Source of the DNA: Candidatus Poribacteria bacterium
GTDB lineage: Bacteria; Poribacteria; WGA-4E; GCA-2687025
DNA length: 64,000 nucleotides
NCBI GenBank assembly: GCA_963665845.2
Contig: OY762492.1
Span: forward strand, 3,776,001-3,840,000
Direction of reading: 5' to 3'
Part shown: piece by piece, positions 1 through 64,000 of the stretch
How the letters are laid out: each line of letters opens with the position of its first letter
Numbering within the stretch: the stretch's first letter is position 1
Program-made: the position numbers and the translations under genes
Notes under the pieces: generated by a model
Told to the model about the DNA's origin: nothing
Database searches by the model: none
The model's input: only the letters and a program-made list of their open reading frames with translations

Positions 1-1
1 C

Positions 2-1267
2 CTGACAGGGCGTTACTGCTGGCGGACGAGCCTTAAAAAAGGCGTGCTGTACGGCTACGAGCCGCCGCTCATCGAGACGGACAGAATGACGGTCGGGAAG
101 CTGCTGCAAAACGCCGGCTACCACACCGCCTGCATCGGCAAGTGGCATCTTGGGCTGGGTTACACGCCGAAAGAGGGGCGCCAGTTGGACTTCGACCGCC
201 CTCTTCCATGGGGAAACGCGACGCGCGATTTTGAGGAAAAGGTGGACTTCTCCAAGCCGCTTTTCGGCGGTCCGAACGCGCTTGGCTTCGACTACTTTTT
301 CGGCTGCTCCGGCTGCCCGACATGCCAGCCGCCGTACGGGTTCATCGAGAATGAGCGTTTTGTTGTGGAGCCGGATTTTTATGACGCAGAGCCAGCCTTC
401 ACCAGCAGAAAAGGCATGACCGCGCCCGGCTGGGAGCATTACAAGGCGGACCCCGCCTTCGCCGACAAGGCGCATGAGTATATCCATGAACGCGCCGAAT
501 CTGACCAGCCGTTTTTCCTGTATCTTGCCCCCAGCGCGCCTCATGAGCCGTGCGTCGAGGGCGTTGTGCCGCCGTTTGCCCGCGGAAAGAGCGACGCCGG
601 CCCGCGCGGCGACCTTGTCTGGCTCGTCGACTGGATGGTCGGGCGCGTCATGACAGCGCTGGAAGAGACGGGGCAGACGGAGAACACGCTCATCATCGCC
701 TCCAGCGACAACGGCGCCCTCCCCGGCGACCGCATCCGCGGACAGCAAGGCATGGCGGGCTACAACACCTACGGACACAAATCATGCGGCGACTGGCGCG
801 GGTATAAGGCGCATATCTGGGAAGGCGGACACCGCGAGCCGTTCATCGCGCGCTGGCCGGGGCGCATTGAGGCGGGAAGCTCCTGCGGACATCTGGCGTG
901 CCTAACCGACTTCATCTCCGCCTGCGCCGACATCGTTGATCAGCCGCTGCCGGACGGCGCCGCCGAGGACAGCGAGAGCCTGCTGCCGGCGCTGCTTCAT
1001 GGCGACGCCGCCGATCCGATACGCTCCGATCTGATCCATCACTCCTCCAACGGCGTCTTTTCGATACGGGAAGGCGAATGGAAATTGATTGTCGGGACGG
1101 AAGGGTCGGGCGGGTGGCCGCCTCCGAGCGGCGGCGGCCCGCAGGAGGGCACCCCTGGTCAACTGTACCATATCGAAAACGATCCTCAAGAAAGCGAAAA
1201 CTTGTGGGCGGAACGCCCCGAAATGGTAGCGCGGTTGGCGCGTCTTTTGGAAACGCGGCAAGGTTAA
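2..1267 (+). CDS. Arylsulfatase-family sulfatase (5' end lies outside the window)
   Basis: Frame is open from the window start (LTGRYCWRT). Sulfatase motifs GYHTACIGKWHLG, GFDYFFG, SSDNG, KAHIWEGGHREPFIARWPG and QLYHIENDPQE are present. Confidence 0.93.
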   Translation: MTGRYCWRTSLKKGVLYGYEPPLIETDRMTVGKLLQNAGYHTACIGKWHLGLGYTPKEGRQLDFDRPLPWGNATRDFEEKVDFSKPLFGGPNALGFDYFFGCSGCPTCQPPYGFIENERFVVEPDFYDAEPAFTSRKGMTAPGWEHYKADPAFADKAHEYIHERAESDQPFFLYLAPSAPHEPCVEGVVPPFARGKSDAGPRGDLVWLVDWMVGRVMTALEETGQTENTLIIASSDNGALPGDRIRGQQGMAGYNTYGHKSCGDWRGYKAHIWEGGHREPFIARWPGRIEAGSSCGHLACLTDFISACADIVDQPLPDGAAEDSESLLPALLHGDAADPIRSDLIHHSSNGVFSIREGEWKLIVGTEGSGGWPPPSGGGPQEGTPGQLYHIENDPQESENLWAERPEMVARLARLLETRQG

Positions 1268-1278
1268 TAGAGAATCGT

Positions 1279-1335
1279 TTTGGAATTCGGAGGCTGTCTG
1301 GGAAAACTCTGGATTCCCGCTTGCGCGGGAGGACA
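1279..1335 (+). repeat. Composite repeat module (TCTGGGAAAACTCTGG + dRS3/REP-like palindrome)
   Basis: Near-identical modules occur at 7991-8048, 38692-38748 and, inverted and more diverged, at 50461-50515. Confidence 0.8.
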
Positions 1336-1425
1336 TGAGCGGGCGGCGTCCATAAAGCGTCAGTTGCCTTCGCTAGAGGAAGGCGCTACTCTATGCGCGG
1401 ATTTTAACATGACAAGGAGAATTCG

Positions 1426-2181
1426 ATGCGTTCATCCATCTTACTTGCGCTGTCCGCCGCGGTGATATTGTCGGGATGCGGAACAGGCTCGCCGCTCAAA
1501 CAGATGTCCCCGGTTCATCCGTTCGAAAGTTACGAGGGCGACTATTCCGACATCATCATCGATGAAGAGGCGGCGCCGCAGCCCGCCCTTCAACTCGCCA
1601 AAGAAGGCGTGACGGTGCGAGTCCAGTACTGGCGAAAAGCGGACCTGGACCGCAAATTCAACCGAGGCAGCATGCGTTCAGCTTTCGCCTATGAGCCGAG
1701 CTGGAAGCAGGGCTTGCGCGTCACCGTCTTTTACGTCAGCATTCACAACGGGCTGGACAAGCCGATCCGCGTCAAGCCGCTCTCAGACATCAACCCCGCG
1801 TATATGTACATCTACGACGATCTGCGGCTCACGAAAGAGCATGACCCCAACTTTTACTTCGCGCTGCCGGAAAAAGACAACGAAAAGCGCGTGTCGGAAA
1901 AGGCGGGATACACGATCGACCTGCGCAACGGGCTGGAAGCGATTAGCCCCCAACTGCTGGAAAACCGCATCGTTGACAATCAGATTGAGCCGGGCGAGAC
2001 CGTGGAAGGATGGCTTCCGTTTCAGGGCATCAAATTCAACCTGAACCAGCTGTGGGTCAGCCTCTCGGTGGAAACGCCGCCCGATTCGGATATCGGCAGG
2101 TACAAGCGGGTTGAGTTTGTCTTCCCGTACGATTTCTCGCGCGAAATACACGCGGCGCAGCCGGCGACGATACGGTATTGA
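1426..2181 (+). CDS. Hypothetical lipoprotein
   Basis: AAGGAG RBS; signal peptide with lipobox ILSG-C; no recognisable domain. Confidence 0.75.
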   Translation: MRSSILLALSAAVILSGCGTGSPLKQMSPVHPFESYEGDYSDIIIDEEAAPQPALQLAKEGVTVRVQYWRKADLDRKFNRGSMRSAFAYEPSWKQGLRVTVFYVSIHNGLDKPIRVKPLSDINPAYMYIYDDLRLTKEHDPNFYFALPEKDNEKRVSEKAGYTIDLRNGLEAISPQLLENRIVDNQIEPGETVEGWLPFQGIKFNLNQLWVSLSVETPPDSDIGRYKRVEFVFPYDFSREIHAAQPATIRY

Positions 2182-2252
2182 GACGGCGCGGTTTGGCGTT
2201 ACGCTCAAACGAAGTTATTCGCGGGGACGAGATGACGCGCCGGCTGCAGAGT

Positions 2253-2338
2253 TTTGAACTAGGATGGAAGGATTGAAAAGATTGCCAAGAATGCCGCTCT
2301 TTTCAATCTTTTTAATCTTGTAAATCCTAGTTCAGACG
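2253..2338. repeat. Imperfect inverted-repeat element (TGAACTAGGAT...ATCCTAGTTCAGAC)
   Basis: Related copies at 24388-24470 and 55100-55135. Confidence 0.7.
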
Positions 2339-2347
2339 GCGGCTAAG

Positions 2348-2453
2348 ATTCCCGCTTACGCGGGAATGACGATGTGGGGCGCGGGAATGACGATGTGGGG
2401 CGCGGGAATGACGATGTGGGGCGCGGGAATGACAATGTGGGGCGCGGGAATGA
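2348..2453 (+). repeat. REP-like palindrome followed by about 4.5 tandem 21-bp units GCGGGAATGACGATGTGGGGC
   Basis: Units at 2360, 2381, 2402, 2423 and a partial unit at 2444, read directly. Confidence 0.9.
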
Positions 2454-2487
2454 GAACGACAGAGGACAGGGCGGTTTGGCGGGAGAC

Positions 2488-3822
2488 TTATTCGTCGTCT
2501 AAGCCCTTGAGAAAGCGTCCGCGGTTCAGCAGGCGGTCGGGGTCTAACTTCAGCTTGACGCGGCGCATCACGGAGAGCGGACCGGTCGGCGGACCCCAAA
2601 CATCCGCTTCGCGTTTGATCTCAACCGACGCCGATTCGATCACGACGGAGCCTTCCCGCGCCGCTGTTTCATCGCGCAGCGCATGGACCGTCTCGGCGGA
2701 CGGGTTGTCGAAGACGGCGTAACCGACCCCGCTAAGAAAGCGAATCTGCCAGGTTGACGGACGCAGCCGCTCAGCCGCCTGAACGATGTCGGCAAACGCG
2801 GACATCGGCGCAAAGACGCGGCATGTCATGCGGCTTGCGTCGTTCAGCGCGCCGTTCAAGCGGCCGCGCATTTGAAGGCGGGTCGGTTCGCTGTCCGCCT
2901 TCGTTTCAAGGGCGGTCGGCTTCCCTTTGGACATGATCGCCTCGGCGCGTTTTGTTTGGTATTCGACCGTTTCAGGATGTCCGCCGAAGCCGACCGCGGC
3001 GGTCGGCGCGGATTCTTCGTCTTGACGCAGAACGGCAAGCCATTCCGGTTCCAGCTCGGAACGCGCGAGGTTTGCCGCCGTTTCAAACGCGCCGCTCCAG
3101 GATTCGAACGCCGCCGAAACCTCCGCCGTTTTTACCGGCATCGGATGCAGCCGAAACGCCGCTTCATACACCACGCCGAGCGTCCCGAACGAGCCGATGA
3201 GAAGCCGCGTGACGTCGTAACCCGCCGCATTTTTGACAACCCGCCCGCCGCCTTTCACCAGCGTTCCGTCCGCGAGGGCGGCGCGGACGCCGAGGCACAG
3301 GTCGCGCGTGGAGCCGTAGGCGTCGCGCAGCGGGCCGCTGGCGTCCATGGCGATCAGCCCGCCGAGGGAGCCAGCGTTGGGCGGGTCCAGCGCGAGCCGC
3401 TGCTTTTCTTCAGCGGCTGTTTTTTGCAGCGTTTCAATCGGCAGCCCCGCCTGCGCGATGACGGTCAGGTCGCGCGGCTCATAGTCGACGATCCCGTTCA
3501 TGAGCCGCGTCGACAGGAAAACGCTGTCGGCGGTCGGCAGGTTGCCGAGGCGCAGCGCCGTTCCAAGCCCGGTCGGTATGATCGGCGTCTTGGAGGCGGA
3601 TGCGCAGCGCAGCGTCTCCGACAACTGCTCGGCATTTTTCGGCATGAGAACAAGCGCCGGTTCATGCAGGTCTAACAGCGGGAATCCGTCGGCGCGTATT
3701 TCGATCTGGCCGCCGTCCAGGACATCGGCGAACCGTTTTTGAAGCGACTCAGCCGACTCGTTCACAGGGTCATTCCCCACTGGCTCGGCTCGTCGTCGGG
3801 GATAATCTTGCCGGGGTTGCAT
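2488..3822 (-). CDS. glcE: Glycolate oxidase FAD-binding subunit GlcE-like (true start probably near 3772)
   Basis: GIVDYEPRDLTV, LALDPP, GGRVVKNAAGYD and GSFGTLG motifs; follows glcD. Confidence 0.85.
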   Translation of the reverse strand: MQPRQDYPRRRAEPVGNDPVNESAESLQKRFADVLDGGQIEIRADGFPLLDLHEPALVLMPKNAEQLSETLRCASASKTPIIPTGLGTALRLGNLPTADSVFLSTRLMNGIVDYEPRDLTVIAQAGLPIETLQKTAAEEKQRLALDPPNAGSLGGLIAMDASGPLRDAYGSTRDLCLGVRAALADGTLVKGGGRVVKNAAGYDVTRLLIGSFGTLGVVYEAAFRLHPMPVKTAEVSAAFESWSGAFETAANLARSELEPEWLAVLRQDEESAPTAAVGFGGHPETVEYQTKRAEAIMSKGKPTALETKADSEPTRLQMRGRLNGALNDASRMTCRVFAPMSAFADIVQAAERLRPSTWQIRFLSGVGYAVFDNPSAETVHALRDETAAREGSVVIESASVEIKREADVWGPPTGPLSVMRRVKLKLDPDRLLNRGRFLKGLDDE

Positions 3823-5171
3823 AGCCCGTTCGGGTTGAACACATCGCGCAGGCTTGTCATGAGGTTCAGGTCGTCTTCAGAGAACAGCAGGCGCATGAAC
3901 TCTATTTTTTCAACGCCGATGCCGTGTTCGCCGGTGATGACGCCGCCGACCTCCACGCAGGCGCGCATGATCTCCCCGCTCGCCTCCAGAACCGTTTTCA
4001 CCTGTTCAGGATCGCTCTGGTCAAAAAGCAGCACAGGATGGATGTTGCCGTCGCCGGCGTGAAAAACGTTCGCGATCGGTATGCCGTATTTTTCACTGAC
4101 GCGATACACCTCTTTAACGGTCTCCGGCAGGCGCGTTCGCGGCACGACGCCGTCCTGCGTCAAATAATCTTTGGCGATGCGCCCCAGCGCGCCGAACGCC
4201 TGTTTGCGCGACTTCCACAGCAGCTGACGCTCCTCCTCGGAGCGGGCGACCTGAACGCTCTGCGCCTTGTTTTTGCGGCAGATTTCGGCGATCCGCTCCG
4301 CCTGCGCCTCCATGCCCGCTTCCAGCCCGTCCAGCTCAATGAGCAGCGCCGCTTCGGCGTCTTCTGGAAAACCGAACTGAAACGCCTCCTCCACCGCGCC
4401 GATGATCAGCCTGTCCATCATCTCCAACGACGCCGGTATCATGCCGCTGGCGATCGTCTCGGAGACGGTTTGGGATGCGTTCTGCATGCTGTCAAAAACG
4501 GCGAGCAGCGTCTTATGCGTCTGCGGGTTCGGGGTGAGTTTGACAACAATCTTCGTCGCGATGCCGAGCGTCCCCTCGGAGCCGATGGCGAGACCGCGCA
4601 GGTCGTATCCGACGCATTCAGCGCTCTTGCCGCCGAACTCAACAATCTCGCCGTCCGGCATGACCCACTCAAGCCCTGTGACGTGGTTCACGGTGACGCC
4701 TCGTTTTAAGGTGTGGGGTCCGCCGCTGTTCTCGGCGACATTTCCGCCGATGGTGCATGCTTTCTGGCTGGACGGGTCGGGCGCGTAATGGAACCCGTGC
4801 GGTTCCGCCGCGTCGGAGATCCACAGGTTGACGACCCCCGGCTCCACGACGGCGCATCGGTTTTCGATGTCCAGCTCCAGAATGCGGTTCATTTTGTTCA
4901 AGGCGATGATGACGCCGCCCTCCGCGGCGATGGCTCCGCCGCTCAAGCCGGTGCCGGCGCCGCGCGCTGTGAACGGAACGCCCGCGTTGTTCGCAATCCG
5001 CACCGCCGCGGCGACCTCGTCCGTTGTCGTCGGAAAGACGACCGCATGCGGCATCGCCTTATATAAGGTAACCCCGTCCGATTCGTAGGTCATCAGCGAG
5101 ACGGGATCGCGCACCACGTTCTCGCTTCCGAGTACAGCCGCCAGCTCGTTTGCGATGCGTTCAGCGTCCAT
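3762..5171 (-). CDS. glcD: Glycolate oxidase subunit GlcD (FAD-linked oxidase)
   Basis: ARGAGTGLSGGA, YAPDPSSQKACTIGGNVAENSGG, HAGDGNIHP and GEHGIGVEK motifs. Confidence 0.92.
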   Translation of the reverse strand: MDAERIANELAAVLGSENVVRDPVSLMTYESDGVTLYKAMPHAVVFPTTTDEVAAAVRIANNAGVPFTARGAGTGLSGGAIAAEGGVIIALNKMNRILELDIENRCAVVEPGVVNLWISDAAEPHGFHYAPDPSSQKACTIGGNVAENSGGPHTLKRGVTVNHVTGLEWVMPDGEIVEFGGKSAECVGYDLRGLAIGSEGTLGIATKIVVKLTPNPQTHKTLLAVFDSMQNASQTVSETIASGMIPASLEMMDRLIIGAVEEAFQFGFPEDAEAALLIELDGLEAGMEAQAERIAEICRKNKAQSVQVARSEEERQLLWKSRKQAFGALGRIAKDYLTQDGVVPRTRLPETVKEVYRVSEKYGIPIANVFHAGDGNIHPVLLFDQSDPEQVKTVLEASGEIMRACVEVGGVITGEHGIGVEKIEFMRLLFSEDDLNLMTSLRDVFNPNGLCNPGKIIPDDEPSQWGMTL

Positions 5172-5175
5172 GCGT

Positions 5176-6300
5176 CTATGTGATTTCCAGCTCCGTGTCG
5201 GGAGCTTCCGACAGATTGCGTATCGAGACGGCTTTGGCGATTTCTTGCGCCAGCTCCGTGAAAGCGCCTTTCTGCGGAGAATCGCTGTCGCCGGACGCCG
5301 CCGGCGCGCCCGCGTCGCCGCCTTCGCAGATGCTCATGTCGATCGGTATTTCGCCCAAAAACGGCGTCCCCATCTCCTCGGCGGTGGCGCGTCCGCCGCC
5401 GGCGCGGAAGATGTCGTACCGCTTGCCCGTGTCGGGCGCGATAAAGTAACTCATGTTCTCGATAATGCCGAGAATGGGAGTGTTTGTTTTTTGAAAAAGA
5501 GAAACGCCCTTGCGCGCGTCGTCCAGCGCGACAACCTGCGGCGTCGTGACGACAACCGCGCCCGTGAGCGGAATGCTCTGCGTCATCGTCAAATGCGCGT
5601 CGCCCGTCCCCGGCGGCATATCCACAATCAGATAATCCAGCTCGCCCCAGTCCACATCTTGGAGAAAGTTGCGGAGCGCGCTATGCACCATCGGACCGCG
5701 CCAGACCATCGCCGTGTTCTTGTCCGGCAGCAGAAACCCGATCGACATCAGCTTGACGCCGTGTCGATGGAGCGGCAGTATCTTGCGGTTTTCCGACATT
5801 TCGGGCTGCTCGTCCGCGCCGAGCATGGTCGGTATGGAGGGTCCATAGATGTCCGCGTCCAAGAGGCCGACAGCGGCGCCCTGTTCAGCGAGCGCGACCG
5901 CAAGGTTGACGGCGACCGTCGACTTGCCGACGCCTCCCTTTCCGCTGGCGACAGCGATCGTGTTGCGGACGCCTGGGAGCAGCTCCTGCTGTCCGAGGTT
6001 GCGGTCGCGCGCCGTGTTCGCGGTCATCTCTACCTCGACCGACTCGACGCCCTCGACGGAGAGCGCCGCCGCTTCGCACTGCGCTTGCAGCTCGTCTTTG
6101 ACAGGGCAGGCGGGGGTGGTCAGTTCGACGTTGAACATCACCTTTCCGCCGTCGATGCGCAGCTCCTTGATCATGCCGAGGCTGACAAGGTCGCGGCGCA
6201 GGTCGGGGTCTTCGACGGTACTGAGCGCTTTCAGAATCGCCGACTCGGTCGGTCCGCTTTCAGAAGACTGCGGTCTGTCTTTGCGTTGAAAGATCGGCAT
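5176..6300 (-). CDS. apbC: Mrp/ApbC/NBP35 Fe-S cluster carrier ATPase
   Basis: N-terminal TTPACP (DUF59-like), Walker A GKGGVGKST, DADIYGPS, WRGPM, DMPPGTGD, ENMS. Confidence 0.95.
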   Translation of the reverse strand: MPIFQRKDRPQSSESGPTESAILKALSTVEDPDLRRDLVSLGMIKELRIDGGKVMFNVELTTPACPVKDELQAQCEAAALSVEGVESVEVEMTANTARDRNLGQQELLPGVRNTIAVASGKGGVGKSTVAVNLAVALAEQGAAVGLLDADIYGPSIPTMLGADEQPEMSENRKILPLHRHGVKLMSIGFLLPDKNTAMVWRGPMVHSALRNFLQDVDWGELDYLIVDMPPGTGDAHLTMTQSIPLTGAVVVTTPQVVALDDARKGVSLFQKTNTPILGIIENMSYFIAPDTGKRYDIFRAGGGRATAEEMGTPFLGEIPIDMSICEGGDAGAPAASGDSDSPQKGAFTELAQEIAKAVSIRNLSEAPDTELEIT

Positions 6301-6347
6301 GGTTCACCCGCTTTCGTTCGCCTGCCCTGTGTCGCGTCTCCCGCGTT

Positions 6348-6668
6348 TTAGACCTGGAAGGAGCTGCCGCATCCGCACTGGGAGCGGACGTTCGGGTTTT
6401 CGATTTTGAACCCGGCACCCATCAGCCCTTCCACGTAGTCGACGCTGCTGCCGGCGAGGTAGAGCGCGCTTTTCAGGTCAACAAAGACCTTCAGCCCCTC
6501 TTTTTCGATCACCTTGTCGCCATCGCGCTTTTCGTCGAAGCCGAGGCGGTACTGCATGCCGGAGCATCCGCCGCCGACGACCTGGACGCGCAGCCCGTAG
6601 CCGTCGTATCCTTCGCTTGAAATCAGCTCTTGCACTTTCTGAGCGGCCTGTTCGGTGACGTTGATCAT
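6348..6668 (-). CDS. A-type Fe-S assembly protein (IscA/ErpA/HesB family)
   Basis: GGGCSG and NPNVRSQCGCGSSF motifs. Confidence 0.95.
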   Translation of the reverse strand: MINVTEQAAQKVQELISSEGYDGYGLRVQVVGGGCSGMQYRLGFDEKRDGDKVIEKEGLKVFVDLKSALYLAGSSVDYVEGLMGAGFKIENPNVRSQCGCGSSFQV

Positions 6669-6743
6669 GTGTTGCCTTCCCTTAGTTTCGTTGCGCCTGC
6701 AATTATGATGGCATATCCATGCCGGGATGTCAAGCGCGAAAAT

Positions 6744-6932
6744 CTGATCTCATGCGTAAAGTTGAGACATTTGAACGACCAAAGCCTTTATTCATGGGAA
6801 AAGGCGCCGCTAACCAGACCGTCCCCCGCTTCCGCGAGGGCATGCATTCCCGCGTAAGCGGGAATCTAGAGGCGCCGCAGACGATGTCCGCGTTCATCCG
6901 CCGACATGTCCCAACTAAAAACGTAAGGTCAG
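6744..6932 (+). mobile_element. MITE-like element, copy 1 (189 bp, with an extra internal module)
   Basis: Imperfect ~26-bp terminal inverted repeats CTGATCTCATGCGTAAAGTTGAGACA ... TGTCCCAACTAAAAACGTAAGGTCAG; internal REP-like palindrome; homologous to 14613-14780, 30481-30648 and 41660-41827. Confidence 0.8.
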
Positions 6933-7005
6933 GCGTGTCGGTTGATTCCGAAGGCGAACGGCGGTAAGATAGGCGCACAATCTGGTCATATCGCTCTGGC
7001 TGCGG

Positions 7006-7941
7006 ATGCGCTTAAGTATGGACAACTCATTTCAGAAACGCTGCATCGTTCTCCATGATGATTGCGCGGCGGCATTGGACAGCGGGGATTTTGGCGCCGG
7101 CGTTGACCTCGCCTTTCTGGACCCGCCTTTCAATCAGGACAAGGCGTACAACGCCTGCGCCGACAACATGCCCCCAGAAAAGTATTGGGCATGGATGCGG
7201 GCTGTCTGCGCAAAAGTTCATGCCTTGACTTCGGACGGCGGCGCGGTCTATTTCATGCAGCGCGAGAAAAATACGGAGTTCGTTTTAAGCGCCTTGCGCG
7301 AGACCGGCTGGACATTTCAAAATCTGATTGTCTGGAAAAAGAAAACCTCCGCGGTTCCAGGGATGAAGCGGTTCGGCAAGCATTATCAGATCATCGCGTT
7401 TGCGACAAAAGGCAAAACGCCGCGCGTGTTTCACCGCCTGCGCATCGACCCGCCTCTGCCTGAAGGCTACAAGCATGCGCGGACGAACGGCGTCTTCGTT
7501 ACGGATGTTTGGGACGATATTCGGGAATTGACCTCCGGTTATTATGCGGGAAACGAGGCGCTGCGCAGCGCCGACGGGGAGCGGCTGCATAAACAGCAAG
7601 CCCCCATTCAGCTGCTTCTTCGGATTATTCTGTCGTCAACGAACCCCGGCGATCTCGTCCTCGACCCGTTCGCCGGTTCAGGAACAACGCTGGTCGTGTC
7701 GGAACAGCTGGGGCGCCGATCGGTTGGCATTGAACTGGACGCGGAGAACGCCGCTCTCATTCAGCGCCGGCTCCATGAACAGAGAGAATCGGATCGCGTC
7801 TCCCGTTTTTTCAAGGATTACGCTTGTACCCCGAACTTGGACGCCATTTGGGGCAAGGGACAACGCGCGCCGTCCGGTTCCGCTCCTTCCGGACAGACGG
7901 CGCTTTTTGAATCAGATCGTTCAGCCGCTTCTTTTAGTTAA
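7006..7941 (+). CDS. Orphan site-specific DNA methyltransferase (N4-C/N6-A, beta-class motif order)
   Basis: Catalytic DPPF precedes SAM-binding LDPFAGSGTT; HKQQAP; no adjacent endonuclease. Confidence 0.88.
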   Translation: MRLSMDNSFQKRCIVLHDDCAAALDSGDFGAGVDLAFLDPPFNQDKAYNACADNMPPEKYWAWMRAVCAKVHALTSDGGAVYFMQREKNTEFVLSALRETGWTFQNLIVWKKKTSAVPGMKRFGKHYQIIAFATKGKTPRVFHRLRIDPPLPEGYKHARTNGVFVTDVWDDIRELTSGYYAGNEALRSADGERLHKQQAPIQLLLRIILSSTNPGDLVLDPFAGSGTTLVVSEQLGRRSVGIELDAENAALIQRRLHEQRESDRVSRFFKDYACTPNLDAIWGKGQRAPSGSAPSGQTALFESDRSAASFS

Positions 7942-8107
7942 ACAATTCTGACAGCGGGAAGGATGATGCTTTTGATCTTAGACGGTTACGTTTTGAAATG
8001 CGGGGTTGTCTGGGAAAACTCTGGATTCCCGCTTACGCGGGAATGACGGCCGGCGGCGCGGACGCTTTAGGGTTCGCGATCACATGGGCGATTGGAGAGG
8101 CGAAGCG

Positions 8108-8404
8108 ATGAATGTCGAGGAGCGAAATCGGGCGTATTGGCGCAAAAACCTGCAATACCTATGGATACTGCTGGCGGTCTGGTTTGCCGCGTCGTTTCTC
8201 TGCTCGGTGGTGTTTGTTGAGCAGCTGGACAAGATACAGATCGGAGGTTACCGCATCGGTTTTTACATGGCGCAGCAGGGCGCCATCTGGATCTTTGTGG
8301 AGATTATCTTTCTCTACGCATGGCTCATGACCCGCCTTGAAAAGCGGCTTCAGATCGGCAACGGCGGAGAACAGGCAGAGGAACGAGAGGAAGCTGCATC
8401 GTGA
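8108..8404 (+). CDS. DUF4212-type small membrane subunit of a solute:sodium symporter
   Basis: YWRKNL...GFYMAQQGAI motif, two hydrophobic segments, GGAG RBS; overlaps the symporter start. Confidence 0.85.
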   Translation: MNVEERNRAYWRKNLQYLWILLAVWFAASFLCSVVFVEQLDKIQIGGYRIGFYMAQQGAIWIFVEIIFLYAWLMTRLEKRLQIGNGGEQAEEREEAAS

Positions 8405-10104
8405 ATGTGCAAGCGTGGACATTTGTCATGGTGGCGCTGTCGTTCGCGCTGTATATCGGCGTGGCGATCTGGTCAAAAGCGCGCTCCACAGGCGATTTCT
8501 ATGTGGCGGGAAGTAACGTACATCCGGTCGTAAACGGCATGGCGACCGCCGCCGACTGGATGAGCGCCGCCTCGTTCATCTCGATGGCGGGCATGATCGC
8601 GGCGCTTGGGCGGGACGGCTCCGTCTACCTGTTAGGCTGGACGGGCGGATATGTGCTTTTAGCGCTGCTTCTGGCGCCGTATCTGCGTAAATTCGGCAAA
8701 TACACGGTGCCCGACTTTGTCGGCGACCGGTACTACTCGCAGCTGGCGCGCGTCGCCGCGGTCGTGTGCGCCATCTTCGTCTCGTTCACCTACGTCGCGG
8801 GACAAATGCGCGGCGTCGGCATCGTCTTCTCCCGTTTTCTGAATGTGAATGTGTCGGTCGGCGTGCTAATCGGAATGGGCATCGTGTTCTTTTACGCGGT
8901 TCTCGGCGGAATGAAAGGCATCACCTACACGCAGGTCGCCCAATACTGCGTTCTGATCTTCGCGTATCTCGTCCCCGCCATCTTCATATCGCTCATGATG
9001 ACCGGCAACCCGATCCCGCAGATGGGCATGGTCGGCAAGGGCGCGGACGGCTCCTATCTCTTGGAGCGGCTGGACGGGTTGAGCGAGGCTCTCGGCTTTC
9101 ACCGCTATACAGGCGATCATATGTCGATGATCAACGTCCTTTGCATCATGGGCGCCTTGATGATCGGAACGGCGGGCTTGCCGCATGTCATCATACGTTT
9201 TTATACGGTGCCGAAGGCGTCCGCGGCGCGCATCTCGGCGGGGTATGCGCTGCTGTTCATCGCCGTTTTATACACGACGGCGCCGGCCGTGGCGATCTTC
9301 GCGCGAACGAACCTGCTGGAAACGGTGCGCTACGATGAGAACGGAGAGCAGCGCGATCTAAAATACGAGGATGCGCCCGAATGGTTTTTGAACTGGGAGA
9401 AAACGGAACTGATCAAATTCAACGACAAGAACGGAGACGGCGCCGTTCAATACCGCGGCGAATTTTCAGAGACGCCAAACGAGCTGGAGGTCAGCAACGA
9501 CATCATGGTGCTGGCAAATCCGGAGATTGCCCAAATGCGGTATAACGTGCCAAACTGGGTTGTCGGGCTGGTGGCGGCGGGAGGTTTGGCGGCGGCGCTG
9601 TCGACGGCGGCGGGGCTTCTGCTTGTCATCTCAACCGCCGTAGCGCATGATCTGCTGAAGGGCTGGGCGAAGCCTGATATGTCGGAGAAGAAGGAGCTGC
9701 TGGCGGCGCGGGTCGCGGCGGGGGCGGCGGTGTGCGTCGCCGGTTATTTTGGAATGAACCCGCCGGGCTTTGTGGCGGAGGTGGTCGCGCTGGCGTTTGG
9801 ACTGGCGGCTTCCTCCTTCTTCCCGGCGATTGTGATGGGCATCTTCTCCAAGCGCATGAACAAACAGGGCGCCGTGAGCGGCATGATCGCCGGCATCGGT
9901 TTCACCGCCGCCTATATCGTCTTTTACAAATATATCCGCCCCGATCTGGACGAAGCGAAGATATGGTTATGGGGCATTTCGCCTGAAGGAATCGGCGTCG
10001 TCGGCATGTGCATCAACTTTGCCGTCTCGGTCGTCGTTTGTAAATTGACGCCGCCTCCGCCTGAAGATGTGCAAAGGATGGTTGATGAGATACGGCTTCC
10101 GTAA
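8401..10104 (+). CDS. Sodium:solute symporter (ActP/VC_2705-like)
   Basis: NGMATAADWMSAASF, GGMKGITYTQVAQY, GTAGLPHV and GGLAAALSTAAGLL motifs; many transmembrane segments. Confidence 0.92.
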   Translation: MNVQAWTFVMVALSFALYIGVAIWSKARSTGDFYVAGSNVHPVVNGMATAADWMSAASFISMAGMIAALGRDGSVYLLGWTGGYVLLALLLAPYLRKFGKYTVPDFVGDRYYSQLARVAAVVCAIFVSFTYVAGQMRGVGIVFSRFLNVNVSVGVLIGMGIVFFYAVLGGMKGITYTQVAQYCVLIFAYLVPAIFISLMMTGNPIPQMGMVGKGADGSYLLERLDGLSEALGFHRYTGDHMSMINVLCIMGALMIGTAGLPHVIIRFYTVPKASAARISAGYALLFIAVLYTTAPAVAIFARTNLLETVRYDENGEQRDLKYEDAPEWFLNWEKTELIKFNDKNGDGAVQYRGEFSETPNELEVSNDIMVLANPEIAQMRYNVPNWVVGLVAAGGLAAALSTAAGLLLVISTAVAHDLLKGWAKPDMSEKKELLAARVAAGAAVCVAGYFGMNPPGFVAEVVALAFGLAASSFFPAIVMGIFSKRMNKQGAVSGMIAGIGFTAAYIVFYKYIRPDLDEAKIWLWGISPEGIGVVGMCINFAVSVVVCKLTPPPPEDVQRMVDEIRLP

Positions 10105-10903
10105 GTTCGTTGCCGGTTTGCTGCCGGCGCTGCTGTTGGCGTGCGCGGTCGGATGCGGTCCGCTGCGTTCCGCGAATCTGTTGACGACGCAGCAGGAGGT
10201 CGCTCTCGGCGCCGACTTTGACGCGGAGATCATGAAAGATTCCGCCGAGTTGAAGAATCATCCGGCGGTCGGTTATGTGAACGATCTGACGCAGCGGCTC
10301 GCCGTGTACTGTAAGCGTCCAGATTTAACCTACCATGTGAAGGTTCTTATATCGGACGATGTGAACGCCTTTGCGCAGCTGGGCGGCTATCTTTACGTCA
10401 ATACGGGTCTCATTCTGGCGGCGGAATCGGAGGCGGAGCTGGCGGCGGTCATTGCCCATGAGATTGCGCATGTGGTCGGGCGGCACAGCGCTCAAGCGTT
10501 GACCAAGCAGGTCGGCCTCGCGCTGTTGACGGAGGCGGTCTCCGGCGGAAAGGACGCCTCGGACACGCGGAAAATTCTGGGCGGAGGGCTGTATCTTGCA
10601 GGTACCGGTTTTATGTTGAAATACAGCCGCGAAGATGAGATGGAGGCGGACGCGCTTGCCGTTCAAAACCTGTACGACGCGGGGATGGATCCATACGGCA
10701 TGGCGTCGTTTTTGGGTACGTTAGCCCGAATGAGCGGCAGGGAGCCGTCCCGTCTGGAGGTTCTCTTGTCAACGCACCCCGCGACTCAGGAGCGGGTCGA
10801 GAGGGCGCGCGCTCTGGCGGCGCGGCTTCCTCCCATCCAGGCGGGCGGCGGCGACAACCGTTTAAGACAGGTCAAAGCGGCGCTGCGGCGCTCCGTCAGG
10901 TAA
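10085..10903 (+). CDS. M48-family zinc metalloprotease, probable lipoprotein
   Basis: VNAFA, HEIAH, YSREDEMEAD and STHP motifs; Cys-containing signal peptide. Confidence 0.9.
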   Translation: MRYGFRKFVAGLLPALLLACAVGCGPLRSANLLTTQQEVALGADFDAEIMKDSAELKNHPAVGYVNDLTQRLAVYCKRPDLTYHVKVLISDDVNAFAQLGGYLYVNTGLILAAESEAELAAVIAHEIAHVVGRHSAQALTKQVGLALLTEAVSGGKDASDTRKILGGGLYLAGTGFMLKYSREDEMEADALAVQNLYDAGMDPYGMASFLGTLARMSGREPSRLEVLLSTHPATQERVERARALAARLPPIQAGGGDNRLRQVKAALRRSVR

Positions 10904-10940
10904 AATAAATAAGAAGCGGCGCATAACAAGAGGAGGAAAC

Positions 10941-12518
10941 ATGAGCGAGAACAAATTCCCGACCCAAGAAGAGATTCAACGCGATTTCGCCGAATTCATG
11001 AAGCAAAAATACGGCGATCAGGTGCGCATCGGCGTCGAAGTTCAAGGGCAGCGGGAAGTGGAGCCGCCCGAAGAGCAGGACAACCAGGAGCGCATCCGGC
11101 GCATACTGGAATTCGACATGACCCCGCGCGAGGTGAAGGCGTATCTGGACAGGTTCGTTATCGGGCAAGTGGACGCGAAGCGCGCCCTGTCGATTGCGAT
11201 CTGCGACCATTACAACCATGTGCGCCATGCGCATGAACATCCAGAGACGCGCGAGGAGGAGTACTCCAAGCAGAACGTCATCATGGTCGGTCCGACAGGC
11301 GTCGGCAAAACCTATCTGATCAGAACCTTGGCGAAACTGATTGGCGTTCCGTTTGTGAAGGCGGACGCGACGAAGTTCAGCGAAACGGGCTATGTCGGCG
11401 GCAATGTGGAAGACCTGGTGCGCGACCTCGCCACGCAGGCGGGCGGCGACATTGAGCTGGCGCAGTACGGCATCGTCTATCTGGACGAGGTGGACAAGAT
11501 CGCCGCGCCGCGCAACACCATCGGGCGCGATGTGAGCGGCCGCGGCGTTCAAATGAACCTGCTGAAAATGCTAGAGGACGCGGATGTGGAACTCCGCTCG
11601 CCGTTGGACGCCGCGGGACAGATGCAGGCGGTGATGGAATTTCAGCAAAAAGGCAAGGTCGAAAAACCGACCATCAACACGGGATGCATCCTGTTCATTG
11701 TGAGCGGCGCGTTTGTGGATCTGGCGGACATTGTGCGGAAGCGGCTAAACAGGGCGATGATCGGATTCGGCGGAAATGTGGAGCGGGACGAGGACGCCGA
11801 GTTTATCGCCAAAGCGCGCTCGGACGACTTCGTGAAATACGGCTTTGAGCCAGAGTTTATCGGACGCTTGCCGGTGCGCGTCTTCTGTCATCAGCTGTCG
11901 GTCGATCATCTGTATGAGATACTGAACAGCTCGGAAGGTTCCATCATCCGCCAGTATGAGCGGGCGTTTCGGGCGTACGGCATTGAGGCGGTTTTTGAAG
12001 AGGGCGGAATGCGCGCCATCGCGGAGCGTTCCGAGGCGGAGCAAACAGGCGCCCGCGGCTTGATGACCGTCTGCGAGCGGTTGTTTCGGGACTTTAAATT
12101 TGAGCTGCCGGGTTCGAAGGCGTCCATGTTTGTGGCGGACCGCGCCTTTGTTGAAAAGCCGAAGGCGACGCTGGAGCGGCTGTTGAACGACGACGAGTTC
12201 CGTTCCCGGTCGGCGGCGCGATTCGATCTGCGCCGTTTCTCCGATGAGTTCCGCCAAGCAAACGAGATCGATCTGGAGTTTCAAGAGACGGCGATCAACG
12301 CGCTCATTGAACGGGCGGAAGCGGCGGGGCAAGGGGTGTATGAAACGGCGGCGGAGCTGCTGAAAGATTACGCGCATGGACTCGGACTCATACGCCGAAA
12401 CACCGGCAGAACGCGCTTTGAAATGGACGCTCACGTGATCGCGGACGCGGACGCGGCGTTGAGCGAATGGATACGCGCTTCATACGCCCAGAAGCTGATC
12501 CCGACCGATTCCGATTAA
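10941..12518 (+). CDS. ClpX-like AAA+ ATPase without the N-terminal zinc finger, with a C-terminal extension
   Basis: GPTGVGKT, DATKFSETGYVG, LDEVDKI, RDVSGRGVQ, IGF loop, PEFIGRLP, TGARGL. Confidence 0.88.
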   Translation: MSENKFPTQEEIQRDFAEFMKQKYGDQVRIGVEVQGQREVEPPEEQDNQERIRRILEFDMTPREVKAYLDRFVIGQVDAKRALSIAICDHYNHVRHAHEHPETREEEYSKQNVIMVGPTGVGKTYLIRTLAKLIGVPFVKADATKFSETGYVGGNVEDLVRDLATQAGGDIELAQYGIVYLDEVDKIAAPRNTIGRDVSGRGVQMNLLKMLEDADVELRSPLDAAGQMQAVMEFQQKGKVEKPTINTGCILFIVSGAFVDLADIVRKRLNRAMIGFGGNVERDEDAEFIAKARSDDFVKYGFEPEFIGRLPVRVFCHQLSVDHLYEILNSSEGSIIRQYERAFRAYGIEAVFEEGGMRAIAERSEAEQTGARGLMTVCERLFRDFKFELPGSKASMFVADRAFVEKPKATLERLLNDDEFRSRSAARFDLRRFSDEFRQANEIDLEFQETAINALIERAEAAGQGVYETAAELLKDYAHGLGLIRRNTGRTRFEMDAHVIADADAALSEWIRASYAQKLIPTDSD

Positions 12519-12569
12519 CTAAAACAGGCTGCGTCTTCCCATTCAAAATGCAAAAAAAGGAGCCTCTTC

Positions 12570-14606
12570 ATGATCGTTTTTGGGCGGCATATTGACGGGT
12601 ACCATGACGTCGAGAATCAGATGGCGGAGGATCTGCGCCGACGGGCGGAAGCGCATTTTCGCCGCCAAGAACGGGAGCGCGCGCAGATCGCCACCGCCGC
12701 CGACTTTGAAGCGCGCCGAAGCCGAATTCAGCAGCGTTATCTGGAGGCGCTCGGCGGCCTCCCGACAGAGCGAACGCCGCTGAACGCCCGCATAACAGGA
12801 CTCCTCCAGCGAGACGGCTTCCGTATCGAGAAGCTGATCTATGAAAGCGTCCCGAACTTCTATGTCACCGCGGCGCTGTATGTCCCGGACGGGATAGAGG
12901 CGCCGACGCCGGCGGTCGTCTTCGCGCACGGGCATGCGGACAGCGGCAAGTCGTACCCCGTCTACCAGTCGGTTTGCGTTGATCTCGCCTCCGCCGGCTT
13001 TGTCGTCATGGCGATCGACCCGCTGGGTCAGGGCGAGCGGTTTCAGTATATGGACGCCGCGACGGGCAAACGGCTCATCGCCGGCTGCACAACCGACCAT
13101 ACGCATGCGGGGATGCAGTTCACCGTCGCGGGGGCGAGCATCGCCCGCCATTTTATCTGGGACCTGATGCGCGGGATCGACTATCTTGAGACGCGGGCGG
13201 AAGTGGACGCGGACAAGATCGGAATCACCGGAAATTCAGGCGGAGGGACGCAGTCGTCGCTGCTCATGATGTGCGAGCCGAGGCTGGCTGCCGCCGTCCC
13301 ATGCACCTTTATCATGACGCTGGAATCGTATATGCGGACGGGGCAGGGGCAGGACAGCGAGCAGATTGTGCCGGGATGTTTTGCGCATGGACCCGACCAT
13401 GACGATTACATTACGGCGATGGCGCCGAAGCCTGTTCTGGTCGGCTCCGTCGCATACGACTATTTCCCGATCGAAGGCGCGATGGAGGCGGTCAAGCGGG
13501 CGAAGCGGATGTACGCCCTTTACGGCGCCAGCGACAAGGTCAACATCGCCGTCTCCAACGCGCGGCATGAATACACCCCGAAGCTGCGCCAAGCATGCGT
13601 CAACTGGTTCAAGCGGCATCTGAAGGGCGAGGAGCCTGATTTCAAAACGGGAACGCCCGAAACGCTGCCTGAACAAGATCTGTGGGCAACCTCAAAAGGG
13701 CAGGTTCTGCTGGAGTATCCCGACAGCTTGACGGCGCACCATCTGAACAAGCGGCGCGTTCAGAAAACCCCCCCTCCCCCCTTACAAAGGGGGGCAGGGG
13801 GGTTTGACCGCAAGCCGTTGTCGGCTGAAGAGGCGCGCGCCGCCGTCGTCAGACGCCTCGGCATTGACGGCGACCGTTCCCGCCCGATCTATCCGCGCAT
13901 CATCTATGAAGGGAATAAGGACGGGTTCGGCGTCGAGAAAATCTTTTTCTTTTCAGAACCGAGAATCGCTGTGACGGGCGTTTTCATGCGTCCGCCGGCA
14001 GAGACGGCGCCTGTCCGAACCGACATCGTCCTGTTCGACAAAGGAACAAGCGAGGGGCCGGAACGCGCCGACTGGATCCAAGAGCGGCTGAACGCCGGCG
14101 TTCAGCTGTTTCTGTTCGATGTCCGCGGGACGGGAGCCGTCGCGCAGCGCCACTTCAAACCCGACCGGGAACCGTACACCGCCGCCTACAAGATGGCGTG
14201 CGACGCGATGATGCTCGGCGTCTCGACGACCGGCATGCGCGTTTTGGACGCCCTCCGCGCGTACGACTATCTGAAAACGCGGGCGGATGTGAACGAAATC
14301 GGCATGGTCGGCTTTGAGCGCGGGGCGATCTACGCCTATTTCGCCGCCGCTATTGAAACGGGAATCGCATCCGTTCAGTTGTACGACATGCTCGCCTCGT
14401 ATCAGAACCTTGTCGAGACGCGGTATTACGACAGGACGCGCTACCATCTCGACATCCTGCCGTACGGCGCATTGAGCGCGTTTGATCTTGGAGACCTGCT
14501 GCCCTGCTTTGAGGGGCGAAGCGTTGAGTTGATCAGCCCGCGTACGGCGACCGGCGAACCGATGAGCGATGAGGAGCTGGAGCGTCTCTTTTGGAGCAAG
14601 AAATGA
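12570..14606 (+). CDS. Two-domain alpha/beta hydrolase (acetylxylan esterase-like)
   Basis: GNSGGG nucleophile elbow, HGH, DPLGQGER; second, degenerate hydrolase domain. Confidence 0.82.
   Translation: MIVFGRHIDGYHDVENQMAEDLRRRAEAHFRRQERERAQIATAADFEARRSRIQQRYLEALGGLPTERTPLNARITGLLQRDGFRIEKLIYESVPNFYVTAALYVPDGIEAPTPAVVFAHGHADSGKSYPVYQSVCVDLASAGFVVMAIDPLGQGERFQYMDAATGKRLIAGCTTDHTHAGMQFTVAGASIARHFIWDLMRGIDYLETRAEVDADKIGITGNSGGGTQSSLLMMCEPRLAAAVPCTFIMTLESYMRTGQGQDSEQIVPGCFAHGPDHDDYITAMAPKPVLVGSVAYDYFPIEGAMEAVKRAKRMYALYGASDKVNIAVSNARHEYTPKLRQACVNWFKRHLKGEEPDFKTGTPETLPEQDLWATSKGQVLLEYPDSLTAHHLNKRRVQKTPPPPLQRGAGGFDRKPLSAEEARAAVVRRLGIDGDRSRPIYPRIIYEGNKDGFGVEKIFFFSEPRIAVTGVFMRPPAETAPVRTDIVLFDKGTSEGPERADWIQERLNAGVQLFLFDVRGTGAVAQRHFKPDREPYTAAYKMACDAMMLGVSTTGMRVLDALRAYDYLKTRADVNEIGMVGFERGAIYAYFAAAIETGIASVQLYDMLASYQNLVETRYYDRTRYHLDILPYGALSAFDLGDLLPCFEGRSVELISPRTATGEPMSDEELERLFWSKK
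13764..13807. repeat. CCCCCTT-N3-AAGGGGG hairpin repeat inside a CDS
   Basis: AAAACCCCCCCTCCCCCCTTACAAAGGGGGGCAGGGGGGTTT; intergenic relatives at about 22680, 24338, 38560, 48498 and 50525. Confidence 0.78.
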
Positions 14607-15805
14607 GGCGGGCTGACCCCATGCCTAAAGTTGGGACATTTGAACAAATGATCGCTCTATTTATGGGAAAAAGGCGCCGCCAACCAAGCCGTCATTCCCG
14701 CGTAAGCGGGAATCTAGAGGCGTCGCAGAAACTGTCCGCATTCGCCTGCCGACATGTCTCAACTAAAGACGTAAGGTCAGGATGGGCAATTGCGCTCGCG
14801 TTGATCTTATGCGCGGGAACCGCATGGGGAACTGAACATGCGGCGCCGTTTGCGGAATTCGCGCTGGAGAAGGCGGCGGAAGCGGAGCGTCTCAAAACGG
14901 CCGTTGTGAAGGGGGAGGACGGGTGGCTCTTCTTTGCGCCGGAGCTGCGCAGCCTCGGCGTTGGAGAGTTTTGGGGACAAAAGGCGGCGCAGGTCAGCAA
15001 AACGGCCAACCCCGAATACGCCGACCCGCTCCCCGCCATACTGGACTTCAACCGTCAGCTGAAGGGCGCGTCCATACGTTTAATAATGGTACCCGTTCCC
15101 GCGAAGGCGGCCGTCTATCCCGACAAACTGTCCGCCCAGTTTCCTTTTCATAAAGAAAAAGAGGCGGAACGGTACGACGCCAACGCGGCGCGCTTTTACG
15201 ATCTCCTGCGCGACAACGGCGTCGAAGTTCTCGACCTAACGCCGATATTTTGGAAGGCGCGCCTTGAGGCGACGCCGACCGACCCGCCGCTTTACTGCCT
15301 GCAGGACACGCACTGGTCGGGGCGGGCATGCGAACTGGCGGCGCAGGCTATAGCCGAAGCGGTCGGAGAGCCGAGCTGGTTTGCGCAGATCGAAAAACGC
15401 GCCTATGAAACGACCGAACGCGAAACGATCATCGAAGGCGACCTGTGGAAAATGGCGGGAGACGCCGCGCTGCCCAAAGAGACGCTGCGGCTCCAACATG
15501 CGGACGCGGGCGTCCGGCGGGAAAGCCCCGTTCTGCTCTTGGGCGACAGCCACTGCCTCGTCTTTCATGACGGCGGCGATATGCATGCGAAGGGGGCGGG
15601 GCTGGCGGATCATCTGGCGGCGCGGTTCGGCATCCCGGTCGATCTGCTGGGCGTGCGCGGGTCGGGGGCGACGCCGTCGCGCATCGCGCTCTTTCGACGG
15701 CGCGACAACCTCAAAGGCAAGCGGGTTGTCATATGGTGTTTCAGCGCGCGGGAGTTCACCGAAAGCGCGCAGGGCTGGCGGAAAGTTCCAGTCATTCAAC
15801 CGTAG
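14603..15805 (+). CDS. AlgX/AlgJ-like SGNH-fold periplasmic protein with an in-frame MITE in its signal peptide
   Basis: GEDGWLFF, VPAKAAVYPD, DTHWS and LLGDSH motifs. ATG overlaps the upstream stop. Removing 14613-14780 gives MRRGWAIALALILCAGTAWG. Confidence 0.8.
   Translation: MRRADPMPKVGTFEQMIALFMGKRRRQPSRHSRVSGNLEASQKLSAFACRHVSTKDVRSGWAIALALILCAGTAWGTEHAAPFAEFALEKAAEAERLKTAVVKGEDGWLFFAPELRSLGVGEFWGQKAAQVSKTANPEYADPLPAILDFNRQLKGASIRLIMVPVPAKAAVYPDKLSAQFPFHKEKEAERYDANAARFYDLLRDNGVEVLDLTPIFWKARLEATPTDPPLYCLQDTHWSGRACELAAQAIAEAVGEPSWFAQIEKRAYETTERETIIEGDLWKMAGDAALPKETLRLQHADAGVRRESPVLLLGDSHCLVFHDGGDMHAKGAGLADHLAARFGIPVDLLGVRGSGATPSRIALFRRRDNLKGKRVVIWCFSAREFTESAQGWRKVPVIQP
14613..14780 (+). 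mobile_element. MITE-like element, copy 2 (168 bp, in-frame in a CDS)
   Basis: TIRs CTGACCCCATGCCTAAAGTTGGGACA / TGTCTCAACTAAAGACGTAAGGTCAG; internal GTCATTCCCGCGTAAGCGGGAATC. Confidence 0.85.
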
Positions 15806-15819
15806 AAAGAAAAAGCGAT

Positions 15820-18800
15820 ATGGACGCGGCAATTCGAGACTACATCAAAGCGCTGAACGAGAACCTAGCGAAAGGAACGGCGGGAGAGCATACGCATCGC
15901 CCCGCGCTGAAAACGTTTATCGAAGCGGCGTTCAACGATGTCCATGCCGTCAACGAACCGAAGCGCATCGAGTGCGGATCGCCCGACCTTCAGATCGTGA
16001 AGAAAGGCGCAAGCCCGCTGACGGTCGGATATATCGAGGCGAAAGACATCCATGTCGATTTGAAAGCCATCGACCATGACAGCGGCTTAAGGAACCCGAA
16101 AACACCGAACGGACAGCAGCTGAAACGTTACCGCGAAGGTTTGCCGAACCTCATCTTGACGAATTATCTCGATTTGTATTGGTATGTGGACGGCGAACGT
16201 CGGCTGGACGCTTGCTTAGCTCAAGTGTCCGCGGGCATGTACAAGGCAAGTTTAGAGCTCGCGCCGCGCGAACTTCTGAACGGGTTTATGTCCCATTCGC
16301 TGATGCCGATCGCGCGCCCTGACGATCTCGCGCAGCGCATGGCGGGGCTGGCGCGGCTCATACGCGAATCGATACAGGACAGCTTCAACAGCGACGAGCC
16401 GCCCGCCGACCTGCAGGAGCTTTATGAAGCGTCTGAGCAGGCGCTGGACCCTGAATTGAAGCTGGACGACTTTATCGACATGTTCACGCAGACGCTCGCA
16501 TACGGGCTGTTTGCGGCGCGCGTCAACCATGATGAGACGGATCGGTTCGACCGCCAGAAAGCGGCGTATGAGATTCCGTCGCCCAACCCGTTTATCCAAA
16601 AAATGTTCCATCTGATTGTCGGTCCGCAGCTGAACAATACGCCGTTCGTTCATTATGTGGACGATCTGACGCGGCTGCTCAACAACGTCGACATGCATGC
16701 GCTGCTCGCCGACTTTGGACGCGGGACTGGCTTGCAAGACCCGATCATGCATTTCTACGAAACGTTTTTGGACGCTTACGATCCAGCGCTGCGGAGACAA
16801 CGAGGCGTGTACTACACCCCCAGCGCGGTCATCGGGTATATCGTCCGGTCGGTCAACATTCTCCTGAAGGAGCGGTTCGGCTGCATTGACGGGCTTGCCG
16901 ACCCGTCCAAAATAAGGCGTCCTGCGGACTCTCACCGCGTCTTGATTCTGGATCCCGCCTGCGGCACCGGCTCCTTCCTGTATGCCGTTGTGAACCATAT
17001 CCGCGATCATTTTGAGACAAGCGGACGCGCCGGCATGTGGAAAAACTATGTCAAAGAGCATCTATTGCCGCGCCTGTTTGGGTTTGAGCTGCTGACAGCG
17101 CCGTACGCGATGGCGCATCTGCGGCTCTGGATGCAGCTCTCCGCGCTGGACAAGGCGCCTGATCAGCGCGGCGCATGGGAGTATGAATTCGCCCCGAATG
17201 AACGAATCGGCGTCTATCTGACCAACTCGCTGCATAAAGCCGAGGCCTTACAGAAGCCGATCGGATTCCTCGGCGTCTTGACCGACGAAGCGAACGCCGC
17301 CGTCAACATCAAAAGCGAACTGCCTGTCATGGTGGTTCTCGGCAACCCGCCTTACGCCGGGCATTCCGCCAACAAGGGCGCATGGATCCGGGAGAAAATT
17401 GACGATTACAAGAAGATCAACGGCGAATCGATCCATGAGCGGAATATAAAGTGGCTGAGCGACGACTATGTGAAGTTCATTCGGTTTGGGCAGTGGCGCA
17501 TCGAAGAAACAGGGTCGGGGATTCTCGCCTTCATCACGAATCATGGGTATATCGACAACGTTACCTTTCGAGGAATGCGCAAGAGTTTGCTGGAAACCTT
17601 CGACGAGATTTATCTGCTGGATTTACACGGGAACGCCCGCAAAGGCGAACAGGCGCCGGACGGCGGGCCTGACGAGAACGTCTTCAATATCCAGCAGGGA
17701 GTCGCCATCGGCATCTTTGTCAAAAATGAACGGAAGGACGGGGAGAAAAAGGCGTTAGCGTCCGTTTACCATGCCGATTTGTGGGGCATACGGGATGAGA
17801 AATACAAGGCGCTGAACGAGACGGATTTACGCGGCACAGACTGGACAACAGTAGCGATAAAGGCGCCACAATACTACTTCAAGCACAACGGGGATGTGAA
17901 ATTAGAGGCTGAATGGCTGGAGTGGCCCAAGATCAACGACATCATGCCGGTCAATTCGGTGGGCATCAGAACGGCGCGCGACAAGCTGACGATTCATTTC
18001 GAAAAAGAGAATCTGATCAACACGATTCGCGAGTTTGCCGCCTTGTCGCCCGAAGAAGCCAGAGCGCGCTTTCATCTTCGACCCGATTCGCGCGATTGGA
18101 AAATCGAGTTGGCGCAAACCGATCTGAACGAATCGCAGCATTCGAATGAGAACGTCGTTCCGATTCTTTACCGCCCATTCGACAACCGATGGACATATTA
18201 CACAGGCAAGAGTCGCGGCTTTCACTGCATGCCTCGTCCGCAGGTGATGCGCCATATGCGGCGAGCAGAAACCATCGGTTTGCTTTTCGTGCGGCAGGTT
18301 ACATCTAAGGTCGGCTATACTCATTTTGGAGCGACTCGATACATCGTCGAAGGCGGCGCGCTTGGGAACGATATGGCAAGCGTCGCTCCGCTTTATCTGC
18401 AGCCGGGAGACGCGCCTAAATCCAGCCTCCCTGATCTGGGTCTACTGAAGCCGAACCTAGACGCCGCGTTCATCGAGACGCTGGAGGCGGCTCTTCGTCT
18501 CCGCTTTGCGCCTGACGGACCGGGCGATCTGGAGGAAACCTTCGGTCCGGAGGATGTGTTTCATTACATTTACGCCGTTTTCCATTCTCCCACCTACCGC
18601 TCCCGTTACGACGCCTTTTTGCGCATCGATTTTCCGCGCGTCCCGCCGATTTCGGATGTCGGTCTGTTTCGCCGTCTGGTTGAACTGGGTCGGGAGTTGA
18701 CGCAGGCGCATCTGTTGGAGTCGGCGGCGGTTCAGAATTTCAGGTTGAAGTTTCCGGAGGCGGGGGAGAATATCGTCGAAAAGAGCCATCCGAAGTATGT

Positions 18801-19104
18801 TGAGCCGGGCGCATCGTCGGGCTTGGAGGCGGGTCGGGTCTATATCAACAGCGGCGCTTCGACGTTGACGGAGCCGAGAGGCGGTCAATATTTTGAGGGC
18901 GTTTCGCCGGCGGTGTGGGAATTTCAGCTGGGCGGTTATCAGCCGATGCAGAAGTGGCTGAAGGATCGTCAGGGTCGGGCGTTGAGTTTTGACGATCAGA
19001 CGCATTACATGCGCATGGCGGGGGCGTTGGCGGAGACGCTTCGGCTGGCGCCGTTGATTGACGAGGCGGTCGGCGAGAGCGCGGATCTGTTCGCCACCGC
19101 ATGA
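15820..19104 (+). CDS. Fused type IIG-like restriction endonuclease / N6-adenine methyltransferase with a type ISP-like C-terminal specificity domain
   Basis: N-terminal PD...IEAK nuclease motif; GVYYTP, LDPACGTGSF and GNPPY; C-terminal YRPFD, DFPRVP and GGYQ...KWLKDR. Confidence 0.88.
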   Translation: MDAAIRDYIKALNENLAKGTAGEHTHRPALKTFIEAAFNDVHAVNEPKRIECGSPDLQIVKKGASPLTVGYIEAKDIHVDLKAIDHDSGLRNPKTPNGQQLKRYREGLPNLILTNYLDLYWYVDGERRLDACLAQVSAGMYKASLELAPRELLNGFMSHSLMPIARPDDLAQRMAGLARLIRESIQDSFNSDEPPADLQELYEASEQALDPELKLDDFIDMFTQTLAYGLFAARVNHDETDRFDRQKAAYEIPSPNPFIQKMFHLIVGPQLNNTPFVHYVDDLTRLLNNVDMHALLADFGRGTGLQDPIMHFYETFLDAYDPALRRQRGVYYTPSAVIGYIVRSVNILLKERFGCIDGLADPSKIRRPADSHRVLILDPACGTGSFLYAVVNHIRDHFETSGRAGMWKNYVKEHLLPRLFGFELLTAPYAMAHLRLWMQLSALDKAPDQRGAWEYEFAPNERIGVYLTNSLHKAEALQKPIGFLGVLTDEANAAVNIKSELPVMVVLGNPPYAGHSANKGAWIREKIDDYKKINGESIHERNIKWLSDDYVKFIRFGQWRIEETGSGILAFITNHGYIDNVTFRGMRKSLLETFDEIYLLDLHGNARKGEQAPDGGPDENVFNIQQGVAIGIFVKNERKDGEKKALASVYHADLWGIRDEKYKALNETDLRGTDWTTVAIKAPQYYFKHNGDVKLEAEWLEWPKINDIMPVNSVGIRTARDKLTIHFEKENLINTIREFAALSPEEARARFHLRPDSRDWKIELAQTDLNESQHSNENVVPILYRPFDNRWTYYTGKSRGFHCMPRPQVMRHMRRAETIGLLFVRQVTSKVGYTHFGATRYIVEGGALGNDMASVAPLYLQPGDAPKSSLPDLGLLKPNLDAAFIETLEAALRLRFAPDGPGDLEETFGPEDVFHYIYAVFHSPTYRSRYDAFLRIDFPRVPPISDVGLFRRLVELGRELTQAHLLESAAVQNFRLKFPEAGENIVEKSHPKYVEPGASSGLEAGRVYINSGASTLTEPRGGQYFEGVSPAVWEFQLGGYQPMQKWLKDRQGRALSFDDQTHYMRMAGALAETLRLAPLIDEAVGESADLFATA

Positions 19105-19204
19105 CCTCGCTTGTTGAGTTGCGCTTTTCGCTGATTCTGCAACGCAAAATCGTTTGCGTCCCACTTTTCCCAAATTATGAGACGCAAGCGGAAATCCAAA
19201 CGCC

Positions 19205-19232
19205 TTGCCTTCGCATCGAATGCGCGTATAAT
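19205..19232 (+). promoter_or_regulatory. Putative sigma70 promoter
   Basis: TTGCCT-N16-TATAAT, about 40 bp upstream of ATG 19272. Confidence 0.5.
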
Positions 19233-19271
19233 ATACGCATAGGCGGTTTTCTGTTTTGGGGCGGATGGCGC

Positions 19272-19994
19272 ATGAGCAAATTTGACGGCAACAACGCAAC
19301 GGATACGCTAGTGTCGCGCATACTGGAAGAGTTGAGCGCCGATCCAGAGGCAAAATGGAAACTTTTCAACGCGCTGCTTTCGGATGAAATGAAGCAGCTG
19401 CCGAGCCGCGTCAACAAATTGCAAGACGATGTGGATCAGCTGATGGACGATGTCCAGGTACTGAAAGAGGATGTCCGAGAACTGAAGACGGACATGGCGG
19501 AGGTGAAGAGCGACATCCGAGAAATGAAGGGCGACATCCGAGAACTAAAGATTTCCAACGCAGAAATGAAGGGCGACAACCTTGAGTTCAAGCTGGGCGT
19601 GCGCGCTAAATCGTACGTCTGCCAATGGCTAGGCTTGCAAGACCCCGTTATGCTGTCAAGTTACGTCGACTATTTGAGCAATGAATTGCATACGGCGGTC
19701 TCGAAAGCGCTGCAGGAAGGGCGCATCACCGAGCGGCAGGAACAGCGCATCGTCGCAACCGATGTGATCATGCGCGCAAAGCTTCGATCCGACAAATCGC
19801 CTGTATGCATAGCGCTTGAGGCGTCCTACACGATCGACGCGAGCGACATCGACCGCGCCAAAGAATCGGCGGACGCGCTCCATATCGTTACGGGCTTGCC
19901 GACCATACCGGTCGCTACGGGCTATCACATTTCCGACCAGACGATGCGTTACGCTGAAGAGCGGGGCGTGGAGGTTCGTATCGTATCGTCTTAG
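19272..19994 (+). CDS. Coiled-coil protein with a possible C-terminal PD-(D/E)xK-like domain
   Basis: Heptad repeats (LKEDVRE/LKTDMAE/VKSDIRE/MKGDIRE), then D...ALEASYTIDASDIDRA. Confidence 0.65.
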   Translation: MSKFDGNNATDTLVSRILEELSADPEAKWKLFNALLSDEMKQLPSRVNKLQDDVDQLMDDVQVLKEDVRELKTDMAEVKSDIREMKGDIRELKISNAEMKGDNLEFKLGVRAKSYVCQWLGLQDPVMLSSYVDYLSNELHTAVSKALQEGRITERQEQRIVATDVIMRAKLRSDKSPVCIALEASYTIDASDIDRAKESADALHIVTGLPTIPVATGYHISDQTMRYAEERGVEVRIVSS

Positions 19995-20275
19995 CGCGCC
20001 TCTTTGAGCGGCTCCAATTTGCCCGCCTTCTCCCATTCTTCCAGGTCGTCGTCGTCCCCGATATGCTTTCCGTCGATAAAGATCTGCGGCACATCGCTTC
20101 GTCCGCCGGTGAGTCCAGCAATTTCGTCCCGCAGCTTCGGCTCGTCCGGCCCGTAGATGTTCACCTCCTCATACGGAATATCGCGGTATTTGAGAATGTC
20201 CAGCGCCGTTTTGCAATACGGGCAGCCTGTGCGCGTGTAAATTTTGACGCGCGGTTTTGCGTCCGCTTTGTTCAT
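19991..20275 (-). CDS. Glutaredoxin (GrxC-like)
   Basis: CPYC active site; VPQIFIDGKHIG. Confidence 0.92.
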   Translation of the reverse strand: MNKADAKPRVKIYTRTGCPYCKTALDILKYRDIPYEEVNIYGPDEPKLRDEIAGLTGGRSDVPQIFIDGKHIGDDDDLEEWEKAGKLEPLKEAR

Positions 20276-20322
20276 CTGTTCCGCCTTTCGCGTGTTTCGT
20301 TTCATCTAAAGTATAGCGCCTA

Positions 20323-21741
20323 TCAACGCCGCAGGCTTTTAGAGAGGCGGATAAACTCCGCAAGCGTCCGCACATTTCGGTTGAAGGTTCTGCAGCGGAT
20401 CTGCCCTTCCTCAACCCATCTCCCCTGATTGTCTAAACGGTTGACAATCTCCATGACGCGCGGCTTCAGCTCTTCAACCTTCTCTTTCCGCTTTTGATCG
20501 GAGAGCGGCGCGTTCTGTTTGGCGAGATACGCTTCCCGCCCCTCCGCCTTCACCTCTTCAGCGTATCGAATCAGGCTCGATACGCCGTAACCGCCTTGGA
20601 ACGAGTAATGGGTCGGCAGGTCGTTCGGATGGTCGACGATCTCGTAACGCTTGTTGAAATAGATCGGCTTGTTGGTTCGCAGCTCATAGAAACGCGCCCA
20701 TCGGTTCTCGCCGACGCTGGAGCGCTGATACCATTCCGCCGCCTTCAGCGCCGCGTTGAAATACTCCTCCCGCCCGTATTCAAGATACAGGTCGATGAGC
20801 AGCCGCGCGGTACCGGACGACTCGCCGCCGGAAATGGACGGCGGCTCAAACTTGCGCGCCCAGTCAGGTTCCATCTGGTAATTGTACTGCTGCGCCCATG
20901 CCGGCTGCGGCTCCGGCATCTGCGCGTCCAAAATGAACTGGGCGGCGCGCAATGCCGTTTCTTCATACGCCGACTCCTCGTACTGCTTCGCGGCGATGAT
21001 CAGCGTCTTGACGATGTCGCGGATGGCGTTGTCGTTGAACGTGTAGAAGCCGCTGTAGCGCGTTTTGACATATGTCCGCGACCAGCTCTCTGGATACTTC
21101 GCTTTGAGAGAGGGTCTTTCTTCAACGCTCCATGTTTCTCCCGCGTAGACTTGCGGCCAAGCGCCGTTCGGATACTGCGCCTTCAAAACCGCCTTCAGCC
21201 CGTATTCAACAGCCTCCCGCGCCTCTTTGAGCCGCCCCTCTTCCAGCTGGTCGATTCTCATGAGAAAGCGCAGCGCGCTCTGCGTGTTGTCGTCGTCAAA
21301 GATGGTTCGGTCTCTCGCGCCGGGTCTTGGGTTGACGCGGTAATTCCATTTTTTGCGCTGGTCGGGGTGAAACTCGATGCGGTAGTCCCATCCGCCTGTC
21401 GTCAGCTGCGTGTCGTAAAGCGCCTTGGCGGTCTGCCTCGCCGCTTCGAGATACTCCCGCTTCTCTGTAGCTTCGTAGGCGTCCAGCAGCGCCTCTCCAA
21501 CGGCGGGCGTCCCCGGCGGCTGAACCCATCCCATCGTTTCGGTCGCGTCGCCTTCCCCTTTGCGGACCGACAGATCTTCCGAGTATGTCCACAGATAGCT
21601 CCCCCGCGTTGACACCTTCTGCGTGAAGTATTGAACGGCGTCGTCCAGCGCCGTCTCCGCTGTTTCCAGCGCCGTCTCCGCCTGCGCGTTGACGCATAAT
21701 AAAGCGAATGCAAACGCCGCCGCCATCCGCAGTATCCGCAT
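20323..21741 (-). CDS. Secreted pectate lyase, PL10/PelA-like
   Basis: Signal peptide; TIFDDDNT, QYPNGAWPQ, TFNDNA and WAQQY...ARKFEPPSISGGES motifs. Confidence 0.82.
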   Translation of the reverse strand: MRILRMAAAFAFALLCVNAQAETALETAETALDDAVQYFTQKVSTRGSYLWTYSEDLSVRKGEGDATETMGWVQPPGTPAVGEALLDAYEATEKREYLEAARQTAKALYDTQLTTGGWDYRIEFHPDQRKKWNYRVNPRPGARDRTIFDDDNTQSALRFLMRIDQLEEGRLKEAREAVEYGLKAVLKAQYPNGAWPQVYAGETWSVEERPSLKAKYPESWSRTYVKTRYSGFYTFNDNAIRDIVKTLIIAAKQYEESAYEETALRAAQFILDAQMPEPQPAWAQQYNYQMEPDWARKFEPPSISGGESSGTARLLIDLYLEYGREEYFNAALKAAEWYQRSSVGENRWARFYELRTNKPIYFNKRYEIVDHPNDLPTHYSFQGGYGVSSLIRYAEEVKAEGREAYLAKQNAPLSDQKRKEKVEELKPRVMEIVNRLDNQGRWVEEGQIRCRTFNRNVRTLAEFIRLSKSLRR

Positions 21742-21752
21742 CGCTCTTTCCT

Positions 21753-22586
21753 TTACTGATTCGGTCCGATGTAGTCGAACAGGTACTCATGCGGTTCTTC
21801 AAGGAAGACGGCGTTCGGATCGATGACAGCGTTTTCAAATACGCTTTCGCACCCTTTGCCGTATCGAAGCGGGCGCCCTCGTCGAAGCCACCCGGCGCAG
21901 TGGACAAGCGCGATCATATGCCGTATCTGGTCGGAGCGGTTCGGGACGCCCCGATGCCATAGACGCATATCGCGTATCAGAACCGACCCTTTCGGCGCCG
22001 TTCCGCGGACAGGCGGGACCTCCGCCCGCCGCTTCGCTTCGTCTTCTGGAGAGACGCCCCTGCCGACATCGCCAATCAGATGCGTCCCCGGCCACAGCTC
22101 CACGGCGCCGTTCTCTTCGGTCGTGTCGAGAGGCGAAATGTTGACGACAACCATATGCGTCGGATGCGACGGGTTCCGATTCGGCCAAAGATGCCCAGTG
22201 TCCATATGGAGCGGCTGCGTTTCGCTGCCGGGCGTGTTGGTGTTTCCGTTGTAGAAGCTGTTGAAGGCGCCGCTTCCGAACAGGCTGGAGGTGGTATGTT
22301 CAACAATCGGATTCGCCGCGATGTCGGGAAAAACATACGGATCAATCGGCGGCGGTCCCTGCTGCAGATGCCCTTTTGTCCGCCCCGATCCGCCCCATCG
22401 CTCATCTTGCACCATGCGGAGAGAGTCCTCCGTCATTTTGCCGCGCAGTATGTCAAGATGATCATGGCGCACAATGTCCTTGAGTATCACAAAGCCCGTT
22501 TCTCGGATGGCGTTCAGCGCGCTCTGCAGGTTTTCTGGGTTCAGTTTCCCGCTCTCTAGTTCGCTTTTGGAGACGCTAATTCGCAT
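21753..22586 (-). CDS. Phytanoyl-CoA dioxygenase (PhyH) family Fe(II)/2OG oxygenase
   Basis: QPLHMD, NGAVELWPGTH and RLWHRG motifs. Confidence 0.88.
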   Translation of the reverse strand: MRISVSKSELESGKLNPENLQSALNAIRETGFVILKDIVRHDHLDILRGKMTEDSLRMVQDERWGGSGRTKGHLQQGPPPIDPYVFPDIAANPIVEHTTSSLFGSGAFNSFYNGNTNTPGSETQPLHMDTGHLWPNRNPSHPTHMVVVNISPLDTTEENGAVELWPGTHLIGDVGRGVSPEDEAKRRAEVPPVRGTAPKGSVLIRDMRLWHRGVPNRSDQIRHMIALVHCAGWLRRGRPLRYGKGCESVFENAVIDPNAVFLEEPHEYLFDYIGPNQ

Positions 22587-22753
22587 ATCGCCCTTTCGTT
22601 GATCATGTCCGCTTCGGCGCCATTATCGTCAATCGGCGCGTTTTGCGCAAGCGGCGGCTTAATACGGCGGCGCGTTCGATTCCCCTTTGAGAAGGGGCTA
22701 AGAGGGTTTGAGCGGCAAGCGCTGGACTCTGGATTCCCGCGCGCTTTACCTCA

Positions 22754-22863
22754 AGGGCGTCGCCAACCAGACCGTCATTCCCGCGCAAGCGGGAATCTAG
22801 AGGCGCCGCAGACGACGTCCGCGTTCATATCCAGCGTTGTCCCAACTTTAAGGGTAAGCTCGG
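22754..22863 (+). mobile_element. Truncated MITE-like copy (right part only)
   Basis: Internal palindrome plus right end TGTCCCAACTTTAAGGGTAAGCTCGG; left TIR missing. Confidence 0.65.
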
Positions 22864-22874
22864 ATCCAATAGCG

Positions 22875-22903
22875 TTGCCAACCGCAAAAAAATCGTCTAT
22901 GAT
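22875..22903 (+). promoter_or_regulatory. Putative sigma70 promoter of the sulfatase maturase
   Basis: TTGCCA-N17-TATGAT. Confidence 0.55.
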
Positions 22904-22935
22904 AACCTCCATAGCAACTGAAAGGGCTTCCAAAA

Positions 22936-24291
22936 ATGCCGCAGACGCCGTTTCATATCATGACCAAGCCGATCGGACCGCTCTGCAACCTGGACTGCAA
23001 ATACTGCTACTACCTAGAAAAAGAGCATCTCTACCCGCCCCGCCACAGCTTCCGCATGACGGACGAAACGCTTGAAAACTATGTCCGCCAATATGTAGCC
23101 GCCCAGCCGACCCAAGAGATCGAGTTCGCATGGCAGGGCGGAGAGCCGACGCTCATGGGTTTGGATTTCTTCAAGCGCATGGTCGAACTTCAGCAGAAGT
23201 ACTGCCCGCCCGGCAAACGGATCACCACCTCGCTCCAAACAAACGGAACGCTCCTGAACGACGAATGGTGCGAATTCTTTAAAAAACATGATTTCCTCGT
23301 CGGCATCAGCATCGACGGTCCGCAGGACCTGCATGACCGTTACCGCGTCGACAAAGGAGGCAAGCCCAGCTTTGACCAGGTCATGCGCGGCGTCAAATAT
23401 CTGCAGGCGCATGAGGTGCGTTACAACACGCTCACCGTCGTCCATCGGTATACGGGCAAACGCCCGCTGGATGTGTACCATTTCCTGCGCGACGAAGTGA
23501 AAACGGAGTTCATGCAGTTCATTCCGATTGTTGAGCGGATCGGCGAAGGCGAGGGTCTGTTGTGGCTGGCGCCGCCGCCGGCCATCGGAGAGGACGCGCC
23601 TGTCGAGAAGGGTCCGCCCGTCCAGCCGTGGAGCGTGGAGCCGCGCGACTACGGCGACTTTCTCTCCGCCGTTTTTGACGAATGGGTGCGCAGCGATGTC
23701 GGCAAAGTGTTCGTTCAGCTGTTTGAGGTGCATCTCGGCATCTGGATGGGCATGGGCGCCTCCCTGTGCGTCTTCGGCGAAACATGCGGCAGCGCGCTGG
23801 CGATGGAGCATAACGGCGACCTGTACTCCTGCGATCATTACGTCTATCCCGAATATCTGCTCGGCAACATCAACGAAACGCCGCTCATCGATCTGGTGAA
23901 TCTCCCGGCGCAGAAAAAATTCGGCGACGACAAACGAGACGCGCTCCCGAAATACTGCCGAGAGTGCGACGTCCGCTTCGCCTGCAACGGCGAATGCCCA
24001 AAACATCGGTTCTACATCACGCCGGACGGCGAGCCTGGACTCAATTACCTGTGCGCTGGATACAAACGGTATTTCAAGCATATCGACCCGTATATGCGCG
24101 CCTTTGCGGGGCTGCTGCGTTCAGGGCGCCCCGCGACCGACATCATGGCTCTCGTCCGAGAACATGACGCCCAGCGCAAAACGCAAGCCAGATGGACATC
24201 CGCGTCGCGCAACGACCCATGCCCATGCGGCAGCGGAAAGAAATACAAGACATGCTGCTGGAGCAAGAGAGGTCAGGCGGCGCGGAAATGA
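22936..24291 (+). CDS. Anaerobic sulfatase-maturating radical SAM/SPASM enzyme with C-terminal SEC-C motif
   Basis: CNLDCKYC, WQGGEP, SPASM cysteines (YSCDHY, CRECDVRFACNGECP) and RNDPCPCGSGKKYK. Confidence 0.94.
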   Translation: MPQTPFHIMTKPIGPLCNLDCKYCYYLEKEHLYPPRHSFRMTDETLENYVRQYVAAQPTQEIEFAWQGGEPTLMGLDFFKRMVELQQKYCPPGKRITTSLQTNGTLLNDEWCEFFKKHDFLVGISIDGPQDLHDRYRVDKGGKPSFDQVMRGVKYLQAHEVRYNTLTVVHRYTGKRPLDVYHFLRDEVKTEFMQFIPIVERIGEGEGLLWLAPPPAIGEDAPVEKGPPVQPWSVEPRDYGDFLSAVFDEWVRSDVGKVFVQLFEVHLGIWMGMGASLCVFGETCGSALAMEHNGDLYSCDHYVYPEYLLGNINETPLIDLVNLPAQKKFGDDKRDALPKYCRECDVRFACNGECPKHRFYITPDGEPGLNYLCAGYKRYFKHIDPYMRAFAGLLRSGRPATDIMALVREHDAQRKTQARWTSASRNDPCPCGSGKKYKTCCWSKRGQAARK

Positions 24292-24543
24292 CCCCCGTTT
24301 TCACGGGGCAGGCTATGAGGACGCGGGGTTTCTAGACTCCCACCTTGAAAAGAGGGGCTGGGGGGTTTTAGCGCGGTTTGCGCTTGGTTTTGAACCAGGA
24401 TTGAAGGATGATTAAGATTGCCAAGATAGCGTTTTACGGGAATTTTCTTGGCAATCCTAGTTCAGACGACAACTGCGGCTAAGATTCCCGCTTACGCGGG
24501 AATGACCCCCGTTTTCACGGGGGCAGGCTATGAGGACGCGGGG
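24290..24543. repeat. Mosaic of repeat modules between convergent genes
   Basis: Direct repeat ATGACCCCCGTTTTCACGGGG(G)CAGGCTATGAGGACGCGGG at both ends, enclosing a CCCTT/AAGGG hairpin, a TGAACCAGGAT element and a REP-like palindrome. Confidence 0.8.
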
Positions 24544-25506
24544 TCAACGTTCGGCGAACGCGCCGCGCAGGATCTCCATGATCAGCTCATCGTAGGAGAC
24601 GCCGTCTTCCGCCGCTTGAGCGGGCAGGTCGCTTAGGTCGGTCAGTCCTGGGAGGGTGTTTAGGTCTAGGATATACGGCTCTCCGTTCGCGTCGATCATC
24701 ATATCGACGCGGGAAACGCTATGGCATCCGAGGGAGCGGTGGGCGGCCATTCCGATCTGTTGAACGCGCAAGGTAGTTTCTGGAGAAAGCCGCGCAGGGA
24801 GAATAAACTCGGTCATCCCTTCGGTGTATTTTGCGTGGTAATCGTAAAAATCGTTTCGCGGAACCAACTCTAAAATCGGAAGCGCGCGCAGTTCTGGACC
24901 GTCGCCGAGGAGGCCGACCGTCGCTTCCATCCCTACGATGCGCTTCTCGACAAGAACCGAGCCGTATTTCTGCCGCGTTTCGCGCAGCGCCGCTGTCAGC
25001 TCATCCCGCCGCCCCGCCATGACAACGCCGAGGCTGGAGCCTTCCGAGGCGGGCTTCACAACGGCGGGCAGCCCGACCCGTTCGATGAACTGGTCCGCCT
25101 GCTCCTCGAGGCAGCGGCGCGGGTCGATCTCGATATACGGCGGGGTCGGCAAGCCGTTCGCTTCCCAGATCTGCTTGGCGCGGCCTTTGTGCATGGCGAG
25201 GGCGCTCGCTAAAACGCCTGAACCGGTATAACGCAAGTCGAGCGTTTCTAAAAAACCTTGGACGGTTCCGTCCTCCCCCCATCTCCCATGGAGCGCCAGA
25301 AAAACGGCCGACGGGCGGTTCGACAGCAGCGTTTCAAGCCAGCCCTCCTTGCCTGGATCAACGGGGTAGGCGTCAACGCCTTGACGGCGGAGCGCATCCA
25401 GCGCGTTGCTTCCCGACCGAAGCGACACTTCCCGTTCGCCGGAGCGCCCGCCCAGCATGACAGCGATCCGCGCGTTTTCATCGATGAAGCCCATGTTCTC
25501 GCTCAT
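24544..25506 (-). CDS. ddl: D-alanine--D-alanine ligase
   Basis: GGRSGEREVSLRSG, LHGRWGEDG, EGSSLG, YDYHAKY and LNTLPG motifs. Confidence 0.95.
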   Translation of the reverse strand: MSENMGFIDENARIAVMLGGRSGEREVSLRSGSNALDALRRQGVDAYPVDPGKEGWLETLLSNRPSAVFLALHGRWGEDGTVQGFLETLDLRYTGSGVLASALAMHKGRAKQIWEANGLPTPPYIEIDPRRCLEEQADQFIERVGLPAVVKPASEGSSLGVVMAGRRDELTAALRETRQKYGSVLVEKRIVGMEATVGLLGDGPELRALPILELVPRNDFYDYHAKYTEGMTEFILPARLSPETTLRVQQIGMAAHRSLGCHSVSRVDMMIDANGEPYILDLNTLPGLTDLSDLPAQAAEDGVSYDELIMEILRGAFAER

Positions 25507-25549
25507 TCCCGTTTCCTTTTATATGTCCATCTCTCGCTTGCGGCGAAAT

Positions 25550-26416
25550 CTAAGCCGCCTCGGCGACGATGCCGGCGGCGCGCAGCTCCTGATAAAAAAG
25601 GGTCTCGATCGGCGCCTCAATGCGGAGCCTGGCGTACCGTATCCGTTTTCGGGCGCATTCCGCCTCTATGCGCGACAGATGCGCTTGAAAGCGGGCGTCG
25701 TAGGCGCGGCTTTTTTCAGCATTCCAAGCGACGCTGCGGCTTTCGCCCGTCTCGATGTCGGTCACTGAAGCTTCCGCCGGCGGCTCCGGGGATTCCGTCA
25801 AGCGCGACACCAAATGCGCCGCGGAGCCGCGCCCCGCCATCGTTTTGAGTCCCTCGGCGCATTCTTCAGCGTCCAGCAGCATATCGGACAGAAGAATGAT
25901 CGTCCCAAAAGCGTTGACGCTCCGGGCGCGCATCCATCGGGCGAAGTTCGCCTCCGGCGCCGGCTCCAGCCGCTCTAGATAACGCTCCAAACGCGCCAGC
26001 CCCGCCCGTCCGCGCGCGTATAAAACAGGTTTGCGAGACCCTACCGCGGCGACCGCGGCGGAGTCCCCGCGCCGCAGCGCAAGAAACGCCAGCGCATACG
26101 CCATGCGCTTCGCTGTCTCAAACGGAGACGGATCGCCCGCTGTCATCGAGAGGCTGGCGTCGATGAGCAGCAGAGCCGTCATCGCCGACTCGGCTTGCGC
26201 GCGCTTCACGAGAACGCGGTCAGTACGGGCGGCGGCGCGCCAGTCGACCCTGCGCAGGTCGTCTCCCGGCGAATAAGGGCGGCGGTCTTCATACTCCATG
26301 CCCCTGCCGACGCCTTTTGCCGCCCAGTCGCCTTGAACGCGGGAGCGGAACGGAGCGGACGCCGTAAGGCGAAGCGCTTTCAGCCGCTCTAAAGGGAGAG
26401 AGCGCAGGGCGTTCAT
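25550..26416 (-). CDS. DUF58 (vWA-like) protein
   Basis: GRGMEYEDRRPYSPGDDLRRVDW and DASLSM motifs. Confidence 0.85.
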   Translation of the reverse strand: MNALRSLPLERLKALRLTASAPFRSRVQGDWAAKGVGRGMEYEDRRPYSPGDDLRRVDWRAAARTDRVLVKRAQAESAMTALLLIDASLSMTAGDPSPFETAKRMAYALAFLALRRGDSAAVAAVGSRKPVLYARGRAGLARLERYLERLEPAPEANFARWMRARSVNAFGTIILLSDMLLDAEECAEGLKTMAGRGSAAHLVSRLTESPEPPAEASVTDIETGESRSVAWNAEKSRAYDARFQAHLSRIEAECARKRIRYARLRIEAPIETLFYQELRAAGIVAEAA

Positions 26417-27816
26417 GCGCCGCCTTTGCCGTTTGCCTCGCGCTCCTCGCACAGCTGTTCGTAGGCGTCCGACACGGCGCGCATATCGACCAGATCCGGT
26501 TCTTGGCGCATGACCGCCTCAATCTCTTCAGCCGTTCGGCGCCGGGCGGGCCAATTCTCTTCAGACGCGGCGCGCAGAATGACACGCGCCGCCAGCGCGC
26601 TTGCCGCCCAGAGATGGCGCAGCTCCAGCTTGTCGACCGTGTCGTACGACGTATGCCCCCATCCGCGCCCTGTGAAACGCCCGCGCGGATTGCCGACATA
26701 GGCGGTCGGGACGCCGCGCAAAAAATACGGGTAATGGTCGCTGAACGCATGCGTCTTCTGACCGAAGGGGGCGTCCCCCATCTGCTTTTCGTACGCTTCA
26801 AACAGCGGCTCCAGCTCCTTCAGCTGATTCAGGATAACGCCCTTGCCGCCGGAGCCGCCCGCCGCGTCGCAGTTCAACAAAAAACGGACATTGTCCAACT
26901 CATCCGCGCTCGCTTCGGCATGGCGGTAGGCGCCGGTGAGGCCGATCTCCTCGCAGCTCCAGAAGATGAAGCGCGCTGTTCGGCGCAGCTTGCCCTTCGC
27001 ATGCTTGGCGAGAACGCGCGCCGCTTCCAACACGGAGACGACGCCGGACGCCGGGTCCATCGCCCCCTGCGCGATGTCATGCCCGTCATGATGCGATCCG
27101 ATCATGACGATCTCGTCCGTGTCGCCGGGAATCTCCCCGACGATGTTCCATGACTCCGAGGGGTAGGTTGCGCAGTCCGCCTTTAAATGCGCCGTCAACG
27201 GGCCGAGGCGCGCTTCCTGACGGCGCAGAAACTCCGCGTCCTCATGTCCGATGGAGAAGCCTGGGATCAGCCCTTCGCGGTCGTCGCCGAGGCTGCCTGT
27301 TTCGGGTCCGCGCCCTTCATACATTCCGATGAACACAAAGCCGACCGCGCCGGCAAGCGCGGAGCGTTCATACATCTCGGTGCGATGCACGACGCGGTTG
27401 ACGTCGGAGGGCGGCGCGCTGGATACCGCGGCGATTCCGCCCTTGAGACGTTCCGCCGCGCGTTCAAAGGAGGCGGGACCGCCGTCCGGCAACAGAACCA
27501 GCGGCGCCGTCAGGTCGGTCGGGGGACAGTACGGCAGCGCGATGCATGGAATCTCTTTTTGAAACGGCGCCTCGATATGGAGAGACGCGGGGGCGCGGCG
27601 CCATGCGTTGTATTGAAACGGCTCTAAGCGCGCGTTTTCTAAGCCGTACGATTCCAGTTTGCCGCGCAGAAAATCGGCGGCGGCGCGCTCGTCCGGCGTC
27701 CCGGGCGTCCGCGAGCCGAACTCGTCGCACAGCATGATCAGATTGTCCATCGGCTCGGTCGTCGTGTAGATGTCGCCGAGCATGGCGCGGTCCAGTTCAA
27801 GATAAGGGTTGTTCAT
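26413..27816 (-). CDS. M28-family peptidase/aminohydrolase with PA-like insert
   Basis: GSHHDG, GAMDPASG, CEEIGL, SDHYPY and HTSYDT motifs. Confidence 0.88.
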   Translation of the reverse strand: MNNPYLELDRAMLGDIYTTTEPMDNLIMLCDEFGSRTPGTPDERAAADFLRGKLESYGLENARLEPFQYNAWRRAPASLHIEAPFQKEIPCIALPYCPPTDLTAPLVLLPDGGPASFERAAERLKGGIAAVSSAPPSDVNRVVHRTEMYERSALAGAVGFVFIGMYEGRGPETGSLGDDREGLIPGFSIGHEDAEFLRRQEARLGPLTAHLKADCATYPSESWNIVGEIPGDTDEIVMIGSHHDGHDIAQGAMDPASGVVSVLEAARVLAKHAKGKLRRTARFIFWSCEEIGLTGAYRHAEASADELDNVRFLLNCDAAGGSGGKGVILNQLKELEPLFEAYEKQMGDAPFGQKTHAFSDHYPYFLRGVPTAYVGNPRGRFTGRGWGHTSYDTVDKLELRHLWAASALAARVILRAASEENWPARRRTAEEIEAVMRQEPDLVDMRAVSDAYEQLCEEREANGKGGA

Positions 27817-28835
27817 GAGACTCCTGTCAATTCTCGGCGCGCGATATGAGCGGCTTTGACCATCGCGTTCAGTTTTTGGACGGCAGCCCAGCGCGCCGTT
27901 TGTGAAAATCCGCAGTCGGGCGTGACGGTCAGTTTTTCAGGCGGGACATACTCTAGCGCATGGCGTATCCGCTGCGCGATCAGATCAACCGGCTCGATCC
28001 ATAGGTTTTTGACATCCACAACGCCGACAGCAACCTCCTTCTCCTGCGCGATGTCGCCCAGAAGCTCCATTTCGGCAAACTCGCGCGACGCGAACTCCAG
28101 CGCAAACTGGTCGGCGCGCATCTCCATCGCCTTCGGAAAAAGCGGGCTGTAACGCCGATTACCAACCGCCCGCGCCCGATAATTCCCAAAGCAGAGGTGG
28201 GTCCCGATTTTGGCGTTCAGCCCCTCCACGGTTCGATTGAAGATCGACACATACTGATCAATGCGGTCGGGATAGACGCTGAAAGACGGCTCGTCGATCT
28301 GCAGAAAGTCGGCGCCCGCCTCAATCAGCCTTTCGCATTCGCGGCGCACAATCGGTATCAGGGCTTCCGTCACGGCGAGGCGGTCTGGGTAACATTCATT
28401 CGGTTCAATGCGCCCCGACAAGGTGAAGGGACCTGGGACGCACGCTTTCAGGTCGGCGCGGGCGATCTGTTTCAGGTAAAGAAAATCCTCGACGGCGCCC
28501 AGCCCGTTCGGCGCCTTCAGCTCGCCTTTGAGGCGGTATTTGCCGCGCTGGTCATGGGCGGGAACGCCGAGGCGCCGGCGCAGCGGCAACGGCTCTAGAT
28601 TTTCAAAACGGGAATAAAAGCCGAGGTTGAAGTCGAGACGGCTCATTTCGCCGTCCGTGATACGGTCAACGCCGGCGCGCTGCTGGTCTTCGACGGCGGC
28701 GGTGACGGCGTCCTGTATCAGCTCGCGCCGGTCGTCCTCGCCCAGTTCGCCGCGCTGCGCCGCCGCGTCCGCCAGAAAAACCCAGCCGGGCGTCGCATGG
28801 CTTCCGATCACCGAGGTTTCAATCAAGCGAGTCAT
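27813..28835 (-). CDS. Cobalamin-independent methionine synthase II-family protein (single barrel)
   Basis: TDGEMSR, PGPFT, QIDEP, HLCFGN and PDCGF (zinc ligands). Confidence 0.88.
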   Translation of the reverse strand: MTRLIETSVIGSHATPGWVFLADAAAQRGELGEDDRRELIQDAVTAAVEDQQRAGVDRITDGEMSRLDFNLGFYSRFENLEPLPLRRRLGVPAHDQRGKYRLKGELKAPNGLGAVEDFLYLKQIARADLKACVPGPFTLSGRIEPNECYPDRLAVTEALIPIVRRECERLIEAGADFLQIDEPSFSVYPDRIDQYVSIFNRTVEGLNAKIGTHLCFGNYRARAVGNRRYSPLFPKAMEMRADQFALEFASREFAEMELLGDIAQEKEVAVGVVDVKNLWIEPVDLIAQRIRHALEYVPPEKLTVTPDCGFSQTARWAAVQKLNAMVKAAHIARRELTGVS

Positions 28836-29635
28836 GCGTTTTCCGCCCTTATTTGACCCTCCGAGACGCTCCATCCGCCGTCCACTTTCAAGGTGGCGCC
28901 CGTCAAAAACTTCGACTCGTCCGACGCGAGATACAGCGCCGCCTGCGCGCAGTCTTCGGGCGTTCCGAGCGCCTTTGTCAGCGGCTGTTTCGTTTTAATA
29001 TAGGACAGTATCGCCTCGTTCGACTGCGCCCGCTCGCTCATCGGCGTCGCAATGAGAGCCGGCGCGATCACATTGACGCGAATGCCCATCGGCGCGTAAT
29101 ACGCCGCCATCGACCGGCTCAACGCGATGACAGCGCCTTTGCTCGCGGCGTATGCATGCGTCCCAAAAAGAACGGGAGAAGGCGACTCCGCCAAAACGGA
29201 GCTGGTGTTGATGACGCTTCCGCCGCCGCTTTTCAACATGGAACGCGCCGCCGCCCTGCACATTAAAAACATCCCGCGCGCGTTCATGCGGAGCGTCTGA
29301 TCCCACCCGTCTTCAGTGCATTCATGAATCGGTCCGTCGCCGTATCGGCGTCCGCTTCCGCCTGCGGTGGTGAAGACGATGTCGGGCGGTCCGTGCGTTT
29401 GCTCGGTTTGGCTGAAGAGCCTGTCCACCTGCCGCGCGTCCGAGACGTCGGTCTGGATATAAACCGCCTTTCCGCCGTTCGATGCGATTTGGCTCGCGGT
29501 CGATTCTCCTGTTTCGCGCGTGCGGCTTGCGACAACGACCGCGGCGCCTTCTTGGGCGAAGAGCAGCGCCGCCGCCCTGCCGATGCCGGTTCCGCCGCCC
29601 GCAATCACCGCCGATTTGCCCTGTAAGCGCCCCAT
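28832..29635 (-). CDS. Short-chain dehydrogenase/reductase
   Basis: GGGTGIG, YAASKG and VDGG motifs. Confidence 0.92.
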   Translation of the reverse strand: MGRLQGKSAVIAGGGTGIGRAAALLFAQEGAAVVVASRTRETGESTASQIASNGGKAVYIQTDVSDARQVDRLFSQTEQTHGPPDIVFTTAGGSGRRYGDGPIHECTEDGWDQTLRMNARGMFLMCRAAARSMLKSGGGSVINTSSVLAESPSPVLFGTHAYAASKGAVIALSRSMAAYYAPMGIRVNVIAPALIATPMSERAQSNEAILSYIKTKQPLTKALGTPEDCAQAALYLASDESKFLTGATLKVDGGWSVSEGQIRAENA

Positions 29636-29645
29636 CTCAAAACGC

Positions 29646-30407
29646 CTATCGGTAGAGCGCGCCGACGCGCCGCCGGTAATCGTCATACGATTCTTCAAAC
29701 ATCTCCGCCGCCCGCTCCTTGCCGACATGGACAGGGCTGGTCAGCACCTTCGGCGGCTGACCCGCGCGCGTCAAACGTTCCGCCACCTCCGCCTTCAAAG
29801 CGTTCGCAATGAAACATGCGGAGACGCTTGAAACGGGGCTGACCGGCGTCTCAAGCCCATTGATCCAGACGACCGCGTCGCCCGGCGGAACGCCGTTGTC
29901 GATGACGATGTCGCACAGATCGGCGAGCGTTCGGTTCGGGTTGGCGCGGTTGCTTTCCAGCGAGGTGACGGCGATCGTTGTCATTCCGATTTCGTTGGCG
30001 CCTTCCGCCATCTCGATCGGCACAAGGTTCGATCCGCCGTTTGAAAACACGACCATGGCGTCCTCTTCGGACAGGACGAAATTGCGCAGGATGCGTTTTG
30101 CCAGCCCCGGCGCGTTTTCCAGCGCCATCGCCTGCCGCTGCCCGTTGGCGCCGACCACCTGCGTATGAAAGGTCAACGACAGCTCCACGATCGGATGAAA
30201 GCCGGGAAAGCTGCCGTATCGCGGATAAATCTCCTCAACAGGAATGCGCGAATGCCCCGACCCGAACAGATGAACGAGCCGCCCTTTTAAGATGGCGGAC
30301 GCGCACACATCCGCCGCCTGCTGTATGCGCTCCGCCTCGCTCTCGGCGACGCGGTTGATCAGCTCAAGCGTTGAGCGAAGATACTGCTGCATGGGCGAGT
30401 TGGACAT
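29646..30407 (-). CDS. SIS-domain sugar isomerase-like protein
   Basis: LFGSGHS, FSNGG, IAVTS and DIVIDNGVPPGDA motifs. Confidence 0.85.
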   Translation of the reverse strand: MSNSPMQQYLRSTLELINRVAESEAERIQQAADVCASAILKGRLVHLFGSGHSRIPVEEIYPRYGSFPGFHPIVELSLTFHTQVVGANGQRQAMALENAPGLAKRILRNFVLSEEDAMVVFSNGGSNLVPIEMAEGANEIGMTTIAVTSLESNRANPNRTLADLCDIVIDNGVPPGDAVVWINGLETPVSPVSSVSACFIANALKAEVAERLTRAGQPPKVLTSPVHVGKERAAEMFEESYDDYRRRVGALYR

Positions 30408-30480
30408 GCGCCTCGGTTCGATTCCTGCTGAAGTTGATCGAAACCTTACCACACGCGGCGGCGCTTCGCAACGCTTTCAC

Positions 30481-30648
30481 CCGACCTCATGTATAAAGTC
30501 GGGACATCTGAACGAATGATCGCTCTATTCATGGGAAAAGGCTCCGCCAACCAAATCGTCATTCCCGCGCAAGCGGGAATCCAGAGGCGCCGCAGACGAC
30601 GTCCGCATTCACCATCGGAGTTGTCCTACTCTAAGGGGATAAGCTCAA
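30481..30648 (+). mobile_element. MITE-like element, diverged copy
   Basis: Left end CCGACCTCATGTATAAAGTCGGGACA; internal palindrome; degenerate right end. Confidence 0.72.
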
Positions 30649-32478
30649 GTTACCGCGCGTTGTCTCCGTCCCGTTCAGCTCCTTCTGCAAACTCTCCCGC
30701 TTTCGTCGCGCCTGTTCATACGCTTCCCATGCGTCTGGAGCCGCCTGCTTCAACGTATTCAGCGCATCTTCCTCCGGCGCCGCAACCCGCCCTCTCATTT
30801 CCCTGCTGGGATAATCCGTCCCCCGGCCATTTGCCTCCCACTTTTCGAGCGCCGCTTCCTTGAGCTCTTCCATCGTCTGCATCCGACCGTAATCATACTT
30901 CGCCTGTTCATACGCTTTCAATTTTTCGGGGTCCGCCTCCTTCAGCGCTTCTTCCGCCTGCTCTGCAAACCGTTCCCTCATTTTCTCGCTGGGATAATCC
31001 ATCTCCTGCGTCCGATGATAGGCCGTTACTGTCTTCAGCGTATCCTCAGCCCTTTCCATTTCCAATCTCTTGCGCCATGCCAGGTAAAAAACATCCCACT
31101 CTTCTGGAGCCACTTTCATCAACGCTTCCATCATCCGTTTCCTAGTGGAATCGGTAACGTAATAGTAACCAGACGCCGCCCTGTCATATTCCTTCCACTC
31201 TTCGGGCGCCGCTTTCTTTAAAGCCTTTTCCGCCCGCGCCATTACCAACATCTGTTCACGCGCTTTCCATTCCTCAGGGGCTGTTGTCTTCAGCTCTTCC
31301 TCCGCCATCTTCAGCTTTTCCTCTGATGTCTTCAGCTCTTCCTCCGCCCTGTGACACAGCGCCTTCCTCAGCGTCTTCAGCTCTTCCTCCGCCCTTTGAT
31401 ACTGCGCTTTTCGTTCTTCCTGCGCCCTGCGGTACAGCGCCTTCTCCACCGCTTTCTGCGCTTCCGCTGCCGCCGGCTCTATGGCGCTCCATGCTTCATG
31501 CGCTTTATCGTACGCAGTCAGCTCCTCCGCCTGCGCCGCCGCATTCGTTGCCGCCCGCTCCAACGCTTTCCATGTCCGACTCGTCTTTTGGACTTCCTCA
31601 TGCGCCGCTTTTGCCTTCCATGCCTTTATTCTCGCCTCTTTCTGCGCTTCCGCCCTCTCCGCTTCCGACGGCTGCTCCAGATGACCCATCTCCGCATGAC
31701 GCCTATACGTTTCCTTTTCTGCCTCAATCCACTTCTCATTATCCTTGCGCGCCTTCACTGCCTCCTCCATTGCCCTTGACGCCGCTTGCACGTCCGACTC
31801 CCATGCCGCCGCCGTTTCAGAGGCCGCCTTTTGCGCTTCTTGCGCTGCCTTTAGCGTCGCCGCGACCGCATTTCTTTTTTCCTCTCCCAGCCCTTCAGAC
31901 CGCTTTGCCGCCTGATAAGACCCTTCCAGCGCCGGATGCCAGCCATGCTCATCCGCGGCTTCGAGGATGTTTTCCAACGTTTCTCTGGCTTCTTGCGCCG
32001 CCTTCTCTAGTAATTCCAGCGCCGTTTTCTCTTCCGTCTCCCTCGCCGCCTCGTACGTTGTCTTCCATGCGTCCAACGCCGTCAACGCCATTCCCGATTC
32101 CCCGACAGGCTCCTGATACTGCTCCCATGCCGCTTCCAGCTCCTTCCCTGCCGCTTCGCCTTCCTCCTTTGACGCTCGCGCCGCCTTCTCCGCCTTTTCT
32201 AAAATCGTCAGCAACGCCCCCAGATCCTCCGTCATCCGCGCCCTCTCCCGGGCCGCATACGCTTCCCTCTTCGCGTTTTGATACGCCTTCTCCGATTCCT
32301 TCAGCGCTTTCTCTGCCTTCCCCGCTGTCTTATAGGATTTCCGCTCCGCCTTTCTCGCCCTCATCTCGGCGTTTGCGGCGTCCAGCTCCTTCTCCGCCGT
32401 CTCATACGCTTCCCATGCTTTTGCTTCATTTCCCCGCCGCCGCGCGATCTGTTCGAAGAATGGATGCTTTTCACTCAT
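30631..32478 (-). CDS. Ala/Glu/Lys-rich alpha-helical repeat protein of unknown function
   Basis: 615-codon ORF with AAGGAG RBS; strongly purine-skewed coding strand; repeated LKxAAPEEW motif. Confidence 0.7.
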   Translation of the reverse strand: MSEKHPFFEQIARRRGNEAKAWEAYETAEKELDAANAEMRARKAERKSYKTAGKAEKALKESEKAYQNAKREAYAARERARMTEDLGALLTILEKAEKAARASKEEGEAAGKELEAAWEQYQEPVGESGMALTALDAWKTTYEAARETEEKTALELLEKAAQEARETLENILEAADEHGWHPALEGSYQAAKRSEGLGEEKRNAVAATLKAAQEAQKAASETAAAWESDVQAASRAMEEAVKARKDNEKWIEAEKETYRRHAEMGHLEQPSEAERAEAQKEARIKAWKAKAAHEEVQKTSRTWKALERAATNAAAQAEELTAYDKAHEAWSAIEPAAAEAQKAVEKALYRRAQEERKAQYQRAEEELKTLRKALCHRAEEELKTSEEKLKMAEEELKTTAPEEWKAREQMLVMARAEKALKKAAPEEWKEYDRAASGYYYVTDSTRKRMMEALMKVAPEEWDVFYLAWRKRLEMERAEDTLKTVTAYHRTQEMDYPSEKMRERFAEQAEEALKEADPEKLKAYEQAKYDYGRMQTMEELKEAALEKWEANGRGTDYPSREMRGRVAAPEEDALNTLKQAAPDAWEAYEQARRKRESLQKELNGTETTRGNLSLSP

Positions 32479-32787
32479 GCCGTCCGCTCCTTTTCATTTT
32501 CAGTACAGCCATGACCGCTGCCCTGTCAATGTTTAAGTTCAACGACGCTCTAAGAATTTCGCTGACATGAATGTCCAGCTTCGAGGCAGAAAAGAAGTAG
32601 GGCGTATCATCCGTTCAGGCGAACGCGGACAGTTTCTGCGACGCCTCTATATTCCCGCTTACGCAGGAGTATCTGTGTTCAAAGTCAATCATTTTGCGCT
32701 TTCCGTAGCGCCGAAAGTCGCCGCGGCGGATATTTTTCGGCAGTACCGAAGGAGCCGCCGCAGCGAAATTTCGGAAAGATGTTTTCA

Positions 32788-33987
<1,200 letters not shown>

Positions 33988-34016
33988 TTTCGTTCTCCTT
34001 TCGGGAGAAAAGGACA

Positions 34017-34203
34017 AGAAGGACCGGCCTCCTTACTTGTATTCTGTAACAAGAACACGGTATCTGTGCGGAGCCTCCGGTCTTTCTTGTCTTCTTTGCG
34101 CGGCTCTCGATACTCCCGCACGGCGCCGCTGCGAAGCAACGCGCCCAAGACGACTCGGAGTCTGACCGCGCTACCCCTTAAGTATGCGCTTACTCGAGGG
34201 GCA
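34017..34203 (-). ncRNA. Predicted IS110 bridge RNA (5' hairpin, target-binding loop, donor-binding loop)
   Basis: Two stem-closed internal loops. Guide segments match the target (34113-34119, 34147-34154) and the circle junction (34036-34042, 34060-34068). Confidence 0.82.
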
Positions 34204-34290
34204 ATGTCATCATACAAATGACGAGGAGGGGCGCGGGAATGCATGTCCTCGTGAAAACGGGGAAGCGGGGACGCCTGACGATGCGGGCGA

Positions 34291-34671
34291 TTAAAGTCCG
34301 GCGTCGGAGCAATCGAAGGCGTTTTGAAGATGCCGGCATAAAGCGCGGCCGCCCCTCGCCTCCACCGTCAGCACATCGAATCTGCATGGGGAATCCATCA
34401 GCCCGCTCTCTTGTAAAAACAGGGCGGCGGAGAGACAGATGCGCGCCTGCTGCTTCGGGGTTACGGCTTCCAACGCGGTTCCGTATTGGCGGCTGCGGCG
34501 CGTTTTGACTTCCACAAAAATGATGGCGCCGTCTTTCTGCGCGACGCAATCGATCTCGCCGTGGACGGTTCTGTAGTTGCGCTTCAAGATCGCATAACCG
34601 CGCGATGTGAGAAACCGCGCCGCCGCCTCTTCGCCCCGCTTGCCGGTCTGTTTATTCGTTAAAGTCGGCAT
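34291..34671 (-). CDS. yraN: YraN family endonuclease-like protein
   Basis: GKRGEEAAARFL, GEIDCV, FVEVKTR and CRFDV motifs. Confidence 0.9.
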   Translation of the reverse strand: MPTLTNKQTGKRGEEAAARFLTSRGYAILKRNYRTVHGEIDCVAQKDGAIIFVEVKTRRSRQYGTALEAVTPKQQARICLSAALFLQESGLMDSPCRFDVLTVEARGGRALCRHLQNAFDCSDAGL

Positions 34672-35311
34672 CAGAAAGATGCTCCCGAACGCCCTTAAAG
34701 GCGCGCCGGTGTATCGGCGACGGACCATGCAGCGCGATCGCCTCCCGGTGCGCGCGCGTCGGATAACCTTTATGGCGCGCGAACCCGTACTGCGGATACT
34801 GGGCGTCAAGCCGTACCATCATTCGGTCCCGCTCCACCTTGGCGGCAACCGACGCCGCGGCTATCGACAACGACAGCGCGTCCCCCTTCACAACAGTCTC
34901 GATATAAGGCGGGTTATGGGCGAATCGAGGCGCGGGGCTGCGGTTGCCGTCCACCAGAAGCGCGTCCGGCGGCGCGGCAAGACACATTGCGGCGCGCGCC
35001 ATCGCTTCCAGAGCCGCTTGGAGTATGTTCATACGATCAATCTCCCGCGCCTCAACGCGCGCGACTGCAATATCGGCGCCGCTTTCGGAGAGCGCCGCGT
35101 AGATCCGCTCTCGTTCCGCGGCGTCAATCCGCTTCGAGTCGTTCAGCCCGTCAAGAGAGACCGCTTCCGCCTTGCTTGAAAAAACGACCGCCGCGGCGAC
35201 CACCGGACCCGCCAAAGCGCCGCGCCCCGCCTCGTCCGCGCCGGCGACGCGCGCCCGTCCGTTCCGGTAAAGCGCCTCCTCGCGCGAAAAATCGGGCGCG
35301 GAGGCGGTCAG
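34652..35311 (-). CDS. rnhB: Ribonuclease HII (probable CTG start)
   Basis: [42 protein letters not shown] and HKGYPT. The catalytic DEAGRG lies upstream of the first standard start codon. Confidence 0.9.
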
Positions 35312-35694
35312 CTTTTCGCTCGTTGAATCGTCTTCTCCTTGATGCGCGCCCGTTTCCCGCTGCGTTGACGCAGATAATACAACTTTGCCCTCCGCACTGC
35401 GCCGCGGCGAACCACCTCCACGCTTTCAACGCGCGGCGAATGAAGCGGAAACGTGCGCTCAATCCCGACGCCGAACGACATGCGCCGAACGGTGAACGTT
35501 GAGCCGGTACCGTTGGAGCGTCTGCGCATGATCACCCCTTCAAACGGCTGGATGCGCTCTTTGTCGCCTTCGACGACGCGGACGTTCACCTTGACCGTGT
35601 CGCCGGGGTAGAAGTTCAGGTCGTTGTCGCGCGCTTTCACCATCTCTTCGAGCGATTTCACTTGCGACTGTTCAACATGTTTGATGAGATTCAT
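35308..35694 (-). CDS. rplS: 50S ribosomal protein L19
   Basis: [28 protein letters not shown] and [10 protein letters not shown]. Confidence 0.97.
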
Positions 35695-36451
35695 GGTCGT
35701 CTCCTTCTGATGTTTGAAGATGTTTCAAATATGCCTCGTCTTGCTCGGTCAGTTCCGCTTGTTTGAGCAGGTCGGGGCGGCGTTTCAAGGTGCGGCGGAG
35801 AGAATCTCGGCGGCGCCATTCGGCGATCTTGACCGGGTCGCCGCTCAAGAGAATGTCGGGTACGCGACGCCCGTTCCATTCGGCGGGGCGCGTGTAGCAG
35901 CGCCCCTCCAGCAGCCCGCTGGCGAACGAATCGTCCATCGCCGACTGCGCGTCTCCGATGGCGCCGGGCAGCAGGCGCGCCGCGGCGTCCAGCAGCGTCA
36001 ACGCAGGCAGCTCGCCTCCGCTCAACACATAATCGCCGACAGAGATTTCCTCGTCCACAACGCATGCGCGCGCCCGCTCGTCTACCCCCTTATACCGCCC
36101 GCACAGGATGATGAGGTGCCGATGCATCGACAGGCGTTCGCAGTCGTTCTGCGTCAGCGGCGCGCCCTGCGGCGTCATATACAGAACGCGCGCCTCTCCG
36201 TCAGCGGCGCGCTTTGCATGCTCAACCGCTCTCATGACAGGCTCCGGTTTCAGCGCCATGCCGGGACCGCCGCCGTACGGGTAGTCGTCCACCTGTCGAT
36301 GTTTGCCTTCGGCAAAATCGCGCAGGTCAAGCGGTTCGGCGCGCAGCTTTCCGCGCTCCTGCGCTTGGCGCAGTATGCCGTACCGCAGCCCAGCCTGGAT
36401 GAGCTCTGGAAAGATCGTGATGATGCGGCATGTCAACAATGGTTCCGCCAT
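35672..36451 (-). CDS. trmD: tRNA (guanine37-N1)-methyltransferase
   Basis: [33 protein letters not shown] and YTRP. Confidence 0.96.
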
Positions 36452-36496
36452 GCGTCCGCCGTTCCTGTCGCGCCTGCAGCCTCGCGGCTCCGTCCG

Positions 36497-36724
36497 CTAC
36501 TCGATGATTTCGAGAGCGGCGCGCTTGTTCTGTCGAGAGGCGGCGGCGGTCAACACGGTGCGGATCGCCTGGACGGTGCGCCCCTGCCTTCCGATCACCT
36601 TTCCGATATCCGCTTCGGCGACGCTCAATTCATACACGATGGTGCGCCCCTCGTACTCCGTAACCTGCACTTCGTCGGGGCTGTCCACCAACAATTTCAC
36701 GATGTATTCGATCAGCTCTTTCAT
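36497..36724 (-). CDS. khpA: KH-domain RNA-binding protein KhpA
   Basis: [12 protein letters not shown]; located after rpsP. Confidence 0.92.
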
Positions 36725-36728
36725 CGGC

Positions 36729-37046
36729 TCACTCTTCGCTTTGTTCGTCTCCGGCGCTTGCTTGCTCTAAGCGCGTTTCCAGCTGCCAGGGTTGTCTAAA
36801 GAGCTGCCATGCGCCTGTTTGCTTCAGCAGGCTGCGCGCGGTGTCGGTCGGCTGCGCGCCCTTTTGAAGCCAGTATAAAGCGCGCTCGTTGTTGACGACC
36901 ACCTCGGCAGGGTCGGGGATCGGGTTGTAATGTCCAAGCCGTTCGATGTAGCGTCCGTCTCGGTTTGCGCGGCTGTCCGCGACGACAATGCGAAAGAACG
37001 CTCCTTTTTTCCGTCCGGCTCGTTGAAGTCGAATACGCGCTGGCAT
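36729..37046 (-). CDS. rpsP: 30S ribosomal protein S16
   Basis: [22 protein letters not shown] and [10 protein letters not shown]. Confidence 0.97.
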
Positions 37047-37072
37047 TTGCGCCTCCAGTCTATCGGTTTTGT

Positions 37073-38428
37073 TTATTTGAACGGTAAATTGTGTCGAATA
37101 ATGCGTTTCTTCGTTCGGCGTTTCCTGGGGGAAGCTCCGCCGCCGGTCAGCTGCTTCATTGCCCGATTCATCTGGCTCAGCTGCTGAACAAGTAGGTTGA
37201 TCTGTTGAACGTTCGTGCCGCTGCCTTTGGCGATGCGCCGTTTTCGGCTGGCGTTCAGAAGGCGGTGGTTGTTCCGCTCCTCCGGCGTCATGGACAGAAC
37301 AATCGCTTCAACCCGCTTCAGCTGCCGCTCGTCCGGTTGAATGCCCATGCTTTTCATTTTGTCGAATCCCGGTATCATGCCGAGAACCTGCTCCAGGCTG
37401 CCCATTTTTTGAAGATGAGACAGCTGCTCTAAAAAGTCGTTGAAGGTGAGTCCCTGCTGGTTCAGAATGCGCGTTTCCAGCTCTTTCGCTTTTTCCTCGT
37501 CAATGACCGCCTCCGCCTTCTCCATGAGCGTCAGCATATCGCCCCGTCCGAGAATGCGCGAGGCGATACGGTCAGGGTGAAACTCCTCAAAGGCGTCCAG
37601 ACGCTCCCCCGTACTGAAAAACTTGATGGGGGTTCCAGCGACGGCGCGTATCGAAATGGCGGCGCCGCCGCGCGCGTCCCCATCGATCTTCGACAAAATC
37701 ACGCCCGTTAAATCGAGCCGTTCATCGAACGCTTCAGCGACCGAAACCGCCTCTTGACCGACCGTCGCGTCCGCCACTAAGAACGTCTCGGTCGGCTGCG
37801 CGGCTTTCTTGACGGCGACCAGCTCATCCATCAGCTCCTCGTTCGTCTGCATGCGCCCCGCCGTGTCGATGATGGCGGCGGAATAGCTCTCTTTTTGGAC
37901 GGCGCGCATACAGGCTTGGGCGATCTTTTCAGGCGCGGCGCGTTCTAAAGTGAAGACGGGGACATCAATCTCGGCGCCCAGTTTCTGCAGCTGATCAACG
38001 GCGGCGGGGCGGTACACATCGCATGCCGCCATGATCGGATAATGCCCCTCGTTTTTGAGCCGCAGAGCCAGTTTGGCGCAGGCGGTTGTTTTCCCGGCGC
38101 CGTTCAATCCTGTCATCAGAACGGTAAGCGGTCCTGTTTCGGGAACCAGAAGCGGCTCCGCCGTTTCGCCCATGAGAGCCGTCAATTCCTCTTTGACGAT
38201 CGTCAAGGTCTGCTGATCAGGCGTGAGGCTTTTGAGCGATTCGGACGCCAGAGCGCGCCGCTGCACCTTGTCGATAAAGTCGCGCGTGACTCTATAGTTC
38301 ACATCCGCTTCCAGCATCGCCATGCGCAGCTCCCGCAGCACATCTTTGATCTGCCGTTCGGTGAGGCGTCCGCGGCCCCTCAGCTGGTCAAATGCGGACT
38401 GCAGTTTTTCGGACAGGCTCTCAAACAC
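37073..38428 (-). CDS. ffh: Signal recognition particle protein Ffh
   Basis: [30 protein letters not shown] and M-domain [11 protein letters not shown]. Confidence 0.97.
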
Positions 38429-38472
38429 GTCTCGCCCTATCGTTCACAACCTAAATACACAGGCAACATTAG

Positions 38473-38501
38473 ATAATACCGCCATCGGCGTTCGATGTCA
38501 A
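38473..38501 (-). promoter_or_regulatory. Putative sigma70 promoter of the ffh operon
   Basis: TTGACA-N17-TATTAT on the minus strand. Confidence 0.65.
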
Positions 38502-38522
38502 CGTTGATGCATCTGACCGCAA

Positions 38523-38822
38523 GCGAATTCCCCCTTTTCAAGGAGGGCGCGCAGCGAATTCCCCCTTGAAAAGGGGGGCTAGGGGGTTTTAAAGGACGGG
38601 CGCGGCGGCTGCAATGCCTAAGATTCTCGCTTACGCGGGAATGACGATTTGGCAGTCTCTATAGGCGATGATTTCGATTTTAGAGAACCGTTTTGGAATG
38701 CGAAGGTTCTCTGGGAAAACTCTGGATTCCCGCTTACGCGGGAATGACGCCTAGCGGCGCGGCGGCTGCAATGCCTTAAGATTCCCGCTTACGCGGGAAT
38801 GACGCCTGGCGGCGCGGCGGCT
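38523..38822. repeat. Repeat mosaic: two CCCCCTT/AAGG modules and three REP-like palindromes
   Basis: 38558-38647 is nearly identical to 48496-48586. The last palindrome overlaps the ybeY stop codon. Confidence 0.85.
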
Positions 38823-39283
38823 TTTCCGCTGGTCATCGCGTTTCTTTTGGCGCGCGCTGCCGAATCCAGTTGATGGGCGAGAGCGACGGCTGTCGGGTCT
38901 TGTTGAAGGGCGGCAAGAGCCTCCGCTTCCGCCTTCAGCATTCGGGACGCCTCCGCCTCGCCATGATGATCATGCCCGTTGAGATGCAGCGCCGCATGGA
39001 CGGCAAGTCGCGCCGTTTCATCTGAAAGCGTACAGCCCGCCTTTTTTGCCTGCCGCGCCGCCGTTTCAATGGAGAGCGCGATGGATCCGTACTCCGCATG
39101 TTCATCGTCCGGCGGAAAAGCGAGCGTATCGGTGGCGGCGTCCACGCCTCTGTAATCGCGGTTCAGGGCGCGTATCTGTTCGTCCCCGGCAATCAGGATG
39201 TCGATGCGCGCGTTTGGCGCGTTCAAAGCAATTGCCGCGGCGCGCTCAACCAGCCGATGCGCCGCTTCATACAGCTCGCTCAT
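38789..39283 (-). CDS. ybeY: rRNA maturation endoribonuclease YbeY
   Basis: LNRDYRG...TDTLAF and HAALHLNGHDH; phoH-HD-ybeY gene context. Confidence 0.9.
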   Translation of the reverse strand: MSELYEAAHRLVERAAAIALNAPNARIDILIAGDEQIRALNRDYRGVDAATDTLAFPPDDEHAEYGSIALSIETAARQAKKAGCTLSDETARLAVHAALHLNGHDHHGEAEASRMLKAEAEALAALQQDPTAVALAHQLDSAARAKRNAMTSGKAAAPPGVIPA

Positions 39284-39288
39284 CGGGA

Positions 39289-41577
39289 TCAGTGGGATCT
39301 GTTGTCAAGGGCGGTGGAAGGCTCCAGTTCGGAGCTGAGCTCGGTGGGGTCGTGTACTGTTTTGTCTTCTGGATACTGAATTCTGGAGTGGTACATACCG
39401 AGGAGCGTCCGCTCAAACTGCTCGGACAGGAGTCTCAAGTCGTTCAATGTGAGTTCGCTTTCGTCCAGCTGTCCGTCCTGCGCGTAATAACTGACGATCT
39501 CTTGTACCACCTTTTCGCAGTCTCTTCGGGTCAGTTCTCTTGTGGTTTGAAACTTCGCGTTTGCCGCCGCTTCGATGGAATCTGACAGCATCATAATCGC
39601 CGCCAGCTTTGTTTGCGGTTTCGGCCCTGGGTATCGGAAGCTGGATTCGTCAACCGTTTCGCCCGCCTGCTGCGCCTTGTGGTAAAAACCGCGGATGAGC
39701 GATGTCCCATGGTGCTGCATGATCAGATCCAGCGCCTCTTTCGGGAGTCGGTTGTCGCGTCCGAGGGCGACCCCGTCTTTCACATGCGCAATCAAAATGC
39801 GGGCGCTCATGGTCGGTTTGAGCTGATCGTGCGGATTCGGTCCGCCTTTCTGATTTTCAATGAAGTAGTTGGCGGTCGCGGGGGAATTTATTTTTCCGAT
39901 GTCATGAAAATAGGCGCCGACCCGCGCTAAAAGAACGTTTTCATCCAGCGTTTCAGCGGCCGCCTCCGCCAGACGCGCCACGTTCAGGCTGTGGTTGAAG
40001 GTGCCGGGAGCCGTTTTTTGAACGCGCTCAAGCAGCGGATGGTTAAGATCCGACAGGTCCATCAGCTCCAGGTCGGTCGCGGAGCCGGCGATAAATTCTA
40101 ACCCTGGAAGAATGAGCGGAATGAACGCGGCGCTCAGAAAACCGGCGACCAGCGCCGTACCGCCGACGCGAAGCGTCTCCCAACTGGCGATGTTGGAATG
40201 CAGCGCGGAAGTTGCCAGCGCTATTAAAACGACGGCGCCCGTGGTGTAGACGCTCACCGTAACAAGATCCTTGCGCCTGCGGATATTGAGCATGGCGAAG
40301 GTGGACGCAAAACCGCTTGCCAAAAGCGTCAACAGCTGCGGCAAACTTGCATCATGCGAGACGCTGCTCATGACGCCCGCCAAAATGGAGAGCGCCAGCG
40401 TCGCAAGAATGCCGTATCCGGGCCCGATCAATATGGTGGAGAGGCCCGCCGCCGTACCTACCGGCAGCAGCAGGGCCGGAAATGCCACCCATGTTCCAAC
40501 GCCCAGCGCCGGCGATTCTAGAATCATGGAGCCGACGCGCATGGCTCCGATTGCGGCGAGAACGCACAGCCCGTACGCCCACCATTCGCGCGCTGTCGGT
40601 CCCGAGCCGACCTGTATCTCCGAACAGTAAAAGACGGCGGAGCCTAAGATCGACGCGACCAGCAAAAAGGTTCCAATGAATACGGAGGATACCTTAACCC
40701 TGCTGATTTTGTGGGTCGGCTTCACCTCCGCCGCCGCTTTTTCTTGCCGGGCTGTTGTGGCGGCGTCGTCGAAATCTAGGTTGTAGCTGCCGATAAACAG
40801 AACCCCCAAAATGTCCTTCATGAGCTGCTTCACTTCAGGAGTTAGGCTCTCGTCTTCAAGCGCATCGATTTTATCCCTAACGGCTCTGACAGCTTCGTCG
40901 TAATCTGGAATGTCTTCAACCTTGACAATCATGCCTTTTTCTAGGTCAGACGGGACGATCTCGATCTCCATCGCAGCGACGCTGGGCCACTTGCTGGTGA
41001 GTTCAGGATCAAAGTATTCGTGCAATTCTCCTAGCACGCTGTCCGGATGATCTCCCGCAAACCGCACCCCCGTCTCTAAAACGGATTTGAACACCGACAG
41101 CGTATGGTCGCGTATATCAGAGAACGATTGCCGATGCTGTATGAGGCGGTCTACAAGATCGGCGCCGCCAAAATAGGAATCGGTCGTCGGGTTGCTTAAA
41201 ATCTCCGCTTTGCGCTGCGCGTCGTCGCCCGAACCTGCGTTTCTAATGGGGTCCGAAATCTGCTCAAAGAGATCCACCGCCGCGTTGTACGGCTTCAATT
41301 CCAGGTTGAAGATCGGAATGGCGTTTTTTTTCGCGATGTCGCGCGCTTTTTCGGTCGCCGCTTCATCCTCCCCGCTTTCGTAGATCGGCATGCAGACCCA
41401 GGTCAACAGGAAGGAGGCCCCCGCCACAATCAACGCCCATTTTCGTTTCTTGCCTGCAGTCGAATTGTTGACCTGCATGAGCGAGGCGGCTCTTCCTTGG
41501 CGCCGCTCAACGCCTTTGCCTGCAGCGCCGCGCTGGCGGCTGCCGCGGCGAACGCTTGATCTGCGGAGACGTCTCAT
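39289..41577 (-). CDS. 7TM-HD membrane phosphohydrolase (PgpH-like)
   Basis: Extracellular domain, transmembrane block, APGTFNHS, FHDIGK, HHGT and SDSIEAA. Confidence 0.88.
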   Translation of the reverse strand: MRRLRRSSVRRGSRQRGAAGKGVERRQGRAASLMQVNNSTAGKKRKWALIVAGASFLLTWVCMPIYESGEDEAATEKARDIAKKNAIPIFNLELKPYNAAVDLFEQISDPIRNAGSGDDAQRKAEILSNPTTDSYFGGADLVDRLIQHRQSFSDIRDHTLSVFKSVLETGVRFAGDHPDSVLGELHEYFDPELTSKWPSVAAMEIEIVPSDLEKGMIVKVEDIPDYDEAVRAVRDKIDALEDESLTPEVKQLMKDILGVLFIGSYNLDFDDAATTARQEKAAAEVKPTHKISRVKVSSVFIGTFLLVASILGSAVFYCSEIQVGSGPTAREWWAYGLCVLAAIGAMRVGSMILESPALGVGTWVAFPALLLPVGTAAGLSTILIGPGYGILATLALSILAGVMSSVSHDASLPQLLTLLASGFASTFAMLNIRRRKDLVTVSVYTTGAVVLIALATSALHSNIASWETLRVGGTALVAGFLSAAFIPLILPGLEFIAGSATDLELMDLSDLNHPLLERVQKTAPGTFNHSLNVARLAEAAAETLDENVLLARVGAYFHDIGKINSPATANYFIENQKGGPNPHDQLKPTMSARILIAHVKDGVALGRDNRLPKEALDLIMQHHGTSLIRGFYHKAQQAGETVDESSFRYPGPKPQTKLAAIMMLSDSIEAAANAKFQTTRELTRRDCEKVVQEIVSYYAQDGQLDESELTLNDLRLLSEQFERTLLGMYHSRIQYPEDKTVHDPTELSSELEPSTALDNRSH

Positions 41578-41659
41578 CTGTTCGAATCCTTTTCTTTGGT
41601 TGCATCCAGCCGATCAACATGACCATAATACAACCGCGCCGATGTGTCAATCATGAATG

Positions 41660-41827
41660 TCGACCTTACGTCTTTAGTCGGGACATGCCGGAATGGGAAC
41701 GCGAACGTCTTCTGCGGCGCCTCTAGATTCCCGCTTGCGCGGGAATGACGGTCTGGTTGGCGGCGCCTTTTTCCCATGAATAAGGGCTTTGGTCGTTCAA
41801 ATGTCCCAACTTTCAGCATGAGGTCAG
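41660..41827 (-). mobile_element. MITE-like element, inverted copy (168 bp)
   Basis: Reverse complement of the 14613-14780 element, with both TIRs. Confidence 0.82.
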
Positions 41828-41840
41828 TGAATGGAGCGGA

Positions 41841-42854
41841 TTAAGCGTTTTCTTTAGGGTACGATCTGGAATCGGCGTCGTACGCTTCCACAATGCGCTG
41901 CACAAGCTCATGCCGCACCACATCCGCCGACGAGAACTCGACCACCCCGATGCCGTCAATACGGCGCAGAACGCCGACTGCATGCATGAGGCCTGAAGGG
42001 TTGCCGTCCGGGAGGTCGCTCTGCGTCGCGTCGCCCGTGACGACCGCTTTGGAGTCGAACCCTAGCCGCGTGAGAAACATTTTCATCTGCGGTATCGTCG
42101 CGTTTTGCGCCTCGTCCAGCACCACAAAGGCGCGGTTCAGCGTCCTTCCGCGCATAAACGCCAGCGGCGCAATCTCAATGACCCCCCGCTCAATATACTG
42201 CGCGACGACGTTGATCGTAAACATATCGTAAAGCGCGTCGTAAAGCGGGCGCAGGTACGGGTCGATCTTCGCCTGAATGTCGCCAGGAAGAAAACCCAGT
42301 TTTTCGCCCGCTTCAACGGCGGGGCGCGTCATCATGATGCGGTCAACCGTCCCGGATTTGAGCGCGGACGCCGCCATCGCCATGGCGAGATAGGTTTTTC
42401 CCGTCCCCGCCGGACCGACGCCGAAGACAAGGTCTTGCCGGCGCATCGCCTCAATGTAGAGGCTTTGATTTTTGGAGCGGGGGCGAATCGGTCCCTGTTT
42501 CGCATGAATAGCGAGCGAGGACAAAGCCTCGCCGTCCGCTTCGCCGCCTTCTTCGGCGGACGGAAGCGCCGTTTCAGCCGGCTCCGGGCGGGCTGTCTTT
42601 CGGACTGCCGCCTGCACATCGCGCATCTCTATGGAGGCGCCGGAACGCGCTATTCCGAGCAGCTTGTTTAAAATTTCTCCCACATGCTCAACATCCTGAT
42701 CATTGCCGACCACCTCAAGATGATCGCTCCGCAACATGACCTGCGCGCTGCGGTCCGCCTCAATGATCTTGAGAAAGCTGTCCCGCTGACCGAACAATTG
42801 CTGCGCTTCAGCGATGCTCTGCAGCCCGATTTTCAACGATATTCGCTTCTGCAA
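41841..42854 (-). CDS. phoH: PhoH-family ATPase
   Basis: GPAGTGKTYLA, RPAVEAGEKLGFLPGD, MRGRTL and DEAQN. Confidence 0.95.
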   Translation of the reverse strand: MQKRISLKIGLQSIAEAQQLFGQRDSFLKIIEADRSAQVMLRSDHLEVVGNDQDVEHVGEILNKLLGIARSGASIEMRDVQAAVRKTARPEPAETALPSAEEGGEADGEALSSLAIHAKQGPIRPRSKNQSLYIEAMRRQDLVFGVGPAGTGKTYLAMAMAASALKSGTVDRIMMTRPAVEAGEKLGFLPGDIQAKIDPYLRPLYDALYDMFTINVVAQYIERGVIEIAPLAFMRGRTLNRAFVVLDEAQNATIPQMKMFLTRLGFDSKAVVTGDATQSDLPDGNPSGLMHAVGVLRRIDGIGVVEFSSADVVRHELVQRIVEAYDADSRSYPKENA

Positions 42855-42930
42855 TACTACGCCTTTCCAACGCCTACAGGGCGCGAGTCGAATGCCGCGC
42901 TAGTTATGATGCCTGCCGATAGAGCAAATG

Positions 42931-43308
42931 TCAAGAATCGGTCGGCGGAGGGTGCGACGCGCGGCAAACGGTGTGAATGCCGCCGCGTATGTTGTAATCG
43001 GTCGTGACGGTCATCCGCTTCGGAGACAGGAGACGGACCAGATCGGTCAAGATCCGGTCCGTCGCATGCTCCTGGTAGATGCCGACATTCCGATACGACA
43101 GGAAATAGTATTTGAGCGACTTCAACTCCACGCACCGATCGCTTGGGGTGTACTGGATCGTGACGCGGGCGATGTCCGGCAAACCCGAAAAGGGGCAGAC
43201 CGCGCTGAACTCCGCCGTTTCGCAGGTGATCACCTGCTCTACCCCGTCGTAGGCGAAGGTTTCCAGTACGCCCGCGTCGATGCTGTCGGGCGGGTCGAAC
43301 GCTTTCAT
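42931..43308 (-). CDS. queF: NADPH-dependent preQ0 reductase QueF (type I)
   Basis: [22 protein letters not shown] and RGGI. Confidence 0.92.
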
Positions 43309-43315
43309 CGGCTTT

Positions 43316-44038
43316 TCAGTCGCCCCAGATCTGCGCGGATTTCTGCCGCGGCTCCACCGACAGCGCGTCCCCGCCAAACGGGATAGAGGAGCCGACCAGC
43401 TCAAAGTCGTCGAACGAGAACGTTCCGTAATAGATGACCAGGCCGATGCCTCCAGACTTGGCCGAATCCGCCCAGGTCACTACGAGCGGTTCGCCGTCGT
43501 CGATCTGGAAGGATATCTGGTCCCTGCCTCCATCAAGCGTTTCAACGGACGCCTCAATGTTGTACCAGACGCCCGTTTCAAATTCCTGGTCTCTCCAGAA
43601 TGTGCCGAAGCTGTCGGGGGTATAACTCCAGATATCCGCGCGCGCCGTCTGCGGATTGATGGAGCATTCGTGGTAGTATCCTTGTTCAAGGTCGGAGTAG
43701 AGATAGACCCCAAAGTACGTGTTGATCCCGACCGTCAGTTCCGAGTCCATGCGCGCCCGGACGCGCAGCGTGTAGTTCTTCCATTGAGACGGGTCGGAGC
43801 CTGCAGGCTTCAATTCCAAAATGCTCCAAGAATTTGGTTGTTCGATCCAGCCTTTGAGAACGTTGTTCCCATCCTCGTCCTTCTCTTCTTCCCATGACTC
43901 AATGCCTTGAGCGAAGTTGTAAATTTCCCAGTCGTCCAGCCCTTCGTCTTCGAAGCTGTCTTGCCAGACGCCTGCAAAGGACGGCAGCGCCGCCGCCGCC
44001 GCTATCGTCAACGCCATCGTCCGAATCAGAATCCGCAT
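43316..44038 (-). CDS. Secreted beta-sandwich (DUF1080/ConA-like) paralog 1; C-terminal motif truncated
   Basis: Signal peptide, WQDSFED, NYTL, GVWYNI, SGGIGL and SFDDF; ends [14 protein letters not shown]. Confidence 0.75.
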
Positions 44039-44067
44039 GCCGCTTTCTCCTCTTTTGAACGCCGTTC

Positions 44068-44817
44068 TCATCGTTTCAGGTTTGCCCATATTTGCGCCGC
44101 CTTGCCGGTTGGCGAGACGGAAAGCGGACCTTTTCCGCCGGTCGGTATCGATTCGCCGGTGACAAGCACCTCGTCGAACGAAAAGACGCCGCGCCCAATC
44201 GTCAATCCGACGCCGCCCGACCCGATGCTTGCGGGCCAATCTACAATGAGCGGCTCGTCATCGTCCACCCGGAAAGTGATGCGGTCTCTGCCGGTCTCCG
44301 CGTCCGTTTCCACGGTCGCCGAGATGTCGTACCATCGTTCACCCTCAAACATCCGACGCAATCTAAACACGCCGAAATCGTTCTCGGTGTAGTAGCGCAC
44401 CTCGGACAAGCTCTGCTCAAGCCGCGCGAGACAGACCAGCTCCGTGACGCCGTCCCATTGATCGTAGAGGTTGAACCCGAAGATCGCCGCTTCGCCGTCC
44501 TGAATTCTGGTGTCCATTCGGGCGCGCGCCTGAATCGTGTAGTTTGTCCACTGGCTTGTGTCCACATTGGGCGGTCTAAGACGCAAAGTGCTGACCAGTG
44601 TGGGTCCATGTATTTCGCCGGTGAGAATGCCGTTGCCCAGCTCCGTTCGCACCTCCCATTCGGCTTGAGTTGGATCGTTCGCTCCCTGCGGATCCGTGAA
44701 CGCTTCCCAGTTGTCCAGCCCGCCGTCTTCAAAATCTTCATGCCACACGCCCGCCGAAGCTTGTAAGACCAGAATCGCCGCGGCTGCGAAAACCGTTGTT
44801 CTTGCCAATGTTCGCAT
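44068..44817 (-). CDS. Secreted paralog 2
   Basis: Same motif series; ends SVSPTGKAAQIWANLKR. Confidence 0.78.
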   Translation of the reverse strand: MRTLARTTVFAAAAILVLQASAGVWHEDFEDGGLDNWEAFTDPQGANDPTQAEWEVRTELGNGILTGEIHGPTLVSTLRLRPPNVDTSQWTNYTIQARARMDTRIQDGEAAIFGFNLYDQWDGVTELVCLARLEQSLSEVRYYTENDFGVFRLRRMFEGERWYDISATVETDAETGRDRITFRVDDDEPLIVDWPASIGSGGVGLTIGRGVFSFDEVLVTGESIPTGGKGPLSVSPTGKAAQIWANLKR

Positions 44818-44883
44818 AAACCTTCTCCATGTTCTTCAACCCCATGATACACTGCAGACGCCGAAGCCTGCAACATGGGGGCG

Positions 44884-45654
44884 CTATTCCCGACTTTTCA
44901 GCTCCGCCCATATCTGCGCCGAGAGACCCGCTGGGGAGACCGACCATGGCTGTCCGTCTGGGATGGAGTCGCCCTCAACGACGAAATCGTCAAATGAGAC
45001 GCGCCCGTCGCTGACGATGAGACCGACGCCGCCTGAATGCAACTGCCGTTTACTCGTAATCTCTAAAGCCACATGATCTTCCACCGTGAAAGTGACGCGT
45101 TCGGAATCGTCCAGCGTCTCAATGGTCGCTGTCAGGTCGTACCATACTCCCTCTCTATGCTCCAAATTTAAAGGGCCTCCTATGCCTAGACCAAGTCCTC
45201 CCGGACCTTGGGAATGCGTTACAATTTGCGCCAGATTTGCCTGCAGAAATTTGAGATAGGCGAGGTTGTACTGGTCTATGTCAAGGCGATCGTAGAGCAT
45301 GAGTCCAAAGCGGACGCCCCGCGGTTTCGATTCCAGGCGCGCTTTGACATTGACCGTGTAATTATTCCAGTCGTCTGTGTCAACGTCGGCAGGTTTGCGC
45401 GGCTTCAGCTGCAGGAAGCTCATATGCCCCGGTCTAGCTTCGCCGACAACGAACCCGTCCTTTTCATCCCAACTTTCGGCGCCAGGATCGAAATCGTAAA
45501 CGACCCAGTCGTCCAAACCGCCGCCTTTAAAATCGTCATGCCATGCGCCGGCGAAGGCTGTTGAAACGATCCACGCCGACGCAACGGCGGCGGACGCCCA
45601 AACGAGCCATGCATATCGGCGCGCGCTGTTCAAACGAATCATCGTATGCCGCAT
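44884..45654 (-). CDS. Secreted paralog 3
   Basis: Same motif series; ends SVSPAGLSAQIWAELKSRE. Confidence 0.78.
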   Translation of the reverse strand: MRHTMIRLNSARRYAWLVWASAAVASAWIVSTAFAGAWHDDFKGGGLDDWVVYDFDPGAESWDEKDGFVVGEARPGHMSFLQLKPRKPADVDTDDWNNYTVNVKARLESKPRGVRFGLMLYDRLDIDQYNLAYLKFLQANLAQIVTHSQGPGGLGLGIGGPLNLEHREGVWYDLTATIETLDDSERVTFTVEDHVALEITSKRQLHSGGVGLIVSDGRVSFDDFVVEGDSIPDGQPWSVSPAGLSAQIWAELKSRE

Positions 45655-45688
45655 GTCTGCCCTCCAATGTTCCGAACGCGTCTGCGGT

Positions 45689-46459
45689 TCATCTGCTTTT
45701 CAGCTCCGCCCATAGCTGCGCCGAGAGACCGGCTGGGGAGACCGACCTTGGCTGCCCGTTTCCGCCGTTTGGGATGGAGTCGCCCTCAACGACGAAATCG
45801 TCAAATGAGACGCGCCCGTCGCTGACGATGAGCGCGACGCCGCCTGAAACCACCTGCGCGTTCCATTCGGTCATGAACGGAGGATTATCGTCCACCTGGA
45901 ATGTGATGCGTTCGGAATCGTCCAGCGTCTCAATGGTCGCCGTCACGTCGTACCACACTCCCTGCTCCACATTGAACAGAAAGAAATCGTTGCCGGATCC
46001 ATTCCCTACGCGGATATGCATTTGAACGCCCGCCTGATGGTATAGGAAAAAGATCCAGTGGAACATGTTCTGGTCAATACGGTCATAGAGCGCGAGTCCA
46101 AATCTGGCGTTCTGGTCGTCCTCCGGTTCCGATTCCAGACGCATTTTGACCTTGACCGTGTAGTTTTGCCAGTCGTCGGTGTCCACGCCGGCAGGCTGGC
46201 GCGGCTTCAGCTGCAGGAGGCTCCAGGCTGTTGTCAGATTAATCTCGCCGACAACGAACCCGTCCTCTTCGTCCCAGCTTTCGGCGCCAGGGTCGAAGTT
46301 GTAAATGACCCAATCTTCCAATCCGCCGCCCTCAAAGTCGTCATGCCATGCGCCGGCAGAGGCGGTTGAAACGATCCACGCCGACGCCGCGGCGATGGAC
46401 GCCCAAACGAGCCATGCATATCGGCGCGCGCTGTTCAAACGAATCATCGTATGCCGCAT
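45689..46459 (-). CDS. Secreted paralog 4
   Basis: Same motif series; ends SVSPAGLSAQLWAELKSR. Confidence 0.78.
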   Translation of the reverse strand: MRHTMIRLNSARRYAWLVWASIAAASAWIVSTASAGAWHDDFEGGGLEDWVIYNFDPGAESWDEEDGFVVGEINLTTAWSLLQLKPRQPAGVDTDDWQNYTVKVKMRLESEPEDDQNARFGLALYDRIDQNMFHWIFFLYHQAGVQMHIRVGNGSGNDFFLFNVEQGVWYDVTATIETLDDSERITFQVDDNPPFMTEWNAQVVSGGVALIVSDGRVSFDDFVVEGDSIPNGGNGQPRSVSPAGLSAQLWAELKSR

Positions 46460-46520
46460 GTTTGCCTCCAAGTTTGCCTCCAAGTTTGCGCTTTACAATT
46501 CTGGGAGAAGCGCGCGTCAG

Positions 46521-46551
46521 GCGGTCATGCCGAACCATGCGGCATGACCGC
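46521..46551. terminator. Intergenic stem-loop (terminator or mRNA-stabilising hairpin)
   Basis: GCGGTCATGCCG-N7-CGGCATGACCGC, a perfect 12-bp stem; no clear U-tract. Confidence 0.45.
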
Positions 46552-46595
46552 GTTGACAAACTTCCTCCGTTCAACGAATGGAACGGGCTTGAGGC

Positions 46596-47366
46596 TTACC
46601 GGCTTTTCAGATCGCCCCATAGCTGCGCCGCGAGACCGGCTGGAGAGACCGACCTTGGCAGCCCGTTTCCGCCGTTTGGGATGGAGTCTCCCTCAATGAC
46701 GAAATCATCGAACGAGACGCGCCCGCCGCCGACGATGAGCGCGACGCTGCCTGAAATCGCCTGCCCATTCCATTCGGTCATGAACGGCGGATTATCGTCC
46801 ACCTGGAATGTGACGCGTTCGGAATCGTCCAGCGTCTCAATGGTCGCCGTCACGTCATACCACACTCCCTGCTCCACATTGAACGGAAAGAAGTCGTCGC
46901 CGCCTGCATTCCCTATGCGGATATGCATTCGAACGCGCGCCTGATGGTATTCGAGAAAGATCCAGTGGAACGTGTCCTGCTCAATATGATCATAGAGCAT
47001 GAGTCCAAAGCTGGTGTTCTGGCCGTCCTCCGGTTCCGATTCCAGACGCATTTTGACCTTGACCGTGTAGTTTTGCCAGTCGTCGGTGTCCACGCCGGCA
47101 GGCTGGCGCGGCTTCAGCTGCAGGAGGCTTATGAATCCTGGCTGATCAATCTCGCCGACAACGAACCCGTCCTCTTCGTCCCAGCTTTCGGCGCCAGGGT
47201 CGAAGTTGTAAATGACCCAATCTTCCAATCCGCCGCCCTCAAAGTCGTCATGCCATGCGCCGGCAAAGGCTGTTGAAACGATCCACGCCGACGCCGCGGC
47301 GACAAACGCCCCAACAAGCCATGCTGATCGGCGCGCGCTGTTCAAACGGACCATCGTATGCTGCAT
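46596..47366 (-). CDS. Secreted paralog 5
   Basis: Long stretches identical to paralog 4; ends SVSPAGLAAQLWGDLKSR. Confidence 0.78.
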   Translation of the reverse strand: MQHTMVRLNSARRSAWLVGAFVAAASAWIVSTAFAGAWHDDFEGGGLEDWVIYNFDPGAESWDEEDGFVVGEIDQPGFISLLQLKPRQPAGVDTDDWQNYTVKVKMRLESEPEDGQNTSFGLMLYDHIEQDTFHWIFLEYHQARVRMHIRIGNAGGDDFFPFNVEQGVWYDVTATIETLDDSERVTFQVDDNPPFMTEWNGQAISGSVALIVGGGRVSFDDFVIEGDSIPNGGNGLPRSVSPAGLAAQLWGDLKSR

Positions 47367-47582
47367 GCGCGTCCTCCATGTTTGCGCTTAATGACCATAG
47401 AATACATTGCGCAGTCTGAATCCGCAAACAGAAACGCCGATCATAGCGGCGGCGCCTGTAGGCGGCGGCATGCATTGCGCGGGAGCGCGCCGATTCAGGC
47501 TGCTATTCCCGCGCAATGCCACTCCTTATCGGCGCCGTCCAGACAGCCGATTCTTGTCCAATCGGCATTTGCGCGTCGGGCG

Positions 47583-48329
47583 TTACTGGCGTTTGATTTC
47601 TCCCCAGATCTGCGCGGCGCGTCCAGCGGGCGAAACGGATGTTTGCGCCATGTGGCCGCCGTCCGGTATGTTGTCGCCTTCGACGGAGAAGTTGTCAAAC
47701 GAGGCTTGCCCGCCTTCTACGATGAAGCCGACGCCGCCGGAACCGATGGAAGCTTGCCATGTCAATCCGAGCGTGTCGCCGTCGTTTATTTTGAAGGCGA
47801 TCGTTTCGGTGTCGCCGTCCGTTTCGATCCGCACCGCCAGGTCGTACCAGACGCTGCGTTCGATAACAAACGGAAATGTGTCAGAACCTGCGCCGTTGCC
47901 GATGCGAAGATACAGCAGCACATTCTCATCCTGAAACTGGAGCAAGCAGAGATGGTACATCGTTTCTTCGAATCGGTCGTACACGGCGAAGCCGAAGCTG
48001 GTCGAGCCGCCTGGGTCCGGCTCGGAGTTCAAGCGCAGCCGGGCGCGGACGGTGTAGTTTGACCAGACGCTGACGTCTTCGCCTTCCGGCTTCAGCTGCA
48101 GGATTGAGAAGAAGCCGGCGACGTTGATCTGCCCCGTCATGACCCCGTCTTTTTCTTCCCAGGATTCGACGCTCAAGTCGGCCTTGTAGATCTGCCAGTC
48201 GTCCATGAGGCCGTCTTCAAAATCGTCCACCCAGATTCCGGCATGAGCCGCGGACGCCGCCAAAAAGGCCGCCGCCAAAAGACCGATTCGAGTCGAAGCG
48301 CGGAACATTGCAGTCGCTCTGTGTCGCAT
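47583..48329 (-). CDS. Secreted paralog 6
   Basis: Same motif series; ends SVSPAGRAAQIWGEIKRQ. Confidence 0.78.
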   Translation of the reverse strand: MRHRATAMFRASTRIGLLAAAFLAASAAHAGIWVDDFEDGLMDDWQIYKADLSVESWEEKDGVMTGQINVAGFFSILQLKPEGEDVSVWSNYTVRARLRLNSEPDPGGSTSFGFAVYDRFEETMYHLCLLQFQDENVLLYLRIGNGAGSDTFPFVIERSVWYDLAVRIETDGDTETIAFKINDGDTLGLTWQASIGSGGVGFIVEGGQASFDNFSVEGDNIPDGGHMAQTSVSPAGRAAQIWGEIKRQ

Positions 48330-48430
48330 GCTGATTCTCCATGATGATGGTTGGACGCATGATATTCGTCTTTCGACGCCGTTGCAACCTTATCTTTGAC
48401 CGGCAGTACGCTCATACGAGGATACTCGCG

Positions 48431-48630
48431 GCGCCGCATCCGATTCCCCCTTGAAGGCGCCGCCTCCGATTCCCCCTTGGAGGGCGCCGCGTCCGATTCC
48501 CCCCTTGAAAAGGGGGGCAGGGGGGTTTAAAGGACGGGAGCGACGGCTGCGATGCCTTAAGATTCCCGCTTACGCGGGAATGACGGAAAAGAGGGGCGGG
48601 AATGCATGTCCTCGCGGAAGCGGGGAACGA
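48431..48630 (+). repeat. Repeat mosaic: three tandem GCCGCnTCCGATTCCCC units, a hairpin and an intact REP-like module
   Basis: Read directly. 48562-48630 is the empty-site counterpart of the IS110 flanks. Confidence 0.85.
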
Positions 48631-48645
48631 CCGGCGGCGCGGAAA

Positions 48646-49245
48646 TTATGAAACGGCGCTCTCCAGCGCCGCCTTGCGCACATGCCAGGCAGGGTCATTC
48701 GCCAACCGCCGCGCGAAGCGATCCATGAAGGCGGCGTCTTTTGAGGCGGCCGACATCGAAATGGACGCCTGCCGAATGTAAGGATCCTCATGACGGCTGA
48801 ATCGGTCGGCGATCTCTTTGGCGTCCGTCGGAGAAAGGCGGGCTAAACTAAGAAGCGCGCGCCGTCTGCAGTAATCGTCCGGATCGGAAAGCCCCTTTCG
48901 AAGCAGCGTTTCAACCTTCCGACCGGCGCCGCTTAGAACGTCATACGCCTGCCATCGCGTGTCGCTGCGCTTCGATTCTGTCAAGAGACATAAAACGTTC
49001 CAACACCGCTCCACATGCGCCCTTGCGTAATCGGCAAGGCATTCGCCCTCTTCGGAAATCCCCCAGCATTTGTCAATATAGTCGACATCCTCTGGGCTTG
49101 GAGACGGCTGCGTCATCTTCTGGGCGGCGGCGTCCATCAAGAGGCGCCATCTTGGATAATCCTCTTGCCAGCCCTCGTCGCGCTGATCGGCGGTTGCCGC
49201 CCATTCCTCCCAGTCGTTGTACAATCGTCCAATGCCGCCGCTCAT
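48646..49245 (-). CDS. HEAT-repeat protein
   Basis: DTRWQA, DPDDYCRRRALLSL, EDPYIRQ and DPAWHVRKAA repeats. Confidence 0.72.
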   Translation of the reverse strand: MSGGIGRLYNDWEEWAATADQRDEGWQEDYPRWRLLMDAAAQKMTQPSPSPEDVDYIDKCWGISEEGECLADYARAHVERCWNVLCLLTESKRSDTRWQAYDVLSGAGRKVETLLRKGLSDPDDYCRRRALLSLARLSPTDAKEIADRFSRHEDPYIRQASISMSAASKDAAFMDRFARRLANDPAWHVRKAALESAVS

Positions 49246-49266
49246 AGCGTCCCTCCCGCCGCCGCG

Positions 49267-50307
49267 TTATTCGTCGTCATCTGATTCTTCAGGGTATTTC
49301 TCAACCGGACTGAAAATATCTTCGTCCTCGTTGACAACGCCCAAGTTCAACTCAACCCGTTTGAAGTTAGCTTGGTTCTCTGACCCGTATTTACGCGTCT
49401 TTTGCTTGGTGACATAAACAGGCGTCAGAAGAAGCTGAATTTCTTGCTGAACTTTTGTCAGTTCCGCGTTCAATTTCTCCGCTTCGTTTTCTGAAAAATC
49501 GCCGCTTGCAAGACGAGACAGCAGATTGGTTTCCTTCCGCTCCGCCTCATAATATTTGCGCCGTCCGCCTTCCGAGAGCGTGAGCTTCCTCTTAAAGTTG
49601 ATGACAAGCTCCATTGGCGCAATCATGTTGTAGATTTCGCCGTTCGGCAGTTCAACTTTGTGGTAAAGCACAGATTCCGGCAATCTGCCTGCTCGAACCA
49701 ACAACGACAACGGCTCTTGCCCCTCCACTGACCATATCGGGTCCATTGCTTCTTCCAGAGCCGCGTATTTTCCATCCTCTCCAATTTTTTTCATCACATT
49801 CTCTAATGCATCCCATCCGACCCTTAGGATCCTTCGATCCTCGCGAGAGAAGCCAAAATGCCCTAATTGCGCCTCCTTCGCAGTGAGATACTCTTCATCC
49901 ATCATCGCTTCCCACTCCGCTTCCTCCTTCGTCAAAGGTTTAGGATTTTTGACGTCTTCGGCGTACAACCTTTCAAATTCTTCGGCAACCAACTTGGCGA
50001 AGTAGTCCAGCGTTTCGTCGCGCGATCCGAAATGGGTCGGAATCTCCGCGTCGGAGTTCGTTTTTTCAGCAGATTTATTCGTAGAATCGGACATTGAATC
50101 GGCGATTTCCGATTCAGGATTCGGCGCCTTTGGGGCGACCACGGGCGATTGCCGGTCATGCGCCTCCGCCCCGCCTCCGGACGCCGCGCCTTGAGAAGCG
50201 GAGTCGCCCGCGCGGCGGCCAAGAAGCCATACCAGCGCAACCGCCAACAAGCAGACCGCCAAGAATGAAATGAGCGTAACAGCAACGGCTCGTTGTCGTT
50301 GATTCAT
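49267..50307 (-). CDS. Hypothetical protein with N-terminal membrane anchor
   Basis: One hydrophobic segment, a low-complexity linker and a charged globular region. Confidence 0.65.
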   Translation of the reverse strand: MNQRQRAVAVTLISFLAVCLLAVALVWLLGRRAGDSASQGAASGGGAEAHDRQSPVVAPKAPNPESEIADSMSDSTNKSAEKTNSDAEIPTHFGSRDETLDYFAKLVAEEFERLYAEDVKNPKPLTKEEAEWEAMMDEEYLTAKEAQLGHFGFSREDRRILRVGWDALENVMKKIGEDGKYAALEEAMDPIWSVEGQEPLSLLVRAGRLPESVLYHKVELPNGEIYNMIAPMELVINFKRKLTLSEGGRRKYYEAERKETNLLSRLASGDFSENEAEKLNAELTKVQQEIQLLLTPVYVTKQKTRKYGSENQANFKRVELNLGVVNEDEDIFSPVEKYPEESDDDE

Positions 50308-50460
50308 CGCGTTAATTCCTTTCATTACAGTTGTCCGCTGAAAACCTATCGCCTACGCCCATATTGTAAACGAAATTAAATGGAGCCGCAACCTGTATGC
50401 GCGGCGGACAGTACATACAGGCGATGACTTCATTTTGCGCGACAGCCCGCCGATTCTGAC

Positions 50461-50570
50461 CGTCATTCCCGCGCAAGCGGGAATCTAGAATTTTTCCTGG
50501 CAGCCCCGCATTCCACACGCGGCTAAAACCCCCCCAGCCCCCCTTTTCAAGGGGGAGTCTAGAATCCCGT
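50461..50570. repeat. Repeat mosaic (REP-like palindrome plus CCCCCTT/AAGGGGG hairpin)
   Basis: Inverted relatives of the modules at 7991-8048 and 24325-24375. Confidence 0.8.
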
Positions 50571-50571
50571 C

Positions 50572-51582
50572 CTAAGGAATCTCGTTCTTTTCATGGACAA
50601 TGTCGTCCGCGTCGTTGATCCCGATATCGACCGAGGCGGCTTGGCGCAGATAATCCGCCTGTCTATACACAGGGCGCAGCGGCGACTTGCGCATCTCGTT
50701 CACAACGCCCACCAGTATCGAGTCTAAAGCGACAGGGTCTTCGCTCACAAAGAGGCGCCGCGCCTCCCAAAACCATTCCGGCGCGTAGCCCGGTCCCGTA
50801 TGGTACGCCCCCTTCAGCCCGTCAACGATCGTCAGCGCATGTTTCTCGCTCAACGGCGTGTTTCTCCATGCGTCCGCGATGACGGGAATGCCGTCGCTGC
50901 CGGTCGGATGAAACCGAAATGTGTTGCTCAACGACCCCAGCGCCAGGCTCGCCATAGCGCCGTAAATGCCCGTGATGGGATGGTAGCGCAGCGTCGGAAC
51001 GGAGATGATCTTCGTCGCCAGCTGCGTTACGATGCGCGAAAAGAAGGAGAACGCGCCGTCCTTGCTCCGCCTCGCCTCCAGATCGTCCTCATCCTCAATG
51101 TAGACGGCTTCATCGTAGCCGACGCGCCGAATTGTGCCTTCAATCCCCTCGGACGCTAAAATCTGCGGACGCCCCTCTTCCGCGTCCGGCGGCGCGTACT
51201 CGTATCGGTACAGATCGTCGCTGCGCTTGTCCCAGATCAGAATGTTCTCCGGCAATACATCCACCGAAATCATACGTAGAACGATCTCATCGAGAAGCCG
51301 ATGGGTTGTCGAAAGGAGCGGCGCGTCGGCGCATATTTTCACGGCGACCACATCATGCGGTTCAACGAGGCTTCTCCAAGCCGATTCAGGAGTCCGCGCG
51401 AGAAGCGCTTGCTGCACCGTTATGTCCAGCGCCTCGCGCAGCTGCCCGCGGCTTGGGTCGTCGGCAAATGCCGCTTCGGACACATAGGCGCGCCCGGCCG
51501 ATTGCCCCCATGCGCTTCCCCATGCGGCGCCGGCGGCGATTCCCATACAGGCGGTTTTGATAAATTCCCTGCGCGTTGTCAT
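50572..51582 (-). CDS. Tat-exported DUF362-like protein
   Basis: TRREFIK twin-arginine signal; DVVAVKI, ISVPTLRYH, LTIVDGL and SEDPVALD. Confidence 0.78.
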   Translation of the reverse strand: MTTRREFIKTACMGIAAGAAWGSAWGQSAGRAYVSEAAFADDPSRGQLREALDITVQQALLARTPESAWRSLVEPHDVVAVKICADAPLLSTTHRLLDEIVLRMISVDVLPENILIWDKRSDDLYRYEYAPPDAEEGRPQILASEGIEGTIRRVGYDEAVYIEDEDDLEARRSKDGAFSFFSRIVTQLATKIISVPTLRYHPITGIYGAMASLALGSLSNTFRFHPTGSDGIPVIADAWRNTPLSEKHALTIVDGLKGAYHTGPGYAPEWFWEARRLFVSEDPVALDSILVGVVNEMRKSPLRPVYRQADYLRQAASVDIGINDADDIVHEKNEIP

Positions 51583-52583
51583 CGTCTCAGCGCGATTCCG
51601 TTCCCCCCGACCGCATACACGCGGTTTCCCCGTATCTCCACATCCAGCAGATTCGGGTAAACGTCCGCGTCCGGTTCAGGATACGGCTCAACATCCCATG
51701 CGTCGCCGCCGGGGCTTGAGCGCAAAATCAGGCCGCCTTCCCCGACGATCCAGCCGACGCCGTTCTTGTCGAAATCGATGGAGCGCAGCGCCGCAGGCTC
51801 CGGCGACTTCAACGCCCTCCATGTCAGCCCGCCGTTTGTCGTCGTCATGATGGTACCTTCGTTGCCGACCATCCACCCTTTCTTGGCGTCCATAAAATAT
51901 ACGTCGTACATGTCGGCTTCTGTTGAAAGCGGTATTTTTGCCCACCGTTCTCCGCCGTTGTTGGTGATAATCAAGCCCCCGTCGTCTCCGACTGCCCAGC
52001 CGACCTGCGCGTCGATAAAAAAGACGCTCCAAAGATGCGTGTCATGCTCCCGTTGAATCTCCCAGGTACCGCCGCCGTTCTGCGTCCTTAAGACGACGCC
52101 GTATCCGCCGACCGCCCAGCCGACCGCCTTATCCACAAAATGGATGTCTAAAATGCCTTTATCGATGCCGGTTTCTTGCCGGCGCCAGCGCTCTCCGCCG
52201 TCTGTCGTTACATACAGGACGCCGAGCGACCCGCCCGCCCAGCCGATCGCCTCGTCCACAAACTGAACGCAATTCAAAATGCGCGCTTCGCCCCCTTCTG
52301 AGTCGGGCGCCTGCCGATTCCATGTGGCGCCGCCGTCCGTTGTGGCAAAGACAGCGTCCCCGTCGCCGACCGCCCATCCCATCTTCTCCGTCGCAAAGTC
52401 GACTTGCGATAGATGAGTTTCATCGGGGAGGCGGACGATCTCCCATTCGCCGCGATCTGTATCGCCGCACCCGATGCAGAACCCGACGCAAATGATGAGA
52501 GCCGCCGCAAGCGTTGTATAACGGACAGACGGGGGCGGCGTTCGGTTCCATCCGCGCAGAATTGCCTGTTCAGACCGCTTCAT
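51579..52583 (-). CDS. YCF48-like BNR-repeat beta-propeller, probable lipoprotein
   Basis: Repeated F.D...GWAVG..G....TTDGG.TW units; FCIGC lipobox-like segment. Confidence 0.85.
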   Translation of the reverse strand: MKRSEQAILRGWNRTPPPSVRYTTLAAALIICVGFCIGCGDTDRGEWEIVRLPDETHLSQVDFATEKMGWAVGDGDAVFATTDGGATWNRQAPDSEGGEARILNCVQFVDEAIGWAGGSLGVLYVTTDGGERWRRQETGIDKGILDIHFVDKAVGWAVGGYGVVLRTQNGGGTWEIQREHDTHLWSVFFIDAQVGWAVGDDGGLIITNNGGERWAKIPLSTEADMYDVYFMDAKKGWMVGNEGTIMTTTNGGLTWRALKSPEPAALRSIDFDKNGVGWIVGEGGLILRSSPGGDAWDVEPYPEPDADVYPNLLDVEIRGNRVYAVGGNGIALRR

Positions 52584-52601
52584 AGCGCATACCGCCTTTC
52601 T

Positions 52602-53168
52602 TCACGCCATTTTAAGCGGTTCAGTTCGTCGCATCCGCTCTTCGATTTCTTTCTTGGAGAGCGCCCTGTCTTTCATCATCTTGGTGGAGACGTAGACATC
52701 CGCGCCGGTCTGAATCGCCAGCGCAATGCCGTCGCTCGGCCGGCAATCGATCTCCAGAACTTTGCCGCCCGTTTCAACGGCGATCTTCCCGTAGTAGGTC
52801 GTATAGCGAAACTCCGCGACCGCCGCATACAGAACCTTGACGCCCGCGGCGTCCAGCAGGCTCTCCATGAACTCATAGGTCAAGGGCCGGTTCGGCTCCT
52901 CGTCCGACATCGCAATGCGAATCAGATTCGCCTGATAGAATGAGACCCAGACCTGCAGATACCGGTCTTCGGCAGCGTCTTTTAAGATCAGAACCGAATG
53001 AAACTCCTCCATATCCACAACGCCGTCCATCTCTACGAGCGTCATCCCGTCTGGCGGCGCCTCCTCCGAGTGGGGCTTCGCCAGATGAAACGCCCCCGCG
53101 GCGCCGAGCGTTCCGATTCCGCCGTAGGCGAGAAAATCGCGCCTGTTCATGTTCCGTTTCTTTTTCAT
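52602..53168 (-). CDS. Bifunctional nuclease (DUF151) family protein with a Tat-like N-terminus
   Basis: NRRDFL plus hydrophobic stretch; RPLT and IDCRPSDGIALA motifs. Confidence 0.78.
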   Translation of the reverse strand: MKKKRNMNRRDFLAYGGIGTLGAAGAFHLAKPHSEEAPPDGMTLVEMDGVVDMEEFHSVLILKDAAEDRYLQVWVSFYQANLIRIAMSDEEPNRPLTYEFMESLLDAAGVKVLYAAVAEFRYTTYYGKIAVETGGKVLEIDCRPSDGIALAIQTGADVYVSTKMMKDRALSKKEIEERMRRTEPLKMA

Positions 53169-54217
53169 GACTCTACCGCCTCCTTCAACGCAGGACCGTA
53201 GGGCGCCTTATGCTCCCCTTTTTCGGTGATGATCGAGTCGATCAGCTTCGCCGGGGTGACATCAAACGCGGGGGAGTACACCTGAACGCCGGGGGGAGCC
53301 GTCCGCGCGCCGAACCCTTCCGTGACCTCCTCGGCAGCCCGCTCCTCAATCGGTATGTCGTTCCCTGTCGGCGTCGCCATATCGACGGTGGTGGTCGGCG
53401 CCGCCACATGAAACGGTATGCCATGCGCCTTCGCCAGAACCGCCAAGCTGTATGTCCCGATCTTATTTGCCGCGTCCCCGTTCGCGGCGATCCGGTCCGC
53501 CCCGGTGACGACGCGCTGAACCTTCCCCGACTGCATCAAATGCGCCGCCATGCTGTCGCAAATGAGAGTGACCGGTATATTCGCGCGCATCAGCTCCCAT
53601 GTCGTCAACCGCGACCCCTGCAGCAGCGGGCGCGTCTCATTCGCATACACCTCAAGCCGCTTGCCTTGGCTGTGGGCGGTGAACATGACGGCGAGAGCGG
53701 TGCCGTATCCGCTGGTCGCCAAGCCGCCCGCGTTGCAGTGCGTCAGGACCGCCTCTCCGTTCTGGATCAAGGCGGCGCCGTGTTCGCCGATCGCCCTGCA
53801 GAGCTGGTCGTCCTCGTCTAAGACCGCCTGCGCCTCTTCGGTCAGCCCGCGCTTCATCTCGTCGATCGGTTTGGACGCGAGCTCGGCGGCGCGGGCGCGC
53901 ATACGGTCTAACGCCCAGAAAAGATTCACCGCCGTTGGACGCGAGGTGGCGAGATAGTCGGCGGCGCGGTTCAGCTCCTCTAGAAGCGCGTCGGTCGACG
54001 GCGCGTCGGATCGGTTCGCAACAAGCGCGATTCCAAACGCCGCGGCGACGCCGATGGCGGGCGCGCCCCGCACCCGCAGACTTTTGATCGCTTCCCACAC
54101 ATCGCCGACCTGCTCGCACTCCTTATATAAGGTCTCCAACGGGAGGCGCGTCTGGTCTAGGATACGTACCGTTCCGTTTTCTCCCCATGACACGGGGCGG
54201 ATCGTTTTTTCAGGCAT
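53165..54217 (-). CDS. mtnA: S-methyl-5-thioribose-1-phosphate isomerase
   Basis: LDQTRLP, VRGAPAIG, SRPTAVNLFW, THCNAG, ETRPLLQG and NKIGTY. Confidence 0.95.
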   Translation of the reverse strand: MPEKTIRPVSWGENGTVRILDQTRLPLETLYKECEQVGDVWEAIKSLRVRGAPAIGVAAAFGIALVANRSDAPSTDALLEELNRAADYLATSRPTAVNLFWALDRMRARAAELASKPIDEMKRGLTEEAQAVLDEDDQLCRAIGEHGAALIQNGEAVLTHCNAGGLATSGYGTALAVMFTAHSQGKRLEVYANETRPLLQGSRLTTWELMRANIPVTLICDSMAAHLMQSGKVQRVVTGADRIAANGDAANKIGTYSLAVLAKAHGIPFHVAAPTTTVDMATPTGNDIPIEERAAEEVTEGFGARTAPPGVQVYSPAFDVTPAKLIDSIITEKGEHKAPYGPALKEAVES

Positions 54218-54920
54218 GGTCGGGGTCGTTCTCCTCCGTTTCGGGTTCCGTTTCGCTTTCGGTTTCAGGCTCCGTTTCACTTTCGGCTTCGGGTTCCGTT
54301 TCGCTTTCGGCTTCGGGTTCCGTTTCGCTTTCGGCTGGTTCCTCCCGCTCTTCAGGCTGCTCTTCGGGCTGTTCTTCAGGCGGCTTTTTGGGGGAGGGTT
54401 TTGGCGCCTTTTCTTTTTTCTTTTGATGGGACGCTTTCGGTTGCTTTTTGTAAAGGTCGTTCGCTTCGCGCACATATTCCAGCGCTTCGGCTCTGTTCAT
54501 CCATCCTTTCAGGGGAAAAAACGGCTCGTAAAACTGTATCAAGCGGCGCATGGTCGCGTCGTCCAGGTCGGAAACGTCTTGGCAGTTTCCCGCCGACGGG
54601 TCGCTCAACAGCGCGCAGACGATCTGATGGTCGCCGTCCTGTCGGCGCAGCCCGCCGATGGGGCGCGCTTCGCAGACGTGTCCCGCCCAGGTCGGTTTTT
54701 GCGCCAGAACGATGGCGTTGAGCCGTTTTCCGCCTTTCGTCCATGTTTGCGGAATCCAGCCAAACTCGCCAGGAGGCCCCGTCATGAGCCGGTAGTCCAC
54801 CACAAAGGTGCGCCGCTTGCGGTGATAACGAAAACGTTTGCGGTCTCCTTTCGGTATTTCGATGACCACGTTGATGATCCCGGGCGCATACCGCCCAATC
54901 GGCGTCTTGAAGATGTCCAT
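54210..54920 (-). CDS. Family I inorganic pyrophosphatase-like protein, catalytic residues degenerate, with an acidic repeat tail
   Basis: INVVIEIPKG, FGWIPQT and ARPIGGL match the PPase fold; DGDPLD is replaced by GGKRLN. Confidence 0.7.
   Translation of the reverse strand: MDIFKTPIGRYAPGIINVVIEIPKGDRKRFRYHRKRRTFVVDYRLMTGPPGEFGWIPQTWTKGGKRLNAIVLAQKPTWAGHVCEARPIGGLRRQDGDHQIVCALLSDPSAGNCQDVSDLDDATMRRLIQFYEPFFPLKGWMNRAEALEYVREANDLYKKQPKASHQKKKEKAPKPSPKKPPEEQPEEQPEEREEPAESETEPEAESETEPEAESETEPETESETEPETEENDPDHA
54236..54338. repeat. 24-bp coding tandem repeat (EPEAESET x about 4)
   Basis: TTCGGGTTCCGTTTCGCTTTCGGC-type units, read directly. Confidence 0.85.
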
Positions 54921-55054
54921 CTGCCTGCCCGCCAATCTAGTTGCCGAAACGATCAAGATGTTCCGCGTTCAAAAGAACCGCATCCCGCCGCTTCCGATAT
55001 AAGATAACAAATGCTGTCTTCGCTGTCAAGCGCGCTTTTTTTGGGCAGTTACGG

Positions 55055-55300
55055 ATCGTCATTCCCGCGCAAGCGGGAATCCAGAGTCCAGCGTACGCCG
55101 TCTGAACTAGGATTGCCAAGATGGAAAAGATTAACTTGAGATTTGCGAAAGCCGATACGCCGCGCACAGTTCGTCATTCCCGCGCAAGCGGGAATCCAGA
55201 GGCGAACCCAAAACAACCGCGTCCAGCAAAAACCGCCATCCTACCCGACGTCATTCCGCGCCCACAATTCGTCATTCCCGCGCAAGCGGGAATCTTAGGC
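55055..55300 (+). repeat. Three REP-like palindromes TCGTCATTCCCGCGCAAGCGGGAATC
   Basis: Copies at about 55056, 55171 and 55269, separated by other repeat modules. Confidence 0.88.
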
Positions 55301-55421
55301 GCCGCAGACGCCGTCCATATCGCGTCTCTGATCAACATCTCCGAATGAGCGCGCCGCCGGTCAGTCCGTCTAGTTGACCCGCCGCTCCAAACAGCGTATG
55401 CTGTATCTTAGGAACGATGGG

Positions 55422-56630
55422 ATGAACTCTATGGCGTATCGGCCGCCTTACGGATCAACAGTCTATCGGCATCGCAACCGCAAACGCCGCACGAGCGCGC
55501 GCGCCCGATTTGCCGGCTGGAGAGCTAGAAAACTGAAAGCGCGCCGCCTGCCCGCCGCCGCCTTGATTGCCGTTCTCCTCATGACGATTGTTCACTCCAT
55601 GCTGCGCACCGAAGAAAGCCTGTGGCAAACCTGCGAAACGCTGTACCTCTCCGGCGACGCAAACGGCATCGCCGCCCTGAAGCGTTACCAAAACAGGTAC
55701 CCTGAAGGCGAGCATCTGGACGACGCGGCGTACTATACGGCAAAACTTGCCCATCAAAACGGAGCCTCCCTGAACGCAATAGACGCATGGAAAGCGGTCT
55801 TAAACAGCCCCAACACTTCCCGAAAAATCGAAGCGGCGCGGCGGCTGGGCGATTGCGCCGCGCTTGAAAACGACCTTCCCGCCGCCTACAAACATTATCG
55901 AACCGCGCTCTCATACGGCGTCATCGACGAACACTCCGCCGCCGCCATGTTCGGCGCGGGAGAAGCCGCGCACGCGCTCGATTACCACGGCGAAGCGCTC
56001 GCGTATCTGCGCAGCCTGTGGAGCCTGCCCTCCTCCGTCAGCCAACGAATTCGCGCAAGCCGGCTCCTGCAAGAACGAACGCTCCCCGCCGTCCAGATCG
56101 TCAACAGCCAAGAGCGCTCCTATGTGGTGAAGCAGGGCGAAAGTTTGACGCGCATCGCCCGCCGATTCGATGTCGGACTCAACCTGCTCATCAGAGCCAA
56201 CCCGAATGTGCGCCCGAACCTGATACGGGCTGGACAGCAGCTGACGATCCCGACCCGCAGCGGTACCGCGTCCGCCATGTTGAGCCTGTCCGACCGCGCG
56301 CTTTTTCTGATTCAAAACCAGCGCGTCGTCTGTCCGTTCCCGACCGTCGGGATACACCCGCAGGCTGCCGCGCTCGGAACCTACAGAACGGAGCGCATGG
56401 ACGCGCATGCCTCCCAGCACAGCGGCGCGGGGCGCATTGAGCTGTCGGGAGGGCTTGTCATCCTAGGCGGCGCGACGGAGGAGGCGCTGCGCGAGCCGAA
56501 CCTGTCGCCTGAAATACGTCTGGCGGACGAGGATATAAGGCGGCTGATGCCTTTTTTAGGCGCAGGCGCCCAGTTCACCATCGCATCCGACATGGTTTCC
56601 ATGGACTGGCTCCATATACCCCCGCCTTAA
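55422..56630 (+). CDS. Membrane-anchored TPR-like + LysM protein with a degenerate L,D-transpeptidase-like domain
   Basis: Transmembrane segment, helical repeats, LysM YVVKQGESLTRIARRF...GQQLTIP, then a YkuD-like region. Confidence 0.75.
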   Translation: MNSMAYRPPYGSTVYRHRNRKRRTSARARFAGWRARKLKARRLPAAALIAVLLMTIVHSMLRTEESLWQTCETLYLSGDANGIAALKRYQNRYPEGEHLDDAAYYTAKLAHQNGASLNAIDAWKAVLNSPNTSRKIEAARRLGDCAALENDLPAAYKHYRTALSYGVIDEHSAAAMFGAGEAAHALDYHGEALAYLRSLWSLPSSVSQRIRASRLLQERTLPAVQIVNSQERSYVVKQGESLTRIARRFDVGLNLLIRANPNVRPNLIRAGQQLTIPTRSGTASAMLSLSDRALFLIQNQRVVCPFPTVGIHPQAAALGTYRTERMDAHASQHSGAGRIELSGGLVILGGATEEALREPNLSPEIRLADEDIRRLMPFLGAGAQFTIASDMVSMDWLHIPPP

Positions 56631-56673
56631 TATCAAATTGATCGGAAGGAATTGCTAAGAAACGCAAATAATG

Positions 56674-56702
56674 TTGACACCAGACCAGCGGCAAACTATA
56701 CT
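56674..56702 (+). promoter_or_regulatory. Near-consensus sigma70 promoter of mutS2-dnaG-rpoD
   Basis: TTGACA-N17-TATACT. Confidence 0.7.
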
Positions 56703-56830
56703 AAAGGCGCCAGGTTAACGGAAGACCGCCTCTCTTCGTCATCCCGCGCCGGACGCCGGAACCGAGCAGAGAGGCGCCAACCCGACAGGCAGTTTTCGCG
56801 CTTGTGGAGAAAATCTAACAGGGCGGAGCG

Positions 56831-59242
56831 ATGATATTGAGCGATCTGGATGTATTAGAGTACGACCAGCTCAAAGAATGCCTCATGGAGTACGCCGTTT
56901 CGGCGCCCGGAAAAGAGCGCATTGAAAAACTGCAGCCTGTCTACCGCGGCGCGCCGTCCCTGCGCCGAAAGCACCGCGCTGTCTCCGAAGCGACTCGCCT
57001 TCAATCCTCCGAACATCCCATACCGCTCCAGGGGCTGCGCGACATCCGACAAGCAGCCCGGCGGCTGCGAACCTCGCCCCTAGACGCTTCCGAGATTCTT
57101 GAGCTGGCTGACCATCTGCGCGCCGCCCGCCGCGTCCGCCTCTATTTTGAAAAAATGAACGCCGCGGACGCGCCCATACTTGACCGACTATCTCAAAAAC
57201 TACAGCGAATGCCCGAACTGATACAGCGGATTGAGCAGGTCTTCAACGACGAAGGCGAGATCGTTGACAACGCCAGCCCAGCCCTCCGAACGATACGTTC
57301 CAAACTCCGCCATGCCCGCCTCAAAATCCAGACCCGCCTCGACAGCATACTCCAAAATCCGAACTATCAGGACGCCCTTCAGGAGCGCATCGTCGTCATC
57401 CGAAACGGGCGGTATGCGATACCGGTCAAACAGAACTTTAGGGGAGCCGTCAAAGGCGCGGCGCAGGGGCAGTCCGCCTCCGGCGCGACCGTCTATATTG
57501 AGCCGCTGTCGGTCATGGAAGCGAACAACGATCTGGACAACCTGCTTGGTGAAGAGGAACGGGAGATACGGCGCATCCTCGCCGAGTTGAGCGACCTCGC
57601 GCGTGAGCGGCTGGACGACATCCGCCTCAACATCGACACGCTGGCGGAGTTCGATTTTATACGCGCCAAAGCGATTTTTGGAATCGAATACGGCTGCTCC
57701 GAGCCGATCATCGTTGATGAGCCGATCGTTGACCTGGAAAACGCGCGCCATCCGCTTCTGATGCGCCATTTCCGACGCGAAGCCGCCCAAAATCGACGCG
57801 CCAAATTGGACGAACCGCCGCGGCAGGTCGTCCCGACCTCCATACGCCTAGACGACCAGACGCAGGCGGTTGTCATCACCGGACCGAACACCGGCGGCAA
57901 AACGATCGCGCTCAAAACGGTCGGGCTGCTCGCGCTCATGTGTCAATCGGGCGTGCCGATACCGGCGGACGCCGGCAGCCGACTCGGGTTGTTTGACGCG
58001 GTCTGCGCCGACATCGGCGACGAGCAGAGCATTGAGCAAAGCCTCTCCACCTTCTCCTCCCATATGACGCGCGTCATACGCATTCTTGGACAGGCGACGC
58101 CGCGCACGCTGGTCGCGCTGGATGAGGTCGCCGCTGGGACCGATCCGACCGAAGGCGCCGCCCTTGCCGCCGCTGTTCTGGACGAGCTGATGCGCAAAGG
58201 CGCCAAGATCCTCATCACGACGCACCACAGCGCCTTGAAGCTGTACGCCCATGAGAAACGCAGCGCGGCAAACGCCTCGATGGCTTTCAACGAACAAGAC
58301 CTCTCCCCAACCTATCAGCTGAACATGGGCGCCCCTGGAAGCAGCCATGCGATTCAGATTGCGCGTCGGCTTGGCATGCCGGCGGAAGTGTTGGAGGCGG
58401 CGGAGCAGTCGCTCGGCGACGGGGCGATGGAGATGGAAACGCTCATACAGGATGTGGAACGGCTTCGGCGCAAGATGGAAACGGAGAGCGCCGAGCTGGA
58501 AACGCGCCTGAAACGGGCGAGAGCGCGCGAGACGGAATATAAAAATAGAATTGATCAGCTGCGGGCGCAGCGGAGCGAACTGAAACGGCAGGCGGAAGCG
58601 CAGGCGCAAGCGATTGTGAAAGGCGCCCGTTCGGTTGTGGAGCGAACCGTCGCCGAGATACGCGAGTCGCAAGCCTCCAAAGAGTCGATCGCCTCCGCCC
58701 GCCGGCAGATTCAGGAGACGGAACGCAAACTTGAACAGGCGCGGCGCATCGAACGGCAAAAAGCGGCGGAAGCGATGCGCAACCTGCCCGAAGGTACACT
58801 CGTCTATATTAAGGCGATGAAAGCGAAGGGCGTCATTGTGGATCCGCCCAACGAGTCGGGAACGGCGCGCGCCCGCGTCGGAAATATGACCGTCTCCGTT
58901 TCCGCCGCCGATATGGAGCTGAGGGAAGAAGACCAAGCGAAAATCATGGAGATGCCGAAGCCGTTCCGAAGGCTCGCCGCGGAAAAACGCGCGAACGTGT
59001 CCATTGAGCTGGACCTGCGCGGGTTCCGCGTCTATGAAGCGCTGGACGAAGCGGACAAATACTTGGACGACGCCGCGCTGGCTGGACTAGAGCAGGCGTC
59101 CATCATCCACGGCAAAGGAGCAGGCGCGCTTCGAAAGGCGCTGCATGAAGCGTTTCAACACAACCCGAACGTCCTCCGATACCGTCTCGGAACGCTTGAA
59201 GAGGGCGGAGCTGGAGTCACGATTGTAACGCTGAACGAATAA
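56831..59242 (+). CDS. mutS2: Endonuclease MutS2
   Basis: ITGPNTGGKT, DIGDEQSIEQSLSTFSSHM, GTDPTEG, coiled coil, and Smr domain IIHGKGAG. Confidence 0.96.
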   Translation: MILSDLDVLEYDQLKECLMEYAVSAPGKERIEKLQPVYRGAPSLRRKHRAVSEATRLQSSEHPIPLQGLRDIRQAARRLRTSPLDASEILELADHLRAARRVRLYFEKMNAADAPILDRLSQKLQRMPELIQRIEQVFNDEGEIVDNASPALRTIRSKLRHARLKIQTRLDSILQNPNYQDALQERIVVIRNGRYAIPVKQNFRGAVKGAAQGQSASGATVYIEPLSVMEANNDLDNLLGEEEREIRRILAELSDLARERLDDIRLNIDTLAEFDFIRAKAIFGIEYGCSEPIIVDEPIVDLENARHPLLMRHFRREAAQNRRAKLDEPPRQVVPTSIRLDDQTQAVVITGPNTGGKTIALKTVGLLALMCQSGVPIPADAGSRLGLFDAVCADIGDEQSIEQSLSTFSSHMTRVIRILGQATPRTLVALDEVAAGTDPTEGAALAAAVLDELMRKGAKILITTHHSALKLYAHEKRSAANASMAFNEQDLSPTYQLNMGAPGSSHAIQIARRLGMPAEVLEAAEQSLGDGAMEMETLIQDVERLRRKMETESAELETRLKRARARETEYKNRIDQLRAQRSELKRQAEAQAQAIVKGARSVVERTVAEIRESQASKESIASARRQIQETERKLEQARRIERQKAAEAMRNLPEGTLVYIKAMKAKGVIVDPPNESGTARARVGNMTVSVSAADMELREEDQAKIMEMPKPFRRLAAEKRANVSIELDLRGFRVYEALDEADKYLDDAALAGLEQASIIHGKGAGALRKALHEAFQHNPNVLRYRLGTLEEGGAGVTIVTLNE

Positions 59243-59260
59243 GCTTATTAAAGGAGAACG

Positions 59261-61051
59261 ATGGCGCGATTTCCGCATGCGACGCTTGAAACGATACGCA
59301 GCCGCATTGACCTGGCGCGCCTCATCGAAGAGTCGGGCGTTCCGCTGCGCCGGCGCGGAAACCGCTATGCGGGGCGATGCCCCTTCCACCAAGACAAAGA
59401 CCCCTCCTTCTCCGTCAGCGCCGACAAAGGTCTCTTTCACTGCTTCGGCTGCGGCAAGTCGGGAACCGCCTTCACCTATGTTGTTGAGCGGGAAGGTCTC
59501 ACCTTCGACGAGGCGGTCAAAAAGCTGGCGGATCGCGCCGGCGTCTCCCTGGACGGAATCGACGAGCGGAAGCCGACCGATGAGATGCAGCGGCTCGCCA
59601 AAGCGAACCTGTATGCGCAAAAGCTGTTCCGCCGCTGGCTTCAACAGAACCGCGCGCCGATGGAGTACCTTGAACGGCGCGGCGTGACGCCTGAAACTCA
59701 AGAGGAGCTGCAGATCGGATACGCGCCCGATTCATGGGATGGGCTTATGAACGAGATGATTGGTTCGGGCTACGACGCCGATTTTCTTGTCAAAGCGGGG
59801 TTGATTCGCCAAAACGAAAAGGGCAGGCGGTACGACTATTTCCGAAACCGCGTCATCTTTCCGATCAACGATATGGACGGCAACGTCGCGGGATTCGGCG
59901 GACGCGCCTTGGAGGACGACGCGGGACCGAAATACCTGAACTCCCCCGAAACGCCCCTCTACCAAAAAAGCCAGATTCTGTATATGCTGGACAGAGCGCA
60001 TCGGGAGGTGTATCAGGAGCGGCGCGCCGTCGTCGCCGAGGGGTATATGGATGTGATCGCGCTGCGGCAGGCGGGCGTTCTGAACGCGGTCGCGCCGTTG
60101 GGAGCCGCATTGTCAAAGTACCATGCGCGGCTTTTGAAACGGCGGTGCGACGCCGTCACCTTTATACTGGACGGAGACGAGGCGGGAGCGCGGGCGGTGG
60201 AACGCGGCGCGGGCGTCTTCTTGGGTGAAGGGCTGCGCGTCGAAGCGGCGGTCATGCCTGAAGGCAAAGACCCTGACGACATCATCCAGTCGGACGGGGC
60301 GGAGGCGGTGAAAACGCTTCTGAACAACGTCGTCCCGGTCGTTGAGTTTCTGATACGGCATCTCGGCGAGAAGCTGGACCTGTCGCAGCCTGAAGCGAAG
60401 CTGGAAGCCATCGACAAGGCGGCGGAGCTGATGCGGCATGTTCAAAGCCCGCTGCTGATGCGGGATTACGCCGCGCGTCTCGCAAAGGAGCTGGAGTCGC
60501 CGCCGAAGGAGGTCTGGGCGGAACTGCGCCGGCGGCGCGTGCGGCTTGAAAGCGCGCCGGACGAGACGGCGGGATCCAGCGCGTTCAACGCTGACCGCCG
60601 ATACGTTGCGGAACGAAAACTGCTCGGCTACATGGCAGCCAAACCCGATACGATACTGGATGTTTTTGACAAGATCGCGCCGAGCGATTTTCAAAAAGAA
60701 ACGCATCAGGAGCTGGCGCGCCTCTTATGGGAGGCGGCGCGCGAAGGTCAAGAGGATGTCTATGCGCTCATTGACGCCAGCTACGACGATGAGACCCGCG
60801 AGCTGCTCAGCGCCGTCATGATCGAAACGAAGCCGCTCCCGCATATTGAGGCGGAGATCGACGCGGCGGTGGATCGCCTTGTTCATGACGCGCTCAAAAG
60901 AATGGAGCGCCAGCGGCTCGCCGACATGGAGCAGTCCGAAGCGGACGATCTCCAAATGGCAAAGTACCTTAATGAAAACTCGAAACAGCGCCGCGCGATG
61001 CGGCAACCGTCCCCAACTTCAACGCATCATACCGCAGAAAACGACGCCTAG
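59261..61051 (+). CDS. dnaG: DNA primase
   Basis: CPFH...CFGC zinc finger, KYLNSPET, EGYMD, DGDEAG and KDPDD. Confidence 0.97.
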   Translation: MARFPHATLETIRSRIDLARLIEESGVPLRRRGNRYAGRCPFHQDKDPSFSVSADKGLFHCFGCGKSGTAFTYVVEREGLTFDEAVKKLADRAGVSLDGIDERKPTDEMQRLAKANLYAQKLFRRWLQQNRAPMEYLERRGVTPETQEELQIGYAPDSWDGLMNEMIGSGYDADFLVKAGLIRQNEKGRRYDYFRNRVIFPINDMDGNVAGFGGRALEDDAGPKYLNSPETPLYQKSQILYMLDRAHREVYQERRAVVAEGYMDVIALRQAGVLNAVAPLGAALSKYHARLLKRRCDAVTFILDGDEAGARAVERGAGVFLGEGLRVEAAVMPEGKDPDDIIQSDGAEAVKTLLNNVVPVVEFLIRHLGEKLDLSQPEAKLEAIDKAAELMRHVQSPLLMRDYAARLAKELESPPKEVWAELRRRRVRLESAPDETAGSSAFNADRRYVAERKLLGYMAAKPDTILDVFDKIAPSDFQKETHQELARLLWEAAREGQEDVYALIDASYDDETRELLSAVMIETKPLPHIEAEIDAAVDRLVHDALKRMERQRLADMEQSEADDLQMAKYLNENSKQRRAMRQPSPTSTHHTAENDA

Positions 61052-61062
61052 GAGGATGAACG

Positions 61063-62748
61063 ATGGCCCGTCAGAATCAACCGCAAACGCGCCGATCGCG
61101 AACAAGACGCTCTCGAGCCGACCGTCAGGAGGAGACGATCATGGGTCAAGAAGGCGGGTATCCGGAGGATGGTTCGTTTTTAGACAATTCGTCGGCGCAG
61201 AAGCTGGCCGCCATCGGCGGAATTGACGGCGATCAGGACAGCATAGACCCTGCAGACGACGCGGAGCAGGATGAGGAGTTGGCGGATGAAACCGTTGACA
61301 AGTCGGCGCTCATCGCCGCGCAGAACGCAAAAGCGCGCCTAGAAAGCGGCTCCGAGGATCCGACCAAAGTTTATCTGCGCGAAATGGGCAAGGTCCCGCT
61401 TCTCACCAAGAAGCAGGAGGTGGAGCTGGCGAAGAGGATTGAGCGCGGTCTGGAGATCATCCGCGACGCCGTTTTTGAAACGCCCATCGCCGCGGCTGAA
61501 GCGCGCAAGATGCTCTCCGCGCTGATACGCGGGAAGGCGAAGCCCGCCGACATCCTGGAGCTGCCGACGCAGAGCCGCACCGGCAAGGACGCCGTACACA
61601 TCGAAACGGCGCGCGCCGCGCTGAAAGACCTGAACGCAATGGAGCGGACTCTTCTTGAAACGCGAATCGATTATCACAAATCGGGCAAGAACGGCGGGGC
61701 GGACGCTCTTCAAGCGGAGCATACCGCCGCCCGGCGCGCCTTCGCCGAGCGCATGCGCCAGATCAACTTCAACCGCAACCGCATCGCCGAAATCAGCGTC
61801 AAAGTGAAAAACGCCGCCGCGCGCGCCGAAAACATGCGGCAGCATCTGCACAATCAACGCAGGGGAATCGCCGCGCTTCCCGCAAACGAACATGACGCGC
61901 CCCATATCGTCCAGTCGGAGCGCGCCGTACGTCACCTGGAAAAACAGCTCGGATTCAACGTCCAAACGTTGAAACAGATTCGACATCGAATCATGCAGGG
62001 CGAAAAGTTGGCGGCGGACGCCAAACGCCACATGACAGAAGCGAACCTGCGCCTTGTCGTCAGCATCGCCAAAAAATACGCGGTCCGGACGCCGAACCTC
62101 ACCATCCTGGACCTGATCCAGGAAGGCAACATGGGGCTGATGAAAGCGGTCGACAAATTTGAATACAAACGGAATTTCAAATTTAGCACCTACGCCACTT
62201 GGTGGATCAAACAAGCCATCAGCCGCGCCATCGCCGACCAGTCCCGCACCATCCGCGTTCCCGTTCATATGACCGAAACGATCAACCGCCTCTCCAGAAT
62301 GACCCGCCAGTTTGTGCAAGAAAACGGACGCGAACCGACCGTCGATGAGCTGAGCGACCAAATGGACCTGCCCCCAGAAAAAATCCACCAGATCATGCGC
62401 GTCGCGCTGGACCCGATCTCTCTGGAAACGCCCATCGGCGAGGAGGAAGACAGCTGTCTGCGCGACTTCATCGAAGACAAGACCGCCAAAGCGCCCGATC
62501 AGGAAACGGACACCTCCCTGCTGCGCCAGCAGGTTGCCGACGCGCTCAACAAGTGCCTTGACCCCAGAGAGGCGCAGGTGATACGGCTCCGCTTCGGCAT
62601 CGGCGACGGATGCCCGCGCACGCTGGAGGAGGTCGGCGCCGTCTTCAATGTAACCCGCGAACGCATACGGCAGATCGAAGCGAAAGCGCTGCGCAAACTG
62701 CAGCACCCCATCCGCAGTCGGAATTTGCGCGGCTACATTGACGAATGA
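61063..62748 (+). CDS. rpoD: RNA polymerase primary sigma factor
   Basis: [33 protein letters not shown] and [18 protein letters not shown]. Confidence 0.95.
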
Positions 62749-63164
62749 GGTCGGCGCCGCTCCGCCTTGACGATCCGAAAACAGCCCGTGCGCTTTGCGC
62801 CTCTATCGCCGCGGCGTCGGCTGTTCATGCGCCTTTTTCCCTTTATCAAAACCTTCCCGTCTACGCGCCGGCGCTGGTGGCAGCCGCTCTCGCCGCCTTG
62901 TTCGCTGTCGCATGGGAACCGTCCGAACGATCCTTTTTTTGGGAATGGAGACGGCGCGCCTATGCGTCATGGCTCTTCGCGGCGCTCTGCTTCCCTGTTT
63001 TGGTTCTGGCTTACGGGATGCAGCCCGCTCTCGCCGCCGTTAGCGTTCAAGTCGTTGTCGGAACGTTCGCCTCGGCATGGGCGGCATTTCTGCGGCGCGC
63101 GCCTTGGGTCGCCGTTTTAGGGTCCGTCTGCGCGTTGACGTTCGCCGCCAAAGCGCTCGCCTGA
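62745..63164 (+). CDS. Hypothetical membrane protein
   Basis: ATGA overlap with rpoD; hydrophobic, 139 aa. Confidence 0.55.
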
Positions 63165-63168
63165 GCGG

Positions 63169-63885
63169 TTAAAATTTCAGCCCGCCCAGCCGTTCAATAA
63201 ACCGCTCCGTTTCGCGCTCGTTATACTCATTGGCAAAACGGGCGGCGTTCTGCCTTCCGCCCCAGTAAAACCGCGCCCCAAGAAAATAGATGAACGCGGC
63301 GTCAACCCAGCGTTCGTCAGAGACCGCTTTTCCTAAAAAATAAAAGAACGCGCCGTTCAAAAGCGTCGACACCGCCCCGTTTCCATACCTCCCCGCGTAG
63401 ATCTGCCCGGCGCCCGGCAGAAAGGTCGAAAGCCAACGCGCCGTTGAGGGCGAACGCCGCCAAAACGCCGGCCCCTCCCCCAGGCGCTCCCGCAGAAAAG
63501 CGCTTCGATGCAGCAGGTCAGCTTCTGGAAACAGGATTGGCAGGCGGTCTAAATGCATGCCGGCGCCGCTCCAGTCGCGCAGACGTATAGACGCCCATGC
63601 GCGTCCGTATTGCGCCCTTGCGCCGGCGTATTCGTCTTCGGTTCGGCGCGTTAAATCTGCCCATTCGCGCGCCGCCGTTTCGTACATCCCCGCCTTGTAA
63701 AGCGACAACGCGGACATATAGGCGGCTCGGTCTTTGAGCGGCGTCTCATGCCGCGACAACCTTAAAAACGCGGCGCGCGCGGCGGCGTAATCGCCCTCCA
63801 ACAGCAGCTCCTCGCCCAAGCGAAACGACTCGGCGTCCGATGCGCAGCAGACCGACAACCAGAGCGCGCAGCATGCCCATGTCAT
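63169..63885 (-). CDS. TPR-containing protein with C-terminal TM2-like membrane region
   Basis: Signal-like N-terminus, TPR helices and LSTFLPGAGQIYAG. Confidence 0.75.
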   Translation of the reverse strand: MTWACCALWLSVCCASDAESFRLGEELLLEGDYAAARAAFLRLSRHETPLKDRAAYMSALSLYKAGMYETAAREWADLTRRTEDEYAGARAQYGRAWASIRLRDWSGAGMHLDRLPILFPEADLLHRSAFLRERLGEGPAFWRRSPSTARWLSTFLPGAGQIYAGRYGNGAVSTLLNGAFFYFLGKAVSDERWVDAAFIYFLGARFYWGGRQNAARFANEYNERETERFIERLGGLKF

Positions 63886-64000
63886 CGCGCAAGCGCCTTC
63901 GCCCCTCCAAGCAGATTCCCGGCGTAAAAAAAGAGAGCCGCCCCGCCTGACGCCGCGGCGGGAATTGTCTGTTTGCGCCGGGCGTAATAGACCGCGCCGA
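63882..64000 (-). CDS. 3' end of a membrane protein that starts outside the window
   Basis: Frame ...AASGGAALFFYAGNLLGGAKALAR* with its stop overlapping the next ATG. Confidence 0.5.
   Translation of the reverse strand, partial: GAVYYARRKQTIPAAASGGAALFFYAGNLLGGAKALAR

Follow-up and report, generated by a model that had tools for sequence, protein, structure and literature searches.

Short palindromic repeats read as part of a protein have been described in Rickettsia, where nearly half of the copies of three families of Rickettsia palindromic elements (RPE) are located in genes according to a review (PMC10969869), and in enterobacteria, where 90 nt of the 168-bp repeat RU-2 are found at the 5' end of Yersinia pestis YPO1552 (PMC2759123). 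Signal peptides with a long N-terminal extension have been described in autotransporters, which are reported to be exported by Sec (PMC3297439). The in-frame fusion of small mobile repeats is a kind of event already known from Rickettsia and Yersinia, and the locus described here is a clean new case of it, involving a MITE in the n-region of a signal peptide. A narrow literature search returned no in-frame MITE insertion in a signal peptide, which does not show absence from print, and Poribacteria went unmentioned among the matches listed.

The window, a 64,000-nucleotide stretch of the genome of a Candidatus Poribacteria bacterium that is likely a sponge symbiont, holds the MITE and its host gene in the following arrangement (positions are those of the window):

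12570-14606, forward strand: upstream alpha/beta hydrolase gene (678 aa), its stop in an ATGA overlap
14593-14596, forward strand: Shine-Dalgarno-like GGAG, 6 nt before the start, kept in G001 (same genus) and in the contig of the closer relative X5
14603-14606, forward strand: ATGA overlap of the host start codon with the stop of the hydrolase gene, the same in G001
14603-15805, forward strand: host gene, 400 aa, AlgJ/AlgX-like SGNH protein (PF16822, 96.2 bits, cut-off 26.5)
14607-14612, forward strand: left copy of the 6-bp target duplication, GGCGGG
14613-14780, forward strand: 168-bp MITE, read in the one frame that is open in the family consensus
14613-14639, forward strand: left terminal inverted repeat, 27 bp, sharing 26/27 positions with the left end of the IS at G000:C1:561322-562588
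14690-14717, forward strand: NTS/dRS3-type hairpin within the MITE, matching the published 28-nt motif (PMC11893778) with one mismatch
14754-14780, reverse strand: right terminal inverted repeat, 27 bp, 24/27 identical to the right end of that IS
14781-14786, forward strand: right copy of the target duplication, GATGGG, matching the empty site of X5
14783-14830, forward strand: residues 61-76 of the predicted signal peptide, comprising its native hydrophobic and cleavage regions, with A-W-G at the end

The element has the features of a MITE, being short, without a transposase and bounded by terminal inverted repeats that are identical to each other at 20 of 27 positions. A preliminary description of this DNA had claimed an element of exactly 56 codons with no stop in the host frame, inserted in frame in the n-region of a signal peptide, and both claims were borne out. 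The frame is stop-free throughout the 168 bp, although its point of entry, behind the first base of codon 4, puts the element out of codon phase, and the insertion is supported by empty sites in relatives. At the empty site of G001 the net difference amounts to 174 bp, one contig of run X5 joins straight across the insertion site, and the two orthologs closest in the database measure 342 aa (400 minus 58). The net insert comprises the 168 bp and a decayed 6-bp duplication, the two copies of which are still alike at four of six positions and the length of which is fixed by the empty site. From the 174-bp difference and the 342-aa orthologs it follows that 58 residues were gained rather than 56, and that the native signal peptide has 18 residues rather than 20; the peptide restored in the earlier description, 20 residues on excising exactly 14613-14780, was two residues too long because the duplication had been missed. 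The inserted peptide occurs in none of 120 homologs (0/120). Empty sites were recognized in G001 for this insertion and five others among nine mappable sites, and a scan of metagenomes gave 46 loci at 33-66% identity, none near enough to date the insertion.

The 3.98-Mb genome gave 1119 distinct profile hits to the MITE family, of which 148 are distinct full-length copies. Exact duplications of 5-9 bp flank 59 of the 148 copies versus ~0.9 expected by shuffling, 6 bp being the commonest length (5 bp, 3 copies; 6 bp, 27; 7 bp, 20; 8 bp, 7; 9 bp, 2; expected with shuffled flanks 0.3, 0.2 and 0.1 for 6, 7 and 8 bp, respectively). Given this copy number and the excess of duplications over the shuffled expectation, the element at 14613 is not a chance resemblance. 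The family prefers targets of the form CAA-N3-duplication-N3-TTG, and the 14613 site has AA and TT at the places of CAA and TTG. MITE copies sit ~10 bp upstream of -35 boxes.

By description, the MITE resembles RPE as a palindromic repeat of ~150-170 bp read in frame within a host protein. Unlike RPE as described (PMC10969869), its family shows no frequent insertion in genes, it is bounded by terminal inverted repeats and target duplications, its cognate IS can be named, and its insert lies in a leader that is likely removed rather than in a folded protein. Only one of the 148 full-length copies is clearly inside a host gene and one is ambiguous, the family being otherwise intergenic, so the analogy to Rickettsia drawn in the preliminary description holds for the outcome but not for the habit of the family. 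A genome-wide RPE-like invasion of coding sequence was rejected, since taking out the element left coding sequence on both flanks for none of the copies. The one partial hit that falls within a called gene corresponds to a MITE with an IS fragment in it. Six copies (C1:354133, 2996507, 3134832, 3352342, 2045988 and 2486461) are open in frame or touch a called gene, but they retain a downstream ATG/GTG or lie beyond a stop. The locus also differs from RU-2 in YPO1552, as that case is described (PMC2759123), in that a whole MITE with both ends and its duplication lies inside a pre-existing signal peptide for which empty-site orthologs exist.

A 1267-bp IS4-like element at G000:C1:561322-562588 shares both 27-bp ends with the MITE and, judged from these ends, is likely its partner. 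Its transposase is a single frame of 371 aa with the YREK signature (Y260-R263-E267-K274), and the residues D87, D168 and E267, picked by motif, are separated by spacers of 80 and 98, the second just below the range of the IS4 spacing D(60-110)D(100-150)E. Like the IS10 subgroup of the IS4 family (PMC2266710), for which a length of 1200-1350 bp with CT ends is described, the element is 1267 bp long with CTGAC ends. Unlike that subgroup, with its 9-bp duplications (~10 bp family-wide), the MITE family has duplications of mostly 6-7 bp and a CAA...TTG target, and the best NCBIfam model, the IS4 model NF033591, scores 77.8 bits, below its curated cut-off of 152. The element is filed here only as IS4-like. 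No target duplication flanks the single IS copy, the frame of which extends beyond the right end, suggesting that this copy may be inactive now. A transposase pattern search of the genome contigs gave 123 matches, none confirmed, and of 61 relatives G003 alone has close relatives, which are broken.

The host protein retains the motifs DTHW (235-238) and GDSH (314-317), which we take to form the catalytic triad of an AlgJ/AlgX-type SGNH protein. Its matches in the PDB are distant (AlgJ 4o8v; AlgX 7ula and 4knc; E 1.5e-5 to 8.6e-4). Like Pseudomonas AlgJ/AlgX, it combines a PF16822 SGNH-like domain having D-x-H and G-D-S motifs with an N-terminal export signal, and an MBOAT partner is encoded in the genome. 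Unlike the Pseudomonas proteins, to which the similarity is distant, it is encoded apart from algI and algJ and not in an operon with an AlgI-type MBOAT gene; MBOAT (AlgI-like) and AlgJ-like genes are found at C1:3.52 Mb, ~263 kb from the host gene. A second AlgJ-like gene lies adjacent in most matched relatives.

Translation of the gene from its old start at 14603 is favored by the GGAG and the ATGA overlap. After the element the host frame contains no ATG or GTG, and a TTG at 14801, within the hydrophobic core, is its sole start codon there, at odds with a gene that begins downstream of the insertion. Signal peptidase I substrates have small residues at -3 and -1. The predicted signal peptide has a hydrophobic core (best 11-residue hydropathy 2.7, at residues 62-72) and such small residues, its A-W-G site being unchanged from the ortholog, and its first 60 residues include 13 K/R and 4 D/E. 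An N-terminal hydrophobic core is present in 111 of 120 homologs and begins by residue 33 in 110 of them. Tat signals carry an F-L-K-like tail after their arginines; RRR occurs in the insert without such a tail and Tat export was dropped. Like the signal peptides of autotransporters (PMC3297439), the predicted 76-residue signal peptide carries a long extension at its N-terminus, followed by a normal hydrophobic core, but unlike those extensions, described as conserved and functional, the insert is recent, is confined to one lineage and shows no constraint.

The MITE inserted after the second codon, and we consider it reasonably probable that the gene is still translated from its old start and its product exported with a 76-residue signal peptide, an export route predicted from the sequence. 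The IS4-like transposase of the genome would have moved the 168-bp MITE by cut-and-paste with a 6-bp duplication, into a site presumably chosen by sequence (AA/TT at the preferred places). Survival of the gene may have required the sense orientation, the one open frame and a sum of 168 and 6 divisible by three, and would have been eased by extra residues that are basic, non-hydrophobic and ahead of the hydrophobic core. Ribosomes would still begin at 14603, aided by coupling to the upstream stop, Sec would export the precursor and signal peptidase I would cut after A-W-G, so that the 58 extra residues are discarded and the mature enzyme is unchanged. This enzyme may O-acetylate a cell-surface glycan together with the distant AlgI- and AlgJ-like proteins. 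The insert looks like tolerated baggage rather than an adaptation, suggesting that a signal peptide can accommodate 58 foreign residues in its n-region. For annotation, gene callers place the start after the element and the signal peptide is lost.

The reading frame used here is open in 39 of the 68 copies of 168 bp and any other frame in at most one, and openness was therefore dropped as a sign of selection. The 14613 copy is at least 17 bases away from every other 168-bp copy in the genome and has five to six changes of its own, plus two in the target duplication. The count of private changes was at first eight (six nonsynonymous, two synonymous), of which three, private only within G000, proved common to G001 copies when ten of these were compared. 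All or nearly all of the insert's own changes are nonsynonymous, and we see no sign of constraint on its peptide.

The gene body is still under purifying selection. Versus G001 its dN/dS is 0.199, at the 70th percentile of 270 gene pairs with a median of 0.154. G001 sorts 40 listed of the 62 differences to X5, by hand, into 19 on this lineage (over 193 codons), 18 on that of X5 and three left unassigned. Among these listed differences, changes are 8 nonsynonymous and 11 synonymous on this lineage and 8 and 10 on that of X5. It is distinctly unlikely that the insertion crippled the gene, with the hairpin hampering initiation or export failing, and left a pseudogene in the making that has no stop yet. 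Such decay could be read from the stable hairpin into which the element folds from 10 nt after the ATG (z -3.3), which, like the out-of-frame ATG at 14782 just after the AAGG end of the element, could lower expression, and from 22 changes in the protein that are absent from three close orthologs, three of them at columns conserved at >90% (L285A, F344I and V382A). Predicted folds of the start region are alike with and without the insert, the Shine-Dalgarno sequence being partly paired in both. P0004 has 12 such changes, also three of them at conserved columns. Detachment from algI and algJ, by which the gene may be dispensable, is common to this genus, the insert-free G001 included. Among the differences listed, omega on this branch (0.23) equals that of the insert-free X5 branch (0.26; Fisher p = 1.0) and 8 of 19 changes are nonsynonymous versus ~75% if neutral (p = 0.003). 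The copy is moreover old, with 17 differences from the nearest G000 copy and a closer match to a G001 copy; 18-23 nonsynonymous changes would be expected under neutrality since insertion, as dated from the changes private to the copy, some of which may stem from a source copy that was not sampled, versus the 8 seen among the differences listed (Poisson p 0.006-0.0003).

The preliminary description had left the choice between a long n-region and a start at an ATG inside the element. The latter, a functional gene with an n-region of 54, 45 or 40 residues, strikes us as quite improbable. Three in-frame ATGs are present (14621, 14648 and 14663), the first with a GAGG 12 nt before it, and starting there would escape part of the hairpin, but none has a well-spaced Shine-Dalgarno sequence, 14621 sits in the paired terminal repeat, and the conserved GGAG and the ATGA overlap stay with 14603. 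Very improbable, in our estimation, is a start at 14603 with a 60-residue basic leader that alters the route, giving slow or co-translational export or an uncleaved inner-membrane anchor. For EspP, an extended signal peptide is reported to make Sec translocation slower and cleavage later (PMC3297439), and purifying selection on the gene body is expected either way, but the A-W-G site is that of the ortholog and the nonsynonymous changes in the insert show no constraint. An assembly artefact with a misplaced repeat is barely conceivable, for although none of the contigs listed spans the whole element, the central hairpin breaking contigs, those of three runs (X1, X3 and X4) match both junctions without differences (13900-14692 or 14686; 14703-16000), and the copy is distinct from every other of its length and flanked by a decayed duplication. 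With export by the 76-residue signal peptide as the preferred reading, the case is unusually well resolved in bringing together a parent IS, a duplication, two empty-site relatives and a branch test.

A broader reading, which we hold to be possible though rather unlikely, is that a new IS4-like system targets promoters, its transposase reading a CAA...TTG dyad in overlap with the -35 box of sigma-70 promoters and dropping the MITE ~10 bp upstream as a safe-harbour strategy, with the Ssn hairpin carried along to these promoters; the 14613 copy would then be a rare miss kept as a working 76-residue extended leader arisen de novo from selfish DNA. The position upstream of -35 boxes would be new if it reflects true targeting and not only selection; a narrow literature search on promoter targeting found nothing, which does not show absence from print. 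The center of the MITE fits the 28-nt hairpin of the NTS/Ssn-related motif with one mismatch but, unlike NTS as described (PMC11893778), this hairpin rides in a terminal-repeat MITE whose ends belong to a DDE transposase system and not to SsnA. An Rfam scan of 14000-16000 gave no family and two chance matches. The hairpin core is present in 144 of the 148 MITE copies, and the genome has 421 NTS-like sites (up to one mismatch, one position relaxed).

The AlgJ/AlgX-like SGNH gene at 14603 carries a 168-bp mini-transposon (MITE) within its signal-peptide region, and the frame from ATG 14603 runs free of stops across the MITE and through to 15805.

Features of the host gene, the MITE and its likely parent element (window positions unless a contig of the genome under study, G000, is named)
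14603-15805, host gene, AlgJ/AlgX-like SGNH protein of 400 aa
14613-14780, MITE, 168 bp, first bases CTGAC, last bases GTCAG
14690-14717, hairpin of the published NTS type, inside the MITE
6744-6932 and 41660-41827, two full-length copies of the MITE, each with a sigma-70-like -35 box 9-14 bp downstream
G000:C1:561322-562588 (L024:1294-2409, minus strand), IS4-like element (parent IS), 1267 bp, with the same 27-bp ends as the MITE

The ortholog in the same-genus relative G001 is 89% identical over residues 58-400, lacks the MITE and has a leader of 18 residues; by flank mapping, the two loci differ in net length by 168 + 6 bp. A contig from a closer relative (sequencing run X5, ∼6.5% DNA difference) joins 14607 to 14792, and the best two database orthologs are 342 aa each; the added segment therefore comprises 58 residues (3-60). 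The gene start of the X5 contig agrees with the right copy of the target duplication, suggesting that the left copy has drifted. The preliminary description had proposed an insertion into a signal peptide, and this is borne out by the absence of the inserted peptide from all 120 homologs and by the empty site in G001. Its view that excision restores a classical signal peptide needs adjustment: exact removal of 168 bases yields the 20-residue peptide proposed, but two of these residues are target duplication and the native leader has 18. One homolog (P0030) has a long N-terminus unrelated to the inserted peptide, which looks like a mis-called start. The names of the homologs suggest that G000 belongs to Candidatus Poribacteria.

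We consider it probable from the sequence that the host gene is still translated from 14603 and its product exported. Translation would begin at ATG 14603, Sec would export the precursor via a 76-residue signal peptide, and cleavage would fall after A-W-G, thereby leaving the mature protein unchanged. GGAG lies 6 nt before this ATG, which shares bases with the stop codon of the hydrolase gene upstream, and both features are retained in G001 and X5. Residues 1-60 include 13 K/R and 4 D/E and have no hydrophobic stretch above 1.25, compared with 2.7 for the native core. Both the DTHW motif (118 of 120 homologs) and the GDSH motif (all 120) are intact. Work on autotransporters describes Sec as tolerating long N-terminal extensions, with export slowed (PMC3297439).

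Silencing of the host gene is unlikely. In its favour, the protein has 22 substitutions absent from three close orthologs, three of them at highly conserved columns, though an insert-free homolog (P0004) likewise has three at such columns. Compared with G001, the gene has a dN of 0.055, a dS of 0.274 and an omega of 0.199, inside the spread of 270 gene pairs (median 0.154) from a 400-kb sample of that genome. Using 40 of the 62 differences to X5, polarised by hand with G001, we assigned 8 nonsynonymous and 11 synonymous changes to the host lineage and 8 and 10 to that of X5, leaving 3 without assignment. The MITE copy has 5-6 private changes (∼3-4%, compared with ten G001 copies) and the host gene a synonymous branch length of 7.8%; 18-23 nonsynonymous changes would be expected under neutrality since insertion versus the 8 in the lineage, a comparison of small counts with an uncertain insertion date. 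All or nearly all private changes of the insert alter amino acids, as expected of an unconstrained leader.

Initiation at an internal start is likewise unlikely. In-frame starts exist at 14621, 14648 and 14663; past the MITE, where a start would have contradicted the preliminary description, there is TTG 14801 alone, within the hydrophobic core. An altered export route or membrane anchoring seems very unlikely. That the insertion is an artefact can practically be dismissed, because contigs from three runs (X1, X3 and X4) of a single study, which may be the source, cross both MITE junctions without differences; no MITE-skipping joint was found in these contigs, which drop rare variants and none of which crosses the central hairpin.

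The insertion is thus real, well resolved and of a kind already known, working as insertions of Rickettsia palindromic elements (RPEs) do. However, the MITE family does not show the frequent coding insertion that is the defining habit of RPEs. Gene calling by a simple method, which gave 3089 genes and a coding share of 87.7%, shows no gene body interrupted by any of the 148 full-length copies in G000. Among 57 gene frames extending back to a MITE end, that at 14613 is alone in having an open MITE frame without ATG or GTG within 40 codons downstream. The MITE consensus is open in one of six frames and net insert length is divisible by three in 23/59 copies, so that a few percent of in-gene insertions would be readable; the 14613 copy lies in sense orientation, in the open consensus frame, with a 6-bp duplication.

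A 174-bp copy with a 6-bp duplication lies right after an ATG (L122:954-1127; G000:C1:2528353-2528526) with GGAGG 7 nt upstream, at a site empty in G001. Despite three internal indels (-4, -1, +11), its open frame reaches the signal peptide of a WD40/planctomycete cytochrome c protein. Read-through is not required, since an ATG remains 8 nt past the MITE, and this second in-gene case is ambiguous. Another copy sits exactly on a stop codon (L124:1508-1675; G000:C1:2996507-2996674), where its end CTGA provides an identical TGA and the protein is unaltered relative to G001.

A profile built on 109 full-length BLAST copies gave 1119 distinct MITE matches in G000, 68 of the full-length ones being exactly 168 bp. 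The family was detected in 2 of 41 genomes searched (E <= 1e-15), G000 and G001. Exact flanking duplications accompany 59 of the 148 full-length copies (shuffled flanks, <1), with lengths of 5 (3 copies), 6 (27), 7 (20), 8 (7) and 9 bp (2), in the pattern CAA-N3-[duplication]-N3-TTG; the 14613 copy has AA and TT at the corresponding positions. Three copies of ∼490-540 bp (G000:C1:1740542-1741028, 2694713-2695251 and 3261229-3261716) are swollen by tandem inner NTS hairpin units, the hairpin having amplified within the MITE. Two others (G000:C1:3073389-3075095 and 469845-470456) hold a foreign transposase gene, IS110-like by eye, beside the NTS hairpin. The same copy with the same flanks occurs at G000:C2:10980-11147 and C1:1160317-1160484, and C2 may duplicate part of C1.

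The parent IS, located by genome-wide pairing of terminal repeats, carries the sole PF01609 match of G000 in a 371-aa frame with D87, D168, E267 and a complete YREK motif; the MITE interior is unrelated to it. It is filed as IS4-like on its sequence, the best NCBIfam model scoring below its cut-off. Going by the published description (PMC2266710), it resembles the IS10 subgroup of the IS4 family in size, CT ends and YREK but differs in the 6-7-bp duplications of the MITE family, and may represent an unplaced IS4 subgroup. Its activity today appears doubtful because it is a single copy without target duplication whose frame runs beyond the right end; yet some MITE copies in G000 differ by only 0-2 bases and G001 is empty at 6/9 mappable sites. 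No close relative was found in a scan of the species' genomes; another relative, G003, has broken ones.

TTGAC starts 9-14 bases outward of 54 of 296 full-length MITE ends, and 47 of these 54 face a gene start versus 140/242 other ends (Fisher p 4e-5). A -10-like hexamer follows 15-19 bases on in 37/54, versus 319/1243 other intergenic TTGAC (p 2e-10); these statistics use our own -10 pattern and rough gene calls, and two ends represent one duplicated locus. Promoter-directed targeting could explain this placement, as could selection; a narrow literature search found no published account of it.

An algI-like MBOAT and an algJ-like gene lie ∼263 kb from the host gene with other genes between them (G000:C1:3520936-3527630, L126); these genes and the host gene are scattered in this genus, and the two SGNH genes are adjacent in most matched relatives. 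Immediately 3′ of the host gene, a Type ISP-like restriction-modification fusion (15820-19104) is 74% identical to that of G001 with a dS of 0.60, a divergence far above that of its neighbours. At 43500-48300, several coding repeats spaced 800-1000 bp apart (families D1, D2, D4 and D6) are probably repeated domains or paralogs.

What the first reader, a model, noticed from the sequence alone, without database searches (positions are those of the whole stretch)
43316..48329. Six tandem secreted paralogs share a candidate C-terminal sorting signal
Seen: all six have Sec-type signal peptides, a beta-rich domain, a GxxIPxG linker and the terminal motif SV(S/E)PxGxxAQ(I/L)W(G/A)x(L/I)K, which is truncated in paralog 1. 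The motif is conserved even where the domain diverges. It is not LPXTG, PEP-CTERM (no transmembrane helix) or a T9SS CTD. From memory, similar '...TWGxLK' tails occur on many unrelated Poribacteria secreted proteins; I know of no characterised machinery for them. Inference: an undescribed export or surface-anchoring system.
Basis: partly seen in the sequence, partly recalled or inferred. Interest (0 to 1): 0.75.

Follow-up and report, generated by a model that had tools for sequence, protein, structure and literature searches.

The report
Cross-phylum TWG protein-sorting tail
Six exported lectin-like proteins here end in an uncatalogued tail of about 18 residues that over a hundred unrelated exported proteins of this Poribacteria genome share and that also sits directly in front of the type IX secretion signal in other proteins, so it is likely a miniature cell-surface address read by that secretion machine.

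Summary
Observation confirmed, with one correction: the 'truncated' sixth tail is an assembly slip. All 4 read sets carry the missing base. The consensus tail LSVDPxGKxAxxW[GA]xLK ends 113 of 3,134 called proteins in 22 sequence clusters and many folds; 108 of 113 pass a crude signal-peptide test. It occurs in 61 of 61 Poribacteria genomes and has no Pfam, NCBIfam or PDB match. Links to type IX secretion (T9SS): a tail-like element sits directly before a type A CTD in 54 of 61 genomes; one passenger module, 84% identical, ends in the tail in one protein and in a CTD in another; the genome encodes SprA-, PorV- and PorU-like proteins, with no GldM found. A shorter cousin, TWGxIKAL[YF]R, occurs in Ignavibacteria, Eisenbacteria, Krumholzibacteria, Latescibacteria and others, almost always with SprA. 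Best reading (0.5): a minimal T9SS signal. The scan already noted this tail in other genomes; the evidence I tested here is the frameshift fix, the tail/CTD swap and a single-copy family in cultured relatives.

The parts
47583..48329 (-). Paralog A, 248 aa: signal peptide, ConA-like beta-sandwich, tail (47583-47642)
   Evidence: fold inferred from the model of paralog B
46596..47366 (-). Paralog B, 256 aa, tail 46596-46655; modelled: beta-sandwich pLDDT about 90, tail 58-63 with a terminal helix
45689..46459 (-). Paralog C, 256 aa (84% identical to B over the domain), tail 45689-45748
44884..45654 (-). Paralog D, 256 aa, tail 44884-44946
44068..44817 (-). Paralog E, 249 aa, tail 44068-44124, closest to the genome-wide consensus
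43305..44038 (-). Paralog F. The assembly shows an early stop at 43316; read-derived contigs give an intact tail (43305-43363) whose stop overlaps the queF start
42931..43308 (-). queF (preQ1 synthase, QueF-II): a neighbour, not part of the system

Best explanation
The tail is likely a miniature C-terminal signal of a motor-less type IX secretion system, which would route small Sec-exported binding proteins to the cell surface without the usual 70-90-residue CTD. Shown: it is portable, C-terminal, on signal-peptide proteins, and mutually exclusive with a terminal CTD in this genome (tail proteins median 263 aa, CTD proteins median 906 aa). Shown: a tail-like element also sits at fixed spacing directly before CTDs, and one passenger module ends in either signal. 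Inferred steps: (1) Sec export and folding in the periplasm; (2) the short helix, with its invariant Trp and Lys, docks on the SprA translocon or a PorV-family barrel, most simply the PorV orthologue at C1:3740912; (3) a PorU-like C25 protease cuts near the start of the tail at [LT]|[SA]-V, which resembles the published T9SS cleavage consensus; (4) the passenger is attached to a surface glycolipid or released. The six proteins here would be surface carbohydrate-binding modules, since the modelled fold is CBM66/legume-lectin-like; their ligand is untested.
For: Portability and position. T9SS core present: SprA-like 2,198 aa (TIGR04189, 181.8 bits, just under the 200 cut-off); 12 PorV-family matches, 5 over cut-off; 2 PorU-like C25 proteins on the main contig; 53 TIGR04183 matches. 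Tail before CTD: pattern in 54 of 61 genomes, reversed control 0. All 30 loci fetched translate to tail-like element plus CTD, with V, P and TT conserved although the pattern did not select them. Own genome: an S8 protease with a full tail before its CTD. Swap: tail protein C1:1739067 is 84% and 79% identical over about 210 aa, signal peptide included, to two WD40 proteins that end in CTDs. Positions W-12/-11/-10 are L or T (90 of 111), S (99), V (109); PMC11969387 (four of six parts read) gives the consensus PT/GI, a small residue then Ile. In CTD-linked copies W relaxes to L or F (20 of 30), as expected if the CTD makes it redundant. SprA in 62 of 64 tail-bearing genomes and in 77 of 77 pattern-positive genomes of a 401-genome sample around Rosettibacter. 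In type A CTDs a single conserved Lys contacts PorV (PMC10994853, passages).
Against: No binding, cleavage or localisation is shown. The tail lacks the beta-strand motifs B, D and E that even the 40-55-residue short CTDs keep. 38 TolB-like members mostly carry acidic extensions of about 6-25 residues after the motif, so it is not a free C-terminal strand. Co-occurrence is weak evidence: SprA is general in these lineages, and 87 of the 89 SprA-negative genomes are one phototrophic group, so this is about one loss event. No dedicated partner gene lies beside tail genes or SprA. PorV2 does not track the tail. PorU is reported to cut in a sequence-independent way (PMC4804311, abstract and passages), which weakens the cleavage-motif argument. 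Some passengers (TolB-like propellers, a redoxin) could equally be periplasmic. GldM was not found and GldK only partially (genome 90% complete, and no control genome rang), so the energy source is unexplained.
Confidence: 0.5

Rival explanations
1. The tail is a non-covalent docking peptide. The helix binds a conserved envelope protein (a CTD-bearing carrier, a surface scaffold or an outer-membrane barrel), so small modules hitch a ride on T9SS cargo or decorate a scaffold, in the manner of dockerin and cohesin.
For: Near-invariant WGSIKA[LM]FR across distant classes suggests a protein partner. It explains why only small single-module proteins carry the tail alone, the fixed spacing to the CTD and the tolerance of extensions. 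One tail protein has a weak cohesin match.
Against: The model of tail plus CTD gives the tail pLDDT 66-68 and no helix, so packing on a CTD is not supported. It does not explain the conserved cleavage-like [LT][SA]V start. No scaffold gene co-localises.
Confidence: 0.27
2. The tail is a T9SS-independent amphipathic helix that holds periplasmic proteins on a membrane face or on peptidoglycan-associated structures.
For: Predicted terminal helix with mean net charge +2. TolB-like and redoxin passengers are typical periplasmic folds. Only 1 of 113 shows a possible lipobox and none has an internal transmembrane segment, so they have no other anchor.
Against: The mean hydrophobic moment is only 0.25. 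Lipid binding would not need invariant W, G, K and fixed spacing. It does not explain the position before CTDs, where the tail would be removed with the CTD, or the swap.
Confidence: 0.15
3. The tail is a processing or quality-control tag for a periplasmic protease or chaperone, with no sorting role.
For: A short flexible C-terminal motif on many proteins.
Against: It is restricted to exported binding modules, retained internally before CTDs, and expanded in parallel in several phyla.
Confidence: 0.06
4. The tail is part of this family's fold, or a chance pattern.
For: None beyond the six being paralogues.
Against: 22 clusters and many folds; low-confidence appendage; reversed control 0 hits.
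Confidence: 0.02

Closest known systems
T9SS type A C-terminal domain (TIGR04183, PF18962, PF13860-like), read by SprA-PorV and cut by PorU
   Same: C-terminal on Sec-exported proteins of unrelated folds; begins with a cleavage-like site; has one invariant Lys; alternates with the CTD on one passenger; sits in front of the CTD in other proteins; co-occurs with SprA.
   Different: About 18 residues (about 14-16 in the short form), predicted loop plus helix, not a 7-strand sandwich; no motifs B, D or E; no TIGR04183 match; found on small proteins.
Short CTDs of Prevotella intermedia (PMC11969387)
   Same: Precedent for a shrunken T9SS signal that keeps the cleavage motif and supports attachment.
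   Different: Those are 40-55 aa three-stranded sheets that keep motifs B, D and E; the TWG tail is under half that length and predicted helical.
Sortase-type tails: LPXTG, PEP-CTERM, GlyGly-CTERM, MYXO-CTERM (10.1101/2023.06.07.544157, search listing and abstract start only)
   Same: Short portable C-terminal motif on many unrelated secreted proteins. One short-form passenger resembles a PEP-CTERM protein family (NF033554, 27.8 bits, below cut-off).
   Different: No transmembrane helix or basic cytoplasmic tail, no invariant Cys, no cognate sortase found nearby.
CBM66 and legume-lectin (concanavalin A-like) beta-sandwiches
   Same: Fold of the modelled passenger domain (Foldseek 4b1m, E 1.6e-7, target-normalised TM 0.80).
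   Different: 13% identity, no Pfam match, ligand unknown.

Membership tests
T9SS type A CTD | Match to TIGR04183 / PF18962 / PF13860 | tested here: not met
   No such hit on the six or on the other tail proteins scanned
T9SS type A CTD | 70-90-residue beta-sandwich with motifs B, D, E | tested here: not met
   Tail about 18 aa, predicted loop plus helix, pLDDT 58-63
T9SS cargo signal (works like) | N-terminal Sec signal peptide on carriers | tested here: met
   108 of 113 versus 953 of 3,021 other proteins, crude heuristic
T9SS cargo signal (works like) | SprA, PorV and PorU encoded in the genome | tested here: met
   PorV family over cut-off; SprA and PorU homologues below their equivalog cut-offs; SprA in 62 of 64 tail genomes
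T9SS cargo signal (works like) | PorK/L/M/N motor and ring | tested here: inconclusive
   GldM 0 matches with no control ringing; GldK only partial matches below cut-off; genome 90% complete; GldL and GldN not searched
T9SS cargo signal (works like) | Cleavage motif (small residue, then Ile/Val) at the start of the signal | tested here: inconclusive
   [LT]-S-V in most of 111 tails fits PT/GI, but the motif is short and PorU is reported sequence-independent
T9SS cargo signal (works like) | Binding to PorV/SprA | not tested
T9SS cargo signal (works like) | SprA-dependent surface export, cleavage and glycolipid attachment | not testable with these tools
   Needs genetics and proteomics
PEP-CTERM / LPXTG / GlyGly-CTERM / MYXO-CTERM | Motif followed by a transmembrane helix and basic cluster | tested here: not met
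   No hydrophobic 19-mer after residue 40 in any of the 113; no NCBIfam hit on the tails of those scanned
Lipoprotein | Lipobox Cys | tested here: not met
   1 doubtful pattern match in 113

The most novel reading that the evidence does not exclude
The TWG tail is a third, previously unseen class of type IX secretion signal: a 15-20-residue cleavage site plus helix with no beta-sandwich. It is ancient across the FCB lineages and Poribacteria, kept on a single conserved protein in Ignavibacteria and Chlorobi relatives, expanded to 25-120 cargo in several uncultured phyla, and read by a motor-less SprA-PorV-PorU machine.
Probability: 0.4. Interest if true: 0.9.

Novelty: new variant of a known kind. 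Interest (0 to 1): 0.76.

Why it matters
It assigns a likely destination to about 3.6% of this proteome (113 of 3,134) and to thousands of proteins in uncultured phyla that are now annotated only by passenger domain or as hypothetical. Kamke et al. 2014 (PMC3909097, passages) found T9SS CTDs in Poribacteria but no machinery and left the pathway open. This genome and 14 others across the phylum have SprA homologues, and this genome has PorV- and PorU-like genes. If the tail alone drives export, the minimal T9SS signal drops from a folded domain to a short peptide, which changes the translocon recognition model and offers a compact surface-display tag. The single-copy family in a cultured strain (Rosettibacter primus, locus L112) makes the question testable at the bench.

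Tried and rejected
Family and structure libraries: no Pfam or NCBIfam model covers the long or short tail. PDB sequence searches with three alignments gave only chance-level hits (best E 0.042, an antibody chain). Literature: nine full-text searches. The literal-motif search gave 3 unrelated papers. Subscription papers are not covered, so absence from print is not proven; no supplements were read. SprA neighbourhoods in 21 genomes share no dedicated gene. PorV2 (NF052325) is in 73 of 80 genomes regardless of tail. A PorV-family tree of 123 sequences showed no tail-specific clade (FastTree, midpoint root, weak deep support). A small-barrel plus helix-hairpin-helix-barrel pair is shared by several tail genomes including this one, but tail-negative genomes were not tested for it, so it is only a lead. 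BamP, PorA and PorD were considered from papers without sequence comparison and left. The tail-plus-CTD model did not show packing. A search for longer homologues of one passenger found none. Two internal hits of the global HMM search (P0030, P0050) are unrelated repeats. The short-tail profile A5 does not hit Poribacteria at E 0.01 (0 of 3 genomes), so homology of long and short forms rests on the shared [ST]W[GA]x[ILV]K core, the upstream V[ED] and one intermediate protein in this genome, not on a cross-hit. Promoter and terminator scans of the array were at chance level.
Full report
1. Observation. The six ORFs are present on the minus strand between 43305 and 48329. They align with invariant GxxIPxG and SVxP...AQxW. 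Mean pairwise identity is 46% in the domain and 69% in the tail. Homologue names place the genome in Candidatus Poribacteria. The sixth copy ends WGD* in the assembly, but contigs of 4 of 4 runs show one more base behind 43317, which restores WGDLKSR* with an ATGA overlap on queF. These runs are at most three samples of one study and may include the source data. Orthologues also end WGELKSR.

2. The passenger. AlphaFold2 on a 31-sequence alignment gave paralog B a beta-sandwich at pLDDT about 90 to residue 200, then a tail at 58-63 with a helix at 209-222. Foldseek ranks CBM66 first, then legume lectins and glucanase-type folds. The six have no Pfam or NCBIfam match, though relatives in the same BLAST cluster hit PF06439. 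They are probably carbohydrate-binding modules; the ligand is untested.

3. The tail is portable. I called 3,134 genes with my own hexamer model and built an HMM from 71 pattern-selected tails. 113 genes score 12 bits or more: 112 end within 19 residues of the match and one within 29. The reversed proteome gives none. Consensus: L-S-V-[DNES]-P-x-G-K-[AL]-A-x-x-W-[GA]-x-L-K. A crude signal-peptide rule passes 108 of 113, against 953 of 3,021 other proteins and 522 of 1,811 size-matched ones. Of the five misses, one has a signal peptide upstream of an in-frame TGA, one has a signal-like stretch upstream of the called start, one has a short hydrophobic start, and two look 5'-truncated. With tails removed the proteins form 22 BLAST clusters, the largest of 38, 23 and 16. 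Of 41 non-window tail proteins scanned, Pfam shows LamG, PD40 propeller, PF06439, CBM9, CBM4/9, NPCBM, PKD, reprolysin-like, AhpC/TSA and DUF4960. In 1.84 billion representatives, 54 of 56 hits are C-terminal and the other two are unrelated repeats.

4. Link to type IX secretion. The genome has 53 TIGR04183 matches, a 2,198-aa SprA homologue, two PorU-like C25 proteins with CTDs on the main contig, and 12 PorV-family matches. GldM was not found and GldK only as partial matches. Kamke et al. 2014 reported CTDs but no machinery in single-cell genomes (passages). No called protein has both a terminal tail and a CTD; median lengths are 263 aa and 906 aa (47 CTD proteins of the NPxN type). However, one S8 protease has a full tail immediately before its CTD. 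18 of 47 CTD proteins have a W-motif in the preceding 32 residues, against 18 of 32,161 background windows; that pattern was drawn after seeing the data and 17 of the 18 look like WD40 paralogues. Across the phylum, a DNA pattern for tail core plus CTD start matches 54 of 61 genomes, with 0 for the reversed control and 0 in this genome. All 30 loci fetched translate as [AS]V[ED]PxGxxxTT[WFL]Gx[IV]K, six residues, N[YF]PNP. G and K there are fixed by the pattern; V, P and TT are not. W is kept in 10 of 30 and replaced by L or F in 20. Finally, tail protein C1:1739067 (409 aa) is 84% identical over residues 1-207 to C1:246536 (1,504 aa, WD40, CTD) and 79% to C1:241512. Of 222 tail passengers tested, 10 had a homologue in a CTD protein; three were strong and the rest weak propeller or lamin-tail matches.

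5. A short cousin in other phyla. Record titles name Eisenbacteria, Krumholzibacteria, Latescibacterota, Zixiibacteriota, Gemmatimonadota, Fibrobacteraceae, Ignavibacteria (Melioribacter, cultured Rosettibacter primus) and Bacteroidia. 82 in-frame matches lie in 77 of the 80 loci, some overlapping, and 80 of 82 are within 10 residues of the stop. The two internal ones come from a Patescibacteria-labelled genome. Four genomes carry 25-76 copies. Passengers include lamin-tail, beta-helix and CHRD domains, and most are unclassified. In a 401-genome sample of the Rosettibacter phylum, 77 match a related pattern, nearly all once. 18 of the 20 loci fetched encode one conserved family of about 130-145 aa: signal peptide, FN3-like domain, then S[SG]VKRTWGSIKA[LM]FR; two were not in a long ORF, so a few of the 77 are chance. 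That family has 1,259 relatives, and the named top hits are hypothetical proteins apart from a few labelled FlgH, which I did not check. SprA is present in 62 of 64 tail-bearing genomes and in 77 of 77 pattern-positive ones, against 312 of 401 overall. Among 98 genomes with the FMO protein, 6 of 11 with SprA have the tail and 0 of 87 without SprA do. Those 87 are nearly all of the 89 SprA-negatives, so this counts as roughly one event. The short profile does not cross-hit Poribacteria; homology of the two forms is inferred from the shared core and from an intermediate protein in this genome ending TWGGVKTLY.

6. Mechanism. In published T9SS, Sec-exported cargo bind PorV loops inside SprA through the CTD, with one conserved Lys contacting PorV (PMC10994853, passages). 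PorU cuts in the linker, preferably at PT/GI, and attaches the cargo to a glycolipid; CTDs as short as 40-55 residues work but keep three strands (PMC11969387, four of six parts read). The tail starts with [LT]-S-V, lies where the removed part of a CTD cargo begins, and alternates with the CTD on one passenger. I therefore favour a minimal T9SS signal: cleavage site plus docking helix (0.5). Docking, cleavage and attachment are all inferred. Against it: no strand motifs, tolerated acidic extensions, reported sequence-independent PorU cleavage (PMC4804311), no motor found, and no reader found by neighbourhood, profile or tree. A non-covalent docking peptide for a carrier or scaffold is the main rival (0.27), then a T9SS-independent membrane anchor (0.15; hydrophobic moment only 0.25). 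The model of tail plus CTD left the tail at pLDDT 66-68 without a helix, which does not support packing in cis. Complex prediction could not be run.

7. Comparison and novelty. It is not a member of the CTD families or of the transmembrane sortase tails (membership tests). It plausibly works like a T9SS cargo signal. No Pfam, NCBIfam or PDB entry and none of nine literature searches describes it, within an open-access library. Earlier agents of this scan noted the same tail in other genomes, including its position before CTDs and the short cousin. I tested those points independently and do not count the notes as support. One note argues that nothing links the tail to T9SS; the tandem arrangement and the swap found here speak against that, without proving the link.

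8. Verdict. A real, genome-wide, cross-phylum and uncatalogued C-terminal signal. New variant of a known kind; interest 0.76.

Noticed in passing
G000 C1:2982281-2982860 (L014): A tail-bearing AhpC/TSA redoxin whose signal peptide lies upstream of an in-frame TGA in a UxxC-like position; probably an exported selenoprotein (weak SelL-related match). No SECIS search done.
   Followed up: partly
G000 C1, 38-46 genes at many loci (e.g. L009:2144-5585): A large family of exported TolB-like PD40 propellers (about 365 aa), most with the tail followed by an acidic extension.
   Followed up: partly
G000 C1:935094-941690, 1293086-1299277, 1858861-1865773, 3740912-3741820: A T9SS core of SprA, two PorU-like proteins and a PorV orthologue with no GldM found; a PorX-like regulator is at C1:2334493. 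Several PorV-family barrels sit beside single giant cargo (2,479, 3,453 and 4,003 aa).
   Followed up: partly
G000 C1:2948701-2952450 (L352): Lamin-tail CTD protein, small PorV-like barrel and helix-hairpin-helix barrel in one run; a similar barrel pair occurs in L340, L341, L343 and L344. A candidate reader, untested.
   Followed up: partly
L112:1497-1892 and L188-L207: A single-copy ~135-aa exported FN3-like protein ending TWGSIKA[LM]FR, conserved from Ignavibacteria to phototrophic Chlorobi relatives and high-GC Bacteroidia-like genomes (class labels inferred); no family assigned.
   Followed up: yes
G000 C1:1216269-1221206 and 1291087-1292997: DUF6785/DUF6784 membrane proteins flank a PorV-family gene and follow a PorU-like gene.
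   Followed up: no
G000 C3:1-15776 (L029): Contig C3 is a heavily frameshifted duplicate of C1:1286000-1300700, including the PorU-like gene; likely an assembly artefact.
   Followed up: no
window 49267-50262: A member of a 40-gene family of predicted membrane-anchored or exported proteins with no Pfam match, just upstream of the array (family membership judged from the similar C-terminus).
   Followed up: no
window 38789-43308: The array sits directly upstream of queF, phoH, a 7TM-HD gene and ybeY; the last paralogue's stop overlaps the queF start, which suggests co-transcription.
   Followed up: partly
L131, L132: Two proteins in a Patescibacteria-labelled genome carry the TWG motif internally; one has a downstream peptidoglycan-hydrolase-like domain, and the genome has no SprA.
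   Followed up: no
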